Shown here in pieces: positions 1 through 64,000 of a stretch of 64,000 nt of DNA. The translations under genes and the position numbers were made by a program. The number at the start of each line of letters is the position of its first letter. Position 1 is the first letter of the stretch. The notes beneath the pieces were generated by a model. That model was not told the DNA's origin, made no database searches, and was given only the letters and a program-made list of their open reading frames with translations. The stretch is taken from positions 1-64,000 of IMG/VR virus record IMGVR_UViG_3300045988_127883. One strand, given 5' to 3'. This DNA comes from a virus.

Positions 1-115
1 AAAATTCAATATGTATCAACAAAATTCAATATGTACCAACAAAATTCAATATGTACCAACAAAATTCAATATGTATCAACAAAATTCAATATGTACCAAC
101 AAAATTCAATAGATA
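1..115. repeat. Tandem array of a 20-nt unit (aaaattcaatatgta[t/c]caac) in 5 full copies plus a truncated sixth. Degenerate partial copies (aaaattcaatatga, gttt(t)aaaaca) continue to about 180. The array may extend left of the window.
   Basis: Direct reading: units at 1-20, 21-40, 41-60, 61-80 and 81-100, and a partial unit at 101-114. Units alternate t/c at position 16. They are head-to-tail with no spacers. Confidence 0.9.
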
Positions 116-269
116 AGCGTTTTAAAACAGTGTTCTGTAGATCATTTCCACAAAATTCAATATGATAAGGGTTTAAAACATCATTATATAGGTTCCTTCC
201 AACAGATTAAGGGTTGAGGACTGCATTATGTGAGTATTTTTTTTAAGCGGGATGTTTAACAATTAAAAT

Positions 270-539
270 ATGGATGGTATGAACGTATATGACTTTGCGC
301 CTGACTTAGATTTGAGTAAGGAGGTAGAAGGTTCTATTTTCGGGGTAAAAGGAATAGACGGCAGTGCTGGAATAGTATATGCTAAGGTAGTTAGCTGTGT
401 AGACGTTAAGGATTACAGTTGTGATAGGTGTATTTTATATGATTGTTATAAGGATAAATGTTTATTATCGCGTAGTGATAGTTGTATAGATGGAGATTGG
501 ATTTGTAGGTACGAACAGGCTGCCATAGAGGGGGAGTAG
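270..539 (+). CDS. Hypothetical small Cys-rich protein (89 aa).
   Basis: Intact ORF with ATG start and several Cys pairs (CDRC, CYKDKC, CIDGDWIC). No recognisable family. Confidence 0.35.
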   Translation: MDGMNVYDFAPDLDLSKEVEGSIFGVKGIDGSAGIVYAKVVSCVDVKDYSCDRCILYDCYKDKCLLSRSDSCIDGDWICRYEQAAIEGE

Positions 540-600
540 GCGGCGCCTTGGGCTAAGGCCTGCGGTTGTAGGTGGAACGTAGGTCGGAGCAGAGCCGGAA
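535..600. other. GC-rich island in an AT-rich background, with palindromic ggcgcc/aggcct motifs. It may be a structured RNA or a protein-binding site.
   Basis: Local composition visibly departs from the surroundings. A short hairpin (ccttgggctaagg) is present. Confidence 0.3.
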
Positions 601-646
601 CAGTTTATTGTGGAACTAAAAAAAATAAAAAGGAGGAGATAGCGAT

Positions 647-727
647 ATGAAAAAGGCATTTAAGATATTTTCTATTATGTTTGTCATAGAAATAGTGCTG
701 ATAGCTATTTTAGATGCTATGGCGTAA
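647..727 (+). CDS. Tiny hydrophobic peptide (26 aa, MKKAFKIFSIMFVIEIVLIAILDAMA) preceded by a strong Shine-Dalgarno motif.
   Basis: aggagg at 631-636 lies 10 nt upstream of the ATG. The peptide is predicted to be a single TM helix. It is below the ORF-track size cutoff. Confidence 0.3.
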   Translation: MKKAFKIFSIMFVIEIVLIAILDAMA

Positions 728-770
728 GTGAGAAAAATTTCTTCATTAATTTTCTTATGCTTTAGACAGA

Positions 771-798
771 ATGCTCCCATCTGCGAAGCTCGGAGCAT
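771..798 (+). promoter_or_regulatory. Intergenic hairpin (7-bp stem atgctcc/ggagcat, loop catctgcgaagct). It belongs to the recurrent large-loop hairpin family.
   Basis: Reverse-complement arms read directly. The loop shares the GCGAAG core with the hairpins at 1993, 2609, 3739 and 5806. Confidence 0.35.
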
Positions 799-874
799 TT
801 GCTTTATGGGATTCATGGTGCAGCAAGTCGGTTCGATTCCGGCGATCTCACACAACATTAAAATAGGGAAGAAC

Positions 875-1279
875 ATGTTAAAAGAAGAATTTGAAGAACT
901 GATTAAAAGGGAGGTAAACGAAAATCAGTATAAAAACATAGAAACGGCATACGAGGCTTTGCCGGAGTATATGGATAAGATGTATTTAGCAAGTGCTATT
1001 TCAAATGATATTGGGAAAGCTATTAATGTCTTATCGTTTTTAGGATCGCATATAAGCGAGTTAATGGGTTCGATAATAATCGAAAGGCAAAAGGTGGAAT
1101 CATGTGCCTATGATTTAATAAACAAATCGCATGAGGAGGATGACTTGAAAGCAAGAGAGATTGCCGTGCGATTAATAGGAGAGAGGGAAACAGTGGCATA
1201 CACAGTAAAAGAAGGGCTGCCATTGTGGGAACAAGATAAAAAGTTTATAATAGAATTAATAAAGGAGGATAGAAAATGA
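875..1279 (+). CDS. Hypothetical protein (about 135 aa). The start is taken at the internal ATG (MLKEEFEEL...), because the upstream part of the long ORF is non-coding hairpin sequence.
   Basis: ORF track 728..1279. The 5' 150 nt contain a hairpin and a conserved motif also seen non-coding at 1990-2100. The stop overlaps the next gene's start (ATGA). Confidence 0.45.
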   Translation: MLKEEFEELIKREVNENQYKNIETAYEALPEYMDKMYLASAISNDIGKAINVLSFLGSHISELMGSIIIERQKVESCAYDLINKSHEEDDLKAREIAVRLIGERETVAYTVKEGLPLWEQDKKFIIELIKEDRK

Positions 1280-1623
1280 AAGACGGTATTGTATTGCATC
1301 CAGAGCATGGGTTGAATCCATCCATAGAACTATGCATAGTATGCGGTGAAGAGATGGGGATTGCTTTATTAGGGAATAACATCAAAGGGCAGGCGCCGCA
1401 TCATATATGCACGGGCGGAGTATGTGACAATTGCAAAAAGATAATAGATGACGGAGGTTGTTTTATTATCGAAGTTGAGGATGGATCAGATCAAAAGAAT
1501 CCGTATCGTACAGGGAGATATTGCGCGATAAAGAAAGAAGCAGCAAAGAAAATACTTGGACAGGAGCATAGTATTGTGTACATGGAAAAGTCTGCGTACA
1601 GTCAAATAATACCACAAAAATAA
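1276..1623 (+). CDS. Hypothetical zinc-ribbon protein (115 aa; CIVCGEE...CDNCKK).
   Basis: ORF preceded by aaaggagg. Two CxxC pairs. Confidence 0.5.
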   Translation: MKDGIVLHPEHGLNPSIELCIVCGEEMGIALLGNNIKGQAPHHICTGGVCDNCKKIIDDGGCFIIEVEDGSDQKNPYRTGRYCAIKKEAAKKILGQEHSIVYMEKSAYSQIIPQK

Positions 1624-1631
1624 AGAAAGAT

Positions 1632-1946
1632 ATGTTTACAAAAGAAGAGCGATTATTCATATGGAAAAAGGCATATGAGATGATTGATAGGTTAGAGGAT
1701 GGGGAATACATATGTATTGCGTTAAGCAATGTAGTGTTTATGTATTTCAAAACACATAAAAATATCTATGAGTTTCGTTCAGACGAAATGGTGAGAATAT
1801 ATTTCCCGGAATTGGAGGAGAAGATAAGTATGGCCACAGAACCAGAGGAAACAAGAATGTTTCATGGGTGGTTTGGTCGTCTTAGTCCAGAAACGAAGGA
1901 GGTAAGGCTGAATATTGTGAAAGATATTATAAAAGAATTAGAATAG
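1632..1946 (+). CDS. Hypothetical protein (104 aa).
   Basis: Intact ORF in the co-directional gene array. Confidence 0.45.
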   Translation: MFTKEERLFIWKKAYEMIDRLEDGEYICIALSNVVFMYFKTHKNIYEFRSDEMVRIYFPELEEKISMATEPEETRMFHGWFGRLSPETKEVRLNIVKDIIKELE

Positions 1947-1992
1947 TATTTTTGTTAATCTATTTTATTCATCAAATTAAGTTTTGGGTTTT

Positions 1993-2022
1993 GGCATGTC
2001 GGTTCGTGAGGATAGGCGTGCC
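1993..2022 (+). promoter_or_regulatory. Intergenic hairpin of the same family (stem ggcatg/cgtgcc, 18-nt loop tcggttcgtgaggatagg).
   Basis: Stem and loop read directly. It sits in the 175-nt gap between genes. Confidence 0.35.
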
Positions 2023-2121
2023 TATTTCTGTATCATAGAGGGGATGACGCGGCGTGCCGGTATGTATGTGTCGGTTCTGGTTCGATTCTGGGCATCTCAC
2101 AAACAATAAAACAAAAGAGTT

Positions 2122-2352
2122 ATGAGAATATACAAGAATGATATTATAAAGGCGTCAGCGATAAGCACCGGCGCAGACAGAGGTGTGTTACTGTGTTCAA
2201 TAATAGATTCGGGATTCACGTCTATAGCGGGCGTAATATCGGCTGTTAAGGATAAGTTACCAGGCAAAGATCATAAGAAGATGATTTTTGAAATACGGAA
2301 TGATGGAAGAAACGAATATGGTAGATATAATAATTGCGGAGGAAAAATATGA
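2122..2352 (+). CDS. Hypothetical protein (76 aa).
   Basis: Intact ORF. Confidence 0.4.
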   Translation: MRIYKNDIIKASAISTGADRGVLLCSIIDSGFTSIAGVISAVKDKLPGKDHKKMIFEIRNDGRNEYGRYNNCGGKI

Positions 2353-2561
2353 AATACAGAGGTCTGTTGCTCCCTATGATATTAGCTGCAATGTGCGGAG
2401 ATGATGCCTTTGTGCTAAATACTAAAAGGGGAAAAGGAATGCAATCTACATATAGAAGAGAAAAGATTGTCAGAACAGAAAAAGAATTTGATATTAATGG
2501 TACTAAAGTAATGGCATACTCAAGAAAGGATGCCATTAAGAGATTAAAACATAAGAAGTAG
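2349..2561 (+). CDS. Hypothetical small secreted or lipoprotein-like protein (MKYRGLLLPMILAAMCGDD...).
   Basis: ATG at 2349 is preceded by ggagg. The N-terminus has a hydrophobic segment with a Cys, resembling a lipobox. Confidence 0.4.
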   Translation: MKYRGLLLPMILAAMCGDDAFVLNTKRGKGMQSTYRREKIVRTEKEFDINGTKVMAYSRKDAIKRLKHKK

Positions 2562-2608
2562 AAAACGTATTTTTATGTTAATGTTAGTTTTTTCATTTTT
2601 ATTGAAAG

Positions 2609-2636
2609 GAGCGCCGGCCTGTGAAGGTATGCGCTC
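2609..2636 (+). promoter_or_regulatory. Intergenic hairpin of the same family (6-bp stem gagcgc/gcgctc, 16-nt loop cggcctgtgaaggtat).
   Basis: Read directly. Followed by tttgtatttg. Confidence 0.3.
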
Positions 2637-2670
2637 TTTGTATTTGTATAATACATAAAACAATAATAAT

Positions 2671-2925
2671 ATGACAGATAATAACATAGATGTGAATATC
2701 GTACCTGTAAAGAATGGTGCGAAACGTGTTGTGGTATCATATTACCATTATTCACGCAAGGACAAAAATCACATGAGTTCCCAAACGGATTACGTTTGGG
2801 AAACAAAGAATGAAGAAATGTTTAAATACTTTGAGGCCAGGAGGACAAAAGTATTTTATAGTCAGATTCGTGCCATGTGTAGATTCTATGGCAAGAAAAA
2901 TGTACGTAAATACAAAAAGTTATGA
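2671..2925 (+). CDS. Hypothetical protein (84 aa).
   Basis: Intact ORF. Confidence 0.45.
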   Translation: MTDNNIDVNIVPVKNGAKRVVVSYYHYSRKDKNHMSSQTDYVWETKNEEMFKYFEARRTKVFYSQIRAMCRFYGKKNVRKYKKL

Positions 2926-3725
2926 TATTAAAAACGACAACCAACGAGTTTTGTTTTATTAACGTAAGTTTCTATGAAACAATAGCAGATCCTCGATATT
3001 TCTTTGAACAAGATTATGAAGAGATGCCGGAATATGAGGAGGAATTAGATTTTGATTCTTATTGCAATAAGTTTATTCCTTTTGTACAGGAATGGGCGGA
3101 TAAGGTGGGCGAACGCCTTTATGAATATGGTGTGAATAACATAAAGGTAATATCGGTCGGACATCCAAAAGATCGCAATTATGGTACTGATTGGATGGAT
3201 GTAAGGATAGAGTTTTGTGATGAATGGAGGCAAAAGATGTTATCTAACATTGGTAAGATTATTAATGATGATAAATGCAAGAAGTATGCGGAGGCTAATT
3301 ATCGGTCGGTATCAGGATACATCTTTTTAGGGCCTGAAGATTTAAAGGAATTTGAAAAGAAAATAATAGAAAGAAAGTCGGATTCTGGATATGATGTAAC
3401 AATATTATTAAATATGTATCCAACTTTGGCTTTTGTAAAAGAATTTGGATTTAAAGCCGGAGAAGCGTGGAGTGAAATAACAGAATATGCTTACGGATGT
3501 TTGTCGTATTCCGATTTTGCAACAACAGAGATGCTTATACCAGAAGGTTCGGAGCATTTATTCAAAGACATTTACACGGCAAAGGCCGACGAATTATATC
3601 ATCATGTCCTGGATAAATTCGGATGGGCGTGGCGTGATCCGAAATATAAGTCAGAAACAGAATTATGCGCGATGCTAAAGTGGGCAAAAGAAAAAGGCTT
3701 GACCATTGAAGAGTTAAGTATTTAA
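2922..3725 (+). CDS. Hypothetical protein (267 aa).
   Basis: Long intact ORF. Its start overlaps the previous stop. Confidence 0.5.
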   Translation: MILKTTTNEFCFINVSFYETIADPRYFFEQDYEEMPEYEEELDFDSYCNKFIPFVQEWADKVGERLYEYGVNNIKVISVGHPKDRNYGTDWMDVRIEFCDEWRQKMLSNIGKIINDDKCKKYAEANYRSVSGYIFLGPEDLKEFEKKIIERKSDSGYDVTILLNMYPTLAFVKEFGFKAGEAWSEITEYAYGCLSYSDFATTEMLIPEGSEHLFKDIYTAKADELYHHVLDKFGWAWRDPKYKSETELCAMLKWAKEKGLTIEELSI

Positions 3726-3738
3726 TTGTTAAACATAA

Positions 3739-3770
3739 GGCAGTAGTGGTGCGTGAGTATAGGTGCTGCC
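3739..3770 (+). terminator. Intergenic hairpin of the family (stem ggcag/ctgcc, loop tagtggtgcgtgagtataggtg).
   Basis: Read directly. It lies between the stop at 3725 and the next start at 3789. Confidence 0.35.
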
Positions 3771-3788
3771 GTTAAAATATTTTATAAG

Positions 3789-4037
3789 ATGAAAAAAGAA
3801 GAGATTCAAACTATTTTATACACAATCAAAGAAGGAGACAGTATTAAAATCAAAGTACAAGACAAAAGTGAAGAGATAAGACTGCGGGATCATGTAAGAA
3901 GAACGCAGAAATACGGATACAGGTTTTGTTTGTCTCATTTGCATGATGGAATTTTCTATCTGGAGAAGTTGGAAGAAGGGGATAAGGATAAATACTATAG
4001 AGTAATAAACAGAGGAAATGGAAAGACCGGAGTATAA
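3789..4037 (+). CDS. Hypothetical protein (82 aa, MKKEEIQTILY...).
   Basis: An in-frame internal ATG is chosen because the upstream part of ORF 3753.. overlaps the hairpin. Confidence 0.45.
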   Translation: MKKEEIQTILYTIKEGDSIKIKVQDKSEEIRLRDHVRRTQKYGYRFCLSHLHDGIFYLEKLEEGDKDKYYRVINRGNGKTGV

Positions 4038-4311
4038 TAAGCTACGCAAAATGGCTAAGACTACCCCAGGTCTGATAGTGGACGAGGCGCAAAACATGAT
4101 GCGTGTATCGCTATACGATAATGGGGAACTTAAGAAGGTGGTAGTAGTAATGAAATGCGATTCTTTTTTACAGTCAAAAAGTAACATAGAAAAGATAATG
4201 TTATTATCATCTTCCATAGAAGATAGAAAAAACAAAGAAAAAAATAAAACAAAATCAGAAAATGAACAGAATAACAAAAATAAGAGAAGAAATAGGAGGA
4301 AAACAGGTTGA
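4018..4311 (+). CDS. Hypothetical protein with a K/N/R-rich low-complexity tail (97 aa).
   Basis: ORF. The tail overlaps the next gene by 50 nt in another frame. Confidence 0.35.
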   Translation: MERPEYNKLRKMAKTTPGLIVDEAQNMMRVSLYDNGELKKVVVVMKCDSFLQSKSNIEKIMLLSSSIEDRKNKEKNKTKSENEQNNKNKRRNRRKTG

Positions 4312-4645
4312 TTTGACCTTTTACGGGCGCTTTTGCAGCCTTATCGAAGATGATAGAAAGATAATACTAAGGGCGATAAAAAACGGTCGTAAGAAGGGCG
4401 TAATTGGAGCCATTCAGCCTGGGAGACATGATAGAATTTGGACCACATGGTCTATTGCTTTTGATGATTTGAAGGTAGGGGATACGGTAGAGTTCAGTAC
4501 ATCTGGAAAATACAATCCCGGATTTCATGCTACGGAAAAGTATGTAGGGTGTGTAGAATGGATAAAAGGATCGGAATGTGCGATAAAAACCGGCAATGGA
4601 ATGGCGGTAGTATTAATTAAACACATAGAAAGGGTAGTAAAATGA
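4262..4645 (+). CDS. Hypothetical protein (127 aa).
   Basis: Intact ORF. Confidence 0.45.
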   Translation: MNRITKIREEIGGKQVDLTFYGRFCSLIEDDRKIILRAIKNGRKKGVIGAIQPGRHDRIWTTWSIAFDDLKVGDTVEFSTSGKYNPGFHATEKYVGCVEWIKGSECAIKTGNGMAVVLIKHIERVVK

Positions 4646-4926
4646 TGGGGTTGAGAGAATTTGTAGAACTTTTTGACAAGAATGAAGTAAAGAATTTGTT
4701 TAATGCATTGTCTTCATGTATAGAATACGTAAGGATAGATTTGCATGTATTTAATATAGGTGCTCATGTTGCGTGTCTGTACAGTAATGATCCTGAATTG
4801 CTTTCACAGGCAGAAGGTTGTAATGTGAATATGATAATAGAGGTACCCTACTTGTTTGAAGCATTTATGGAATACGCTTCACCGGAACTGAAAGCTTATT
4901 ATGATGAACTAACAAAAGAAGTATGA
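4642..4926 (+). CDS. Hypothetical protein (94 aa).
   Basis: Intact ORF with ATGA overlap. Confidence 0.45.
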   Translation: MMGLREFVELFDKNEVKNLFNALSSCIEYVRIDLHVFNIGAHVACLYSNDPELLSQAEGCNVNMIIEVPYLFEAFMEYASPELKAYYDELTKEV

Positions 4927-5405
4927 AAGAGGAAGTAGAACGGATAAAGAAGTTGGTTGGCATAGATCATAACAGATGGGAGCAACCTTGTACATGTGAT
5001 AAATGCAAGAATATGTGTAAGGTTCCTTGTATTGGTACGCCAAAAGACATAGAAGCTATCATAGATGCAGGATATGCTGACAGGCTAAAAGAGACAATGT
5101 GGATGGTGGGGTATCTTGCAGTGAAAGAAAAACCAATAGCGATGATCCAGCCAACAGAAAAAGACGGGTGGTGCGCATTCCGCCAGCCGGACGGTCTCTG
5201 CGAGCTGCATGACCGCGGACTAAAGCCGACTGAAGGAGTTCTGGCTTCTTGCAAGGTGGTTGAAGAAGACGATATTCCAACATACGAGACATCCGTACTT
5301 AGAGCGGTAGCCCACGAGTGGGTTAAGGTAGAGAACTTCGCAACTATAATGAGGGTCGTTTTTAAATACTTGCATTACAATGAACGTAGAGAACAAGATA
5401 AATAA
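4923..5405 (+). CDS. Hypothetical Cys-rich protein (160 aa; CTCDKCKNMCKVPC).
   Basis: Intact ORF. Confidence 0.5.
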   Translation: MKEEVERIKKLVGIDHNRWEQPCTCDKCKNMCKVPCIGTPKDIEAIIDAGYADRLKETMWMVGYLAVKEKPIAMIQPTEKDGWCAFRQPDGLCELHDRGLKPTEGVLASCKVVEEDDIPTYETSVLRAVAHEWVKVENFATIMRVVFKYLHYNERREQDK

Positions 5406-5784
5406 GATAGCTAAGATCTTAAAAGAAAAAGGATTTATTGTGTATAAGAAAGGCGGAAAGGAACCAGGTGTGTTTTACGCCAAAGAAGGTGACAGCCGGA
5501 TAGGATTCGTTTATCCCAACAACGGATATATATACGACAGGATAAAGATGTGGTCTTTTTCAAGGATATATAAACCACATAAGAAAACCGGATCTTCGTG
5601 TTTAATGTGTGTCAGCGACGAATTTACTATAGAAAATGCGATTAAGAACATAGGGGATAGACTGTGGGTAAATTATATAAAAGATGGTAACGGAAAACGA
5701 CCAGAAGAATATAAAAATATAAGAGAATTTGTTGGTAGCTTCACTAAATTCTACAACTCTGTAGAATTAGTTGAGGTTAAGTAG
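5380..5784 (+). CDS. Hypothetical protein (134 aa).
   Basis: Intact ORF. Confidence 0.45.
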   Translation: MNVENKINKIAKILKEKGFIVYKKGGKEPGVFYAKEGDSRIGFVYPNNGYIYDRIKMWSFSRIYKPHKKTGSSCLMCVSDEFTIENAIKNIGDRLWVNYIKDGNGKRPEEYKNIREFVGSFTKFYNSVELVEVK

Positions 5785-5805
5785 TTTTCCATGTAAGTTA
5801 GTTAC

Positions 5806-5842
5806 CGGCACTGGTCTGCGAAGATAGGTGCCGTTTTTTTTA
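5806..5842 (+). terminator. Rho-independent-like terminator. It has a 6-bp stem cggcac/gtgccg with a 16-nt loop tggtctgcgaagatag, followed by T9. It is the best member of the hairpin family.
   Basis: Stem, loop and T-run read directly. It lies between the stop at 5784 and the RBS (aaaggagg) of the gene at 5863. Confidence 0.55.
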
Positions 5843-5862
5843 TTCAAGAAAGGAGGACAAAG

Positions 5863-6114
5863 ATGGAGAAAAGAGACAAGAAGATACCTTATGAGGTAGT
5901 CATACAGGAAAGAAAAAGGGTGGATTTATACGGTAACATAGTGTATTATATCCATTGGTTTGATAAATATGGGTACAATATCACAAAAGAATGGAAATTT
6001 TGGAGCAAGGGCCCGAAAAAGAAATACGATAGAGTTAATCGTTATCTAACGGATAGTTGGCTGAAGGAATACTGTGGGAATAACAATTTAAAGATAAGTA
6101 GAATAAAGGAATGA
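5863..6114 (+). CDS. Hypothetical protein (83 aa).
   Basis: ORF with aaaggagg SD. Confidence 0.5.
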   Translation: MEKRDKKIPYEVVIQERKRVDLYGNIVYYIHWFDKYGYNITKEWKFWSKGPKKKYDRVNRYLTDSWLKEYCGNNNLKISRIKE

Positions 6115-6326
6115 AAACGATAAAAGTAGACAAAGTGATATTATATTACATGGATCGGGTAGACCCTGACGGGAACTTATACCGGTTCTATGTGTATAAA
6201 GGAATGGCATCTGAAATAGAATACTTTTGCACTGAAGAGGCAGGTAATATGACCATACCAATCGGAGAAGGAGAGTATGTCAAGATCGTACCAAAAGAAA
6301 TAGAGAAAATACCGGTAAGGGGATAA
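6111..6326 (+). CDS. Hypothetical protein (71 aa).
   Basis: Intact ORF. Confidence 0.45.
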   Translation: MKTIKVDKVILYYMDRVDPDGNLYRFYVYKGMASEIEYFCTEEAGNMTIPIGEGEYVKIVPKEIEKIPVRG

Positions 6327-6342
6327 TAGTGCTTCGAATAGC

Positions 6343-6567
6343 ATGTTTTGGGAAACATTTGAAAAATTGGATTTGGATACTGGTGATGCCACATGGCTTC
6401 ACCAGTCCTACTGCTGCGACCACTGTGTCAACCATTGGGGAATAGGCTTATGCGTGTGTGGATCAGGACAGAAGGTAGGAAAATGTGAATGTGGATCCCA
6501 AAAGGCACATGATATATTAGGGGTTAAATATGATTCGTTTGGAGTAATATTAAAAAACTTTGGATAA
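6343..6567 (+). CDS. Hypothetical Cys-rich protein (74 aa).
   Basis: Intact ORF with CCDHC/CVCGSG/CECGS motifs. Confidence 0.45.
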   Translation: MFWETFEKLDLDTGDATWLHQSYCCDHCVNHWGIGLCVCGSGQKVGKCECGSQKAHDILGVKYDSFGVILKNFG

Positions 6568-7043
6568 TGGATATAGTAAGTAAATACACCGCCTTGTTAG
6601 GACAACAGAAGCTAAAAGAATCATTTGTGAAAGATTTGGAGCTTGTATTATCAAGAAAAAATCCTAATATAGAAAAAGGGAAACTTAATTTCATTCGTTA
6701 TTCAGAAATGAAAAATTGGAGTGTAAGAGAGTTGTTTGGTGAAGACTTGGAACAAGCTGATAGGGCTTTAATAAACAAGGTGTATCATATGCTATTTGAT
6801 ATAGGTTCGGATTTTGAATCGGTTATAAGAATGCTATATAGCTTTCGTAACGGACCTAAATCGGGGATAAAAGTGGCGGATCCAGAGGATAATTACGAAT
6901 GGACTAACAAGGACGGAAATGAAAAATATTCTACTAAAAATCTCCCAAAAGCGCATTTTAGATGGGATTGGAGAAGATATACCTTATCAAAAGAATCCGT
7001 TGATAAAATAACGGAGTTTGTAGACACCATATTAGAATCATAG
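6567..7043 (+). CDS. Hypothetical protein (158 aa).
   Basis: Intact ORF. Confidence 0.5.
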   Translation: MDIVSKYTALLGQQKLKESFVKDLELVLSRKNPNIEKGKLNFIRYSEMKNWSVRELFGEDLEQADRALINKVYHMLFDIGSDFESVIRMLYSFRNGPKSGIKVADPEDNYEWTNKDGNEKYSTKNLPKAHFRWDWRRYTLSKESVDKITEFVDTILES

Positions 7044-7050
7044 AGAAATT

Positions 7051-7305
7051 ATGAACGAAGTAATTTTAAGCAACATGTTAGGATGTCAGACATATTGTAT
7101 ATCAGACAGTCCTTCGAATAGATACTGTCTTATTGGACCTATTGAGTGCAATGAGAAGTTAATAGAAGTGTTTAAGAAGGGGATAACAGTAAAACTCAAA
7201 TACGTGGAAAAACGGGTCCTGGATGCATTTACGGACAACGGAATCGACCTGAGTAATTACACTCATTGTATTATTGTGAAGCGGAATTTTTATCTCGCTT
7301 GGTAA
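7051..7305 (+). CDS. Hypothetical protein (84 aa).
   Basis: Intact ORF. Confidence 0.4.
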   Translation: MNEVILSNMLGCQTYCISDSPSNRYCLIGPIECNEKLIEVFKKGITVKLKYVEKRVLDAFTDNGIDLSNYTHCIIVKRNFYLAW

Positions 7306-7323
7306 CGGCAAAACATAAACAAT

Positions 7324-7986
7324 ATGAATAATTTTGTAATAGATACTCCAGATAATTTCTGGCAAATAAGATGGCTTGACAAGTATATGGAAGGCCACAA
7401 AGGATTCATAGCTGGTGGATGTTTTAAAAATATCCTTTCCGGAGAGAGAGTAAAAGATATTGATATTTTCTTTGAAAGTGAAAGCGATTTTCAGGAAGCT
7501 ATTGATTCGTTCAATGATGAAAAACATCAGAAAGAAGGATGGAAATTTAAGTACAGAAATGAGAAGGTATGTGCGTTCCAGAAAGAGGGAGAAAAGGTAT
7601 GGATAGAGTTCATAGAGTCAGAGTTTGGAAAGCCGGAAGAGATTCTTAGGAGCTTCGATTTTACTGTGGCAAAAATGGCTTACTACAAGGAGCCCAAATA
7701 CGAAGAAAAAGAAGATGATTATTTTCCATTCTCATCTGCAAGTATAGTAGGATACGAGTATAAACTTCTATACCATGAGAAATTCTTCGAACATCTTCAT
7801 ATGAAGAGGCTGGTTATTGACGAGAATATCCCTTTTCCAGTAAGTACATGGGAGCGCTCATATCGGTATAAAGGATATGGTTACAATATGTGTAGGGAGA
7901 CAAAGAAAAAACTTCTACAGGCTCTTAAAGGTGTAAACGTAGAGGAGGAAGATGTATCTTTGTACACTACTGGAGGATGGGATTAA
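7324..7986 (+). CDS. Putative nucleotidyltransferase-fold protein (220 aa).
   Basis: The motif AGG-x12-DIDIFF fits the Pol-beta-type NTase signature hG[GS]x9-13DhDh. Nothing else is recognisable. Confidence 0.4.
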   Translation: MNNFVIDTPDNFWQIRWLDKYMEGHKGFIAGGCFKNILSGERVKDIDIFFESESDFQEAIDSFNDEKHQKEGWKFKYRNEKVCAFQKEGEKVWIEFIESEFGKPEEILRSFDFTVAKMAYYKEPKYEEKEDDYFPFSSASIVGYEYKLLYHEKFFEHLHMKRLVIDENIPFPVSTWERSYRYKGYGYNMCRETKKKLLQALKGVNVEEEDVSLYTTGGWD

Positions 7987-8004
7987 CTTATAAAACATAG
8001 ATAT

Positions 8005-8667
8005 ATGAATACATCATTTGAGAAATCTAAAAACAGTACAGATGAATGGTACACACCTAAAGAAATTATAGACGCTTTAGGGGAATTTGATTTAGATCCA
8101 TGTGCGCCTATGCGTCCGTTATGGAGGACAGCCAGGGTTATGTATAACAAAGAGCAAGATGGATTAAAACAAAAATGGGAAGGAAGGGTATGGTTAAACC
8201 CACCTTATTCAAGACCGACTATAGAGCATTTTATTACTCGTATGGTAGAGCACAATAACGGAATAGCTCTTCTTTTTAATCGTCTTGACAATAAGATGTT
8301 TCAGGATGTTGTATTCCCGAAAGCAAAAGGTATATTGTTCATGAAAGGAAGGATAAAATTCCACAGAGAAGATGGAACAATAGGTGAAAGTCCAGGATGT
8401 GGGTCTATTCTGGTTGCATTCGGCGAAGAGAATGCGGAAATATTAAGATCTTCTAATATTGAAGGAAGATATATACAGGTCAATCAAGAACCGTGTAACA
8501 CCCATGTAGATTGGGAACAACGTAGATACGAGATGGCAAAAACCATGCTTCCGATCACATCCGTATCAGGACGTGGACCTCACGGTGAATTAATATTGGA
8601 AGCGTGTGATAAGGCGGCTGAATTAGCTGTAACATATGCGGATGCTTTAATTAAAGAACTGAAATGA
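8005..8667 (+). CDS. DNA N6-adenine methyltransferase, phage Dam-like family (220 aa).
   Basis: N-terminal DEWYTPKEIIDALGEFDLDPCAP and the catalytic NPPYS motif are characteristic of the phage N-6-adenine-methyltransferase family. Confidence 0.7.
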   Translation: MNTSFEKSKNSTDEWYTPKEIIDALGEFDLDPCAPMRPLWRTARVMYNKEQDGLKQKWEGRVWLNPPYSRPTIEHFITRMVEHNNGIALLFNRLDNKMFQDVVFPKAKGILFMKGRIKFHREDGTIGESPGCGSILVAFGEENAEILRSSNIEGRYIQVNQEPCNTHVDWEQRRYEMAKTMLPITSVSGRGPHGELILEACDKAAELAVTYADALIKELK

Positions 8668-8823
8668 AATCAACAGTATATGCTCATCTTGAGAATGATT
8701 ATAGATTTTATAGACTTCCTCTATTTAGAGCTACGGCTGTAAAATACGGATGGAATAATCCTATAGGGGAAGATAGTGGGAGAGAGAAAAAAAATATAAT
8801 TCACAGTATTAAGTAGATATATT

Positions 8824-9660
8824 ATGAGCACAAGTAAAGAATACAAGGCAGTAAGGAACTATATATTAAATGAACTTCACCTTACCAAAGAAGATATAAT
8901 CAAAAACATAGAGCCATTATTGGAAAAACTCGTAAAACAGTGTATGCTTAATACATACGGAGGAAACAATCAGATAGAACATTGGATCAGATGTATGGTA
9001 GCAGATGAGCTTAAACAAAGAGATTATGATTTTGTAAGAAGAATATGTAAGGAGGTTATAAAAGATCATGTGTTGAATGGGTTGAACATAATTGTAAGTC
9101 CCAAAAATGAAAGATGCGTATGTGAAAATAGAGTACCATCAAGAAAAGATGGTTTGTATCTAATCTACGGAAATGGACACGCTGAGCCGTTTACCGGCGA
9201 TAACTCCAAAGATTGTGTACGATACATTGGGTTGAAGCACAGATACATGTCATTTGCAATCTCACTGACGGAGCATGATATCGTACAATTGCTTGACGAT
9301 GATAGCCGTGAAGAATCCGGAAGTGGGACATATTACGAACGTGAATGTGATGCGCTGTTTGACATTGACGGACGCGGCAATACGGAACGCCTTGTAGCCA
9401 GAAATCCAAAATTGAGAAATCTGCTGGAAGATGGCGAGTATATACCATCTCTTGGTCAATTAAATTTAATGGCCCATTATATGAACGAACTAAACAAAGC
9501 ATTCGCTTATGTTTCGGCATCTCCCCTCTCCTCGACGTGGTATTGGTCCAGTACTGAGAGCAGCCAGGCCGTCGCGTGGTACGTGGTCTTCTCCAGTGGC
9601 CTCACGGGCACCAGCAACAAGCACATCGGAGACATGGTTCGGGCGGTAATTGATTTTTAA
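8824..9660 (+). CDS. Hypothetical protein (278 aa).
   Basis: Intact ORF. Confidence 0.5.
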   Translation: MSTSKEYKAVRNYILNELHLTKEDIIKNIEPLLEKLVKQCMLNTYGGNNQIEHWIRCMVADELKQRDYDFVRRICKEVIKDHVLNGLNIIVSPKNERCVCENRVPSRKDGLYLIYGNGHAEPFTGDNSKDCVRYIGLKHRYMSFAISLTEHDIVQLLDDDSREESGSGTYYERECDALFDIDGRGNTERLVARNPKLRNLLEDGEYIPSLGQLNLMAHYMNELNKAFAYVSASPLSSTWYWSSTESSQAVAWYVVFSSGLTGTSNKHIGDMVRAVIDF

Positions 9661-9671
9661 AAAGGATTACA

Positions 9672-10469
9672 ATGATAACATCAGTAAAAATAAAAGACAA
9701 TACAAAAACTCCTTTTGAATACGTTTCTGACATAGAAGCGTTTGAAAATGGTAGAGAATTTATTTTCAAGCCAGGAGTGAATGTGATTGTAGGTAAAAAC
9801 GGTAGTGGAAAATCAACTTTGCTTAACATCATATCAATGTATGCGTTATGTGAGAAATCCATGTGCTCTGAAATACCGATCGAGGCACTGGATTTTCCAC
9901 CTATATTTGATGATGATGACAAGGTTCTTGATGGGATTGACATATCATCCGATTATGCAGGGAAAGTATTCCGTTTATTGCCATCGGCGGAGATGAATCG
10001 AGATAGTGTATTGAAAAACATCAGCAACTTAGATTTGTATGTGAATAATATTAGAAGATCTTATGGAGAGAAAGTGGTGTTATCATTGGAATCACTTTTC
10101 AATTTAATGTTCGGTCAAAAGGATTATACGTTTCCAATACAAGATCTTGTAGAATACAAGAAAAAATCAAATGCGTTTTGGATTAAAAGAATTGATAATC
10201 TGTTGAAGTATTATAAAAGAAATCGCATAACATTAACAAAAAGCAGTTTTGAATACACGGTTCTCATGGATGAGCCAGACAGGAATCTTGACATTGACAA
10301 TATAATGCAAATTTATAATGTATTGTCATTCCATAAACCACAAACACAAATTATAGCCATAGTACACAATCCGGCATTGATTTACAAATTAAGCAAATTA
10401 GATTGTGTGAACTTTATAGAGATGACAGAAGGGTATCTTAGTAAAACTTGTACATTTGTGTCCAACTAA
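9672..10469 (+). CDS. P-loop ATPase of ABC/AAA type (265 aa).
   Basis: Walker A VIVGKNGSGKSTLLN. Walker B/D-loop-like VLMDEPDRNLD. Confidence 0.6.
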   Translation: MITSVKIKDNTKTPFEYVSDIEAFENGREFIFKPGVNVIVGKNGSGKSTLLNIISMYALCEKSMCSEIPIEALDFPPIFDDDDKVLDGIDISSDYAGKVFRLLPSAEMNRDSVLKNISNLDLYVNNIRRSYGEKVVLSLESLFNLMFGQKDYTFPIQDLVEYKKKSNAFWIKRIDNLLKYYKRNRITLTKSSFEYTVLMDEPDRNLDIDNIMQIYNVLSFHKPQTQIIAIVHNPALIYKLSKLDCVNFIEMTEGYLSKTCTFVSN

Positions 10470-10528
10470 TTAAAAGTGATATGAACTAGAAGAAATTCAA
10501 AGAGGAAAAACCTTCAGAGGGAGAAGAA

Positions 10529-10795
10529 GTGTTGGCTTATCATCCAAGTTGGATAGATGAAGATTTCAACCCAAGAGGTATAAGAATAGGATTCTGGAAT
10601 GGAGGGGACGATTTTAAATCGGCTCATTGGTGGGATTATCAAGATTGTTATGTCACAATCTCTCATTGTGATTGTGATGATAATTCTCTTTTCAGTGATA
10701 GAATAAAAAACAGCATAGAGCCAGAGTTGTGGATATCACTTGATGTTATTACAAATTACTTACCTGATATAAAACAAAATCACTTATCACAATGA
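10529..10795 (+). CDS. Hypothetical protein (88 aa).
   Basis: Intact ORF. Confidence 0.4.
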   Translation: MLAYHPSWIDEDFNPRGIRIGFWNGGDDFKSAHWWDYQDCYVTISHCDCDDNSLFSDRIKNSIEPELWISLDVITNYLPDIKQNHLSQ

Positions 10796-11334
10796 GCTAT
10801 TTTATATTAATGGGAAGAAGAATCCCCAAGCAAGCCATAACAGGCTTCAAATTTCAAAATGAAACAGATAACATTCGTCCTTTCTTGTCAATCAGGATAA
10901 GGGGAAAGGACGAAATTATACCTTTCAAAGATAAAAAGGAGATACAGTCTGTAAAAGCGCATCTGTGTTCTATCTTTTCTGGGTTTGTAAAAATAGGTGA
11001 CTGGTATCTCAAGATGTCGGAAGTTAAGGAATATAAGCCGGTGACCGCCGAAGACATGAACCCCTACATCTTGTTTAAGACATCTAAGTTTGGAAATATA
11101 AAAGTTCGTTTCCCGAAAGATGAAGATATGGATGCAGAATTGGATCTTGCACTGCAATCCATTTGGGAACATCTTGCTTTCTCAGGATTTAGAGATAATG
11201 AGCCTAATTTGAGCATGGCTTCAGGAAATGAAATCATACTTGAATGGAACGGTTCAGAAATGAATGCGAATGAGATTATAGACCGTATGGAATCAGTAGG
11301 ATATATAACTCCCGATGATTTTATTGGAGGTTAG
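10792..11334 (+). CDS. Hypothetical protein (180 aa).
   Basis: Intact ORF. Confidence 0.45.
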   Translation: MSYFILMGRRIPKQAITGFKFQNETDNIRPFLSIRIRGKDEIIPFKDKKEIQSVKAHLCSIFSGFVKIGDWYLKMSEVKEYKPVTAEDMNPYILFKTSKFGNIKVRFPKDEDMDAELDLALQSIWEHLAFSGFRDNEPNLSMASGNEIILEWNGSEMNANEIIDRMESVGYITPDDFIGG

Positions 11335-11454
11335 ATTAAAGTATAAAATTATGAAAAGAGAAGATATTGAAAAAGCAGCAAAGATTTATCAAGAACAAGA
11401 AAAAGATCATGATATCTGGGCAGGTAAAGACTTAAGAAGAAAATATGAAAGGTT

Positions 11455-11658
11455 ATGACCGACAGAGAACTTCTTGAAGAAAACAATAAGATGTTAAAGG
11501 AAATTCTAAGTTTTGTGAGAAAAGTTGATTCTGCTGAATACAGGGATCATCAAGACTTTATGGAATTTCTTAGAAATGTGGCAGCCGATATATGGGTTGA
11601 ATATACGGAGCCCGAACAAAGAGGTAGATTGTTTAATTTAATAAATAAAAATAAATGA
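11455..11658 (+). CDS. Hypothetical protein (67 aa).
   Basis: Intact ORF. Confidence 0.4.
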   Translation: MTDRELLEENNKMLKEILSFVRKVDSAEYRDHQDFMEFLRNVAADIWVEYTEPEQRGRLFNLINKNK

Positions 11659-12323
11659 AAACAGTTTTTGATTTAAGCAGAGATGAGATTGTGTCATTGA
11701 CATGCAAAGAGATATATCTGTATATAGACAAAGAGCTTGCTGGTAAAGGTATTCCAATTGAAGCTAAAAACTGGAATATAAAGAACAAAAAAGAAGTCGT
11801 GTATCCAAGAACTGGAGTTCCAGTATTTATGTTAAAAGATATCGGCATCGGTTTTAGAACCATAGAAGGTGCAACAGAGGTGGCTAATTTGCTTATTAAA
11901 TATAATGCATTTAAAATGGAATCAAAGTTTCTGATAGGATCGTATGAGCAGTTTTGGATCATAAATGGAAGTGTTTGCCCAGCCATTACAGGAGAAGCGG
12001 GATATAGCAAGGAAGAGTTTGATAAGGTAAACAAGGAAAACAAAGATCCAGAATTGGAAAGTATAAATTCTTTCAATGATACTGTGAAAAAAGCCAATGA
12101 AATCAAAGACAGGGTATTGAAATACGTGTACAACATAAAACAAGAACGTTCATACAACAATGACCTGGTTGGTATCTTTGAAAGGTATAAAGATATAGCA
12201 GACGGTGACATGGAGGTAGCTATGAATTTTATCAAGGAGGCCTATCCATTCAACGAAGAAACAGAGTCGTTTATCAGAAAAAAGTTTGACATGCCTATAC
12301 CGGACGAATCAAAAGAGCAGTAA
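11655..12323 (+). CDS. Hypothetical protein (222 aa).
   Basis: Intact ORF. Confidence 0.5.
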   Translation: MKTVFDLSRDEIVSLTCKEIYLYIDKELAGKGIPIEAKNWNIKNKKEVVYPRTGVPVFMLKDIGIGFRTIEGATEVANLLIKYNAFKMESKFLIGSYEQFWIINGSVCPAITGEAGYSKEEFDKVNKENKDPELESINSFNDTVKKANEIKDRVLKYVYNIKQERSYNNDLVGIFERYKDIADGDMEVAMNFIKEAYPFNEETESFIRKKFDMPIPDESKEQ

Positions 12324-12529
12324 TTAAGCTAAATTAAATCATTTTGAATCTTTTTTATTATCAAAAGGCATATCTTTGTCCAAAAAAACAAACAGAATGG
12401 AAGAAAAAGAGATAAAAGAAGCTATGATTGAAGCTCTGACGCACTTAGAGGGGTGTAAGTATTTCGTGGCCATAATCGAGAATAATGCATAACCCATACA
12501 AATCATAAACAATTTGTATTGTATTATGC

Positions 12530-12772
12530 ATAATAGCCAAAAGCTATTCCGATTATTAGCCTAAGTGTTGAAACAAACACTACGTTATTTAAGAATAGAT
12601 AGTTACCTACGGATGTTTGCCCAAGTTCGTAGCTCTAAGGTAAGTGATTAAACAGTTCTGGTATTCAGGAACAGTGTTGCTTACAAAAAAAACCTTAAAT
12701 AACATTGGCGATGGGTACTAACAGAGTTTCACTCTGACTTATGTTGAATAAACATTAAAAACGTTTGTAGAT
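12530..12772 (+). ncRNA. Omega-RNA / HEARO-like structured element, copy 1, immediately upstream of IscB-1.
   Basis: A scaffold of about 200 nt (tattagcctaag...cattggcgatgggtactaacag...tgactt) is shared by four loci. Its stems covary between copies, for example gtgttgaaacaaacac vs gtgcttcgagcac vs gccttgaaacaaaggc. Placement next to IscB matches the known architecture. Confidence 0.7.
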
Positions 12773-13999
12773 ATGGTGTACGTACAAGACATAAATGGTA
12801 AACCTATGATGCCTACAACAAGGCATGGTAAGGTTAGGAGACTGCTTAAAGACAAAAAGGCAATCGTTGTAAACCTATGTCCGTTTACCATCAAATTAAT
12901 GTACGTAACATCTGATTACAAACAGAAAATTGTATTAGGCGTTGATGCTGGTACTAAACATGTTGGTCTATCGGCTACAACGAAAAGCAAAGAACTTTAC
13001 AGCAGTGAAGTTATTCTTAGAAATGATATCGTAGATCTTTTGTCTACCAGAAGGGAGCTACGAAGATCAAGACGAAATAGATTGAGATATAGAAAACCTC
13101 GTTTTGATAATAGAATAAAAAGTAAGCGTCCGGGATGGGTAGCACCTTCGGTGAAATACAAAGTAGACGCCCATATTCGTGTTATTGACAATGTATGTTC
13201 TATATTACCAATATCTCGTATTGTTATCGAAGTAGCTCAATTTGATACTCAAAAGATTAACAATCCTAATATATCAGGTAAAGAATATCAGGAGGGTGAT
13301 CAACTTGGATTTTGGAACGTTAGGGAATATGTTTTAGCAAGAGATGGACATAAATGCCAGCATTGTAAGGGAAAGTCAAAAGACCCAGTATTGAATGTTC
13401 ATCATATTGAATCACGAAAGACAGGTGGAGATTCCCCATCTAATCTTATTACCTTATGTGAAACTTGTCATAAAGAATACCATAAAGGTAATATAGATTT
13501 AAAGATCAGAAGAGGCAAGTCGCTTCGCGACGCAGCCGTAATGGGAATAATGAAATGGAGATTGTATGAAGAACTAAGGTCTAAATACAACAGAGTTTCT
13601 ATGACTTTCGGTTATGTTACAAAATACAATAGGATTAAACATGGTATTGAAAAATCTCATGTTTTCGATGCATTTGTTATTTCTAAAAACTTTGATGCTA
13701 TAAGGTTAGGATATTATTATAAAGTAAGATTAGTAAGAAGACATAATCGTCAGATCCATAAACAAAAGATTCCAAAAGGAGGGATAAAAAGACCAAATCA
13801 ATCTCCTTTTGAAGTTTTTGGTTTCCGATTGTTTGATAGGGTTATGTTTGAAAACAGTTATTATTTTATATTCGCAAGGCGTAAAACCGGTAGTTTTAAT
13901 ATTCGAGATATTGATGGTAAAAACCAAAGAGATATTACATACAAGAAATTGAAATTATCAAGGTGTAAACGCTTTATGGTACAAAAGGAAATGGATTGA
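12773..13999 (+). CDS. iscB: IscB, the OMEGA RNA-guided nuclease and Cas9 ancestor (408 aa, copy 1).
   Basis: PLMP-like KPMMPT motif. RuvC-I LGVDAGTKHVGLS, Arg-rich bridge RRELRRSRRNRLRYRKPRF and RuvC-II IVIEVAQFD. HNH with zinc CxxC pairs (CQHCKG...NVHHIES...SNLITLCETCHKEYH). RuvC-III SHVFDAFVIS. C-terminal TI-like domain. Confidence 0.85.
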   Translation: MVYVQDINGKPMMPTTRHGKVRRLLKDKKAIVVNLCPFTIKLMYVTSDYKQKIVLGVDAGTKHVGLSATTKSKELYSSEVILRNDIVDLLSTRRELRRSRRNRLRYRKPRFDNRIKSKRPGWVAPSVKYKVDAHIRVIDNVCSILPISRIVIEVAQFDTQKINNPNISGKEYQEGDQLGFWNVREYVLARDGHKCQHCKGKSKDPVLNVHHIESRKTGGDSPSNLITLCETCHKEYHKGNIDLKIRRGKSLRDAAVMGIMKWRLYEELRSKYNRVSMTFGYVTKYNRIKHGIEKSHVFDAFVISKNFDAIRLGYYYKVRLVRRHNRQIHKQKIPKGGIKRPNQSPFEVFGFRLFDRVMFENSYYFIFARRKTGSFNIRDIDGKNQRDITYKKLKLSRCKRFMVQKEMD

Positions 14000-14493
14000 T
14001 TAATTTGAATAAAAATATAGACATGAATCGTTGGTTTGAAATCACAGTAAAAGCCGAGATTGATAATATCGAGAACGGCAAAAAAAAGAAGGTAACTGAA
14101 AAGTATTTGGTAGATGCCTTATCTTATACAGAGGCAGAATCAAGATCTTTAGAGATTTTCAAGGATTTATTTCAAGTGTTCGACATTGTTAAAATAAATC
14201 CTATTAAAGTGTCGGAAATCTTCTTCAACGGAGAAGCTGAGTACTGGTATAAGTGTAAGGTAAATTACATTACACTGGATGAAAAGAAAGGTAAAGAAAA
14301 GAAAACGCCATGCTATATGTATGTCCAGGCCGGCAATCCGAAAGACGCTGAGGCTGTGTTAACTAAAGGTATGCAGGGCACGTTAGGAGACTGGAATTGC
14401 GAAGCTATTGCTGAAACGAAGATCATTGACGTATTCAAATACGATCTTCAGAAGGGAGCTGAAAAATTAGGCGAGAAGAAGAGTGAAGAGTAA
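13996..14493 (+). CDS. Hypothetical protein. The start may be the internal ATG at 14023.
   Basis: The ORF has a TTG start at 13996 and an ATG at 14023. Confidence 0.45.
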   Translation: MINLNKNIDMNRWFEITVKAEIDNIENGKKKKVTEKYLVDALSYTEAESRSLEIFKDLFQVFDIVKINPIKVSEIFFNGEAEYWYKCKVNYITLDEKKGKEKKTPCYMYVQAGNPKDAEAVLTKGMQGTLGDWNCEAIAETKIIDVFKYDLQKGAEKLGEKKSEE

Positions 14494-14722
14494 GGCTGAT
14501 GTAGTTTCCAACATAGCGCTTGTTGTGGCGATAATATCATTGCTTTCAGCAGGCGCTTTCCTTCTAATAGTGATTAAGACAGACGAGGTATCTAAATTAT
14601 TAATGAACGTACCTTATCTACTGGCTTCAGCGGGATTGTTCTTTTCAATAATATCATTATTATTCGAATGGAAAGCAAGGAAAAGAAGCTATACGTCTGC
14701 GAACGATGCGGACGAAAAGTGA
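14483..14722 (+). CDS. Small membrane protein with two predicted TM helices (79 aa).
   Basis: Two hydrophobic stretches (IALVVAIISLLSAGAFLLIVI and LLASAGLFFSIISLLF). Confidence 0.45.
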   Translation: MKSKADVVSNIALVVAIISLLSAGAFLLIVIKTDEVSKLLMNVPYLLASAGLFFSIISLLFEWKARKRSYTSANDADEK

Positions 14723-15189
14723 TGATAAGAAGTCATGGCTTATGCCAGGCTTGCAGGAGCAAAGAGTTGACTCCGAAGAAGAAAAACAGAATTACATCCA
14801 TTAAAAACAGCAGCAAGAAGAAAAAGTTAGAGAGCCCGGATTTATCCGGGTTTTTTCGTCTTATGCTGGAAGAGCTAAATAGTATTCGGATGTCTATGAC
14901 TGGTAGGGCTATTCATTTTCCTACAGTATGTAACGTATGTCACATACTTCCGAAAAGGATATATAAGTCGGTTGCCACTTGCAGAGATAATATAGTTTTT
15001 CTACATGAATCGGAGCATACGGTATTCGACATGTATCTTGACCGGATAGAATTTGATAAACTTGAAACAGAATTTCCTTTTGTGTGGAAATATGCGGTAA
15101 AGAAGGTACTGGATATGGAAAGCAGGGGAATGATTAAAGAAAGAGGTAGGTTGATTATTGAAATAATTGACAGATATAACCCCAAATAG
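14668..15189 (+). CDS. Hypothetical zinc-ribbon protein. The start is at 14668 or at the ATGA-coupled ATG at 14722.
   Basis: The N-terminus has CERCGRK...CQAC. There is a 55-nt overlap with the preceding gene. Confidence 0.45.
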   Translation: MESKEKKLYVCERCGRKVMIRSHGLCQACRSKELTPKKKNRITSIKNSSKKKKLESPDLSGFFRLMLEELNSIRMSMTGRAIHFPTVCNVCHILPKRIYKSVATCRDNIVFLHESEHTVFDMYLDRIEFDKLETEFPFVWKYAVKKVLDMESRGMIKERGRLIIEIIDRYNPK

Positions 15190-15271
15190 TATTTGAGAAA
15201 GCAGCCACAGATATTGATGAGACTGTAACTGTGTTGTATTATGTTAAAGAGGAATTAATTGAGAAATTGCG

Positions 15272-16591
15272 ATGATAGAACAGAAAATAAAAATATTGAC
15301 AGATTTAGGGTTTGTACCTATGGTGGAGGGAAAAGGAAATACGTTGTTTAGAATGAACGATGTTGTGATGTCGGTGTCAGATCCTAATCAAACACCGGAG
15401 CAGTTGAAGAAGGAGGTTATGTCTTTAATAAAGAACAGAGACATAGCGGAAAGAGGTGGACAGGTTCCAGTAGTTGAAGAGCCGGCGCCTGAGCCAGAGC
15501 AGGCCCAGAAGGAGGAACCGGAAGCTCCGGCGGAGGAAGCCGCTCCTAACCCTGGAGAAGAAGATTCGAATCCGTTTATAGAAAATCAGGAAACATTAGA
15601 GCCATTTTATATCTGTGATGAGTTAAAGAAGATCGAGACTCCCAAATTCGTAAGATTGACATTAGACGGTAATCGTTTTTATGTAAGAAAGATGGACGAT
15701 GGGACAGCCAAGATATACGCCTCGGTAACAACCATGATCAGAGACGGATTCGTAGATGACAAAACGGCTCTTCAAGAATGGAGACAGGAGATGAGGATGA
15801 TTGGTCGCAATCCGGAAGAAGTATCAGAATATGATGCAGATAAAGGAACGATCATGCACTACCTATACGGATTATACTTGACAGGTAGAGATATGGTCTT
15901 AAATCGAAGTTTTATAGTTAAGACAGTGCAAGAAGGCAAGCTTAAAATATCAAAAAAGAATCTTGACAAATTCTTTGGTAGCATAGATGATCTTGACGAT
16001 ATGATTGTTAGGGTTATGAAGTTTGCTAAATTTTGTTCGGAGTATAAGGTTAAGCCGATGATGATTGAAAGAATATTATCATTAGAAGATTATTTGGTAG
16101 CTACGCCGATAGATGCGATGGTTAAAATGACATTCAAGTACAAAGAAGAAGGTTATTTTGGAGCCGTGTATCAAAGGGCTACGGGGCAGTTCAAAAAAGG
16201 AGATCCGAAGAAGGAAGTGAGAGAAGTGGAGAAAGAAGAGATTGTTATCTTAGATTTTAAATCAGGTGACATACGAAATGAACATGCTTTTCAATTGGAG
16301 GCTGAAAGGAGAATGGTTAAAAACTGGTACGGAATTGATGCACGTATTATGAATTTTTCTCCAAAAAGCACGAACAGTAAAGGTTATACGCTAAAAGAAT
16401 GGTCTGATAAAAATGCTGCTATGGAGAAGGCAGACTGTGTATTCCAACAAGGGATGTTGAATCATATCAGAAAAGACAAGAGGTTCAAAGTGAGAAAGGG
16501 AGTGCTGAATATCAATAAGCCTTACAATGAAGAGGATCATATTGTCGTATATGATATTGCTGAGGAAATGTCTAAAAGATTTGTAATATAA
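15272..16591 (+). CDS. Hypothetical protein (439 aa) with an acidic Pro/Glu-rich linker. It may carry a PD-(D/E)xK-like motif (IVILDFKSGD...QLEAE).
   Basis: Long ORF. The nuclease call is tentative. Confidence 0.5.
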   Translation: MIEQKIKILTDLGFVPMVEGKGNTLFRMNDVVMSVSDPNQTPEQLKKEVMSLIKNRDIAERGGQVPVVEEPAPEPEQAQKEEPEAPAEEAAPNPGEEDSNPFIENQETLEPFYICDELKKIETPKFVRLTLDGNRFYVRKMDDGTAKIYASVTTMIRDGFVDDKTALQEWRQEMRMIGRNPEEVSEYDADKGTIMHYLYGLYLTGRDMVLNRSFIVKTVQEGKLKISKKNLDKFFGSIDDLDDMIVRVMKFAKFCSEYKVKPMMIERILSLEDYLVATPIDAMVKMTFKYKEEGYFGAVYQRATGQFKKGDPKKEVREVEKEEIVILDFKSGDIRNEHAFQLEAERRMVKNWYGIDARIMNFSPKSTNSKGYTLKEWSDKNAAMEKADCVFQQGMLNHIRKDKRFKVRKGVLNINKPYNEEDHIVVYDIAEEMSKRFVI

Positions 16592-16600
16592 ATAAGCATT

Positions 16601-17614
16601 ATGCTTGATTTTAGAAGATACGAAAACGTACCCCGGTTTCAACTTGACCGCAGGCCGGGCAGGAGCCGACTGAAGCTAACCTGCCCAGCTTGCGGGAAAA
16701 GCCGGTGCCTCACTCCTTATATTGATGTGGCAACAGGTCAGGTTGTTGGAAACGAGTTCGGAAGATGCGATCACGAACGGACTTGCGGTTACGATAAACG
16801 ACCCACTGGTAAGGATGTAGGTGACAAAGATCTTTGGATTTCGGGAAATAAGTGTATAAGAGCTTATCGTCCTCCTATAAATCCTGACGTTGTAAATTAC
16901 ATACCTTTTAGCGAGTTTGAGAGGACTGTAGTCCCAGACAATAGAAACACCGTATTTAGATTTTTATCGTCTCTATGGGGAAAAGAAAGGGTATCTGATG
17001 TATTCAGAAGGTATCATGTCGGAACAATGGACTTATGGGGATGGAAAGGGTGTTGTATATTCTGGCAGATAGATAAGGACTTTGTATGTAGAACTGGCAA
17101 GATCATGGACTTTTATATAAAGACCGACAGCCAGGGGAATGAGATTGATGTAAAAAGAGTGAAAGAAAAAGACGGTGACAATGAGCGGCCTCATGTTATG
17201 TTTTATCACTCGTTGCATGCAAGGGACTTCTTGTTTAGACAATGCCTGTTCGGAGAGCATCTTCTAAGCCAGTATCCGGATAAGGTGGTTAATCTGGTGG
17301 AATCAGAAAAGACGGCTATTATATGCGCTGTGAATAAACCAGATGAATTATTTGTGGCCACCGGAGGGTTGCAGAATCTAAGGCCGGAAGTGATAGATGT
17401 TTTAAAAGATAGAAAGACTGTAGCTTTTCCGGACAAAGGACAAGCATTTGAGACATGGAGTAAAAAGATAGATGGGATGATGATGAAGTCAAGGATAAAA
17501 GTATCAGACTATCTTCAAAATGTTGAAAATGTAGGAGACGGAGATGATGTGGCAGATTTGATAATTAATAACAAGGTAAAAGAGAAATATCATGAGCCTG
17601 GATGTTTATATTAA
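16601..17614 (+). CDS. Putative DNA primase-like protein with an N-terminal zinc-ribbon and a TOPRIM-like domain (337 aa).
   Basis: CPACGK...CDHERTCGY zinc-binding. VNLVESEKTAIICAV...VATGG...AFPDKGQ resembles TOPRIM with a conserved Glu and an acidic motif. Confidence 0.5.
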   Translation: MLDFRRYENVPRFQLDRRPGRSRLKLTCPACGKSRCLTPYIDVATGQVVGNEFGRCDHERTCGYDKRPTGKDVGDKDLWISGNKCIRAYRPPINPDVVNYIPFSEFERTVVPDNRNTVFRFLSSLWGKERVSDVFRRYHVGTMDLWGWKGCCIFWQIDKDFVCRTGKIMDFYIKTDSQGNEIDVKRVKEKDGDNERPHVMFYHSLHARDFLFRQCLFGEHLLSQYPDKVVNLVESEKTAIICAVNKPDELFVATGGLQNLRPEVIDVLKDRKTVAFPDKGQAFETWSKKIDGMMMKSRIKVSDYLQNVENVGDGDDVADLIINNKVKEKYHEPGCLY

Positions 17615-17945
17615 GAACAAGAAGAAAGAAGAGGATCGTGAATGGGTTGCAAACATCACCCACAACATGAACAAGATGGCACAAAGAATATTCGTATCGG
17701 AAAATAAAGAAACGCTGTACGATTATGTTTGGAGACCAGAAGAATTGTATAAAGAAATATATACCAATGAGATGAAGAATGTACTTACAAAAGGTATATG
17801 TATTATGATCTCTAAGAGAAAAAGTCTTTTGAGATACGAGCCGGAAAACGGATGGGGGTCTTATGATTCATTTCTTAAGTTTCTTATCGAATATAAAGAG
17901 GCGTGTGAAGATAATCCAGGTTATATAATTGAAGCAAGCAGATAA
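17592..17945 (+). CDS. Hypothetical protein (117 aa).
   Basis: Intact ORF. Confidence 0.4.
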   Translation: MSLDVYIKNKKKEEDREWVANITHNMNKMAQRIFVSENKETLYDYVWRPEELYKEIYTNEMKNVLTKGICIMISKRKSLLRYEPENGWGSYDSFLKFLIEYKEACEDNPGYIIEASR

Positions 17946-18204
17946 TATGGAAAATTACAAAAACACTTTAAACGAGGTAGTGGTGATCGAATCGTCACCA
18001 GAAACGTATTTTGTTTACGCTATTCGTAATGCTATTCGTATCTCTAAATGCGCGTATCCGACAGCCAAGAAAGTAATTTTCAAAAGAGAGGACGTAGAGG
18101 TAGAGATCTCAGAAATGGAAACTGAAAGCAGTTTGTATGAAAAGTTTAAAGAAAAACAAAAGAATAGGGTATGGAACTTAATGAGCGCCAACAACGGGTT
18201 TTAA
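17929..18204 (+). CDS. Hypothetical protein (91 aa).
   Basis: Intact ORF. Confidence 0.4.
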   Translation: MKQADNMENYKNTLNEVVVIESSPETYFVYAIRNAIRISKCAYPTAKKVIFKREDVEVEISEMETESSLYEKFKEKQKNRVWNLMSANNGF

Positions 18205-18737
18205 GAGGCGAAATTTGTCCTTATTGCGGAAGAGAAACTGAGCTGGTAAATGCCGATAAAATATATAGCAGAAAAGGCTTAGGGATGGTTATGATGTGCA
18301 AACCATGCAACGCTTATGTCGGTGTTCATGAATCAGGGCCGAATAAGGGAAAAGCTAAAGGCTGGCTCGCGGGGCCATCACTGAGATCTCTTAAGATAAG
18401 AGTCCATGCCGAACTTGACAGACTATGGTCTACGCCGGAGGAACGGAAAAGGATGTATAAAGATTTATCTGAATTTCTCTCTATACCGGAAGAATACACA
18501 CATATAGGTATGTTCGGCGAGAAGACGATGGGAAAAATCTTTCAGTTCTGTCATGTAAACAAAGAGCGATCAGGTTCGAGAATAGAATGGCATAAGCCTG
18601 GAGATAAGTGCCCTAATAAAAACAATCAAATAGTGTCAGGCAGTAGCGCATGCAGAGGATGTCCTGAGTATCTTCATGATGAGAAAGACGGGTATGTCTG
18701 GTGTGATCCTGATATGAGCTACGGCAGGTTGAAATAG
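18171..18737 (+). CDS. Hypothetical zinc-ribbon protein (188 aa).
   Basis: CPYCG...CKPCN, plus C-terminal CRGCPEY. Confidence 0.45.
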   Translation: MELNERQQRVLRGEICPYCGRETELVNADKIYSRKGLGMVMMCKPCNAYVGVHESGPNKGKAKGWLAGPSLRSLKIRVHAELDRLWSTPEERKRMYKDLSEFLSIPEEYTHIGMFGEKTMGKIFQFCHVNKERSGSRIEWHKPGDKCPNKNNQIVSGSSACRGCPEYLHDEKDGYVWCDPDMSYGRLK

Positions 18738-18789
18738 GGCGCGAATTGCCTATCTTTGTGCTATTATCAATCAAAAAAAATGTAAGAAG

Positions 18790-19065
18790 ATGGGCAGATC
18801 AACAGAGTACTACAGGACTCATCCCGAAGCCAGGAAGAAAAAGGCTAAAAAGGACAAGGAGATAAATGCCAGACCGGAACAGAAAGCCAAACGCCGGGAG
18901 CTTGGTCGTAAAAACTACGAAACGGACAAGAAGAAGGGCAAGGGCTGGAGGAAAGGCAAGGATTGTTCTCATACCAAGAACGGTCTTAGGTATAAATCAG
19001 TAAAAGCTAATAGGGGATCCAAATCGGATACGAAAGGTGACAAAAATGCAAGATCTCCGAAATAA
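18790..19065 (+). CDS. Highly basic small protein (91 aa, Lys/Arg-rich). It may bind nucleic acid.
   Basis: Composition is visibly K/R dominated. Confidence 0.4.
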   Translation: MGRSTEYYRTHPEARKKKAKKDKEINARPEQKAKRRELGRKNYETDKKKGKGWRKGKDCSHTKNGLRYKSVKANRGSKSDTKGDKNARSPK

Positions 19066-19103
19066 TATACAAAAAGACAAATAGAATTTTACTTTTTTGT
19101 ATA

Positions 19104-19350
19104 TCCAGTTTTACTGGCCGGTTATTAGCCTAAGTGCTTCGAGCACTACGTTATCGGAGAATGTATAGTTACCCTGGAGTGTTTATCCAAGCTCCAGGCT
19201 CTAAGGCAGGTGATTAAACAGTATTTGTATTTGGATACAGTGTTGCTTGTAAGAAACCTCTGAATAACATTGGCGATGGGTACTAACAGATTGAAATATA
19301 TCTGACTTACTACGAATAGTAGTTATTAATTAAAAATTAGTTTGTAACAA
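19104..19350 (+). ncRNA. Omega-RNA / HEARO-like structured element, copy 2, upstream of IscB-2.
   Basis: Same conserved scaffold with compensatory stem changes. Ends at the IscB ATG. Confidence 0.7.
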
Positions 19351-20610
19351 ATGGTGTACGTACAAGACATAAATGGTAAACCTATGATGCCTACAACAAG
19401 GCATGGTAAGGTTAGGAGACTGCTTAAAGACAAAAAGGCAGTTGTTGTCAACTTATGTCCGTTTACCATCAAATTAATGTACGTTACATCTGATTACAAA
19501 CAGGAAATTGTGTTAGGCGTTGATGCTGGAACTAAACATGTTGGTCTATCAGCTACGACGAAAAGCAAGGAGCTTTACGCAAGTGAAGTTATTCTGAGAA
19601 ATGATATCATTAATTTGCTTTCGACAAGAAGAGAATTGAGGAAAGCGAGAAGGAATAGGATAAGGTATAGAAAGCCGAGATTTAATAACAGAATAAAGTC
19701 GAAGCGCCAAGGATGGATAGCTCCATCTGTTTGTCAAAAAATTGATTCCCATATTAAGGTTGTCAGTTTTATACATTCTATCCTTCCTGTTTCAAGATTA
19801 ATTATAGAAACTTCTCAGTTTGATACTCAAAAGATTAAGAATCCTGATATATTGGGAAAAGAATACCAGCAAGGCGAGCAACTTGGATTTTGGAATGTTC
19901 GAGAATACATACTTTTTCGTGATGGTCACAAATGCCAGCATTGTAAGGGAAAATCGAAAAATCCTATTCTTAATATCCACCATATCGAATCGCGAAAGAC
20001 TGGTGGAGATTCACCTTCTAATTTGATTACTTTATGTGAAACTTGCCATAAGGAGTACCATAAGGGGAATATTAAATTGAAGGTAAAAAGAGGAACTTCA
20101 CTTCGTGATGCGGCCGCGATGGGAATCATGAAATGGAAGTTATTCGATAAATTGAAGTCATTATATCCAAACGTTAGTATGACATTTGGATATATAACGA
20201 AACATAATCGGATAAAACATAGAATCGAAAAGTCCCATGTTTCTGATGCATTTGTTATCTCAGAGAATTTTAAAGCAAAAAGGCTTGGATATCATTTCAA
20301 GATGAAACTCACACGGAGACATAATAGGCAAATTCATAAAATGAAGATGCAAAAGGGAGGGATCAAAAGAATGAATCAATCACCATTTAGGGTATTTGGG
20401 TTTAGACTATTTGATAAAGTAATGTTTTATGGTGAAAAACGATTTATTTACGCAAGAAGACTTTCTGGTAGTTTTAAAATAAAAGATATAGATGGGGAAA
20501 ATGAGAAAAATATATCATATAAAAAATTAAAATATATAGGACATGGATTGACTTCTATTGAAGTAGATCAATCATATGGATATAAAGCAAATACACATAA
20601 TAACGAATAA
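19351..20610 (+). CDS. iscB: IscB (419 aa, copy 2). It is the most diverged copy and has a C-terminal extension.
   Basis: All motifs as in copy 1 are retained (RuvC-II IIETSQFD, HNH NIHHIES/CETCHKEYH, RuvC-III SHVSDAFVIS). The first ~90 nt are identical to the other copies. Confidence 0.85.
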   Translation: MVYVQDINGKPMMPTTRHGKVRRLLKDKKAVVVNLCPFTIKLMYVTSDYKQEIVLGVDAGTKHVGLSATTKSKELYASEVILRNDIINLLSTRRELRKARRNRIRYRKPRFNNRIKSKRQGWIAPSVCQKIDSHIKVVSFIHSILPVSRLIIETSQFDTQKIKNPDILGKEYQQGEQLGFWNVREYILFRDGHKCQHCKGKSKNPILNIHHIESRKTGGDSPSNLITLCETCHKEYHKGNIKLKVKRGTSLRDAAAMGIMKWKLFDKLKSLYPNVSMTFGYITKHNRIKHRIEKSHVSDAFVISENFKAKRLGYHFKMKLTRRHNRQIHKMKMQKGGIKRMNQSPFRVFGFRLFDKVMFYGEKRFIYARRLSGSFKIKDIDGENEKNISYKKLKYIGHGLTSIEVDQSYGYKANTHNNE

Positions 20611-20615
20611 TCACA

Positions 20616-21746
20616 ATGGAGTTTGGAACATTCGATAACAAAACGACAAAAGTTAACATCCGGAATATTTTCAAAACCTCCAAACAGGTTATGGAAGAGG
20701 CGTATGAGAATATCTTGAAATACAGGCGGGGAGAGCTTATCCCCGCTAAAACCGGATACGATTATATTGATGAGGCTTTGCTTGGAGGTATTTTCCCTCA
20801 GCATGCTATTGCCATAGGAGCCCGGCCATCTGTAGGTAAATCGTATGTGGCCCAAAAGATATTGGAAAATGTGATGAATCCGATGATCAACCCGCAAGCA
20901 GAAGATTATTTTCTTGTTAATTGCGAGTTCGAAATGAATCCTCAAGATCTTCTTCTTCGCAGAATGAGCCAGGATATGAAAAAGCGGGCTCCTGAAATAT
21001 TAAGAAGGCAAGATTCTAATACAGTAGAAGAGATGAGGATGTTTGAAATCCTTCAAGGTGAAATCAGAAATAATATAATATACATCGATGCTCCGTGTAC
21101 GGTAAAAGAGTTTGAGGCGGCTGTGTATCATATAGCTACCAAACATAAAGACAAACGTCTTATAATATTTAAAGTCGATCATATTGCTTTGATAAAAAGA
21201 ATGGGATTAGATCCTAAGTCGGCTATAGATGATTTGGTGGCGGTTATGAACGAAGCTAAATTAGTATATAAAAACATATTTTTCCTCATCATATCCCAAT
21301 TCAACAGAGAAATAGAAGGAAGGATAAAAAGCCCACAAGAGCAGCCTCCGCGTCTTTCTGATTTTTACCAGTCTGATACGCTGGGTCAGTTATGTACGTT
21401 AATGATAGGTTTGCACAATCCTCGTAGGTACGGGCTGGATAAGTATATGATATTTGGGAAAGATTGGTATCAGACTCTTGATAGGTTTAAAACTGAAAAC
21501 AAAACATCATTCAGGACAGCCGGACTTGTGTTTCATCATATACTGAAGGTAAGGCAAGTTAGTATGGAAGAGCTTACTAATACAATCCACCCAGAGATAC
21601 TGCCGGGACATGGATGGATGTACGGGGAGGGCGGGACGAAGTTCGTGAACCCCAACCAGCCGCCGACGCCGCCTAAGCTCTATACTGTGGAAGACGTTAC
21701 GGACAATCAGGAACAAGAGACAAAAAAAGAACAGTCATTGTATTAA
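20616..21746 (+). CDS. DnaB-like replicative helicase, RecA-fold C-terminal domain (376 aa).
   Basis: Walker A GARPSVGKS. DnaB-like SQFNRE (SQLNR) motif. Walker B-like IIFKVDHIAL. Confidence 0.65.
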   Translation: MEFGTFDNKTTKVNIRNIFKTSKQVMEEAYENILKYRRGELIPAKTGYDYIDEALLGGIFPQHAIAIGARPSVGKSYVAQKILENVMNPMINPQAEDYFLVNCEFEMNPQDLLLRRMSQDMKKRAPEILRRQDSNTVEEMRMFEILQGEIRNNIIYIDAPCTVKEFEAAVYHIATKHKDKRLIIFKVDHIALIKRMGLDPKSAIDDLVAVMNEAKLVYKNIFFLIISQFNREIEGRIKSPQEQPPRLSDFYQSDTLGQLCTLMIGLHNPRRYGLDKYMIFGKDWYQTLDRFKTENKTSFRTAGLVFHHILKVRQVSMEELTNTIHPEILPGHGWMYGEGGTKFVNPNQPPTPPKLYTVEDVTDNQEQETKKEQSLY

Positions 21747-21761
21747 AAAAAAATAAGAACC

Positions 21762-22364
21762 ATGAGACTAACAGTAGAAGAAAACGAATACCTGATAAGT
21801 AAGTTCCTTTTGGTTCTTACTGAGTTTGCAGGGGATGAAAGAGAGATGTTTTTAATCAACTCCATACATGACAAGGCGGTGGCGGATATGAATTATCGTC
21901 TTCCGTCTTTAATAAGCAGAGAACGTAAAAGACGAGTCATTGAGCTCCTTAAAGAAGGGACCAGAATAATCAAGGACTTTTCCGGCTATGCAGGTGATAT
22001 GGGTATGATTAACGAATACGATCGTCTAAAGAAAGAAATAGGAACCGTCCAAGATCAGCTTGGCGACGTAGAAGGTCAACTTCGGGCAGCCGGCGAAGTA
22101 ATCAAGAAAGAGCTTGATATGATTGCTGACCGAATCAAAGAAGACCTCCTCGACCGAGAGCTGGCTAAAAGTAATGCTGAGGCTGAAAGAAAAGCCAAAG
22201 TAGATCCGAGATACGAAGTAGCTTTAGGTGATTACAAGGAGATGTTGGAAGTGATTTTTACAACCAGAAACAAGTATTCTACGGTAGATTCTGTACATGA
22301 CGATCTTCGCCAGTCGGTATCTACCGGTAGAAATTCGATTATTAAAGAAGGGTACAACAGTTAA
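21762..22364 (+). CDS. Hypothetical coiled-coil protein (200 aa).
   Basis: Intact ORF. Confidence 0.45.
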   Translation: MRLTVEENEYLISKFLLVLTEFAGDEREMFLINSIHDKAVADMNYRLPSLISRERKRRVIELLKEGTRIIKDFSGYAGDMGMINEYDRLKKEIGTVQDQLGDVEGQLRAAGEVIKKELDMIADRIKEDLLDRELAKSNAEAERKAKVDPRYEVALGDYKEMLEVIFTTRNKYSTVDSVHDDLRQSVSTGRNSIIKEGYNS

Positions 22365-22379
22365 AAACAAGGAGGGAAT

Positions 22380-22577
22380 ATGGAAAAGAAGGAATTTAAA
22401 GTAGGAGAAGTATTTGATGCCGGACTTGTAAGATTAAAATGTGTGGAAGGTGATACATGCGATAGGTGTATATTCAAAGATTACGATTCTTGTTCATGTA
22501 CAGACATAATTGTTGGTCCATGTGGACATGTTGATAGACAAGATAACAAGAATGTTATTTTTATTAAAGCTGATTAA
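22380..22577 (+). CDS. Hypothetical Cys-rich small protein (65 aa).
   Basis: ORF with aaggagg SD. Confidence 0.4.
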   Translation: MEKKEFKVGEVFDAGLVRLKCVEGDTCDRCIFKDYDSCSCTDIIVGPCGHVDRQDNKNVIFIKAD

Positions 22578-22579
22578 GA

Positions 22580-23293
22580 ATGTACATCAATTTCAGACAA
22601 CTTGCAGCATCAGACATGACCCCTAATGATCTTGCCAATCTTCTTGCCATAAGACAGAAGGATTCGGTTATGATCGAAGCTATGCCAGAAGAAGACGCTG
22701 GTAGATATATAGAGCTTGGCCTGGTTGAGAAATTAAAATCAGGCGTGATGAGATTGACCAACAAAGGAACGTCTTTTGTGAATTATATAGAGACACCGGA
22801 GATGACAGACGAGGTTCTGGAAACGTTGAAGATTATGATAGGAATGTACGAATCATATTCAAAAGACATAGGTGTCAGCAGAAAAGAAGCGGAATCCAGA
22901 TTGTGTTGGTTTATGGGTAACACCTCATTCAAGAAAGAGGTCATACTTCAGGTAACGGAATCTTATATAGCAGAGTCAGGAGATTATACAATGAGCTTAT
23001 GTAACTTCATATGGAAACCGCCTTCTCAGGCTTTTTCAGTCCATATGAACCTTAAAAATTCAAAGCTCTTTGACTTAATAGCTGAAAAATTTAAGATCGC
23101 TACCGAGCCTTATTTGGAGTCTAAGAAGAATAAGGAAATGGATTGGTTGTTTGCCGTATCTAAATTGCCTACGCCGCCGGCTAAAGGCAATCCGGATTAT
23201 TTGTTTACCGGAAGCTCGGAGACAGATAAAGAGCGATTGAAAAACATAAAAACGTATTTATTTAACAAAATTAGAAAGCAATGGAAAAAGTAA
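22580..23293 (+). CDS. Hypothetical protein (237 aa).
   Basis: Intact ORF. Confidence 0.45.
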   Translation: MYINFRQLAASDMTPNDLANLLAIRQKDSVMIEAMPEEDAGRYIELGLVEKLKSGVMRLTNKGTSFVNYIETPEMTDEVLETLKIMIGMYESYSKDIGVSRKEAESRLCWFMGNTSFKKEVILQVTESYIAESGDYTMSLCNFIWKPPSQAFSVHMNLKNSKLFDLIAEKFKIATEPYLESKKNKEMDWLFAVSKLPTPPAKGNPDYLFTGSSETDKERLKNIKTYLFNKIRKQWKK

Positions 23294-23532
23294 GAATCAG
23301 AAAGATAATAGAGGATATAATTATTACTCAGTTTCTTAATTCGGAAATAGATATAGTTCATGAAGAAGATGTGTCGTTTAAAGAACTTGGATTAGATTCT
23401 GTTGATCGGATTGAGCTTGATGTGATGGTGGAACAAAAATTCAATATTGTTATTATTGATTATGATATGGAGACCATCAAAGATATGACTGATCTTGTTT
23501 ACAAAATAATAACAGAAGGATATGGGAAGTGA
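23281..23532 (+). CDS. Acyl-carrier-protein-like protein (83 aa).
   Basis: ELGLDSVDRIELDVMVEQKFNIVI matches the ACP phosphopantetheine-attachment region (DLGxDSLDxVELvM..EeeF). Confidence 0.5.
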   Translation: MEKVRIRKIIEDIIITQFLNSEIDIVHEEDVSFKELGLDSVDRIELDVMVEQKFNIVIIDYDMETIKDMTDLVYKIITEGYGK

Positions 23533-24016
23533 CATAATTTTATGCATGGCTTTAATAGCGTCATTTGCTTTTGTTATACAGTTTTTGTTGTCGATATTAG
23601 GATCTGATCTGGATACGGATATTGACATTGACAGTGCTTCTGATTTAAGTATGTCTTTGTCGGACATCATATCATTCAAGGGCATAACACATTTCATCCT
23701 TGGATATAGCTGGACTACCTACTTTTCGGGTTCTCATTTAGTAGGGGTTGTGATAGGGTCGTTTTTCTTTATCGTTTTGTTTTACGTATATAAGTTACTT
23801 CTTAAGTTAAAACAAGAAATGGTGTACGAATGTCCAGAAGATTTAAATGGCAGAGAAGTGGAGATAGTATTTAGATCAGGAAAGAACCATTATATGGTAA
23901 ATATTGTGAAAAACGGGAGACAGGAACAGATGAGAGTAGGGTGCTTGTCTGGGAAAAATTACAAAAATGGTGACAAGGTGAACATAAAATACGAAGAAGG
24001 AGAATTAAGTATCTAA
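23522..24016 (+). CDS. NfeD-like membrane protein, the usual partner of SPFH/flotillin proteins (164 aa).
   Basis: N-terminal TM helices plus a C-terminal soluble Gly/Val-rich domain. It sits immediately upstream of the SPFH gene, as in yuaF-yuaG (floT) type pairs. Confidence 0.5.
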   Translation: MGSDIILCMALIASFAFVIQFLLSILGSDLDTDIDIDSASDLSMSLSDIISFKGITHFILGYSWTTYFSGSHLVGVVIGSFFFIVLFYVYKLLLKLKQEMVYECPEDLNGREVEIVFRSGKNHYMVNIVKNGRQEQMRVGCLSGKNYKNGDKVNIKYEEGELSI

Positions 24017-24049
24017 TTTTTTTATACCAACAATTAAATTTTAAAAGTT

Positions 24050-25750
24050 ATGACAACAATCATGTACGTGTCAGCTATCTTAGCTGTAGTGATTATTTTG
24101 ACAATCATCGGAGTCTTATCAAGGTATCGTAGATGCAAGCCTAATCAGGTTTTGGTCGTTTACGGTAAGACAGGTGGGGAAAAGAAATCGGCGAAATTAT
24201 ATCATGGTGGAGCAGCATTCGTGTTGCCTATTATCCAAAGCTATGATATTTTATCTATGGAGCCTATGCAAATAGATTGTAGGCTTACTGGTGCTTTGTC
24301 ATCTCAGAATATTAGAGTAGATGTGCCTACAACTATTACAGTAGCTATCAGTACAAATCCTGAAATCATGCAAAATGCAGCAGAAAGACTTTTGGGGATG
24401 GATACCGAATCTACTGAAAATCTTATTACAGACATCGTTTACGGTCAGATGCGTTTGATTATTGCCGAAATGACAATCGAAAAACTTAATTCTGATAGGG
24501 ATGAGTTTTTGGATAAGGCAAGAAAAAACATTGATAACGAACTTAATAAATTGGGTCTTTATCTTTTGAACATTAACATCAGTGACATCAGAGATGAAGC
24601 CGGCTACATCATGAATCTTGGTAAAGAGGCTGAAAGCAAGGCTCTGAACGAAGCACAGGCTAATATCGAAGAACAGGAAAAGCTGGGTGCTATTAAGATT
24701 GCTGTACAACAGAAGGAAAAAGAAACGGCTGTAGCTAATACCCAAAAAGAGCAAGAGATTCAAATTGCCTATACTGAAAAAGAAAAAGAAACGGTAGTAG
24801 CTGAAACAAAGAAAGAAAAAGAAGTAGCTTTGGCTTTAACCGATAAAGAAAAACAGATCGGTGTAGCTCAAGCCGATAGAGATAGGGCTGCGGCTATAGC
24901 AAAGACTTTGGCTGACAAGGAATCAGCGATTGCAAGATCTAAGGCGGAACTTGAAGTAAACAAAGCTGAAGCCGAAAGAATGGAAGAAGTTGGAAAGAAT
25001 AAAGCTGAAGCTGACAAACAAGCAGCTATAGCAATACAAGACTCTGAAGCTCAGATTAAGAAAGCTGAGGCTGAGAAAAATGCTTCTGTAGGCTACAACA
25101 ATGCCCAGAAAGAGGTTGCTGTATCAGAATCAGAATTGCAGGTTATCAAAGCTCAATCAGAAAAGAAGGCCGGAGAAGAAAAAGTTAAATCGGAAGCGGC
25201 TGTAAAAACGGCAAAAGAGCTTGCTGATAAAGAAGTGGAAGAAGCTAAGGCTAAGAAAGTTCAGGCTGCGCTTAAGGCTGAAAAGATTGTGCCGGCTGAA
25301 ACCCAGAAGGAAGAGGCTATCTTACAAGCTGATGCCGAGGCCGAGAAGATCAAACGCCGGGCTGAGGCTGAGGCAGCAGCACATTTGGCAAAAGCTGAGG
25401 CAGAGGCAAAAGCTATTCAGATGAAGCTGGAGGCAGAAGCCGACGGTAAGAAAAAGTCGTTAATGGCAGAAGCCGACGGATTTAAGGCTATGGTGGAAGC
25501 AGCAGAATCCAATCCCCAGATCGCCATCCAGTACAAGATGGTTAATCAGTGGAAAGAAATTGCTGGAGAACAGGTTAAAGCATTTGAGCACATTAACCTC
25601 GGAAATATCACGGTATTTGACGGCGGTCAGAACAGTACCGGTAATTTCCTTAACAATGTTGTCAAGACCGTCGCTCCGGCATTGGGAGTCATCGATCAGC
25701 TTCCGATTGCAGATACTTTAAAGAAATTAAAAGGAGATGACAAAAAATAA
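24050..25750 (+). CDS. Flotillin-like SPFH / band-7 protein with a long Ala/Glu/Lys-rich coiled coil (566 aa).
   Basis: N-terminal TM and SPFH core (NQVLVVYGKTGG...PIIQSYDILSMEPMQIDC...RVDVPTTITVAIS). Followed by flotillin-type EA-rich repeats (AEAEKIKRRAEAEAAAHLAKAEAEAKA). Confidence 0.7.
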   Translation: MTTIMYVSAILAVVIILTIIGVLSRYRRCKPNQVLVVYGKTGGEKKSAKLYHGGAAFVLPIIQSYDILSMEPMQIDCRLTGALSSQNIRVDVPTTITVAISTNPEIMQNAAERLLGMDTESTENLITDIVYGQMRLIIAEMTIEKLNSDRDEFLDKARKNIDNELNKLGLYLLNINISDIRDEAGYIMNLGKEAESKALNEAQANIEEQEKLGAIKIAVQQKEKETAVANTQKEQEIQIAYTEKEKETVVAETKKEKEVALALTDKEKQIGVAQADRDRAAAIAKTLADKESAIARSKAELEVNKAEAERMEEVGKNKAEADKQAAIAIQDSEAQIKKAEAEKNASVGYNNAQKEVAVSESELQVIKAQSEKKAGEEKVKSEAAVKTAKELADKEVEEAKAKKVQAALKAEKIVPAETQKEEAILQADAEAEKIKRRAEAEAAAHLAKAEAEAKAIQMKLEAEADGKKKSLMAEADGFKAMVEAAESNPQIAIQYKMVNQWKEIAGEQVKAFEHINLGNITVFDGGQNSTGNFLNNVVKTVAPALGVIDQLPIADTLKKLKGDDKK

Positions 25751-25944
25751 ATACAATGGCCCAAGGTTACACTTGGGCCTAATTGAAGAAGCAAAAGCAG
25801 CATTTATAGATTTCATGCCAGCAGGAATAGTGATTTTTAGTGCTTTACTAATTACGATATTTTTAACATGGATTTTGGACAAGATTTAGAACCAGAAGAA
25901 CTGACCAAGCATTATGATCAGTGTTATAACCCCAAATAGTATTA

Positions 25945-26240
25945 AACCAATATAATTCTATTATAAAAGTTTAATACATCTCTTTAAGAGATCGGGTTAT
26001 TAGCCTAAGCCTTGAAACAAAGGCTACGTTATTTAAGAATAGATAGTTACCTACGGATGTTTGCCCAAGTCTGTAGCTCTAAGGTAAGTGATTAAACAGT
26101 TCTGGTATTCAGGAACAGTGTTGCTTATTCAAAACCTTAAATAACATTGGCGATGGGTACTTACAGGAGAAATCCTGACTTATCCCTAACGGGATTTACA
26201 TCTACCAAGGAGACCGGAAGGTCTCCGAGGGGATGTATTA
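25945..26240 (+). ncRNA. Orphan omega-RNA / HEARO-like element (copy 3) with no downstream IscB ORF. It ends in a strong hairpin (ggagaccggaaggtctcc).
   Basis: Full conserved scaffold present and closest to copy 1. The next ORF (26284) is unrelated. The 5' flank (25945-25976) is homologous to the copy-4 5' flank. Confidence 0.6.
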
Positions 26241-26283
26241 AAACATATGAATAGCTTTAAATATATTTAATAGAATATGAGAT

Positions 26284-26631
26284 ATGGAATTGATTTTGAA
26301 ACAGAAGAAGAGGAGGATGAAGAGTATGACTGATGAGGAATTTGTATTGGATAATAAGAAAAAGGTTGTTGTAAGAAAAAGAATATCTTATTTAAACAAA
26401 GGTGATAAAGTGTGGATCGTGTCTTCCGATGGGTATCTACTACACACGGACGTAGTTAGAGCCGACCGGGGCCGATCTTATGTGGATATAGACGGGATAC
26501 TGTATTGGAAGCGAGGATTAGATGGCAAACATCGTAATCGTAATAACTACATGCAGTTTGCCATGACACCAGAAGACGGTAAGAAGTATGTCGTATATTA
26601 CCCGGAAGGATTTAAAGACAATGACTTATGA
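26284..26631 (+). CDS. Hypothetical protein (115 aa).
   Basis: Intact ORF. Confidence 0.45.
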   Translation: MELILKQKKRRMKSMTDEEFVLDNKKKVVVRKRISYLNKGDKVWIVSSDGYLLHTDVVRADRGRSYVDIDGILYWKRGLDGKHRNRNNYMQFAMTPEDGKKYVVYYPEGFKDNDL

Positions 26632-27656
26632 TGGTCCCGGAAACACATTTGCTATATAAGGAGTTTAATGGTGTAAAACGTCTTGCCATATCTTATTCCC
26701 AGATAGATACGTTTCTTACCTGTCCAATGAAATGGTATAAGACTTACGTAGAGGGCAAAAGGTCTACAGAAAAACAAGAAGCTACGTCTTATGGTACGGT
26801 TATCCATAAGACACTGGAATACTTTTTTAAGAACGGAAGACAGCCTTCTGGTAAAGACCTTGGAGAAGCAATAAGTTACTATGCTTACCAGGAAGACATA
26901 CCTTGGCAATCACCGGAAAATATGATGATAGCCATGAAACAATCTGGAGAACTTCTTGCTTGGATTGTGGATCTATTTAAAAAAGACGGGAATAGGTTTA
27001 TGATAGCTGATAGTGATCTTAATCCCTGTGAGAAACTTATTAGACACGGCGCTATAGTTGGAGTCGAAGAAGATTTTGTGCTGCCGTACCGTCTTCCTAA
27101 GCCTGTTGATATAAATGGGACCGTTCATACTCATGTGTACATAGTAGGATCGGTGGATCTTCATCTGGCTATAAAGAGCAAGAACGTAGTTCACCATTAT
27201 GTCATAGATTGGAAATCAGGTAATAAGGTTTTTGATTCCAAGAAGTTGGAAACGAATTTACAGCATCCTATATATTCGTTTTACATCTATAGAAAATATG
27301 GTGGGGTTCTGCCAGATATGAACATCTATTTCTTTACCAGGACCAGGCAGTACCAAAAGGTTAAAGTAGATGAAGAACGTAAAACAAAATCTATAGAGAT
27401 GCTAAACGATACATTATCCAAAATGTATGATTTTGAAGATAATAGTGTAAAATCATTTCAAGCGTACATCCAGGGAGCAGAAGGAGCCAGGTATAGCAAG
27501 CGGCGTGCCACCCTAAGCCAGCCTGTTTCGCAAAACAAGCTACCCTGCCCGTCAGCACTGTGTTATTATTGTGACTTTGGATTACATAACAAAAACGAAT
27601 GCCCTTTCTCTTCGGATTGGGATCCGTCTAAAAAGATAAAACGATATCTGAAATAA
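26628..27656 (+). CDS. Cas4-like / RecB-family PD-(D/E)xK nuclease with a Cys cluster (342 aa).
   Basis: N-terminal SYSQIDTFLTCPMKWY. Core VGSVDLHLAIKS...IDWKSG (D...D/E-x-K). C-terminal CPSALCYYC...ECPF. One N-terminal plus three C-terminal Cys is the Cas4-type FeS arrangement. Confidence 0.6.
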   Translation: MMVPETHLLYKEFNGVKRLAISYSQIDTFLTCPMKWYKTYVEGKRSTEKQEATSYGTVIHKTLEYFFKNGRQPSGKDLGEAISYYAYQEDIPWQSPENMMIAMKQSGELLAWIVDLFKKDGNRFMIADSDLNPCEKLIRHGAIVGVEEDFVLPYRLPKPVDINGTVHTHVYIVGSVDLHLAIKSKNVVHHYVIDWKSGNKVFDSKKLETNLQHPIYSFYIYRKYGGVLPDMNIYFFTRTRQYQKVKVDEERKTKSIEMLNDTLSKMYDFEDNSVKSFQAYIQGAEGARYSKRRATLSQPVSQNKLPCPSALCYYCDFGLHNKNECPFSSDWDPSKKIKRYLK

Positions 27657-27932
27657 CATTAAAACAATATAATTCCATTATAAGGTTTTAATGTACCAGA
27701 AATGGTCCGGATATTAGCCTAAGCCTTGAAACATAGGCTACGTTATTTGAGAATATATAGTTACCTACGGATGTTTACCCAAGTCTGTAGCTCTAAGGAT
27801 GGTGATTAAACAACAGTTGTATTTGGATTGTAGTGTTGCTTACTAAAAACCTTAAATAACATTGGCGATGGGTACTAACAGGATGGAATATTCCTGACTT
27901 ATGTTGAATAAACATTAAAAACGTTTGTAGAT
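27657..27932 (+). ncRNA. Omega-RNA / HEARO-like structured element, copy 4, upstream of IscB-3.
   Basis: Same scaffold. It starts directly after the upstream gene's stop codon. The 3' 40 nt plus the start of IscB are identical to copy 1. Confidence 0.7.
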
Positions 27933-29153
27933 ATGGTGTACGTACAAGACATAAATGGTAAACCTATGATGCCTACAACAAGGCATGGTAAGGTTAGGAG
28001 ACTGCTTAAAGACAAAAAGGCAATCGTTGTAAACCTATGTCCGTTTACCATCAAATTAATGTACGTAACATCTGATTACAAACAGAAAATTGTATTAGGC
28101 GTTGATGCTGGTACTAAGCATGTTGGTCTATCAGCTACGACGAAAAGCAAAGAACTTTACGCAAGCGAAGTGACTTTAAGAAATGATATTGTAGATCTTT
28201 TGTCTACCAGAAGAGAGCTACGAAGATCGAGACGAAATAGATTGAGGTATAGAAAACCTCGTTTCAATAATAGAATAAAAAGCAAGCGTCCAGGATGGAT
28301 AGCACCTTCGGTGCAGTACAAAGTAGACGCTCATATTCGTGTTATTGATAATGTTTTTTCTATACTGCCTGTATCCCGTATTGTTATTGAAGTAGCTCAA
28401 TTCGATATACAAAAGATTAAGAATCCTGAGATATTCGGTAAAGAGTATCAGGAGGGTGATCAACTTGGTTTTTGGAACATCAGAGAGTATGTCTTAACAA
28501 GGGATGGACACAAATGCCAGTATTGTAAAGGAAAGTCAAAAGACCCAGTATTGAATGTTCATCATCTTGAGTCTCGAAAAACCGGAGGGGATTCCCCATC
28601 TAATCTTATTACCTTATGTGAAACTTGTCATAAAGAATACCATAAAGGTAATATAGATTTAAAGATCAGAAGAGGCAAGTCGCTTCGCGACGCAGCCGTA
28701 ATGGGGATTATGAAATGGAGGTTGTATGAAGAGTTAAAATCCAGATACGACAGAGTTTCTATGACGTTTGGTTACATCACGAAACATAATCGGATTAAAT
28801 ACGGGATTGAAAAATCCCATACATCCGACGCGTTTGTCATTTCTAAGAACATTAATGCGAAACGAATCGAACGTCAATATTTAAAACGTTTAATTCGTAG
28901 ACATAATAGACAAATACATAAAATGAAAATTTTAAAAGGAGGGAAGAAGAAAAACAATCAAGCTCCTTTTGAGGTTTTCGGATTTAGATTGTTTGATAAA
29001 GTGTTGTATGATAATAAAATATGTTTTGTTTATGGAAGGAGAAAATCAGGGAATTTCAATATCAGGGATTTCAACGGAGAAAACCCGAAGGATGTTTCAC
29101 GCAAAAAGTTTAAACTCATTAGAGGGAAGAGGCATCCGATTATATTAAAGTAA
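27933..29153 (+). CDS. iscB: IscB (406 aa, copy 3).
   Basis: Same motif set (RuvC-II IVIEVAQFD, HNH NVHHLES/CETCHKEYH, RuvC-III SHTSDAFVIS). About 185 nt at the 5' end are identical to copy 1, then it diverges. Confidence 0.85.
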   Translation: MVYVQDINGKPMMPTTRHGKVRRLLKDKKAIVVNLCPFTIKLMYVTSDYKQKIVLGVDAGTKHVGLSATTKSKELYASEVTLRNDIVDLLSTRRELRRSRRNRLRYRKPRFNNRIKSKRPGWIAPSVQYKVDAHIRVIDNVFSILPVSRIVIEVAQFDIQKIKNPEIFGKEYQEGDQLGFWNIREYVLTRDGHKCQYCKGKSKDPVLNVHHLESRKTGGDSPSNLITLCETCHKEYHKGNIDLKIRRGKSLRDAAVMGIMKWRLYEELKSRYDRVSMTFGYITKHNRIKYGIEKSHTSDAFVISKNINAKRIERQYLKRLIRRHNRQIHKMKILKGGKKKNNQAPFEVFGFRLFDKVLYDNKICFVYGRRKSGNFNIRDFNGENPKDVSRKKFKLIRGKRHPIILK

Positions 29154-29190
29154 ATGAATAGATTTAATAAATTTAATAGAAAAACGCATT

Positions 29191-29505
29191 ATGAAAGAAG
29201 CATTAATAGCAGGAGCAGCGGTCTTTTTATTATCATACCTGTTTGTAACGACTCTTATAAAAATAAGCAGGTCGATAGATCGGTATAAGATGAAGAAGAA
29301 AACCGACAAAATAAAAGTCGGTCAAAGATACGAATACGAAGGCTACTTCATGGATCCATTTGAAAGAGGCAAGCATGTGATTAAGATATTAGAAATAAAG
29401 GGAGGGTTCGCTCTGTACGAGTATGGAAAAAGCCCAAGTTTATTATTTTCTATGGAGCTTGAAGATATTGTTAAAAGATATGTTTTAATTACTGATATAA
29501 AATAA
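29191..29505 (+). CDS. Hypothetical protein with an N-terminal TM helix (104 aa).
   Basis: Intact ORF. Confidence 0.4.
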   Translation: MKEALIAGAAVFLLSYLFVTTLIKISRSIDRYKMKKKTDKIKVGQRYEYEGYFMDPFERGKHVIKILEIKGGFALYEYGKSPSLLFSMELEDIVKRYVLITDIK

Positions 29506-29511
29506 GGGATT

Positions 29512-29898
29512 ATGGAAAAGAAAGTCACAATCAAAGAAGGAATGGATATTTTTTACAAAAATGCAGGGAAAGGTATATGGGTCTATATTGGACTTTTTGG
29601 AAATAAAGTGCTATCCATTTTAAAAAACAAAGGTGTTATTGCATGCGAAAACGATGCTGAATATTGCGTGTTGATGGATGGAGAAGATCATTTTATAAGT
29701 ATAGCAAAAGACATGAGTCACGACTATTGTTGTGAGTACGTTGTAGAAAGAGCAGAAGCCTACAGAGACTACCCCTCCAAAGGTGCTACATGCAGTGTAT
29801 GCCTGTTTGAAGATAATGAGAATAAGGCAAGGGAGATGTTGAAAGAGGCGATAATAGAACTTTCAAAAAATAATATAATAGATTGTGATGGCCTTTGA
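29512..29898 (+). CDS. Hypothetical protein (128 aa).
   Basis: Intact ORF. Confidence 0.45.
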   Translation: MEKKVTIKEGMDIFYKNAGKGIWVYIGLFGNKVLSILKNKGVIACENDAEYCVLMDGEDHFISIAKDMSHDYCCEYVVERAEAYRDYPSKGATCSVCLFEDNENKAREMLKEAIIELSKNNIIDCDGL

Positions 29899-31309
29899 AC
29901 TTAGACCTTACCAAAAAGAGGCAGTAGATGCCGGGCTTAAGTTTCTTACAGGAAGATCTAAGAAGCCTGGCATAATCGTAGCTCCATGCGGATGTGGAAA
30001 GAGCCTTCTGATATCCAAGATAGCACATGAAATAAATAGACCGACGTTAGTATTACAGCCCTCAAAAGAGATTCTGGAGCAGAATTATGCAAAGGCTGTA
30101 TCATTCGGTTCTAAACCTACCATATATTCTGCTTCATGTGGTATAAAGGAACTGTCGGCTATGACTTATGCAACATTAAAGAGCATAAAGAAAGATGTAG
30201 CGAGGTTGAAGGATATAGGGATAGATACCTTATTGATAGACGAATGTCATTCAGGATATTCTCCTGAAGAAGGTTCTGAATTTATGGAGTTTATGAACGG
30301 GTTCCCAGAGGCGAAGGTGCTGGGCTTCACCGCCACTCCCTGCCGCCTCCGGACCTACAGTTCTATGCTGGAAGGGAACTACAGCAAACTTAATATGCTG
30401 ACGAAAGACGAGCATAATTTCTTTAAGAAGATAGTTCACGTAACACAAATACAAGAACTAACCTCTCAAGGGTTTTGGTGTCCACTTAAGTACGAACGAT
30501 GGTCGTTTGATGAATCGGCTCTGATGTTAAACAGTACCGGAGCCGAATACACCAACGAATCTATTAAAGAAAGTATTGTACGAAATGGCTTAAACAACTC
30601 CATATACAAACGCCTTCTTCAGCTTATGAACGAGAGGAAGGCTATTTTGGTATGTATGGATTCTATTGAATCATGTAATAGAATATCAGAGTTCATGAAT
30701 GCCAGGATGGGAGCCATAACCGGTGTCGTAACATCGCTAACAACCAAAAAGAAAAGAGAGCAAATCATATCCGATTTCAAAGAAGGTAAGTTGAAGGTGG
30801 TTTTTAATTATTCAACGCTTGCTACCGGATTTGATTTTCCTGAACTTGATTGTGTGATGTTTGGTCGACCAACTTTCTCATATTCAACTTATTACCAAAT
30901 ATTAGGCCGCGCCGTCCGCATCCATCCTGACAAGAAAGAGGCGCTGATAGTTGATTGCTGCGACAACATGAGACGCTTTGGTCGGATAGAAGACCTGACA
31001 ATCGAGCAATTCCCTTCTAAGGGCTGGTGTATGTTTGCCGGCGATCAACTTCTGTCTAATATAAGGATGGGTGATATTATTACCAAAGACGAGATCCTTC
31101 GTCGGGCAGCCTCGCTTAAATCTGTGAATGGAGATGGTAGGAGAGAAGACGATCTTGACAGCATAATAATGTGGTTTGGAAAATATGAAGGAATTAGATT
31201 CAAGGACATACCAGTGTCGTATTTTAGGTTCTTGGCTGAGAATATGGCAGTAAAACCAGGAGACAGGAAAGAAAAGATTATCGAATATTATAATAGAATA
31301 AAAGCATGA
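29885..31309 (+). CDS. Superfamily-2 DExH helicase (474 aa).
   Basis: Motif I GIIVAPCGCGKS. Motif II LLIDECHSG. Motif III GFTATPCR. Motif VI ILGRAVRIHP. Confidence 0.75.
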   Translation: MMAFELRPYQKEAVDAGLKFLTGRSKKPGIIVAPCGCGKSLLISKIAHEINRPTLVLQPSKEILEQNYAKAVSFGSKPTIYSASCGIKELSAMTYATLKSIKKDVARLKDIGIDTLLIDECHSGYSPEEGSEFMEFMNGFPEAKVLGFTATPCRLRTYSSMLEGNYSKLNMLTKDEHNFFKKIVHVTQIQELTSQGFWCPLKYERWSFDESALMLNSTGAEYTNESIKESIVRNGLNNSIYKRLLQLMNERKAILVCMDSIESCNRISEFMNARMGAITGVVTSLTTKKKREQIISDFKEGKLKVVFNYSTLATGFDFPELDCVMFGRPTFSYSTYYQILGRAVRIHPDKKEALIVDCCDNMRRFGRIEDLTIEQFPSKGWCMFAGDQLLSNIRMGDIITKDEILRRAASLKSVNGDGRREDDLDSIIMWFGKYEGIRFKDIPVSYFRFLAENMAVKPGDRKEKIIEYYNRIKA

Positions 31310-31668
31310 ACAGCAAAAGACGTAAGAAAATAGAGGATATTATTTCCAATTTGGAAAAGCATAAAACAGATCTTGAGTTTATCAAATCAAAGCTGTCAGA
31401 GGTTAGGCATAATCTGGATTCAGCCAAGGATGATGTTGATATGATTTTAGACGAAGAGACGGAAGCAAGAGATAATATGCCGGAGTCGTTACAAGATACA
31501 GAAAGATATTATCAATCAGATGAGGCTGTAGCTAATATGGAGGCGGTTGTTGATGATATAGAAAGTATTGTAGGGGATTTAGAGAATGCGGTTTCAACCA
31601 TTGATGATAAAATCAATGACATAGAAACTGGTATTATAGGGAATTTAGAGGCAGCCATAGGCGCATAA
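31306..31668 (+). CDS. Hypothetical acidic coiled-coil protein (120 aa).
   Basis: Intact ORF. Confidence 0.45.
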   Translation: MNSKRRKKIEDIISNLEKHKTDLEFIKSKLSEVRHNLDSAKDDVDMILDEETEARDNMPESLQDTERYYQSDEAVANMEAVVDDIESIVGDLENAVSTIDDKINDIETGIIGNLEAAIGA

Positions 31669-31716
31669 CGTAAAAATATAATCATAAAATTTAACACAAT
31701 ATATTTGTATAGATAT

Positions 31717-31751
31717 AATACGATACATATTTTTGTATCGTATTATTTTTT
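31717..31751 (+). terminator. Rho-independent-like terminator. It has a 10-bp stem aatacgatac/gtatcgtatt with loop atattttt, followed by a T-run.
   Basis: Read directly. Confidence 0.5.
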
Positions 31752-31765
31752 ATGTGTTATATTTT

Positions 31766-32500
31766 ATGAAAACAAATGTTACAATGGTATCAAAAGACCG
31801 AGAATTATTTGGCGTAATAATTAAGCAGGACACTAAAACTTCGTTTATGTCCTTAACAGACCTTCAGGAAGCCTATACGAAGAAGAGGGTTGAGATGGGG
31901 TGGAATGAAAAGAGAATAGAGAATATCCTATCTAATAAGGAGAGTGCGGAACGTGTTTACTATATCCTTGAAAAACAAGGATATAAGATAGAATCAGGAT
32001 TTCCTGGTTTTATACAATCTGTTGAAAAAGAGTCACTTATAAAAGTGATGAAAAAAATGGGAGCTTATAAGACAATGGGTAGAGGAGAGAATAGGAGAAC
32101 TATGTGTAATCCATATATATGGGTGCTTGTAGCTATGGAACTAAACCCTATGTTGTATGCTGAGGTTGTTACGTGGTTAACAGATAAGCTTATCTTAAAC
32201 CGAATAGAGGCAGGTGATAAATACAATGTCTTGTCAAGAGCTATATCAAGATTTCCGGATGCCGATTACTCCAAGATGGCTAAAGGCTTAAATTGGATTG
32301 TATTTAATGAGCATGAAAGCATGATAAGAAATAGGGCTACACAGGAGCAGTTGAAAGAACTTGAAACCCTACAGTCTAATCTTGCATTCTGCATAGAGAT
32401 GGGAACCATCTCTTCTTTCTCTAATTTAATGAACATGATGAGATCTATATATGTAAAGAAATGGGGAGAAGAGGCTGTAACTTCTAAAAACGTAAAATAA
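31766..32500 (+). CDS. KilA-N-like domain protein. Start at the internal ATG (MKTNVTMVSKDREL...).
   Basis: TMGRGENRRTMCNPYIWVLVAMELNPMLYAEVVTWL resembles the KilA-N C-terminal block (GG..GTwvhp.la..a.wlsp). The upstream part of the ORF overlaps the terminator. Confidence 0.45.
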   Translation: MKTNVTMVSKDRELFGVIIKQDTKTSFMSLTDLQEAYTKKRVEMGWNEKRIENILSNKESAERVYYILEKQGYKIESGFPGFIQSVEKESLIKVMKKMGAYKTMGRGENRRTMCNPYIWVLVAMELNPMLYAEVVTWLTDKLILNRIEAGDKYNVLSRAISRFPDADYSKMAKGLNWIVFNEHESMIRNRATQEQLKELETLQSNLAFCIEMGTISSFSNLMNMMRSIYVKKWGEEAVTSKNVK

Positions 32501-32501
32501 T

Positions 32502-32789
32502 ATGGGAGTAAAAGAAATAAGAGAACTACTTAGACTCTACAATCTCGAACATAGTGTCGTCCAGAACAAAAACTCTGGGCGGTATTCTATTATTCTCCAT
32601 AACAACATCATAGGAACGAACGTAGATGGAGAGAAGGTAGTTGTGTTCAGAACCATTCCGGATGGAAGCAATACGTTCTCTATGGAGCGAAATAGATTCT
32701 ATGAGGGGTTTGTAGAGGCTTTTGATGACGATAAGGCGATTGAAGCCGTAAGACAGTATTTTGAGAAAAACAGAAATGATAGGGTATAA
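32502..32789 (+). CDS. Hypothetical protein (95 aa).
   Basis: Intact ORF. Confidence 0.45.
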   Translation: MGVKEIRELLRLYNLEHSVVQNKNSGRYSIILHNNIIGTNVDGEKVVVFRTIPDGSNTFSMERNRFYEGFVEAFDDDKAIEAVRQYFEKNRNDRV

Positions 32790-32841
32790 GACGAAGATGG
32801 ATTATATTACTATCGAAATGAGGTAAAACAACGATAAAGCA

Positions 32842-33399
32842 ATGGAAAAGATGGATGATAATACTAAAAATATCCTTTATCCAAAAGGATCTATTTTTCG
32901 CATATTAAAAGATGATATAATCAGTGCCGAATTTAAAATCGTCAAAGGAGCTATAGCGGAGGCAGTATCAGACATAGAAGTAAATGATAAATATGCTGAG
33001 GTTTGTTGCAATGGGGAGACGTTCGTCATAGAAACGGATATTATGGATATTATTCTTACCAAAGACCCCATAGAAAACAAATCGGTGAAAAATGACATCA
33101 TTGATGATAAACTACGATGGGATTTGCTTCCAATGGAAGAGATTGAGGACATTGTAAAAGTCTATCATGCCGGAGCCAAAAAGTACGATCCTAATACTTG
33201 GCAGAACCTTGACAACGGATTTGAACGGTACCGTGCTGCGATGTTTCGACACCTGATGGAATACATGAAAGGGGAAAGAGTGGATTCCGATACAGGATGT
33301 TTTCATCTTGCACAATGTGCATGGAACTGCATAGCTATGCTGTGGTATGACAAGCATGGAAAAGGGTTGATACCATTAAATAAGGAGGAAAAGAAATGA
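32842..33399 (+). CDS. Hypothetical protein (185 aa).
   Basis: Intact ORF. Confidence 0.45.
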   Translation: MEKMDDNTKNILYPKGSIFRILKDDIISAEFKIVKGAIAEAVSDIEVNDKYAEVCCNGETFVIETDIMDIILTKDPIENKSVKNDIIDDKLRWDLLPMEEIEDIVKVYHAGAKKYDPNTWQNLDNGFERYRAAMFRHLMEYMKGERVDSDTGCFHLAQCAWNCIAMLWYDKHGKGLIPLNKEEKK

Positions 33400-33704
33400 C
33401 AATAGAACAACTAAATTATTTATTAAGAAAAGAGCTTTATGCTATAAAAAACCATAAAGACAATATTGATAGAATCAAAAAAGAATATTTTGATTCCAAT
33501 TATGGGTTAAAAGAAGGAGATAAGATCCGTATTTTACACGAAGCAGGAGATGAAATGATAGGCTTCTTGAAAAAAGTTGAAGTATGTGAAGACGGAGATC
33601 TGTACTTGACAATACAAAAACAAAACGAAAAAGGTGACAGAGGCAGAGGAAAATGGAATATGTATCTATCATCAAAATTAATTAAAATTGAAAAATGTGT
33701 ATAA
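33396..33704 (+). CDS. Hypothetical protein (102 aa).
   Basis: Intact ORF. Confidence 0.4.
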   Translation: MTIEQLNYLLRKELYAIKNHKDNIDRIKKEYFDSNYGLKEGDKIRILHEAGDEMIGFLKKVEVCEDGDLYLTIQKQNEKGDRGRGKWNMYLSSKLIKIEKCV

Positions 33705-33708
33705 TACC

Positions 33709-33916
33709 ATGAGAGTGTTAAGTTTATTTGACGGAATGTCATGTGGTCAAATAGCGCTAAAAGAGAATAAGAAGATTAACCCCTACAGAGTGCTCCAGGT
33801 TACAGACTGTACCAAATTGGTATAAATGGGAATGCAGCGAAACCCAACAGTACAAGATGTTGGGAAACGGGTGGACTATTAAAGTTATTGAACATATACT
33901 TAAAAGAATAAAATAA
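33709..33916 (+). pseudogene. Remnant of a DNA cytosine-5 methyltransferase gene. The N-terminal motif I region and the C-terminal motif X region are joined, with the catalytic core deleted and a frame break.
   Basis: Frame 1 reads MRVLSLFDGMSCGQIALKE (C5-MTase motif I, LSLFxGxGG-like) then stops. Frame 2 ends ...QQYKMLGNGWTIKVIEHILKRI*, the typical C5-MTase C-terminus (motif X, GN-containing). Total about 200 nt, versus about 1 kb for an intact gene. Confidence 0.55.
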
Positions 33917-33918
33917 TA

Positions 33919-34461
33919 ATGATTAGAGCAAGATTTTACATTAAAAAATCCGACTGCGGTAACGACTACCGTCCAGTCAAATGGCCTATAAAATATCCAT
34001 ATTGGTGTAGCGCAGAATCCAGTAATTCATTTGTATTGGTGGCGTATGCTGAAGACGAAGACAGTATAAAAGAACTGTGGCCGGAAGCATACGATATTAA
34101 TGTCTTAGAAAAAGATACTGAGGTTAAATTCACATTAAGATTTCCTAAGCCGAAATGGTATGAATTGCAAGAAGAGAGATTAGAAGAGTATGATAAATTA
34201 TATGGTAAATTCGTATGGGTTACAGACATGTGTCTAAAAGATGGGAAAATAAGAAAGGTAAAAGCCAGAATAGAAGATTGTGGTGGTCTTTTATTAGCCG
34301 ACACTCCTGGTCGTTACACCCCTTATCAGATAGGGGATTGTGCTTTTGAAAGCAAGGAAGAGGCTTTAAAACATGCAGAGGGACAGAGAACGGATTTAAT
34401 TAAGTCTCTTAAGTTACAAATACACGAACTTGAAAATCTAAAATTTAAATGCGATGATTAA
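33919..34461 (+). CDS. Hypothetical protein (180 aa).
   Basis: Intact ORF. Confidence 0.45.
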   Translation: MIRARFYIKKSDCGNDYRPVKWPIKYPYWCSAESSNSFVLVAYAEDEDSIKELWPEAYDINVLEKDTEVKFTLRFPKPKWYELQEERLEEYDKLYGKFVWVTDMCLKDGKIRKVKARIEDCGGLLLADTPGRYTPYQIGDCAFESKEEALKHAEGQRTDLIKSLKLQIHELENLKFKCDD

Positions 34462-35167
34462 TTACGCGGCAAAAGCCAGGAAAGCTTATTTGATAAACAA
34501 TTTCGATAAGATTCTTAACAGTCTTAACACGCTTCATTCAACGGTTGAGACCATGACGTTGTTCGTAAACGACCAGGCTTATAATTACATTCTTAAGCTG
34601 AAGGGAGTGGTTAAAGGCGGTCCTATGTACAGACATAATGTTAAGCGTTTTTTAAATGAGATGGACAAAGAGATAAAGAGGTACAATGCTTCTATCTACT
34701 ACATAAACAAAGAACGTAGTGAGGTTATTGCTGACATAACACAGGTTATGGAAGACTGTCTCATGCCATACATAGACGACCTGGCCGGCGCCATCAAGTC
34801 TGGCGTGTCGTCGAAGGGTCTGTCGGAGGAGCGGACGGAGGTGGCGGTCTTGGCTCTCGTTATCTCCAGCCTGGCCACTACCTCTGGAAGACTTATCTCT
34901 GACGGGTATAAGATTATGAAAGAAATGGGTGGAGGACAAGGTGGTAACCCATTTACGTTTATGAGTATCGATAAAATAAGAAGGTTGTCTGTTTCGCTGT
35001 CAGATATTATTACCGGCGGTGAGGTCCCTATTACGAAAAAGGAAGCGGATAGGGTAGCTTCGGCGATGGATGTCTTTATTGAAAAAATGTCGGATTCGGA
35101 TATTGTTGATAAGGTAATCAGCATACTCGAAGAGGCAGAATCTAAAAACAAGGAGGAGCGATCGTGA
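34454..35167 (+). CDS. Hypothetical protein (237 aa).
   Basis: Intact ORF. Confidence 0.45.
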   Translation: MINYAAKARKAYLINNFDKILNSLNTLHSTVETMTLFVNDQAYNYILKLKGVVKGGPMYRHNVKRFLNEMDKEIKRYNASIYYINKERSEVIADITQVMEDCLMPYIDDLAGAIKSGVSSKGLSEERTEVAVLALVISSLATTSGRLISDGYKIMKEMGGGQGGNPFTFMSIDKIRRLSVSLSDIITGGEVPITKKEADRVASAMDVFIEKMSDSDIVDKVISILEEAESKNKEERS

Positions 35168-35355
35168 ATTATTTGGATGGGTATGTAGAAGAAGTTCTTT
35201 CTGAGCCGTACTATGACGATTATGGCTCTGGGGTTTTTAGGTGGTGGGTGAAAGTGTCTTACGTTTGTGAAGGAATAGGAGCTGTCACTACCTTAATGTT
35301 TGATACGAGAGAAGAAGCGGAAGCTGTAAAAACAGGTTATAAATTTTTATGTTGA
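35164..35355 (+). CDS. Hypothetical protein (63 aa).
   Basis: Intact ORF with ATGA overlap. Confidence 0.35.
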   Translation: MNYLDGYVEEVLSEPYYDDYGSGVFRWWVKVSYVCEGIGAVTTLMFDTREEAEAVKTGYKFLC

Positions 35356-35362
35356 AAATAAT

Positions 35363-35599
35363 ATGAGGTATTTTATTTTATTGATGGCACTTGTGTTATC
35401 ATCATGTTCGCATGATGATAGTCAGGTTAATAACGGATGGGTTATATATGATCTATGTCCTTTAGAAGATGGATGTATAATGTATTATGGTAAAGACGAA
35501 AGAATTTCAATATTTTATAATAATATGCTTATAAAATTCGTTGGATACCAAGGGGAATACAATATCGGAGATTCTATTAAGATCGTAAAAGTTAAATAA
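35363..35599 (+). CDS. Putative small lipoprotein (78 aa; MRYFILLMALVLSSCSHDD).
   Basis: Signal peptide ending in the lipobox-like LSSC. Confidence 0.45.
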   Translation: MRYFILLMALVLSSCSHDDSQVNNGWVIYDLCPLEDGCIMYYGKDERISIFYNNMLIKFVGYQGEYNIGDSIKIVKVK

Positions 35600-35600
35600 T

Positions 35601-36089
35601 ATGGAAAAGAATTTAAAACTCATATGTCCAAAATGTGGCACCCCTCACCAGCCTCATTCTCCGCACACGATGGATGCAGATGGATTTGAAAGGAGTGAGA
35701 TAAGAACTGTCATGGAAGACAGGGGATGGTGCTACGAATGCTCTTTTTGGCAAAACTTGTACGACAAGCACAAAGACGATCCTGGATGGGTTAGGATAGA
35801 CGGTGTAAGCTGGGTGCTTAAGCCTATGGTGGAAAACGTACCGAGCGGATGGAACAGCCTTGGATGTGGTGGAAGAAAAATGTATATCAATATCGAAGGG
35901 AAAGGCATTGTTACATCAAATAACTGCTGGTGTCAAGGTGATGTTTCGGACGCATTCAAGGATCTTATGCCTGATAATGCTACTTGGGCTACGAAGGAGG
36001 AATTTGACAAAGCTCCTGTAGTAGGACATATCATAGAAGGTATTGGTTTAGTTTTCACAGATAGGGGAGGTCATGAAGTTAATGCTTAG
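35601..36089 (+). CDS. Hypothetical Cys/His-rich protein (162 aa). It is the last plus-strand gene before the strand switch.
   Basis: Intact ORF. Confidence 0.45.
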   Translation: MEKNLKLICPKCGTPHQPHSPHTMDADGFERSEIRTVMEDRGWCYECSFWQNLYDKHKDDPGWVRIDGVSWVLKPMVENVPSGWNSLGCGGRKMYINIEGKGIVTSNNCWCQGDVSDAFKDLMPDNATWATKEEFDKAPVVGHIIEGIGLVFTDRGGHEVNA

Positions 36090-36132
36090 AAACTTATTTC
36101 ATGTTCTGCTTATACAAGAAAAGATGGTAACT

Positions 36133-36179
36133 ACAACAATCCCCAACCATACAATAGGCGTACGGTTGGGGATTGTTGT
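36133..36179. terminator. Bidirectional terminator at the convergent strand switch. It has a 15-16-bp perfect stem acaacaatccccaacc / ggttggggattgttgt with a 15-nt loop.
   Basis: Read directly. It lies between the stop of the plus gene (36089) and the stop of the minus gene (36179). Confidence 0.55.
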
Positions 36180-36859
36180 CATATCGTAAAATTAAGTGTT
36201 TTTTCTAATATCAGATATTCAGTATGAACTTTACTTCCGCCATCATTTATCAAGTCCAAATTAATATAAGCTTTATATGATACATGATGATCACCAGGAG
36301 CAAGACGTTTCATATCTGATAAGAACATAGAATTTAAACCTTGGCCAGACCATGATTCTGGATATGGCAAAGGTTTAAAGTCGGCGTCTGTACATCTTAC
36401 AGCCCAAGTAAGATTAGGATCTGCCCTAACTATTCTATCATGAGGTCCATCAATTACAAGATCTGGCATCTCATATTGGTAACTATCATAATTAAGGACA
36501 ATAGGATCACCAAAGTTTACACCGTATATAGCAGCAGGTGGAGTAAAGCTTGTTATTAAAAAGGTTCTATTAATCCTATTGGTTGTTCTTAGCGTAAACT
36601 CATCAGGTACTATCACACTTACTCTAAATCCATAATAAGGAGAGGTTGTTAAAGCAATAGCAAGAACCACCGAATCCTGTTCAAGCAATTCCTCTGTCGT
36701 ATCAACCTGACTATCGATCTCTTGCCTATCTTCCATTGGAACACCGCCTTGGACACTTATGGAATCCAGCCGTTCTTTTTTAGACAGAAAGATAAATTGC
36801 CCGCCCTGTGGAATGGTGCCTACTTTCTTTCCTTCTACGATTACCCCCCCCCTATACAA
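36179..36859 (-). CDS. Late, virion-associated-region protein (226 aa body). Its N-terminus depends on a G9 homopolymer: the upstream ATG at 36915 (MRRRFENN...) is out of frame with the body at G9 and in frame at G10 or G7.
   Basis: Minus-strand reading: atg aga aga aga ttt gaa ... tgt ata ggg ggg ggg taa is a 24-aa ORF ending right after the tract. The body is in frame with TTG at 36859 only. The paralogous leader MRRRFQ lies at 37540. Confidence 0.5.
   Translation of the reverse strand: MYRGGVIVEGKKVGTIPQGGQFIFLSKKERLDSISVQGGVPMEDRQEIDSQVDTTEELLEQDSVVLAIALTTSPYYGFRVSVIVPDEFTLRTTNRINRTFLITSFTPPAAIYGVNFGDPIVLNYDSYQYEMPDLVIDGPHDRIVRADPNLTWAVRCTDADFKPLPYPESWSGQGLNSMFLSDMKRLAPGDHHVSYKAYINLDLINDGGSKVHTEYLILEKTLNFTI
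36844..36852 (-). repeat. Homopolymeric G9 tract on the coding (minus) strand, C9 on plus, inside the 5' end of a gene. It is a candidate slipped-strand phase-variation switch.
   Basis: Counted directly: ttaccccccccctatac has 9 C. Confidence 0.8.
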
Positions 36860-36919
36860 TTGCTAACTATCTTATACTCATATAGTTTAGCATTATTTTC
36901 AAATCTTCTTCTCATAATT

Positions 36920-37375
36920 TCATAAAATTAATTCGGTAAAGGGGCGGACATAACGTGGATTACTCCTTGTACTTGTATCCAAATGATCTCCTTGGATGTT
37001 TATATCATAATACCACGAATAGGTAAATTGTGTAGATTGAGTGGATGTCCACATTTTATTACTCATTATCGTACCTCCTACCATTAAAAGGCATTCGTTT
37101 ATTTCATTCGCATACAATGATATCAAAAAAAACTCTCCGGCGCCACCTACATATCCATTTTGACCATTTTTAAATAAATAGCTATTAGCTTTATTAAAAG
37201 CGTAATTTTCATTACTGGTATCATATTCAAGATACGCATTCTGATTTTCACGCCCCCAATAATCCTTTTTAACGGTCTCCATATAAGAACTATTTTGTGC
37301 AAATACATTGTCTACTCTTCCATCCTTACCCCAACGAAATGTGCCAATATATTCGGTGGCTATAACAAAACACAC
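36920..37375 (-). CDS. Paralogous small late protein (151 aa, GTG start). An upstream in-frame leader MRRRFQIGMGVNPSLIINKGIYI starts at 37540 and is separated from the body by an in-frame TAA at 37466-37468.
   Basis: Minus-strand translation done by hand. Same frame through leader, TAA and body. The leader is homologous to the one at 36915. Confidence 0.45.
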   Translation of the reverse strand: MCFVIATEYIGTFRWGKDGRVDNVFAQNSSYMETVKKDYWGRENQNAYLEYDTSNENYAFNKANSYLFKNGQNGYVGGAGEFFLISLYANEINECLLMVGGTIMSNKMWTSTQSTQFTYSWYYDINIQGDHLDTSTRSNPRYVRPFTELIL

Positions 37376-37745
37376 TTTATCTACAAGAGCTATTCCATTG
37401 CATAGATCATTGGAATATCCTTTATTAGACCAATTTTCTTTTGTATATAATCCTCCATCTACATGTTAGATGTATATGCCTTTATTGATTATAAGCGAGG
37501 GATTTACCCCCATCCCTATTTGAAATCTTCTTCTCATTTTTTTTGCAAGATACTATTTTTTTTTCATAACAAAAGAAACCGGTTCCCTATCATCTCTGAC
37601 TGAGAACCGGTAAGAAAACAATTTCAGAAAAAATAAACCTACAAACTTTTCAAGTAAGAACAAAAAACGTACAATCTACTCTTTGACGATGCTAATATAA
37701 CATATTGGAATCATACAAAAACAATGCAAGTCTGATATTCTTCGT

Positions 37746-40700
37746 CTATTCGTAGCTAACATCATCGTCTTCTTCCGAATCAGGAGTGGCGCCGATGAAG
37801 AACATCATTGACCTGTTGTTCGTCTGCTGCCACCAGTTATAGGCGCGTGCTACGTCTTCCGGCGTCTTAATGTTATACCATTGTTTGATAAACGTCTGTT
37901 TGGCGAGTTGCCTAAATAACTTAGACTCTCCTTTGTATGTGCCGGATGTTACTTTATCAAGTGAGTAATTCCTAAGATCAGTAAGATCCTTCAACTTCCG
38001 CCCCATGACAAGCGGGTCGTTAATGATATCTACAACGTTAAGCTCCATAATAAACGGCATCTGTGAAGCTATTTCGTTTATGGTTCTGAATCCGACATAG
38101 GATCCAAATTGAGTAAGCCAACTTTCTTCGTTTTCATCATCATCACGCCATCCGGCAAGAAGCATGGATACGGCTTGCATGATAAGGAACGTGCCGGCAT
38201 AGACACTGAGACGTTTTATATTGGTTTTCTCTACCTCATCCATATTGTCTTTATTTTCGTTCCAGGCATCTATGATGTTTTTCATACCAGACTCGGAAGC
38301 TAAGCTAAATGTTTTGGCTATCATATTCTTTAACGTAATTGACAGTCCTTCCTCTTCTTGCATTGTCTGGAAATTGAAGCCACGTCTTTTCCACAGACGT
38401 TGAGCCGCCAGCACCAACCATCCTCGGTGGGCGGTCATGAACCTGGCTATCCAGTTGCGCGATGCGGCAGTTCGGTTTTCTTCATTCAAAGATCCGTTAC
38501 ATATCTGCGACAAGCTACGAACTTGATTTCTGGTTATAGCCATCTGGGTTTCAACTTCCTCAACAGTAACACCCGATCCTGGCTTTACAACCACCTTCCC
38601 ATCCACGACGTCTACCATACTCCATAAAGTACGATCTTTTAATGCATTCCATTCTCTTTTTATGGTACTCTGTTCTTTATTACGTTCTTTTTCCATCTTG
38701 AAATCTTGGAACGTGTAGAACCGGCCTTTGTAATAACGAACATTGTCCATAGTAGCAATCATAACCTGCGGATCAAGAGGGTAGTTCAGGATTTCCATAA
38801 AAGCATACATAGGCGAACGCATTAAGGTCCTGGCCGCTCTATTGTATCCGGCACCATACATACGATTTCGGATATTGAATATCCCCATTCTCTCACCTAT
38901 GACATATAATTTGCTTTTCCTATCTATGTCTCCGGTTTCTGCTATACAAGATGGCGCAAGACGGGAAAACTCAGCCGATGCGTATTTAAGGGAATCTTTG
39001 CTTATATACTGTCCTACGGCTGATTCCATGATGAGGTTGATATGGCCGGTAAGGGCGCCGGTAGCTGCCACAAATGGAGACAGTGCCAAGTTCATGACCG
39101 ACATAAACCTTTCAACAGCCATCATAATTCTTGTAAGGTCTACCGTATATCCTCCGATGTTCACCGTAAGTTTTTTGGTGTTCATCCTAATGCCATAATA
39201 ATGATCGTTGAAGAAGTCCCTGAACATCTGATATGCTTGGGTTGCTTCAGCCTTTTTACCACCTTCAAATTGTTTATTTAGTAACATCTGCTCCAGTCCT
39301 TGAGCGAGCTCTATAGACTTCTGCTTTTCGTTGTATAACGATGACTGCATCATAAGCATCGAATAAGAGTAGCCAAAATCGTGAGATACATCATCTTGGT
39401 TCTCCAATTCATATATGTAGTATTTAGGTATAGACCTAAGCCTGTCTTCTGGATCATACACTTCTCCTTGCCTGGTCTTACCATATAGAGAATCGTCTAC
39501 TCTGTCCAGGCACAGATCTGATACAAAATTACGAACCGTATTTTTGAAGTTAATACCCAATCCTTCTACACGTTCTATATCTTGTTTGGATATCTGTGGA
39601 ATAGCATACAGGTTCGGGCTCTGCTCTTTGTATAGATCAAGGGATTGTCTTTTTATTTCCTTGAGTTTTTGAATCATATTCCACTGCTCTACGTTTTTAG
39701 TAGCAACCTCATTACCGTCAGCATCATACTTGATACCAAAGTCATTGAAATACGATTCGTCACGATACAGGCTTTTCTTAGGCATTCGATGACCATACCC
39801 ATGATCTTTTACATAATCAGGATTACGACCGCTATTTTCGGCTTCAGATTCAGCCACCCATGCCCTTGCAGGGTCGAAAGACAAGTACGATATGTCCATG
39901 CCATAATCTTGGGTGGATGTACCGTTTTGTACGTCCTTAACCATTTGCGCCACATCTATCTCACCTCGACCGATTTTGTCGATCATAGCTGCATATCCGG
40001 TAGGCGCCATGCGTTTATAGTACGAAAAAACCTGGCTTCTGGCAAATTCATTAACAATAGCATTAGCTTCTTCTACGCCCTCTTCTCTTGTATTATTTAA
40101 AAATAAGCTGGCCATCTTAGCATTAACAGCATTCCTGAAATCTCTACCGTCTAATTCTTTGCTTATACCAAGCTTTTCTGACAGGTAGTTGGTTTCAGAT
40201 ACGGTAAACAGATATCGGTTATCAGCAGCCTTAAACAGCTTATCCCTTAAAGCCTGAATCCTTTTTGCTTTCTTCGCCGTAGTATGACGTTGTACGAACT
40301 TCCATTCCACTTCCTTGGAGTCAGCAAGAGCATTTAAATAAGACTGATTTACTTCGTTTTCAGCCTTACTGCTTTTAGTAAGGTACTTATCAATATCTTC
40401 AAGACCCACCATCTTAGCATAATCTATCAAAATAGCGTAATCGGCTTCAATAGCTTCAGATGCGGCCCTAAAAGCATCTCTTTCGGATGAGGTAAATGTC
40501 GCTTCGTTAATTTCTCCGATATCAGCCACATCGCGATTGTTTCCGATTATTTCCTTGATAATAGCCTTATTTTTTTCTATATCTTTCACAATAGAATCCA
40601 CGTCAGTCGCATCTCTATCACTTGTCGTAGAACTAATGATATCATGCGCCATTTTAAGATACGAAGCCTTGTTATTTGATCTGGTACGTGCCGACTGTTC

Positions 40701-43700
40701 TGATTCTACATCATTCCAAAACCGATCGTTGAATGACAGGTGACCTCCCAACATAAGTGTCTTCAGCGCAGCTTCTCCTCCAGACTCGCTCTGAATCGTT
40801 CTTAATTTTTGCAAAAACGATTCTGATACGGCATTAGTGGCATTATTTGATTCCTTTCTCCAAACTTCATTTATAGCTTGTATTTCTTTGGCCATCTTAA
40901 GTTGGTCGCCGGTTTTTTCCACTCTCCTGGTTCCTACATATATGTATTCTGAAGCTGCTTCCTTACGTTGTTTACGAAGCAGTCCTTCTTCTTCGTAATT
41001 GCTGCTTTTAAAATAGGCAACCTCATCAAAATTACCACCGCTATCAATAAAAGGCTGCCTCAATATCCGTTTTTGCCGGGATAGGGCATTAAGATATTCT
41101 TTGGTTGTTTGAGAAACCGGATACCCTAATTCTTCTTCAGCCTTTTTGTATATGGATTCCATTCTTGTGGCATAACTTTCGCTAAATTCCAGTTCCGAAT
41201 TTTCAGCATCCCACTTTTCCATCTGCTCTGTATAGATCTTTTCCTGCTCGATGGTAAAAATATCGGTATTAACTCTATCAGACGATGGTTTGAATTTAGC
41301 GTTTTCAGTAACCGTATTTCCATCCTTGTCAACTACTTCTCTTTTAAATACGTAATTACGGTTATTGTCAACCACATCACCAATTTCTTCTTCTGATATC
41401 TCTATGTTCATGGCAGTCGCAAACGCTCGCATCTGCGCCAGCTTCTTATTACGATCGTATTTAGCCATATCAAGAGCACTACGAAGATAATTAGAAGTTT
41501 TGCCGTCTACTTTCTGAAGCAGTTTTTCAAATTCAGATTTGTTAAAACCATGCTTTTTAGCATATGCCAGGAAGTCGGATATGGCGGGCTGGGCATTCAC
41601 CATCGCATTGTAATTGTCTTTGGCAATCATAGCTCCAAGAGCGTTATTGAACGGGCTGGAAGAATGCTCTAATATACCAAACCACCTACTTATCCAAGAA
41701 ACATCGTGTTGAACCTTGTCAAAAAATTCTTTTACTCTCTTTACCTTATCTGCCGGCACATGAAGTTCGTTCATTAACTTATCAAGCAACGTACTTTCAT
41801 CAAGGTCTTGTACTGATTTAATATCAGACTGAATACCATTGATGTCGGCAATGACGGTATTGATCCTATTTGTATAATCCTGCTTTTCACGTTCATCAAA
41901 TTCGGTACTTCTGTTACGGATATATCCTCGAAGATCGTTCATGATCGGAAGAACCTGATTGTTGATAATATCTACGTTATTTCGATCATTGGTATTGAAG
42001 TGAAGCTTACCGTCTTTGGTATCACCATGAAGGATGGTGTTCACCACATTACTTAAGTATCTGACCTGAGCTTCGGCTGTGGAGATCATGCTGTTCATGG
42101 CAGCCGCCATCTCATTCTTGTCTATTTCGGTCTCTACCTTATTTATCTTATCTTCTATGGTCTTAAGCTGCGCAAGGGTCATAGACGTAGTTACAGCCCT
42201 ATCAGAGCTTATCTGACGTAAGTCTCTTAATGTTTTTCTTAGTGATCTGATCTTAGACTCAAGAAACTTGTTCTTGTTCATAGAAGAAAGGGAGTATAAT
42301 GTAAAATCATTATCCTTTAACAGAGAGGTATCAAATCCTTTATCTATGTCGGTAATAGCAAGATCACGAATGTTTTTAATAACGTTATTCAAATCTTGTC
42401 TTTGGGTAGATAAAGCTGATTTAAGCCAGCTTACGATTCCAGAGAGAAGCTGCCGGACGCGCCCCAGGAAGGAGGTGGGCTCTACCGGCGCCTGTGCTGT
42501 GCCGGTCTGCATCTCCCTGGCGAGGATCTTTCCAAGAATTTCCCTCCTAACAGCATTATCAAGCTCGGCTCCTTCATATACTTTACCGTATGTATTATAA
42601 TACTGACCTGCATACTGGTTCCACTCTTCTGTGCCTTCTACATCTTGCAGAATAGCCTCAACAGCATTCTGATCTCTGTATGCCTCTACAAGGAAGTGGG
42701 CTGTTTCTTCTACTAAATCAGATAAAGTAGCATCTTCACCAACTGCTATTACGTTATTGGCAATATCCGCCAATGCCTTAGCAGAAGGTTCGTGCCCGTA
42801 TTTGGTTTGATACTTCTCTATATAGTCGGTCATACCTATGACACTAACGCCCAGCGTTTTTAATATCTCTACAATAGAATTTCGTTGGTCACGTTCCTGC
42901 CTGCTATAATCCGATACGATCTTAGCTTTAGCATCAGCATAAAGATCGTTGTCTTCTAATATGAATGAAACTACAAGCGCATCAAAATGATCGTACTTAG
43001 CATCCAATTCATTGTATCTTCCTGACTTGAGATCGTTCTTTATCTGCTCCTTGCTAATCCTCTCCGTTCCTCCGGTGGCGAGCCTCATAGTTACCTTACT
43101 ATTATCCAACGAGCTTATGGTTATCATACCTTGGTCGTTCATGGAAACATCGGAACCAAAATGATTACGGAGCTCGGTGTAGGATAATGCTGAATTGAAA
43201 AGTCTAATTTGTCCTGTATGTCCTTCTCCTGTAAGATAATAGCTCCTTGTTTCAGGATCGAATATCTTGGATCCGGACAAAAGACCTTTCTTTATAAGGT
43301 AGTTAATTATCCCGCCTTTCGTTGATAAAGAAGTAGAAGCAGAAGCGGTCATGACCGGTATAAAAGACTTGGGATTATTAAGAACATACTTTCCAGCCTT
43401 GTAAGTAATGTCTGCCACGCCATCCACGGCAGATTCTTGAACGGTGCCGGATAAGAATCCTATTCTAATATCATTCCCTCCAGAGCGAAGAGCTTCTCCG
43501 TAATCTTCAAATAATTGACTACGATCGTTCATGAAAAACAAACGAGGCTCTCCAGTCTGATACGTTACACCCACAGGATTAGAATCTGTCTGTGGTAACT
43601 CTTCTGGGCTAAATATCTTAAGACCGTCTTTTATAACCATATAATTAACACCCTTATCCTGTACCATAGATACGGGGGTGAAGTCCGAAGATATAGTATC

Positions 43701-44168
43701 TTGTAGATACTGACCGGCGTCTATTCCAGGTCCTTCCGGTACGGAAATACTTGACGGAACCATAGCATCCACCAACATAATATTATCACCCAGATCTTGG
43801 CTGTAGAATCCAAAGCCCGATTCTCGGATTTCATAAGGTGCATCTGATTTTGACACAAGAACAGGATTACTCATCTTAGAAGCCTTATCCAGCACCCTTT
43901 CTCTATAGGCTTCCGGAATAAGATCGATGTTGGATTTTACCTTATTATAAGCCGGTTTGTTGATAGGCACTCTCTTTCTCCAGTCGCCAAAAGCCTTTAA
44001 GAACTTATTAGAAAATACGGTTTTAAAAACAGTAGTAGCCCGCTCCCTATTTTCCATAAGAGGAATAGATGCTATTTTATCAAACAACATAGACCTGTCC
44101 CCTGATCTGGTAGAGACAGAAACAACTTTCTTTTTATTATCTCTTTTAATAATACACGTTGACGCCAT
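37746..44168 (-). CDS. Giant virion-associated protein (2140 aa). It is a putative structural, ejection or tail protein with no recognisable catalytic motif.
   Basis: Single uninterrupted 6.4-kb ORF. Flanked by minus-strand terminators (about 37570-37603 and 44220-44256). Confidence 0.7.
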   Translation of the reverse strand: MASTCIIKRDNKKKVVSVSTRSGDRSMLFDKIASIPLMENRERATTVFKTVFSNKFLKAFGDWRKRVPINKPAYNKVKSNIDLIPEAYRERVLDKASKMSNPVLVSKSDAPYEIRESGFGFYSQDLGDNIMLVDAMVPSSISVPEGPGIDAGQYLQDTISSDFTPVSMVQDKGVNYMVIKDGLKIFSPEELPQTDSNPVGVTYQTGEPRLFFMNDRSQLFEDYGEALRSGGNDIRIGFLSGTVQESAVDGVADITYKAGKYVLNNPKSFIPVMTASASTSLSTKGGIINYLIKKGLLSGSKIFDPETRSYYLTGEGHTGQIRLFNSALSYTELRNHFGSDVSMNDQGMITISSLDNSKVTMRLATGGTERISKEQIKNDLKSGRYNELDAKYDHFDALVVSFILEDNDLYADAKAKIVSDYSRQERDQRNSIVEILKTLGVSVIGMTDYIEKYQTKYGHEPSAKALADIANNVIAVGEDATLSDLVEETAHFLVEAYRDQNAVEAILQDVEGTEEWNQYAGQYYNTYGKVYEGAELDNAVRREILGKILAREMQTGTAQAPVEPTSFLGRVRQLLSGIVSWLKSALSTQRQDLNNVIKNIRDLAITDIDKGFDTSLLKDNDFTLYSLSSMNKNKFLESKIRSLRKTLRDLRQISSDRAVTTSMTLAQLKTIEDKINKVETEIDKNEMAAAMNSMISTAEAQVRYLSNVVNTILHGDTKDGKLHFNTNDRNNVDIINNQVLPIMNDLRGYIRNRSTEFDEREKQDYTNRINTVIADINGIQSDIKSVQDLDESTLLDKLMNELHVPADKVKRVKEFFDKVQHDVSWISRWFGILEHSSSPFNNALGAMIAKDNYNAMVNAQPAISDFLAYAKKHGFNKSEFEKLLQKVDGKTSNYLRSALDMAKYDRNKKLAQMRAFATAMNIEISEEEIGDVVDNNRNYVFKREVVDKDGNTVTENAKFKPSSDRVNTDIFTIEQEKIYTEQMEKWDAENSELEFSESYATRMESIYKKAEEELGYPVSQTTKEYLNALSRQKRILRQPFIDSGGNFDEVAYFKSSNYEEEGLLRKQRKEAASEYIYVGTRRVEKTGDQLKMAKEIQAINEVWRKESNNATNAVSESFLQKLRTIQSESGGEAALKTLMLGGHLSFNDRFWNDVESEQSARTRSNNKASYLKMAHDIISSTTSDRDATDVDSIVKDIEKNKAIIKEIIGNNRDVADIGEINEATFTSSERDAFRAASEAIEADYAILIDYAKMVGLEDIDKYLTKSSKAENEVNQSYLNALADSKEVEWKFVQRHTTAKKAKRIQALRDKLFKAADNRYLFTVSETNYLSEKLGISKELDGRDFRNAVNAKMASLFLNNTREEGVEEANAIVNEFARSQVFSYYKRMAPTGYAAMIDKIGRGEIDVAQMVKDVQNGTSTQDYGMDISYLSFDPARAWVAESEAENSGRNPDYVKDHGYGHRMPKKSLYRDESYFNDFGIKYDADGNEVATKNVEQWNMIQKLKEIKRQSLDLYKEQSPNLYAIPQISKQDIERVEGLGINFKNTVRNFVSDLCLDRVDDSLYGKTRQGEVYDPEDRLRSIPKYYIYELENQDDVSHDFGYSYSMLMMQSSLYNEKQKSIELAQGLEQMLLNKQFEGGKKAEATQAYQMFRDFFNDHYYGIRMNTKKLTVNIGGYTVDLTRIMMAVERFMSVMNLALSPFVAATGALTGHINLIMESAVGQYISKDSLKYASAEFSRLAPSCIAETGDIDRKSKLYVIGERMGIFNIRNRMYGAGYNRAARTLMRSPMYAFMEILNYPLDPQVMIATMDNVRYYKGRFYTFQDFKMEKERNKEQSTIKREWNALKDRTLWSMVDVVDGKVVVKPGSGVTVEEVETQMAITRNQVRSLSQICNGSLNEENRTAASRNWIARFMTAHRGWLVLAAQRLWKRRGFNFQTMQEEEGLSITLKNMIAKTFSLASESGMKNIIDAWNENKDNMDEVEKTNIKRLSVYAGTFLIMQAVSMLLAGWRDDDENEESWLTQFGSYVGFRTINEIASQMPFIMELNVVDIINDPLVMGRKLKDLTDLRNYSLDKVTSGTYKGESKLFRQLAKQTFIKQWYNIKTPEDVARAYNWWQQTNNRSMMFFIGATPDSEEDDDVSYE

Positions 44169-44219
44169 AAGAATTTATTTTGTTTTGACACAAAGGTAAT
44201 TAAAAATCAGGCACATGAT

Positions 44220-44256
44220 AAAAACAAAGCCGTCTAACTTCCCAGTCTGACGGCTT
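44220..44256 (-). terminator. Minus-strand terminator hairpin (aagccgtc...gacggctt) followed by a T-run on the minus strand.
   Basis: Read directly. Confidence 0.45.
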
Positions 44257-44308
44257 AATATACATATGAAAAAATAATTATAATCTGACGTAAATCGTCA
44301 AGTTACGC

Positions 44309-44632
44309 TTACGCATTATATTTGTACCCATTTCTATGAATAAACCTTCCTGATTCGAACCTTTCCACATCATCCGGTCCAATAGGTCCGCAGTCTTCCC
44401 TCCTTGCCTCATACCACAGCCCCGGCTTACGGAGCCGGCAGGTTATGACGTATTTAAAGCAGTTGTGAGTAAAATGGAATACGGAGCCTACTGGGAAATA
44501 CCTGGTAGTTTGAAACACTATTCTTTTTCGTTTAGTATCAAACACTATATCTCCTACTACCTTAGCCACGTAATAGCTTCTGCCATTTAACGTTTCATCT
44601 GTTTGTGGTATCCAATAATAACCTCTTGCCAT
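44309..44632 (-). CDS. Hypothetical protein (107 aa).
   Basis: Intact ORF. Confidence 0.4.
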   Translation of the reverse strand: MARGYYWIPQTDETLNGRSYYVAKVVGDIVFDTKRKRIVFQTTRYFPVGSVFHFTHNCFKYVITCRLRKPGLWYEARREDCGPIGPDDVERFESGRFIHRNGYKYNA

Positions 44633-44661
44633 AACGCAAATATATGAAAAAGTCAGATAAC

Positions 44662-44982
44662 TTACGTACCCGACTTCATTATTTGTTTAAATAGACCAGT
44701 TCCGTCTATTATAATATGACCGTTTCTCATGCGGTCATTATTTGGGTTATAGAGAAAGTTAAGACCATCCACTTTCTCTTGTTTTTCAAAAGAGTTGATA
44801 TCCTTTCCTCTACTTGCCCTATCAAAAGCCTTCTTAAACAATTTGCCTCTGAAAGTCATAATAATCTTTCTGGTAGCGCTATTCCCGGCTCTTACCATTA
44901 CTTTCCTTGCCTGGTCTTCCGAGACAAAACTGCTTCGAAAAATATACGATGCTGCTGCTTGTATGTCCTGCTTGGTGATCAT
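44662..44982 (-). CDS. Hypothetical protein (106 aa).
   Basis: Intact ORF. Confidence 0.4.
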   Translation of the reverse strand: MITKQDIQAAASYIFRSSFVSEDQARKVMVRAGNSATRKIIMTFRGKLFKKAFDRASRGKDINSFEKQEKVDGLNFLYNPNNDRMRNGHIIIDGTGLFKQIMKSGT

Positions 44983-45133
44983 ATGATAAACATTTCTTTC
45001 AAGATACTGATATTTATTGCGTATATCAGTTTTATTTCATCTTTATTATATACGTCAAAAAAGGATTTACTTAAGTCCTTTGAATCTTCGCTCAATTGAA
45101 TTATGCAATTACCAGTTTGACATACTCCCATCG

Positions 45134-46008
45134 CTAAAGCGAATGGGATTCTTGGATACAAGCGCAAGAAACCCCGATATTACTATCGTTGGAATTACTC
45201 TTGCTCTCCAATTCGGAAATGCCCTTCCGAAGTATATTACGGGCTGCAAGAACATCACGGTCGTTAATCGCTCCGCACGCTGGGCACACCCACGTGCGGT
45301 CGCGTAACGACAGACCTTTATTAATGCAGCCACATTCACAAGTTTTGGAAGAAGGATACCATTTGTCAATCTTGTGTATCGTTACTCCATACTTTGAAGC
45401 AACATACATTAGTTTGTCAATAAAAGAAGAATGACTGAGATCAGAAACTTTCTTTCCCCACAAACGTTTCATTCCTTCAATGTTTAGATCTTCAATAAAA
45501 ATATAATCATACTGTTTGCATAAATCATGAGCTAATTTCCATTGAAAATCCGATCGAAGATCGTTTATTTTACGATACGCTTGTTGTAGTTCAAACAGTC
45601 TCCTTCTCCTATTATTGGATCCTTTCTTTGCATTAGAAAACCGTTTGTTTAGTTTTCTAATCTTGTTTTGATATTGTTTGAAGAATAGTGGAGACCCAAT
45701 TTTGCTACCATCACTTTTAGTTAAATAAGTTTTTAGTCCAAAATCCAATCCGATAGATGCACCATCATGTGTCTTTCTATAAGAGCTTATAGGATTATGA
45801 TCTGTAACTATAATCAAACTAAAACGGGAACAGGTTTCTCTAACTATTCTAATTTGTTTAACATTACCTTCGTAGACTCTACTGTATGAGAATCTAAATC
45901 GTTTTTTCCTTTGTTAATTGTTAGACAATTACCATTTAGGGTAAACCCTCCTTGTTTGAAAACAAATTCGCCACCGTATCTTTTATTAGCCAATTCTTCT
46001 ACGGTCAT
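45134..46008 (-). pseudogene. tnpB: TnpB-like (IS200/IS605 OrfB, RuvC-type OMEGA nuclease) remnant. It lacks most of the N-terminal REC/WED region and is frameshifted at an A6 run.
   Basis: C-terminal 227-aa ORF with RuvC-I IGLDFGLK, RuvC-II IFIEDLNIEGM, zinc finger CECGC...CPACG and RuvC-III INDRDVLAARNI. An upstream ATG at 46008 gives MTVEELANKRYGGEFVFKQGGFTLNGNCLTINKGK, then an A6 run; the +1 frame continues KRFRFSYSRVYEGNVKQIRIVRETCSRFSLIIVTD (WED-like) into the RuvC domain. Confidence 0.6.
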
Positions 46009-46232
46009 AATCTGTCCCCTCCTAATCCTGAATTGATGCTAACATACTTGACACGGACATCATTTCCACGTCCAAGCTGACCCCAGCCGGGCGATGGCGT
46101 TCCCTTAGCCGGAGCAGGGACAGCCCTAAGCCGAGACCAGTCCTGCTTTTGCCTCATGACTTCAGCCTCTTTGTAATACCGGTTACACAGTTCTTGATCT
46201 TCGTAACCAACGTAATCTTCCTTATTTTCCAT
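46005..46232 (-). CDS. Hypothetical small protein (75 aa). Its 3' end overlaps the TnpB remnant start.
   Basis: Intact ORF. Confidence 0.3.
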   Translation of the reverse strand: MENKEDYVGYEDQELCNRYYKEAEVMRQKQDWSRLRAVPAPAKGTPSPGWGQLGRGNDVRVKYVSINSGLGGDRL

Positions 46233-46303
46233 AAAAAATACTTTTTCAACAAAAGTACGACATTCATGAATTAATTAGATTTAAAATAAAACAATATGAA
46301 TTA

Positions 46304-46337
46304 AAATAAAAACCCGATACGTTAAAATCGCATCGGG
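46304..46337 (-). terminator. Minus-strand terminator. It has a 9-bp stem cccgatacg/cgcatcggg with 1 mismatch, followed by a T-run on the minus strand.
   Basis: Read directly. Confidence 0.4.
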
Positions 46338-46703
46338 CCCGGTATTGAAAAAAAAAATAGGTTCAGATCTTGGGTAAAGATTCGAGCCAATTTTTAACAT
46401 CTTTATATTTAGGGTCTTTGTCTATTCTATCTTTCAGTTCATGCAATGCTGAGTCCATAACCGTATTCGGTACGCCAATCAACTCTCCTATTAAATACAA
46501 GGGGGTTTTATTCGATTTAGATTCATGTGCTATATTCATATCCCAAAAAAAGTTATGTGAAACAAACCGGCCACGGGTATTCTATTGCCCGCCGACCGGT
46601 ATAATATTTTTATTCCTTTTTTTCCAAACGGGAAAAACGGGAATGCGGGAATCATATTTTTTACTATGGCTCCCGCACCACCGGAAGGACCTGGATCTGG
46701 ATC

Positions 46704-46997
46704 TCAGGTCAGATCCTTCCAGTTTATTTTTTCGCCGAGGTAATCTTGCACGGCAAGCCATCTTATAAAGGCTACTCCTTCGGGAGCATCCGGATCATCC
46801 AAATACATTAACGTAGCTTTCACCAACTCGTTCTCACATTTGAAGACCTTCGGAAAACCATCCGAATAGTACATTGCAAAGACATATTGGACATCGCCCC
46901 ATGTCGCTTTATCCGGCTTCTTCGCTCCGCACTTTTCAAAAATATCTTTTATTTCCGGCTGCTTCCAGATCCTCTTGGATCCATCGACGTTGACCAT
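46704..46997 (-). CDS. Hypothetical protein (97 aa).
   Basis: Intact ORF. Confidence 0.4.
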   Translation of the reverse strand: MVNVDGSKRIWKQPEIKDIFEKCGAKKPDKATWGDVQYVFAMYYSDGFPKVFKCENELVKATLMYLDDPDAPEGVAFIRWLAVQDYLGEKINWKDLT

Positions 46998-47090
46998 CTT
47001 CTTTACCGCCTCATCAGCGAGAGCATTAGAAAAATGGTAGCCGTAAGTATCTACATATTTCTGATAAGCTGGATCCTCTGCGTCTGCTCC

Positions 47091-47459
47091 TCAATAAGAA
47101 CGACCTCTGCCACGTCCGCGACCTCTACGCATCTGAGGTCCGTCACCGTAGTATCTGTCGTCTCCATAGTAATCGGTCGGGTAGGATTCGTAACCCATCC
47201 TCCGGTATTCCCGGTCCTCCATTTCATGACGACGTTCGCGCTCTTCAAGCCTTCTTTCCCTTTCTTCCAGCTCGTTTTCGCGTTCTTCCATTTCCTTCAT
47301 CTTCTCATGCATACCGTAATGGTCGTAAATACCACCACCGTACCCCATGTACGTCCCATCAGAACGCCGGCTTCTGCCTCTGCCTCCACCTCGTCTGTCT
47401 TCTATCTCGTCATATCCAGGATATTCTCTGTGTCCTGAATTTAAATCATATACTATCAT
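47091..47459 (-). CDS. Low-complexity protein with an RG/RGG-rich N-terminus and tail around an Glu/Arg-rich coiled-coil core (122 aa).
   Basis: Sequence EERENELEERERRLEERERRHEMEDRE is flanked by GGGRGRSRR and RRGRGRGRGRSY. Confidence 0.4.
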   Translation of the reverse strand: MIVYDLNSGHREYPGYDEIEDRRGGGRGRSRRSDGTYMGYGGGIYDHYGMHEKMKEMEERENELEERERRLEERERRHEMEDREYRRMGYESYPTDYYGDDRYYGDGPQMRRGRGRGRGRSY

Positions 47460-47597
47460 ATTACACTTATTTCAAACGTTCTACAATTAACTTCTTTAAA
47501 TCTTCGAATGAATCAGTAAGGTCATTCACCTTATTTTCTATACCAGCTATTTTACGATCCTGCTCTCTCGTTTGTTTGAATGCCGGATTGATGTCTT

Positions 47598-47966
47598 CTA
47601 ATTCTGATCTATGGCGCTACGATTACCTTGAATTGCCTGCATCAAAAGTTCACGACCGTAATCGTTATTCAACTGAGCCGGCAAACCATTGGCGCAACAA
47701 TCACCGCCATTTCCAAAACCGTTACCGAAGCCGCGTCCACCCCACAGCCAGAACAAAACAATTATCCAGAGCCACCAACCGTTAGCCCCACCGAAACCGT
47801 CCTGGTTGTTACGACCGTTCATCAAAGCCGCCACCAGATTCGGATCCATTTTATTACCACCTATCAAATTAGCAAACATGCCGGGAATCATTGAAAGAAG
47901 ACCGTTAGTGGCTGCACCACCACCGTTAGCCCCGGCTCCATCTAAAAGGACGATTTTATCACCACC
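47598..47966 (-). CDS. Gly/Asn-rich small protein with a Trp-rich hydrophobic segment (WWLWIIVLFWLWGG). Start taken at MGGDKIV.
   Basis: ORF. Its composition is unusual. Confidence 0.35.
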   Translation of the reverse strand, partial: GGDKIVLLDGAGANGGGAATNGLLSMIPGMFANLIGGNKMDPNLVAALMNGRNNQDGFGGANGWWLWIIVLFWLWGGRGFGNGFGNGGDCCANGLPAQLNNDYGRELLMQAIQGNRSAIDQN

Positions 47967-48304
47967 CATAATTTTATAGTATTTAATTGTTAAACATACG
48001 TGCATGAAGCACGTAACAAAGATCATGATTGCAGGGTGGAACAAGGCTGAGTTTGTTTCCGATAAAATGGAAGGATTTTCAGTAAAAACGGAAATATAAT
48101 ATACAACGAGTAGTTTTCCCCATTTATGGGGAAAAATTGATAATCAGCAACTTTCGCTTTTCCTTTTTTGGGTAAAGCGCTGTAAATCAAAACAGGATCC
48201 GCATCACTGCGAATCCTGCCTCAACTAATCTAAACTAAAATACCATGAAAAACTTTTCCCCACTAAAACTAAAGAACGAACAAATGTATGAAAATACATG
48301 CTTT

Positions 48305-48502
48305 TCACAAAGAATCCGTATCCTGTTCTTTGGTATGGTTAAGTACATGGGATATAGTTCTGATACTTAATCCGGTTTGATTTTGTATCAGATTATAAAT
48401 ATAGGATTTTGAAACTACAGTTCTTAATTGACCTAAATCATTCATAATGTTTTTATACATAAGATGAATGCTGTTGTTACGTTTGATGGTACTGATTCTC
48501 AT
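48305..48502 (-). CDS. Small putative HTH protein (65 aa; TGLSIRTISHVLNH resembles a LacI-type recognition helix).
   Basis: Single motif resemblance only. Confidence 0.3.
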   Translation of the reverse strand: MRISTIKRNNSIHLMYKNIMNDLGQLRTVVSKSYIYNLIQNQTGLSIRTISHVLNHTKEQDTDSL

Positions 48503-48724
48503 TTCCTACTGTTATTAGTTACGTTCGGTTCTTACTTTTTCCTTATTTCCATAATCCCTTCCTGAAACTAATATTGCAAACTTAACAAAAATAATTCATA
48601 AACAATGAAAATCTAACTTTTCTTGTATGTTATTGATATACGTGCATATATAAGAAAAGTGAGACTTTCACAAGCCTCACTTCCCAAATTATAACTATGA
48701 AAAAACTATATATATATACAAAAA

Positions 48725-50983
48725 TTACCTGCATTCCAATTTGTTAAGATCATCCAATTCAGACTTGCTTACGGTCATGTCTTGCGTCAAGCCAGATCTG
48801 TTTTGGTATGGAGCGTAATCAGTTTCTACCGTCTTAGCCTTCTGAGTAGAATCGTATTTCACCTCCGATTCGGTTCCTGTCAGATTTTGGTAGATAGAGC
48901 CGGAACTACTCTCGCTTACTTTAGACCATATCTTATTACCTACTCTTATAAAATTATCATAAATACCTTCTGCTGTTATAACACCATCTTGCTCTACGAT
49001 ATTAGAACCCGATTTTTCTTTTAACAAATACGGGTGCCTGGTGTAAAAATAGTGTTCAAAATCATTCCCAGCATACGAAGGGTCATACCTCTCCAAATAA
49101 AACAATTCTGATAAAGAAGGGTCGGTACTGGTCATGCTATAATCAAACAACATCAACCTGTCTTTTCCAGATAAAGATAATTCTATTGATTTCAAAATAT
49201 CAGGATCATCAGAAATAAGACCCAAAGATGGACCAGGTTTGAAGTCAAGATACTTATAGGCATTATCATATAATTTTGTTTTATGGAGTTTGTTGTCAAG
49301 GTAAGATTGGTATAAATCGAATAAGGATAATGGGTTTTCGCTATCTTGTTTTTTGTTCATGTATCGACTATACTCCCGATCCACATCCACGTAAGGAACG
49401 TCAAGTACCGCCGGGTGCCCAAACGCCATCCTGGTCATTATCATGTCCTCCGTGTTCTGAGAATCCATGAACGATCTGACGTATTTTTTAATGGAAGCCA
49501 TGAGCGTATTATTATCTACGTTCCGTACTTTCTCTTTATCCAAAACGCCGTTCTTAAAACAAGATTCAGGATATATTTTAGTAGAAAAATGAGTTAGGTT
49601 GTGCTTGGCTAACACTGTTGATATTTGATACATCTCGTTAAGATCATCTTTGCTGATCCTTTGATATAGATTATCTCCTACCTTAAGCAATGAATGTTTC
49701 TCAAATGCCTCTACTGGGTCTATATCGGATTCAGAATAAACGATATTCAAATTATCCATATACCCCGGTAATAATCCAAAATAATAATCTGTGCTATCAC
49801 CAAGAACATCATCTATAGAAGATGCCAACGTTGGAGCATAATTTACATCATTATGCCTGGCCACATAAATATCAAGATCCAGCATCAAATTATCTATCTT
49901 ATTCAAAGACTCTTCTGTGCCATCATAAGTTTCCGATGTCCCTATTATATCTATGCCAAACCACGTACAAGCCTCTTCTATATCCCATATCATGCTTCTT
50001 AAATCGGATTCGGTGTCGGCATTAGCCCTATGTAAATAAGCTGATATACGAGCTCTTAGGAACTCTATTTTGCCAGGATTGTAATAAGACAGATCTTGTA
50101 GCTTAGACAAGGATCTTCTCTTGCCTTCTACCACATCATCCCCTTCTATGTTTATTACCGGAATCTTATTCGTAGATGAGAACTCATCAAACATAGATTC
50201 GGCAAATTCTTTATCAGAAACGAATTTCTCAACCAGTTCAGGGTATGAGTTTCTCAACGATTCAAAAGCAGATGAAAATTCAGAAAAGTTTTTTATGCCG
50301 GCTACTGTTTTACGCATAGCATAATAAAGCTCAGAAGGATTATATGGTACTTTTTTACCAAATTGGTTAAACACTCCCTCCTTGTAAACAATAGGACCAT
50401 ACTGATAGTCAATAGACATAAAATAATTATCTTTTTCCCTATCATGTTCGTTAATAGAAGAATCTATTAACTTTCTCATGGAAGTCGAAACCTCGTTTAA
50501 AACAGAAGGATCGGATAAAATACGACTTATTTCTGTTTCATCATACAAACCGGATCTCCTTAATTTCTGCTCATTCAGTATCAAACTGCCATCTACATAA
50601 AAATCGAAGAGGATAGCATTAGACAATGAAGACGCATTGAAAAAATAATGAGTAGACAAAAGGAAATCCCTTACATCCTTAATGTCCTGAGCCGTTAAAG
50701 GATCAGCAAAATAAGTCTGACGCTTCATATACGACAGCACGTCTTCTAAAAGAGGTTCGCCATTGGGATCGGTATTAAACATCTCCCCTGGAGCCGGGTT
50801 GTTCCAATGACCGTAATACGACAAAAAACCAGGAGTGTAAGCCTTAGCCCATACCTGAAGGGCCCGCTCGCTGTTTCCTAATACTTTTAAAGCACTTTCG
50901 TAAAGAACGGAAGGCTCCCCGTTAGGAGCCTTAACCCGTTTTATTTCATTTTCCTTTTTTTCTATCTGACATTTGACACCCAT
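48725..50983 (-). CDS. Large structural-region protein (752 aa), function unknown.
   Basis: Long intact ORF in the minus-strand late block. Confidence 0.6.
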   Translation of the reverse strand: MGVKCQIEKKENEIKRVKAPNGEPSVLYESALKVLGNSERALQVWAKAYTPGFLSYYGHWNNPAPGEMFNTDPNGEPLLEDVLSYMKRQTYFADPLTAQDIKDVRDFLLSTHYFFNASSLSNAILFDFYVDGSLILNEQKLRRSGLYDETEISRILSDPSVLNEVSTSMRKLIDSSINEHDREKDNYFMSIDYQYGPIVYKEGVFNQFGKKVPYNPSELYYAMRKTVAGIKNFSEFSSAFESLRNSYPELVEKFVSDKEFAESMFDEFSSTNKIPVINIEGDDVVEGKRRSLSKLQDLSYYNPGKIEFLRARISAYLHRANADTESDLRSMIWDIEEACTWFGIDIIGTSETYDGTEESLNKIDNLMLDLDIYVARHNDVNYAPTLASSIDDVLGDSTDYYFGLLPGYMDNLNIVYSESDIDPVEAFEKHSLLKVGDNLYQRISKDDLNEMYQISTVLAKHNLTHFSTKIYPESCFKNGVLDKEKVRNVDNNTLMASIKKYVRSFMDSQNTEDMIMTRMAFGHPAVLDVPYVDVDREYSRYMNKKQDSENPLSLFDLYQSYLDNKLHKTKLYDNAYKYLDFKPGPSLGLISDDPDILKSIELSLSGKDRLMLFDYSMTSTDPSLSELFYLERYDPSYAGNDFEHYFYTRHPYLLKEKSGSNIVEQDGVITAEGIYDNFIRVGNKIWSKVSESSSGSIYQNLTGTESEVKYDSTQKAKTVETDYAPYQNRSGLTQDMTVSKSELDDLNKLECR

Positions 50984-51009
50984 TGTAATTAACTTTTTTG
51001 CAAAGTTAA

Positions 51010-51549
51010 TTATAAAACCGACTTATACAATGACGGATCCCAAATTCCTTCTATATAAATCTCCGGAAAACTCAAACTGCCATCACGAAGAGTGGTGACT
51101 TCCAAGCTGGGAATGTTGAAAACAGTACTGGTATCACCAAACTCACCATTCAACTTGATAGCATTTCCGCTGTTATTAGCCTCATAATAAAAATAACAAT
51201 AATTTTCATTAATGCTTGGATCATATTCGTACCAATATGTTAGATCTTGTATATGATCTTCTATGTTACCAATTTTGTTTTCACCTAATATAAAAATACC
51301 ATTATTGCTATGATTATAAACCATAGATTCATAACCACCATAATTCCAATCACTATTAAACCTTATGTAACTAACATCGGAATCATGATCTTTTAATACA
51401 GGCCCTATATGTATATGAATTTTATTAAACTGACATACATAAGGTCTTTTTCCTCCAAGCCTTTTTATATCTTCATTGGATAACTTATTATAACATCCTC
51501 CCACAAAATTATCCGCAGCATTAAAAAATCTCCTTCTCATACTTAACAC
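51010..51549 (-). CDS. Hypothetical protein (179 aa).
   Basis: Intact ORF. Its start overlaps the stop of the upstream giant gene. Confidence 0.5.
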   Translation of the reverse strand: MLSMRRRFFNAADNFVGGCYNKLSNEDIKRLGGKRPYVCQFNKIHIHIGPVLKDHDSDVSYIRFNSDWNYGGYESMVYNHSNNGIFILGENKIGNIEDHIQDLTYWYEYDPSINENYCYFYYEANNSGNAIKLNGEFGDTSTVFNIPSLEVTTLRDGSLSFPEIYIEGIWDPSLYKSVL

Positions 51550-54500
51550 TCCTTATTTAACTCATTTATCGAATCCGAATTATCAGAACCTTCTACAAGA
51601 TTCTTATTCCTATCTATCTCTTCCTGGCTCATGTTACTCATCATATTTTGTATTTTCCTACCAGATTGAGATAAAGAACGGATGAATGCGCTGGAACTTA
51701 TCTTAACTCCAAGATCCGGTTTTGCCCTAAACGCTTCACCGGTACTGATATTATACAAATCATACACACCTGAGTTCATATAGAATTTATATATCCAGTT
51801 TCCACCAGCTTTTTTGTATCCTAATTTGGTTAGCTCGACTACACTCATACCAAATTTAATGCCATTACGACCCATTATCTTCTCCGGTATAGGTTCTACC
51901 TTAGCCGGAACAGATGTATATGCTTCATCACCGCCGTACAGGAAATAAGGGGTTGTCACCCTTGATATGTGAGTAAGCGGTTCTTCGGATATACGAGGCT
52001 CGTCTTTCGCAGCCTTAGATTCTTTCCTTGGATTGGATATTCTAATAAAAGGATCGTATGTCAAAAAGGTTAAGCCGTATTCTACTTTATAACCTGATAC
52101 GCCGTTAAGGTCCCTTATAGCCTTAGTCGTATGCGAGTGATTGATGGTGTCTATACCATACCTTGATTCCATATCGGTCATAATACTATTAACCTCATCT
52201 CCCTCTACATAAACCTCTTCTCCTTCCGGGATAGAGGTTATGCCGGCAGCCCTTCTAAGTAGCCATAAAGTAACTTCAGCAATGTCAGAGAACTTATCTC
52301 CGTTCTTCCTATAGTTATCTACTCTTCCTTCTTCAGATCCAGGTAATTCGACATTTCTTTCAACTTCGACATTTGTTCTGGATTGTCCTTTGCCTTCTCC
52401 ATCTCCCTTTTTATCGCCATCTTCCTCAGTGCGTACTGCACCGCCTTCTGCACTTCCTTCTTTTCCATCATTTAAAATATTATCTGATTCTGACTCTATA
52501 GACTCCACGACAGCATCATACTCTGGTATGCCGCTAAGGAAATCTGCTACGTTATTCAAAAACTCTATTTTTTCCTCGTTTGTCATATCAAGGCTTTCCA
52601 CGGGCTCCCATATGGCAGGCAAGTTGTTTGATTTTATTGCAGTAGAAACATCTTCTACAGTTTTATTATCCACCGTAGGCAAAACTTTAGAAACCAAACT
52701 ATTGATATCAGATTCCATTTTTTCTACTTCCTCTTTTGTGCCATATTCTTTTAGGGTATCCATGCCATTGACTCTAAGAGAATAATTCAAAGCCTTGCTT
52801 GGAACAAAATTAATATATTTCAAAAAGTTTTTCAACTCTGATATAATTTGTTCGTCAGATCTTGGCCCAACATAATCAACCACCACCTGATCTGTTTGAG
52901 AACGAAGCCAAAAAACGTATTCTTCTAAGGTCTTACCACCTTTACTGGAAGGAGTGGATATTTTATCACCTACTGTTCCTTTAGGTTCTAATCCCATTTC
53001 TTCCTTAAGGCTTTTAGGATTACCTCTCTCACGAAGAAACCTCAAATCACCTCCTACAATCTTCCTTGCTATAAAATCAAAAATATTAGCATAAGACGGC
53101 AATCCTTCTTTTTCTATATGAGATTCTATTTCGTTTAACATAAGAGAGAAGTTTTTCCTGGAGGTACGCTTCTTGCCAGGTAAAGACCGCGCAGCTTGTG
53201 CCGCAGGAGTCGGCTGAGCTAATGGCGCCGGCTGAGTCTCCCGGACAGCCCCTTCCTCTGGCATTTCCTCTTCATAAACATCCACGTCTTCTTTAGAAGT
53301 AACGGTCTTACCCTCATCAGAGAAAGGAAGATCATCCTCTATAAGCGATTTAGGTCTGGAAGATGATTTACCAAACTGAATCCTGATCTTAGGAGCAACA
53401 AACATCTCACCTTCAAAATCTATTCCAGATTCTACTTCAGACGTCACAATGTCTTTCACGCTCCTACTTCCATCTTCTACCCACTTAACAACATCAGGAA
53501 CCGTAGATAATTTTTCTATAGCCTCACGAGCTTTTCTAAGCCCTGAAATAGGATTCAAGTACGATACTTGATACGAAGCCGGATCAAGACCTAACTTGGT
53601 TAGATACGCATTAAGATCTTGTATATCATCTTGACCCATCTGTAACAATTCAGAGCCACTGGATTCAAGCAGCATATCTATAAAAGAAATCCATTTCTTT
53701 CCTTCCTCTGATTCTACAGAACGTAGACTAACCGGGAAAAGATAATTAAGACCGTTTTTACCCTTGATAACAACTACCGGAACTCTTATATTTTTGTAAT
53801 TATTCCCCTTGTCATTTAATATAGAATAAGCAAATGGGAAGCCTGTGTATTTAGATCCGTTCTTAAGCACGACTTTGCCATTTAATACATATCCTACATC
53901 AGATACTTTTTCAGCACCTTTTTCGGTAATAGGGAGATTTTCTACCTGGCCATATCCTTGACCGTTTACCTTCATGTTAAACACCGGTCTTCCGGGAAGA
54001 GTCTGGGCAACAACATGCGTGCCGACGCTGATGGTAGCCGACCGACCAGCATCTTTCTTCCACTTGTTAAAAGCCGTTCTTCTTATTTTACTTATACCAT
54101 CTATGCCCCCTGTGTCAGCTTTTACAACAGAAACGAATCTGTTCCCACTCATGACCTTGATAACCATATTGGACACCAGTTTATTCTCAGCAGATTCTAT
54201 TCTTTTTTTATCGCCGGACTGAACAGCATCATTGTATTCGGCAAAAAGAGACTGATTATAGGTATCATTTACATCTATTTCGAGATTAACCTTATCTCCT
54301 TTTTTCAAAGAAGATAATGCTTCCTGATCTATTTTATCTACTTCATTCTCTCCGAATCCGACACCCGTTCTGTACGGAACCAACTCATCTGAATCAAGAC
54401 GCTTATAAACCAAAGAATAGGAATTACCCACGTCCTGAATAGACACGTCTGTGTAACGGTTAAGAACACGAGCCGATTCTTTGTCTATAGACCATCTCGC

Positions 54501-57500
54501 ATGATAAGGCAATTCAATTATAGTAGCCGTTTCTCCACCTATATTAAGAGAATACCTTTTAGTGCCATTAGCGTTCGTTTCAGAGCTTATTTGAATAGGA
54601 ACCAATGATTTTATAGAAGATATAAATTTATCGGCTCTAAGACCTGCAATTTCATACCTTTCGTTGCCATCGTTGGATATTCTTCTAACCATCAACGTCT
54701 CTGGATTCTGGGCGCTATCTATGTTAGCTCCAGGCGTATTATCGGATTCATCTAACTCATTTACAAGAGAATCTATATTAGCATCATCCTCCCCAAAATT
54801 ACTTAACGTAGATTCGGAAATACGACCTTTATCAATAATCCTGTTTTGTTCGATATAAGGAAGGAGATCTGTGATGTTTCCAACTTGGCCAAGATCTTCT
54901 ATGGTAAATACCGAATCGGCAAGCTTATCTTCGTCAACCTTCTCCCCTTTATCCCGTCTGTTCATTATATCAACATACGAAGAAATAGCATCATCAAGTT
55001 CCTTCCTTTGATCTGGTTCTAAATTGGATTTAGCCATATCAATAATAGCTTTATTATCCTCATACACAGATCGAGGTTCAGTAAGTCTCCTAACTTTATC
55101 TGATAAATCTTTTATCATCTTAGCCGGACTATCACCAAGATTTGATATATAATCATCAATATCCTGTTTATACTTTTCATATATCTCCTTCTCCCTTGGA
55201 GATAAAAGATCTTGATTACCTGTATATATCTTATTTACGATACGTTCTTTAACCTCTATAGGTGCAGACAAAAGATCTTCCATTGCCGACTCATAATCAA
55301 AATCAGACAATATATCTTCTTTCGGCTTCTGAGTTATACCATCGTTTAGATGACCAAATACTTTCATGGTAAATGCTTCATCTGAATTTATTTCTCCATT
55401 ATTCAGAAGCTCATCTATTTTTTCATCCAAACTAATATTATTACCCTCTGTCTGGTAAAAACGATCACTTTCTATAGATTTAGTATTAGAAGATACCATA
55501 TCATTTAAAAACTTAGAAAATAAAGAAAAATCATGTCTCATGAATTTCTTATCCTGTATGGAGTTCATAAATGACCGTAAAACCTTATATTGGGTAATGG
55601 CTTGCTGGTATTTCACCACCATATTTCTTAAATCCTCTGCTTCTTTCTTCCCTTTATTATTCTCAATATAAGTACTTAAAGAAGCTACAGAGTCATAAGC
55701 TTTCAATATATCTTCAGCAGTTATTGTTTCGGATTTAAACAACTCAAGAGCTAATACTCCAGGATCAAAAGAATAAAATACTTCTTTATAACTACTAAGA
55801 AGATCTTCTGACAACCTTCTATATTCCTTATTAAGATTATCGTATTTAATAGTTTTTTGTTTTATAGCCTCTGCTTCGGTATCATTGCCATCCTCTACTC
55901 TTCTTGGAGTTGTAGCCAACCTCTCTATTTCAGCATTCAGATCATTGATCTCATTACGCAATTCCCTTAACTGATTAGCTGTATCAAAAGCTTGACTTGA
56001 TAATGAATAAAACGTATTTATATCATCAAACAAATTATTGTCATTTACATAATCAGCAATATCATTTGATGCTTCCATTGCCATATCCTCTGCATCCAAC
56101 CCCTTAAACACAGCATTAGCAACATTAGATCGATAAAGATCAGATGAAGTCTCAGCAGTAATAGCCTCAGCAAAAGAAGAAGCTTTTTTATAATTGGCTA
56201 ACTTCTTATCAAAATCTTTTATAATATCTTCCTTGTATTTTTTAACAGTTTCTTCATCTACTTTCATTTCAGAAGCCAACTCACTTTCGTCAAGGCTTTT
56301 AACCATTGACCTGAAATTGTTAGCCGTATCCTCTAACATTCCCATTCTGTCAGATAATTCAAATTTAGAATAATAATCTGATTCAGGATCATTCATTTGA
56401 GCATTAAATTCGGCTAAATTTCGCATAGAGTCTTTTACAGATTGAGAAGTAAAAGCATTATTACTATTAAATTTCTCAACATCAGTATTAATAGTACGCT
56501 CTTTATTTCTCCTTTCATATAAACCAAAAGCACCATTTCTGGCTCCAAACAAACCACCAATCAGGGATCCTATACCAATCTCTTTCAATCCTTCTTTGGT
56601 TGTAAATTGTTCAGCTATGGCCTTAGAAAAAGAATCAACTATAGAAGACGTAGCATCAAGATACGTCTTATCATATCTTGATCTAATAAAATCTTCTCCC
56701 ATGCGCTGAGCAACACCTTGCATGCCTTCCTCCCATACACCTTCAGATATGGGTCTTTTAGATACATTCCAAATAGTAGCTAAGGATTTCTGGAATAAAT
56801 TTGCTTTTACCGTCTGTAATCTTCCAGCATCACCCGCTACCTTCTTAGTCCCTAATCCAAACAAATAGCGATCTACAAAACTCTTTGATCCCCTATATGT
56901 GTTTGATACACCCTTTAATCCAGGTATGTATTTAGAAGCAAAACCAGTGTCTACTCCAAGATATTTTCCCAGAAGAAGATAATTGGATAATCCAACTATA
57001 CCCATATTAGCTAAAAATATGCTGTTTGCCGTATCGGAAATAGAACTCTTAAATTCAGCCATCTCAGACTGATTAGGATTCCGACCATACATATTTTTAA
57101 AATATTCCTTGTATTTACTTTCAGAGTCTTTCATAAAGGACTGAGCCTCCACGGCAGACTCCCAGCCGGCGCCCACAAACGTATTTACTCCTACCTTGGC
57201 CATATTGCCTATGGCCCTGCCGTACATCGCTCCTGCCCTATACGCTCCAAAAGCAGATTTTACAGCACTTGCCGCAATCTTAGACGCCGCCATCTTTCCG
57301 GCCACCCTCATCCCTACTTTAGCACCAACAGCTCCAAGACTTGACACACCCATCCCACCTGTAAGGTAGGCAGACAAAATAGCTCCTGTCGTAAACGATA
57401 GACCATTTCCAATAACATCATTAAAAATAAAATTTGCAGTTCCAAGACTCTGCAAAAATCCCATATCACGTTCTTCTCTTGTATAATAATGAGGAAGAGA

Positions 57501-58259
57501 GTGGTTTATTCTTTCATCTATATCATTTATGGTTCGTGTAAAATCATTGTCAAATGCAGAAGATAACGTACCAGTCTTTATAAGATTATACGCAGCCGGG
57601 ATAATACCTACTACTCCTGATACACCATATAATGCTGTTTTTGTGACAAGCTTCCCTATGCCATTAACAGCCTTATTCCAAGTAGTTTGACTTCTTCCGT
57701 AATAATCTTCATTATCCCTTCCTGGCATATAACTTTTAAACTTTGCAAGACCGATGTTCCCATCGGATAAAAAGTCATATGCTTCATCTAACTTAATAGT
57801 TCTTCCTTTACCAAATACACCAAAATCAGCAGCAGATGACTGTTGATTACCAGCTATAACCTCACCATAAGACGTTTGTTTACCAGAATAAGTATTCCTT
57901 GATTTATCTTGAATAGATTTTATCATGGAATTTAACTTATTATAAGACTCCTCTTTCTTCTTTCTTGGATCATCTCCACCATTCAGAGCCGATTTTAGTC
58001 CAGAAAAAGATGTGTCTACATCAAAAGAAGTATCTATTCCGCTAATATCATATCCTTTTTCTGAATCATCATCAGGATTTATGGCTGATACCGGGGGAGT
58101 ATATGAACCTACTTTCATCCTCTCCATCTCTCTTTTTGCTCCCTCAATAAGAGAAGATTCTTCTTCATATCGCGTAGGAACTCCGGCATTATACCCTCTT
58201 AATCCAGTAGATGGTAAGAAACCTGATTTCTCTACCAATGTCTGTTCCTTATTTTCCAT
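51543..58259 (-). CDS. Giant virion-associated protein (2238 aa) with a Gly/Ala-rich hydrophobic block (GAVGAKVGMRVAGKMAASKIAASAVKSAFGAYRAGAMYG), acidic linkers and Pro-rich segments. It is a candidate tape-measure or ejection protein.
   Basis: Single uninterrupted 6.7-kb ORF. Confidence 0.7.
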   Translation of the reverse strand: MENKEQTLVEKSGFLPSTGLRGYNAGVPTRYEEESSLIEGAKREMERMKVGSYTPPVSAINPDDDSEKGYDISGIDTSFDVDTSFSGLKSALNGGDDPRKKKEESYNKLNSMIKSIQDKSRNTYSGKQTSYGEVIAGNQQSSAADFGVFGKGRTIKLDEAYDFLSDGNIGLAKFKSYMPGRDNEDYYGRSQTTWNKAVNGIGKLVTKTALYGVSGVVGIIPAAYNLIKTGTLSSAFDNDFTRTINDIDERINHSLPHYYTREERDMGFLQSLGTANFIFNDVIGNGLSFTTGAILSAYLTGGMGVSSLGAVGAKVGMRVAGKMAASKIAASAVKSAFGAYRAGAMYGRAIGNMAKVGVNTFVGAGWESAVEAQSFMKDSESKYKEYFKNMYGRNPNQSEMAEFKSSISDTANSIFLANMGIVGLSNYLLLGKYLGVDTGFASKYIPGLKGVSNTYRGSKSFVDRYLFGLGTKKVAGDAGRLQTVKANLFQKSLATIWNVSKRPISEGVWEEGMQGVAQRMGEDFIRSRYDKTYLDATSSIVDSFSKAIAEQFTTKEGLKEIGIGSLIGGLFGARNGAFGLYERRNKERTINTDVEKFNSNNAFTSQSVKDSMRNLAEFNAQMNDPESDYYSKFELSDRMGMLEDTANNFRSMVKSLDESELASEMKVDEETVKKYKEDIIKDFDKKLANYKKASSFAEAITAETSSDLYRSNVANAVFKGLDAEDMAMEASNDIADYVNDNNLFDDINTFYSLSSQAFDTANQLRELRNEINDLNAEIERLATTPRRVEDGNDTEAEAIKQKTIKYDNLNKEYRRLSEDLLSSYKEVFYSFDPGVLALELFKSETITAEDILKAYDSVASLSTYIENNKGKKEAEDLRNMVVKYQQAITQYKVLRSFMNSIQDKKFMRHDFSLFSKFLNDMVSSNTKSIESDRFYQTEGNNISLDEKIDELLNNGEINSDEAFTMKVFGHLNDGITQKPKEDILSDFDYESAMEDLLSAPIEVKERIVNKIYTGNQDLLSPREKEIYEKYKQDIDDYISNLGDSPAKMIKDLSDKVRRLTEPRSVYEDNKAIIDMAKSNLEPDQRKELDDAISSYVDIMNRRDKGEKVDEDKLADSVFTIEDLGQVGNITDLLPYIEQNRIIDKGRISESTLSNFGEDDANIDSLVNELDESDNTPGANIDSAQNPETLMVRRISNDGNERYEIAGLRADKFISSIKSLVPIQISSETNANGTKRYSLNIGGETATIIELPYHARWSIDKESARVLNRYTDVSIQDVGNSYSLVYKRLDSDELVPYRTGVGFGENEVDKIDQEALSSLKKGDKVNLEIDVNDTYNQSLFAEYNDAVQSGDKKRIESAENKLVSNMVIKVMSGNRFVSVVKADTGGIDGISKIRRTAFNKWKKDAGRSATISVGTHVVAQTLPGRPVFNMKVNGQGYGQVENLPITEKGAEKVSDVGYVLNGKVVLKNGSKYTGFPFAYSILNDKGNNYKNIRVPVVVIKGKNGLNYLFPVSLRSVESEEGKKWISFIDMLLESSGSELLQMGQDDIQDLNAYLTKLGLDPASYQVSYLNPISGLRKAREAIEKLSTVPDVVKWVEDGSRSVKDIVTSEVESGIDFEGEMFVAPKIRIQFGKSSSRPKSLIEDDLPFSDEGKTVTSKEDVDVYEEEMPEEGAVRETQPAPLAQPTPAAQAARSLPGKKRTSRKNFSLMLNEIESHIEKEGLPSYANIFDFIARKIVGGDLRFLRERGNPKSLKEEMGLEPKGTVGDKISTPSSKGGKTLEEYVFWLRSQTDQVVVDYVGPRSDEQIISELKNFLKYINFVPSKALNYSLRVNGMDTLKEYGTKEEVEKMESDINSLVSKVLPTVDNKTVEDVSTAIKSNNLPAIWEPVESLDMTNEEKIEFLNNVADFLSGIPEYDAVVESIESESDNILNDGKEGSAEGGAVRTEEDGDKKGDGEGKGQSRTNVEVERNVELPGSEEGRVDNYRKNGDKFSDIAEVTLWLLRRAAGITSIPEGEEVYVEGDEVNSIMTDMESRYGIDTINHSHTTKAIRDLNGVSGYKVEYGLTFLTYDPFIRISNPRKESKAAKDEPRISEEPLTHISRVTTPYFLYGGDEAYTSVPAKVEPIPEKIMGRNGIKFGMSVVELTKLGYKKAGGNWIYKFYMNSGVYDLYNISTGEAFRAKPDLGVKISSSAFIRSLSQSGRKIQNMMSNMSQEEIDRNKNLVEGSDNSDSINELNKEC

Positions 58260-58262
58260 ATA

Positions 58263-61200
58263 TTATTCCCTATTTACACTATTCAACAACTTCATCAACT
58301 TGCCGTTTTTATTCAAAGACGTAGGCAAATTACCTCCTTCTTTTGCTGCCACCATATCCTTAATCTCTTCTGTTATGGCTGCCACAACAAAATCAACTAT
58401 TTTTTTCTGAGGCGCAACAGCAAGTTCTTTAGACACATTATCCGCAAACCATACATTAGGAGTATCAAACGAATCTATTAACTCAGGTTTACCATTCTCC
58501 ATAAGATAAAGCCTTGTCTCATATCCATAACCGTAACTTGTCTTAGGATCATAACCTTCAACCTTTACACCAAGCTTTCCACTGTTATCCAATATATCTT
58601 TAGCTGCATTAAGAAGCCAAACCTTTTGTTCTGGCATATCATCTAAATTATTACCAGATTCATTTATCATATCCGATAACACTTTCATCATTGAAGATAC
58701 AGAAGCATAAGCGGGTGATATATCTGAATTTTCAAGCATCTTCGGATACCACATATTGGTATCACTTCCAAATGTAGGTCTTATAATACCACTTTCATAT
58801 CCACCTATATCGACGGAAGGAGTATTAATACCAGGATCTATGCCATTATTTATCAACTCTGTTTCAGATACCTCAACAATATCTATTTCCTCTCTTTCAC
58901 CAGTATGATTAGCAACCAAACTGTAAGTCTTCTCTCCATTGTCGGCTATTCCCGATTCTGTCAAAGAAAATGATTCAATAGTTGCCGATGATGATTTCGA
59001 TTTACCAACAGGATGCTCTGCCATTTTCTTAGTAAATAGATCCCTGAGAACCCCCATCTCTCTATAACCAGCCTCCTTGGAGGTTAATTTGGTTGAATAC
59101 GTTACTGTGTTAGGTGAATACAGTTCGAGATATTCTTTACGTATCTCATTTATACCATCATCTTGAACCTTAGTTATTTGATCAGCTATATTAATATCAC
59201 TTACTGCATAGTTTCCAACGCCCTCCATTCCACTAATAGAATACAGTGCATTAAAAAACACCTTTTCTTCACCATCCGAGAAACTATTTTTTACATCATC
59301 GTATTTTTTTAAGAAATACCTGCCACTTTTGCTATCCCTCTCAAATACTTTAGATAAATCAATGCCATCATTTTTCACCCTCTTTCTTATAGTAGCTATA
59401 TCAGCAGGCGAGAATCCTTTTTCATAATATCTTACTCCAGATTCTACATCGCCGACTGTACCTCTATTTTTTCTTAAAATATCATTAAGGGATAACGCTG
59501 TAGCATAGGCTATATATTCTTCGGGTTTACCTCCTTCCTTCTGCGCGATCGCATTTGCTATTTCAGATACAATATTATCATAAATCTTATTCTCCTTCTT
59601 AATTCTATCATTCTCTATATCCATCTTGTCTACAGCGCTATTAAGCTGCATATAAGCATCTGTGGCAGCTTTTCTCTCTGCCATAGGTAGCTTATCAAAC
59701 ATATCATTAGAAAGACCTCCATTGTCCTTTATATACTTAAGAAGTTTTTCTTCATCCATAAGATACTTGTATCCTGATGTTTCATCCGTCATATTTCTTG
59801 ATATGGCAGCTTGAATATTTTTCATGTTTTCAGCACCAAGGGCCGTAGATAGTCTACTTCCGGATGTTACAAGATCTGTATATGCCTTATTAAACTTCTT
59901 ATGAGTTTCTTCTGATATGCTAATATTTTTAGTTTCGATAGGATTAGCTGAAATAGTTCCACCAGAGTTTGTGCCAACGCCCACCTGCATGGCTCGGCTT
60001 CCAGCTCTGCCGCCTGCCGCTCCTGCACCAGAGGACATAAGTTTTGCTATTCTGGCTTCATTAAGCCTATTCTGCATCTTCAGACGTTCTTCGTCTAATC
60101 CAAATCTGGCTTCATCCTTATTCTTACCATATTCAAACTCTGCAATATCCCTATTTCTTTCATATTCAAATTCTATCTTCCATTTTTCGAAATTCAAATT
60201 AGCTAATCTTTCCCTCTGATTATATTCTTTGGTTTTCCAGTAAAGCTCGTCGGCTTTGATTATGAAAGACGAATTATCATAAGCATATGAAGCAGCAGCA
60301 TTATTAATAAAATTATTTTCAATAACCTTCATCGCTCCAAGATACGGATCGTAAGTCCTTTCATCCATTCTGCTAAATTCAGATTTCATGGAAGCTATTT
60401 CAGATTTGGCTCTCTTTATTTCATTTTCAACCATTTCTTTCTTTGCAGGATCAGAACCCAAACCGGAAAGATCGGCAGTAAGAGCATCAACATACCTCTG
60501 CTTATCACTTATCTGCTTATTCATAAAACCAAGAACAGAATCATACGAATATAAAGAGGGATTAGAGTCTACCATGTAAATAGCCTCCACCTGCATCTGC
60601 TGCCTTGCTTTATCTGATAACCCTGACAATGCAAAAGAAGCTATCTGTTCAGGAGTAAGCATATCCTTAGTTACTTCTTGTACTGCCCCGGTAGGATGAC
60701 CATCCTTGTCAAGAATAGGAATCTGAACTTTAGCTCCTTTATGAAGCTTGCTTATAAAATCTATCCTATCTTTTAATTCCTTATTATAATCAGTATAAGG
60801 AGTATATTGAAGAGGAGCAAGACGGGAACCAGCCTTTCCATCATTCACCCATTCATTATACGGCTTTAAAGCCGCATAAGCATTCGCAGCAGAATAAAGT
60901 TCTGGATTATTTATTTGTAAATCAGATAGCATTTTATGCATTCTCCTGCCTTCTTTTGTGCCGGCAATCGCGTTAATGACCGTATCATCCAACACTGAAC
61001 TGATCTCTCCTTGTATGGCTCTCGTAACACCATCAGAAGAAAGATCCACGCCTTTGAATTTTTGATTGATGTTAGCAATCACACCTGACATCTTATCTTC
61101 CATATAAGCGCGGGCTTCAGGCTTATCTATCTCTTGACCCATAAGATAATCTACCTGGGTATAGATCTTTTCACGAGCAGCATCAACCTTCTGCTGTTTG

Positions 61201-61286
61201 TACATCATGACGTCCTTAACAAGATCTATGTTGTAAGGACTAACATATGGGGCATATTGCCTTAAAATACTATACTGTGAAGCCAC
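58263..61286 (-). CDS. Large structural-region protein (1007 aa).
   Basis: Intact ORF. Translationally coupled to both neighbours. Confidence 0.65.
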   Translation of the reverse strand: MASQYSILRQYAPYVSPYNIDLVKDVMMYKQQKVDAAREKIYTQVDYLMGQEIDKPEARAYMEDKMSGVIANINQKFKGVDLSSDGVTRAIQGEISSVLDDTVINAIAGTKEGRRMHKMLSDLQINNPELYSAANAYAALKPYNEWVNDGKAGSRLAPLQYTPYTDYNKELKDRIDFISKLHKGAKVQIPILDKDGHPTGAVQEVTKDMLTPEQIASFALSGLSDKARQQMQVEAIYMVDSNPSLYSYDSVLGFMNKQISDKQRYVDALTADLSGLGSDPAKKEMVENEIKRAKSEIASMKSEFSRMDERTYDPYLGAMKVIENNFINNAAASYAYDNSSFIIKADELYWKTKEYNQRERLANLNFEKWKIEFEYERNRDIAEFEYGKNKDEARFGLDEERLKMQNRLNEARIAKLMSSGAGAAGGRAGSRAMQVGVGTNSGGTISANPIETKNISISEETHKKFNKAYTDLVTSGSRLSTALGAENMKNIQAAISRNMTDETSGYKYLMDEEKLLKYIKDNGGLSNDMFDKLPMAERKAATDAYMQLNSAVDKMDIENDRIKKENKIYDNIVSEIANAIAQKEGGKPEEYIAYATALSLNDILRKNRGTVGDVESGVRYYEKGFSPADIATIRKRVKNDGIDLSKVFERDSKSGRYFLKKYDDVKNSFSDGEEKVFFNALYSISGMEGVGNYAVSDINIADQITKVQDDGINEIRKEYLELYSPNTVTYSTKLTSKEAGYREMGVLRDLFTKKMAEHPVGKSKSSSATIESFSLTESGIADNGEKTYSLVANHTGEREEIDIVEVSETELINNGIDPGINTPSVDIGGYESGIIRPTFGSDTNMWYPKMLENSDISPAYASVSSMMKVLSDMINESGNNLDDMPEQKVWLLNAAKDILDNSGKLGVKVEGYDPKTSYGYGYETRLYLMENGKPELIDSFDTPNVWFADNVSKELAVAPQKKIVDFVVAAITEEIKDMVAAKEGGNLPTSLNKNGKLMKLLNSVNRE

Positions 61287-63970
61287 TATTTGGTCCTCCT
61301 TCTTCTTTTAGTTTCATCATCTTCTTCATTTAAACTTCTCAAGTAAGGTGTAGAATAATCACCCATATTCATCACATCTTGATTACCTTGAACGTAAATA
61401 ATTTGACCACTTGGAAGCATTCTCATATTCGGAGCTATGGAAGCTATGGTATTCAACGATGTACGAACATTGAACTTATTCTGTATCTCACTGTTTATGC
61501 TGTCATAATAACGAGCAAGATTTTCATCCCTTATAGCCATAGCCTTCAATAATCCAGATTCATAACGTTGCCTTTCCGCTATGTTCTTATCGTCTGTCTG
61601 AACATAAGCCATTTCATTGAATCTATCAGCTTCGTTTATTTGCCTTGCGTTATTGAAATTTACTTCGTTAATGTACTTGGCTATATTGCTTCCGGCTATG
61701 GCGTTCATATTAGCCAGAATAGCAGAGCGCTGGGAGTCGGGCACGTCACCTACTGCGTCCAACTGAGCCGATGTCGCGCGGTTGAGCTCGTTGATATACT
61801 GATCAGCAGATTGAAGAACCGGGTCTATTCTCGGAGCCTGATGCCTTTCCAGACCTTCTATCTCCAAGCCTGTATCGAGCGTTCTCAGCATCTCCGGGAA
61901 AATAGGACCGAACGCCGCCGGTCTGCCCTGTCCTTTAGGTCCGTTGTCTTCAACCACCTCCTCTGTATCGGTGTCGGTTGCAGTCGTAGGCGTACTTGCT
62001 TTCGGTTTTACCTCTATCCTTCCAGGAGATCCAATCTTAGGAGGTGTAAGACCTGGTGCTATGGGACCGGCCTCAATAGGCTTCATTTCTGGTTTAACAG
62101 ACTCAAGAACGAAGTCTATTTCCGGCATTAACCCGCTATCTTTTAAAGCAACAAACTTATTATAATCGGAGCCCAGAATCTTCTTAGCGGCATCAGATTT
62201 ATCACCAAATAAGTCAACATAATTCTTTATCCCTTTTTCGTTTAACAATCTTTTTTGCTCTGCCGAAACAACGTCCAACCCATAATAAGAACGAGTAGCT
62301 GTTGTCTGACCAAACTTATCATCTACGGCAAATGAATTATAAGCCTGATTCCCTCCGTAGCTTCCGGCGTCCTGGCCCCAGAATCCGTATTCATCTCTGA
62401 ATTTCTTGGCTGCATCAGCATTCGTAATAGCGCCTACATCAGCTAACGCCCACAATGCATTTAATTGCCTGTTGTATCCTTTCTGGAAACCTTCTGTATC
62501 AAAATCACCATCCGTATTGTACTTGTTAGCCCATCGGTTTATGTCGAGCAAATTAGATACCGCCTTATCATTTACCCTGCCGTATCCTAAATTGCTTCTA
62601 TGTTGGAGATTCTGGTTGGCATTGACACTGGAATCAGGATTAAGAATCTGCTCACGACCACTAATATCAGATACAGTCATATTAAGAGTTCGTCCAAATA
62701 ACTGATTGATAAGCTTATTGTAGCCGATAGCATTCTTTCTAAGTTCCTCCAGCTCCTTCTGAGTAGGTCCACCTTCAGCCATTTTTCTGGTTTGCTTAAC
62801 ATACTCGTCATATATCCAGTTCTTAGCATCTGATTCTGCAATATTAAAAGCCTTAGCTTGTTTCTTTACCTGATTCAGATCAACAACCCCGCCATCCCTG
62901 AAAAAAGCATCCATCTTCTCGTTACGCTTAGATTCTTCCTGTTTGCCATAAACGATTTCAGCGAAAGAACGAAATTGTGCTTCAAGCTCGTCTATCTCTT
63001 TCTGGTTTTCATTGACGTACTTGGAAAGAATAGAAGCATTAAGATTAGATGTGTTTTTGTCTTTTACTTCTTCATTTTTCTCTAATCTCTTATATACACG
63101 CTCCTGATCTTCGTACTTATCAGACAAACCAATCTTCTTCTTATATCGATCAAGGAGTGTAGCGTATGTATCTTTTGACGTTGCCTTAATACCATAATTT
63201 TCTCTAACGTAAGAGGCAAACTCATCATCTATCTTACGATAATCGGAAACAATATAAGCCTCTGGCAAATCAACCGGAGTACCACCATTTTCATGTCTGT
63301 CCCCTTTGGCTTCCATAGGCCCTACGGAGTCAGGAGTCAGCACGTACTCGCCTTTCTCTATCTCTACATTCGCAGCATCTTCCATAGACTTGGGAAGAGG
63401 ATAAATATATTCTCCGGTCATATCAGACGTATCCATCTTCTGACCGTTACCTAAATTCACGCCACCACCTTCACGTTCCCACTTGATGAATTGCTGACGA
63501 CGCTCCTTGGCAAGTTTTTCCCTCGCTGCCTGCTCGTCTCTGCTGGCTGCATACGCAGCAGATGAAGCTCCCATGATATTACGGGTAAGACCTAATCCTA
63601 AGCTAACACCAGACAAGGCAGCTTGAGCCACATTAGCACCGACCTTATTACCGGCTCTTATCCGACCAAGACTTGTACCGAACATTTGAGCTCTGCCGGT
63701 TAGATCGGGTGAATAATATGGGGTAGTCATAGGATCCAGAGGATTACCATCTTGGGAACGTTTTTCTTTAGAGGAATCAGAATCAACACCACCTAAATTC
63801 ATTGCATTATCAACGACTGATTTCTCTACGTTTTTAACCATGCCCCTATTATCAGCGAGATATCCTGCATATCCTGCATCATGATTTTCAAAAAACGGAT
63901 CGGATGTAGGCATACTACTAAATGGATTTATCTCCCCCTCCTCTGTTTCTAAAGTCACATCAGAAGGCAT
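61286..63970 (-). CDS. Large structural-region protein (at least 894 aa). No stop lies between the annotated ATG and the window edge, so it may extend beyond 64000.
   Basis: ORF. The 30 nt upstream of the ATG at 63970 are open in frame to the window end. Confidence 0.6.
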   Translation of the reverse strand: MPSDVTLETEEGEINPFSSMPTSDPFFENHDAGYAGYLADNRGMVKNVEKSVVDNAMNLGGVDSDSSKEKRSQDGNPLDPMTTPYYSPDLTGRAQMFGTSLGRIRAGNKVGANVAQAALSGVSLGLGLTRNIMGASSAAYAASRDEQAAREKLAKERRQQFIKWEREGGGVNLGNGQKMDTSDMTGEYIYPLPKSMEDAANVEIEKGEYVLTPDSVGPMEAKGDRHENGGTPVDLPEAYIVSDYRKIDDEFASYVRENYGIKATSKDTYATLLDRYKKKIGLSDKYEDQERVYKRLEKNEEVKDKNTSNLNASILSKYVNENQKEIDELEAQFRSFAEIVYGKQEESKRNEKMDAFFRDGGVVDLNQVKKQAKAFNIAESDAKNWIYDEYVKQTRKMAEGGPTQKELEELRKNAIGYNKLINQLFGRTLNMTVSDISGREQILNPDSSVNANQNLQHRSNLGYGRVNDKAVSNLLDINRWANKYNTDGDFDTEGFQKGYNRQLNALWALADVGAITNADAAKKFRDEYGFWGQDAGSYGGNQAYNSFAVDDKFGQTTATRSYYGLDVVSAEQKRLLNEKGIKNYVDLFGDKSDAAKKILGSDYNKFVALKDSGLMPEIDFVLESVKPEMKPIEAGPIAPGLTPPKIGSPGRIEVKPKASTPTTATDTDTEEVVEDNGPKGQGRPAAFGPIFPEMLRTLDTGLEIEGLERHQAPRIDPVLQSADQYINELNRATSAQLDAVGDVPDSQRSAILANMNAIAGSNIAKYINEVNFNNARQINEADRFNEMAYVQTDDKNIAERQRYESGLLKAMAIRDENLARYYDSINSEIQNKFNVRTSLNTIASIAPNMRMLPSGQIIYVQGNQDVMNMGDYSTPYLRSLNEEDDETKRRRRTK

Positions 63971-64000
63971 ATATATATTCTGAATATCAGATTCACCCCA

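Follow-up and report, generated by a model that had tools for sequence, protein, structure and literature searches.

A poly-G tract in a late gene of a human-gut phage as a probable phase-variation switch

Among phages, hypermutable G tracts of 7–11 nucleotides have been described in the receptor-binding genes of Campylobacter Fletchervirus (Sorensen et al. 2021, Cell Rep 35:109214, as recounted in PMC12823448, PMC10877375 and 10.1101/2025.10.21.683753). In the coliphages T2 and T4, contingency loci have been reported at which polymerase slippage at short homopolymers, mostly runs of at least six nucleotides across genes of all classes, causes reversible frameshifts that were measured experimentally and are proposed to serve bet-hedging and to be a general mechanism in these phages (Gomez, Barrick & Waters, bioRxiv 10.1101/2025.10.21.683753). 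The bacterial counterparts of these systems are the simple-sequence contingency loci, with poly-G/C tracts in surface genes of Campylobacter, Haemophilus and Neisseria (PMC8355987, PMC5084427). Here we describe a G9 tract that breaks the reading frame of a late gene, designated gene B, in a 64,000-nucleotide stretch of viral DNA from IMG/VR (hereafter, the window), and compare the locus with its relatives and with these systems.

Reading frames, setting and predicted product of the tract-bearing gene

The ATG of gene B, on the minus strand (36915–36913), opens MRRRFENNAKLYEYKIVSNCIGGG, 24 codons that end at a TAA (36843–36841) abutting the 3′ end of an unbroken run of nine Gs, which encodes three glycines. 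The body of the gene lies in the −1 frame relative to this ATG and extends for about 220–221 codons from the tract (VIVEGKKVGTIPQGG...). Upstream of the tract the body frame is shut by a TAG (36865–36863), and the earliest candidate start within it is a TTG at 36859, giving a mechanical ORF of 226 codons. Gain of one G or loss of three fuses the ATG frame with ...GGGVIVEGKKVGTIPQGG...; the exact in-frame G10 form is present in 24 related genomes, where the product is 245 aa, and tracts of 8, 9 or 11 Gs leave an ATG-frame product of 24–45 aa. A sequence-only reading of the window had described this arrangement, with an ATG frame closed immediately after G9 and a 226-aa body that G10 or G7 would restore and that is otherwise reachable only through a TTG, and we recovered each of these elements. 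It had also placed the gene directly after a giant virion protein; the two do belong to the same block, but a further gene, gene A, intervenes. The coordinates of all these features are collected in Table 1.

Table 1. Features at and around the tract-bearing gene in the window.
Feature	Position	Strand	Remarks
Poly-G tract	36844..36852	-	G9 (C9 on the plus strand); Gly-Gly-Gly of ...SNCIGGG; frame-determining element; about codons 22–25
Leader frame	36841..36915	-	ATG 36915, MRRRFENNAKLYEYKIVSNCIGGG, TAA; sole ATG-frame product in the G9 state
Gene B body	36179..36844	-	GTA ATC GTA ... = VIVEGKK..., −1 frame; stop 36181–36179; all-beta fold (predicted)
Gene A, 205 codons	37537..36920	-	Also MRRRF start; stop 4 nt 5′ of the gene B ATG
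Virion structural protein, 2140 aa	37746..44168	-	phrog_37651, E 1.1e-75; 'structural protein' in csAssE-Sib; heads this end of the late block
Perfect 21-bp hairpin	36133..36179	.	Directly 3′ of the gene B stop, between convergent gene blocks; dG −35.1 kcal/mol, z −8.7; kept in csAssE-Sib

The window has a G+C content of 37.8%, and the G9 tract is its sole run of six or more Gs or Cs. A G9 run is expected 0.07 times per window and was seen in 5 of 100 dinucleotide-preserving shuffles. The shuffles predict 12.2 G6 matches, whereas every observed match falls inside the tract; thus, all other G or C runs of at least six nucleotides are absent from the 64 kb. The tract is improbable by itself and is also the exception in a genome otherwise free of such runs. 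GGG is the rarest glycine codon (11.6% of the 753 glycine codons in 19 long ORFs), and these ORFs contain 48 Gly-Gly pairs, none of them spelled GGGGGG.

Gene B is the last gene of a minus-strand block with very large virion proteins, which include, in addition to the 2140-aa structural protein, a 2238-aa protein and an 894-aa protein (phrog_36695). The hairpin that follows gene B is probably a bidirectional stop for transcription; a scan for intrinsic terminators found none and missed this hairpin because it has no T tail. A scan for sigma-70 promoters returned 8 promoter-like sites against 7.8 expected, and the host probably employs another promoter type. In GenBank, csAssE-Sib (151 kb, human gut) is the one phage whose DNA is similar; a literature search found no paper on it. 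This phage has the same MRRRFEN start and 3′ hairpin, with an unrelated 149-aa body between them. The GTDB species genomes, scanned with the family alignment, contained no relative, so within that collection gene B occurs neither in prophages nor as a bacterial gene.

The frame of gene A is broken in the window at codon 24 by a TAA (37468–37466) where relatives have CAA. The gene carries a G5 run (37511–37507) and a T8 run (37132–37125) of its own and is inactive in 32 of 71 genomes (45%), through at least 14 different lesions (G5 changed to G4, G6 or G9; T8 changed to T7 or T9; and others). As judged from these alleles, the corner of the genome around genes A and B clearly tolerates gene loss. 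A coordinated or mutually exclusive switch of the two genes was considered and rejected, their states being uncorrelated (Fisher p 0.23).

Several lines of evidence bear on whether leader and body belong to one protein. Most homologue clusters, whose members from public assemblies number in the hundreds to thousands, are 245 aa long when counted from the MRRRF start. The leader is conserved among relatives, its variant sites being mostly synonymous in the ATG frame (6 synonymous, 4 nonsynonymous). In a profile search, residues 8–63, spanning the tract, matched as one stretch, which is repeated two to four times within proteins of 590–1270 aa; several of the larger among these repeat-bearing proteins have BACON domains together with sub-threshold PEGA hits (16.8–19.7 bits, cut-off 20.8), and none of the 49 representatives retrieved was annotated. 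In the corresponding hhalign comparison, KLYEYKIVSNCIGGGVIVEGKKVGTIP... was aligned with LYTYTVNSNCNGGTVYFNNVNKGTIS... Gene B itself had no match to the PEGA domain (Pfam PF08308) at E ≤1, and 'PEGA-like' would describe a resemblance only; neither Pfam nor PHROG yielded anything beyond noise at E ≤1 for gene B, for gene A or for the cassette of csAssE-Sib. The AlphaFold (AF2) model (pLDDT 73) is all beta, with strands at residues 2–6 and 9–17 within the leader, and fold comparison returned generic Ig-like beta sandwich matches alone.

In the model and alignments, the tract appears to sit in a conserved Gly-Gly turn within the N-terminal domain. Leader and body would form one beta-strand domain, and the product initiated at the TTG would therefore be incomplete, without its first strands. 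Our best guess is that gene B encodes a candidate accessory surface or tail protein involved in binding or host interaction, given its place in the structural block, the Ig-like fold, the kinship to repeats of BACON-domain proteins and the existence of a sister poly-G gene (see below).

Tract length and gene state in related phages

A scan of IMG/VR yielded 78 loci on contigs of about 30–158 kb, and 75 analysable genomes were used for assignment of the ON or OFF state and for a tree. The commonest longest G run at the site is G9 (29 of the 78 loci), followed by G10 (24), G8 (17) and G11 (2). The other loci have interrupted runs, such as G5TG4, G6AG3, G5AG4 and G7AGG, and the short-run interrupted variants of this type are in frame in four of five cases. 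The full protein can be read from the ATG in 32 of the 75 genomes, and the remaining 43 (57%) are OFF. The tract is the sole lesion in 41 of these 43, and a complete body ORF (at least 215 codons) is present in 41 of the 42 genomes whose tract length breaks the frame.

Tract length differs even between alleles that are otherwise the same. Five genomes with G10 (L003), G8 (L026, L027 and L029) or G9 (L069) show no differences across about 750 nt of leader and body, the tract aside. For a second class of bodies (…CYVNNELIG…), G9 is the in-frame length and G8 breaks the frame. On a neighbour-joining gene tree of the 75 genomes, Fitch parsimony requires no fewer than 22 ON/OFF changes and no fewer than 34 changes of length. 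When the ON/OFF labels were shuffled at random, a mean of 24.4 changes (range 17–31) was required, so the state carries almost no phylogenetic signal and is near saturation. The sequence-only reading had suggested a simple-sequence contingency switch and a comparison of tract length among related genomes. Such a comparison reveals lengths of G8 to G11 that are polymorphic between near-identical genomes, and the suggested switch is supported by the occurrence of G8, G9 and G10 on identical haplotypes, by the intact bodies and by the number of state changes.

Distant homologues from the profile search were traced back to DNA. The tract is G10 and in frame in L161 (same phage group, body identity 38%), G9TGG and out of frame in L162 (32%), and G9 and out of frame in L160 (23%); L164 and L165 have in-frame G9 and G10 tracts, respectively, and L163 has an interrupted but in-frame GGGTGGGGGT. 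For the bodies of L161, L162 and L160, dS is 1.3–1.6 per site and dN/dS is 0.42–0.76. Three synonymous third positions have been kept as G over such distances in several lineages, which argues for selection on the G run itself. The tract, present as G9 or G10 at 23–38% body identity despite the rarity of GGG, thus appears to be maintained by selection.

The proposed switch and its alternatives

We consider it likely that gene B is governed by a selected, DNA-level slipped-strand poly-G contingency switch, which is OFF in the window. According to this model, gene B would be a phase-variable (contingency) gene of a human-gut phage of about 150 kb, and its functional product would be a 245-aa all-beta protein in which the first 24 residues (the MRRRF... 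leader) and the body make up one N-terminal domain. Slipped-strand mispairing during replication of the phage DNA would add or remove one G far faster than point substitution could act. The gene would be ON at G10 (or at 7 or 13 Gs) and OFF at G8, G9 and G11, each of which would give just the peptide of 24–45 residues. The window would hold the OFF allele G9 and, because the body is undamaged, one +1 slip would restore the gene. From the pattern among relatives, we infer high-rate switching within populations and adaptive bet-hedging. Minor expression from G9 may occur as a secondary effect, through −1 slippage of the P-site tRNA-Gly at GGG_GGG_GGG_UAA or through stuttering of RNA polymerase.

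An unlikely but substantive alternative is that a dispensable accessory gene is decaying, with the G run as a mere mutational hotspot, the OFF alleles as pseudogenes and no selection for switching. The 43 OFF genomes would be expected from such decay, and a spread over 8, 9 and 10 Gs with 57% OFF is also expected from an unselected slippery tract. At shallow divergence, pairwise dN/dS across the body is about 0.95 (ON–ON 1.8, OFF–OFF 0.7), a value near 1 that relaxed constraint and diversifying selection could each produce. Cassettes at the locus are exchanged or lost between genomes, and the adjacent gene A is frequently broken, in the window by a private nonsense codon. True decay, however, should produce heterogeneous lesions, as it does in gene A, whereas the tract is the sole lesion in 41 of 42 OFF copies of gene B. 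From this comparison, gene A appears to decay in many ways and gene B to be silenced almost always only at a reversible site. Decay is further opposed by the state changes on the tree, which imply frequent reversion, by the in-frame condition of most short-run interrupted variants, by the deep dN/dS values below 1 and by the persistence of the tract, contrary to codon preference, where dS exceeds 1.3.

Recoding is an explanation to which we give little credence. Here, G9 would be the normal form, and a programmed −1 frameshift at G_GGG_GGG_GGG_UAA, or transcriptional slippage, would generate the short and full products in a fixed ratio. G9 is the commonest length, the P-site tRNA-Gly could move to the −1 frame with full re-pairing while a slow stop codon occupies the A site, and the −1 product is exactly that of the G10 allele. 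However, tract length should then be constant, yet G8 (which needs a +1 shift), G9 (which needs a −1 shift) and the in-frame G10 are found on identical haplotypes, and for the second class of bodies it is G9 that keeps the frame and G8 that disrupts it. A search for stimulatory RNA structure downstream of this length-polymorphic site revealed no significant fold (z −0.64).

It is very unlikely that the true genome has G10 and that the frame break is an artefact of homopolymer sequencing or assembly, even though several platforms are error-prone on long G runs and one IMG/VR contig (L039) terminates exactly at the tract. As a control, each homopolymer between 4 and 24.5 kb of the window was measured in 80 related loci spanning this region. 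The lone coding 8-mer, A8 at 14080–14087, is A8 in 78 of 78 relatives; intergenic A/T runs of 7–9 are highly variable, with the A9 at 21745 ranging from 7 to 10. Since the same genomes were all assembled with an unchanged coding A8, the variation of the G tract is not accounted for by assembly error, and errors would show no selective sparing of essential genes. Moreover, the 43 OFF genomes come from many samples, and an independent Logan assembly (L166, SRR35966943) encodes exactly the 226-aa product of the window, also with G9. Tract-length variation is therefore biological, filtered by selection where it is consequential, rather than assembly noise.

Finally, it is hardly conceivable that the 24-codon upstream peptide and a 226-aa protein begun at the TTG at 36859 are the products of separate genes, with G9 functional as it is: a TTG is present 7 nt 5′ of the tract and gene callers report products of 221–227 aa in OFF genomes, but residues 8–63 of leader plus body align contiguously with internal repeats of other proteins, most homologue clusters run to 245 aa from MRRRF, and at G8 the body frame is shut by a TAG immediately 5′ of the tract, leaving no TTG start. 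TTG starts without any leader signal are uncommon. Use of a G9-compatible start, the counter-case named alongside the switch in the sequence-only reading, is thus unlikely, with residues 8–63 forming one domain across the tract.

A possible switch module and comparison with known systems

At least three genes in this lineage have an M-R-R-R-F start and, within 6–21 codons, a G run that sets the frame, namely, gene B, gene A and a homologue of a tail protein. The last of these, the sister gene, lies in the same phage genomes about 5–6 kb outside the window, past its left end. It starts with MRRRFFNKI and has G9–G11 after codon 9; ON and OFF alleles are both present, and the 371-aa product matches the tail-protein family phrog_5302 (E 2.8e-32). 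Two unrelated gut-phage contigs from Logan have similar clusters. In L160, three genes with an MRR(R)-type start, a short leader, G9–G11 and differing bodies lie within 3.2 kb, and in L163, three tract-bearing genes and one with an interrupted tract, again with differing bodies, adjoin a gene matching Pfam CrAss_Ring_2. Exchange behind the common leader is also seen closer to gene B: csAssE-Sib has another body, L042 combines the leader of gene A with the body of gene B, and L161 has three cassettes.

The MRRRF leader with its poly-G run might therefore be a reusable 5′ switch module with exchanged bodies, a possibility that we advance tentatively and do not favour outright. If this is true, abundant gut phages would carry a small 'phasome' in which independent surface and tail switches yield combinatorial virion types in each population, and the conserved leader would have a second role as a site of recombination for cassette exchange. 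A broad enrichment of the combination 'MRR start + G9' in IMG/VR was looked for and rejected: a scan with ATGAGAAGA-N20-50-G9 gave 21 matches, barely more than the 9 obtained in a control with the leader scrambled. Of these matches, 6 belong to the sister gene of this phage; the remaining 15, with in-frame stops or a high G+C content, resemble chance matches. This weak excess makes a broad reading less probable and suggests that the module would be confined to a few lineages rather than widespread in IMG/VR.

Returning to gene B and the slipped-strand switch proposed for it, the locus would be a clear comparative example of a phage poly-G switch, about 40% ON and 60% OFF, in a very common human-gut phage. 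If the switch governs an accessory protein of the surface or tail, members of a single gut phage population would differ in phenotype where host interaction is concerned, and such mixed populations would bear on persistence beside phase-variable Bacteroidales hosts. There is also a consequence for annotation, as more than half of the genomes list 221–227-aa TTG-start products or split ORFs, which would mask a single 245-aa protein.

To our knowledge, experimental proof of poly-G phase variation in phages comes only from the Campylobacter phages, to which short runs in T-even phages were recently added, and full-text literature contained no report that we could find of a poly-G switch in gut or crAss-like phages. 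As the Fletchervirus system is outlined in the later accounts of it, the likeness to gene B lies in an intragenic G run of a phage late gene, at which a change by a single G shifts the frame. Fletchervirus progeny are described there as mixed, with or without the protein; gene B would resemble them in this respect, as judged from comparison among genomes. Unlike this Campylobacter myovirus, so far as those accounts describe it, gene B belongs to a human-gut phage of about 150 kb and encodes an unrelated protein, for which a receptor-binding role is putative, and its tract is located at codons 22–25, in the conserved Gly-Gly of an N-terminal domain and behind a conserved MRRRF leader. No sequence homology to Fletchervirus proteins or phages was found, either in GenBank, where csAssE-Sib alone was similar, or among the 49 profile representatives. 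Unlike the T2 and T4 loci, gene B carries a single long G run and other G/C runs have been purged from the genome, a pattern typical of a dedicated switch.

Other phage systems change their late genes by other means. The Gin and Cin systems of Mu and P1 invert tail-fibre segments, and diversity-generating retroelements (BPP-1 mtd) use mutagenic retrohoming. These systems would share with gene B a programmed, reversible or high-rate change that is limited to a gene with an accessory or host-interaction role, located where the late block ends, but they swap or diversify the protein, whereas gene B would be toggled on and off. Tail assembly chaperones of the lambda gpG/gpGT type have a fixed slippery site of fixed length and always make both products in a set ratio. 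In gene B, too, two frames of a phage late gene are brought together by a slippery sequence, but the tract is polymorphic in length and is without a stimulatory structure.

Like the bacterial contingency loci, gene B has a homopolymer near the 5′ end of the ORF, of a length prone to slippage (G/C runs of 7–8 or more), that is ON at one length in three, and its downstream ORF stays intact when OFF, with a state that is phylogenetically random. The mechanism would thus be that of a classical slipped-strand contingency locus, which is already known and of which gene B would add another instance. Unlike the bacterial loci, however, gene B is borne by a virus, and switching would take place during phage replication and act on the phenotype of the virion or of the infection.

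Gene A and exchange behind the MRRRF leader

Gene A, the neighbour separating gene B from the gene for the 2140-aa virion structural protein, begins with the same MRRRF residues as gene B (coordinates in the table). In the window it is interrupted by a TAA at 37466–37468 (codon 24), where all relatives carry CAA, and this nonsense codon lies at the same distance from its start as the gene B frame break does from its own. Gene A is inactive in 32 of 71 relatives' genomes, owing to changes in its own G run (G4, G6 or G9), in its T8 run (T7 in nine, T9 in eight) and to other lesions.

Cassettes are swapped behind a common MRRRF leader (window 36841–36915 compared with the related loci L001, 4586–5035, L042, L046 and L028, and with the distant homologue L161, 2933–4735). 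In L042 and L046 the gene A leader is joined to the gene B body, the junction being the G run, and gene A is absent from L028, L051, L072 and L079. Three MRRRF cassettes stand in tandem in L161 (2933–4735), and in csAssE-Sib, the only similar GenBank phage, an unrelated 149-aa body follows the leader.

Features of the window and of homologous loci
Feature	Position	Strand	Remark
Gene A	36920–37537	minus	upstream of gene B
Gene A G5 run	37507–37511	minus	
Gene A T8 run	37125–37132	minus	
TATCTTGC / TATCTTTG motif	37545–37552	minus	upstream of gene A
TATCTTGC / TATCTTTG motif	L161, ~2910		
TATCTTGC / TATCTTTG motif	L163		upstream of tract genes
Intergenic A/T run	21745–21753		A9; length-polymorphic
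Intergenic A/T run	12382–12388		length-polymorphic
Intergenic A/T run	18773–18780		length-polymorphic
Intergenic A/T run	24017–24023		length-polymorphic
Intergenic A/T run	5834–5841		length-polymorphic
227-aa ORF	45134–45817	minus	matches IS605 OrfB / Cas12f1-like TNB (TnpB) and transposase phrog_506

Homopolymers in the window

The gene B tract is the only G/C run of at least six nucleotides in the window, against about 12 G6 matches expected from shuffling. Only three coding homopolymers reach a length of eight or more, namely the A8 at 14080, the gene A T8 and the gene B G9. Intergenic A/T runs of 7–9 also differ in length among related genomes, the A9 at 21745 ranging from 7 to 10. Some of the polymorphic runs sit just 5' of genes, where they could tune expression. 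The 100-kb contig of a related locus, L039 (IMGVR_UViG_3300045988_109117), has its position 1 exactly at the G tract (G11); such an end would be expected assembler output if the sample held mixed tract lengths.

Poly-G genes beyond gene B

Besides gene B, this phage group carries another poly-G gene, of the form MRRRFFNKI-(G9 to G11)-LPTDNF... (L167–L190, IMG/VR). In relatives it lies ~5–6 kb past the left end of the window (L174 1–948 corresponds to window 968–34), and its 371-aa product matches the tail-protein family phrog_5302. Some of its alleles are in frame and others out of frame. Two unrelated gut-metagenome phage contigs, L160 and L163, each hold three tract-bearing genes (tracts at 743, 1554 and 3075, and at 2894, 6063 and 6656, respectively), in which an MRR(R)-type start and a leader of 12–25 codons precede a frame-setting G9–G11. 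Their bodies, several of which are out of frame, are unlike each other. L163 adjoins a gene matching Pfam CrAss_Ring_2.

A third small MRRRF gene of the window (MRRRFFNAADNFVGGCYNK...; 51010–51540, minus strand), between the genes for the 2238-aa and 752-aa proteins, has a Gly-Gly similarly far from its start, without a homopolymer.

Apparent mobile-element remnant and promoter-like motif

The 227-aa TnpB-like ORF appears to be a mobile-element remnant within the late block. Similarity around it continues to ~45966, and it shares 76% DNA identity with a 379-aa copy in L163, relative to which it looks truncated.

The TATCTTGC / TATCTTTG motif stands 8–25 nt upstream of several MRRRF start codons. 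Its resemblance to the Bacteroidetes −7 promoter element, TAnnTTTG, hints that the host may belong to the Bacteroidota and that the MRRRF cassettes may each have a promoter of their own.
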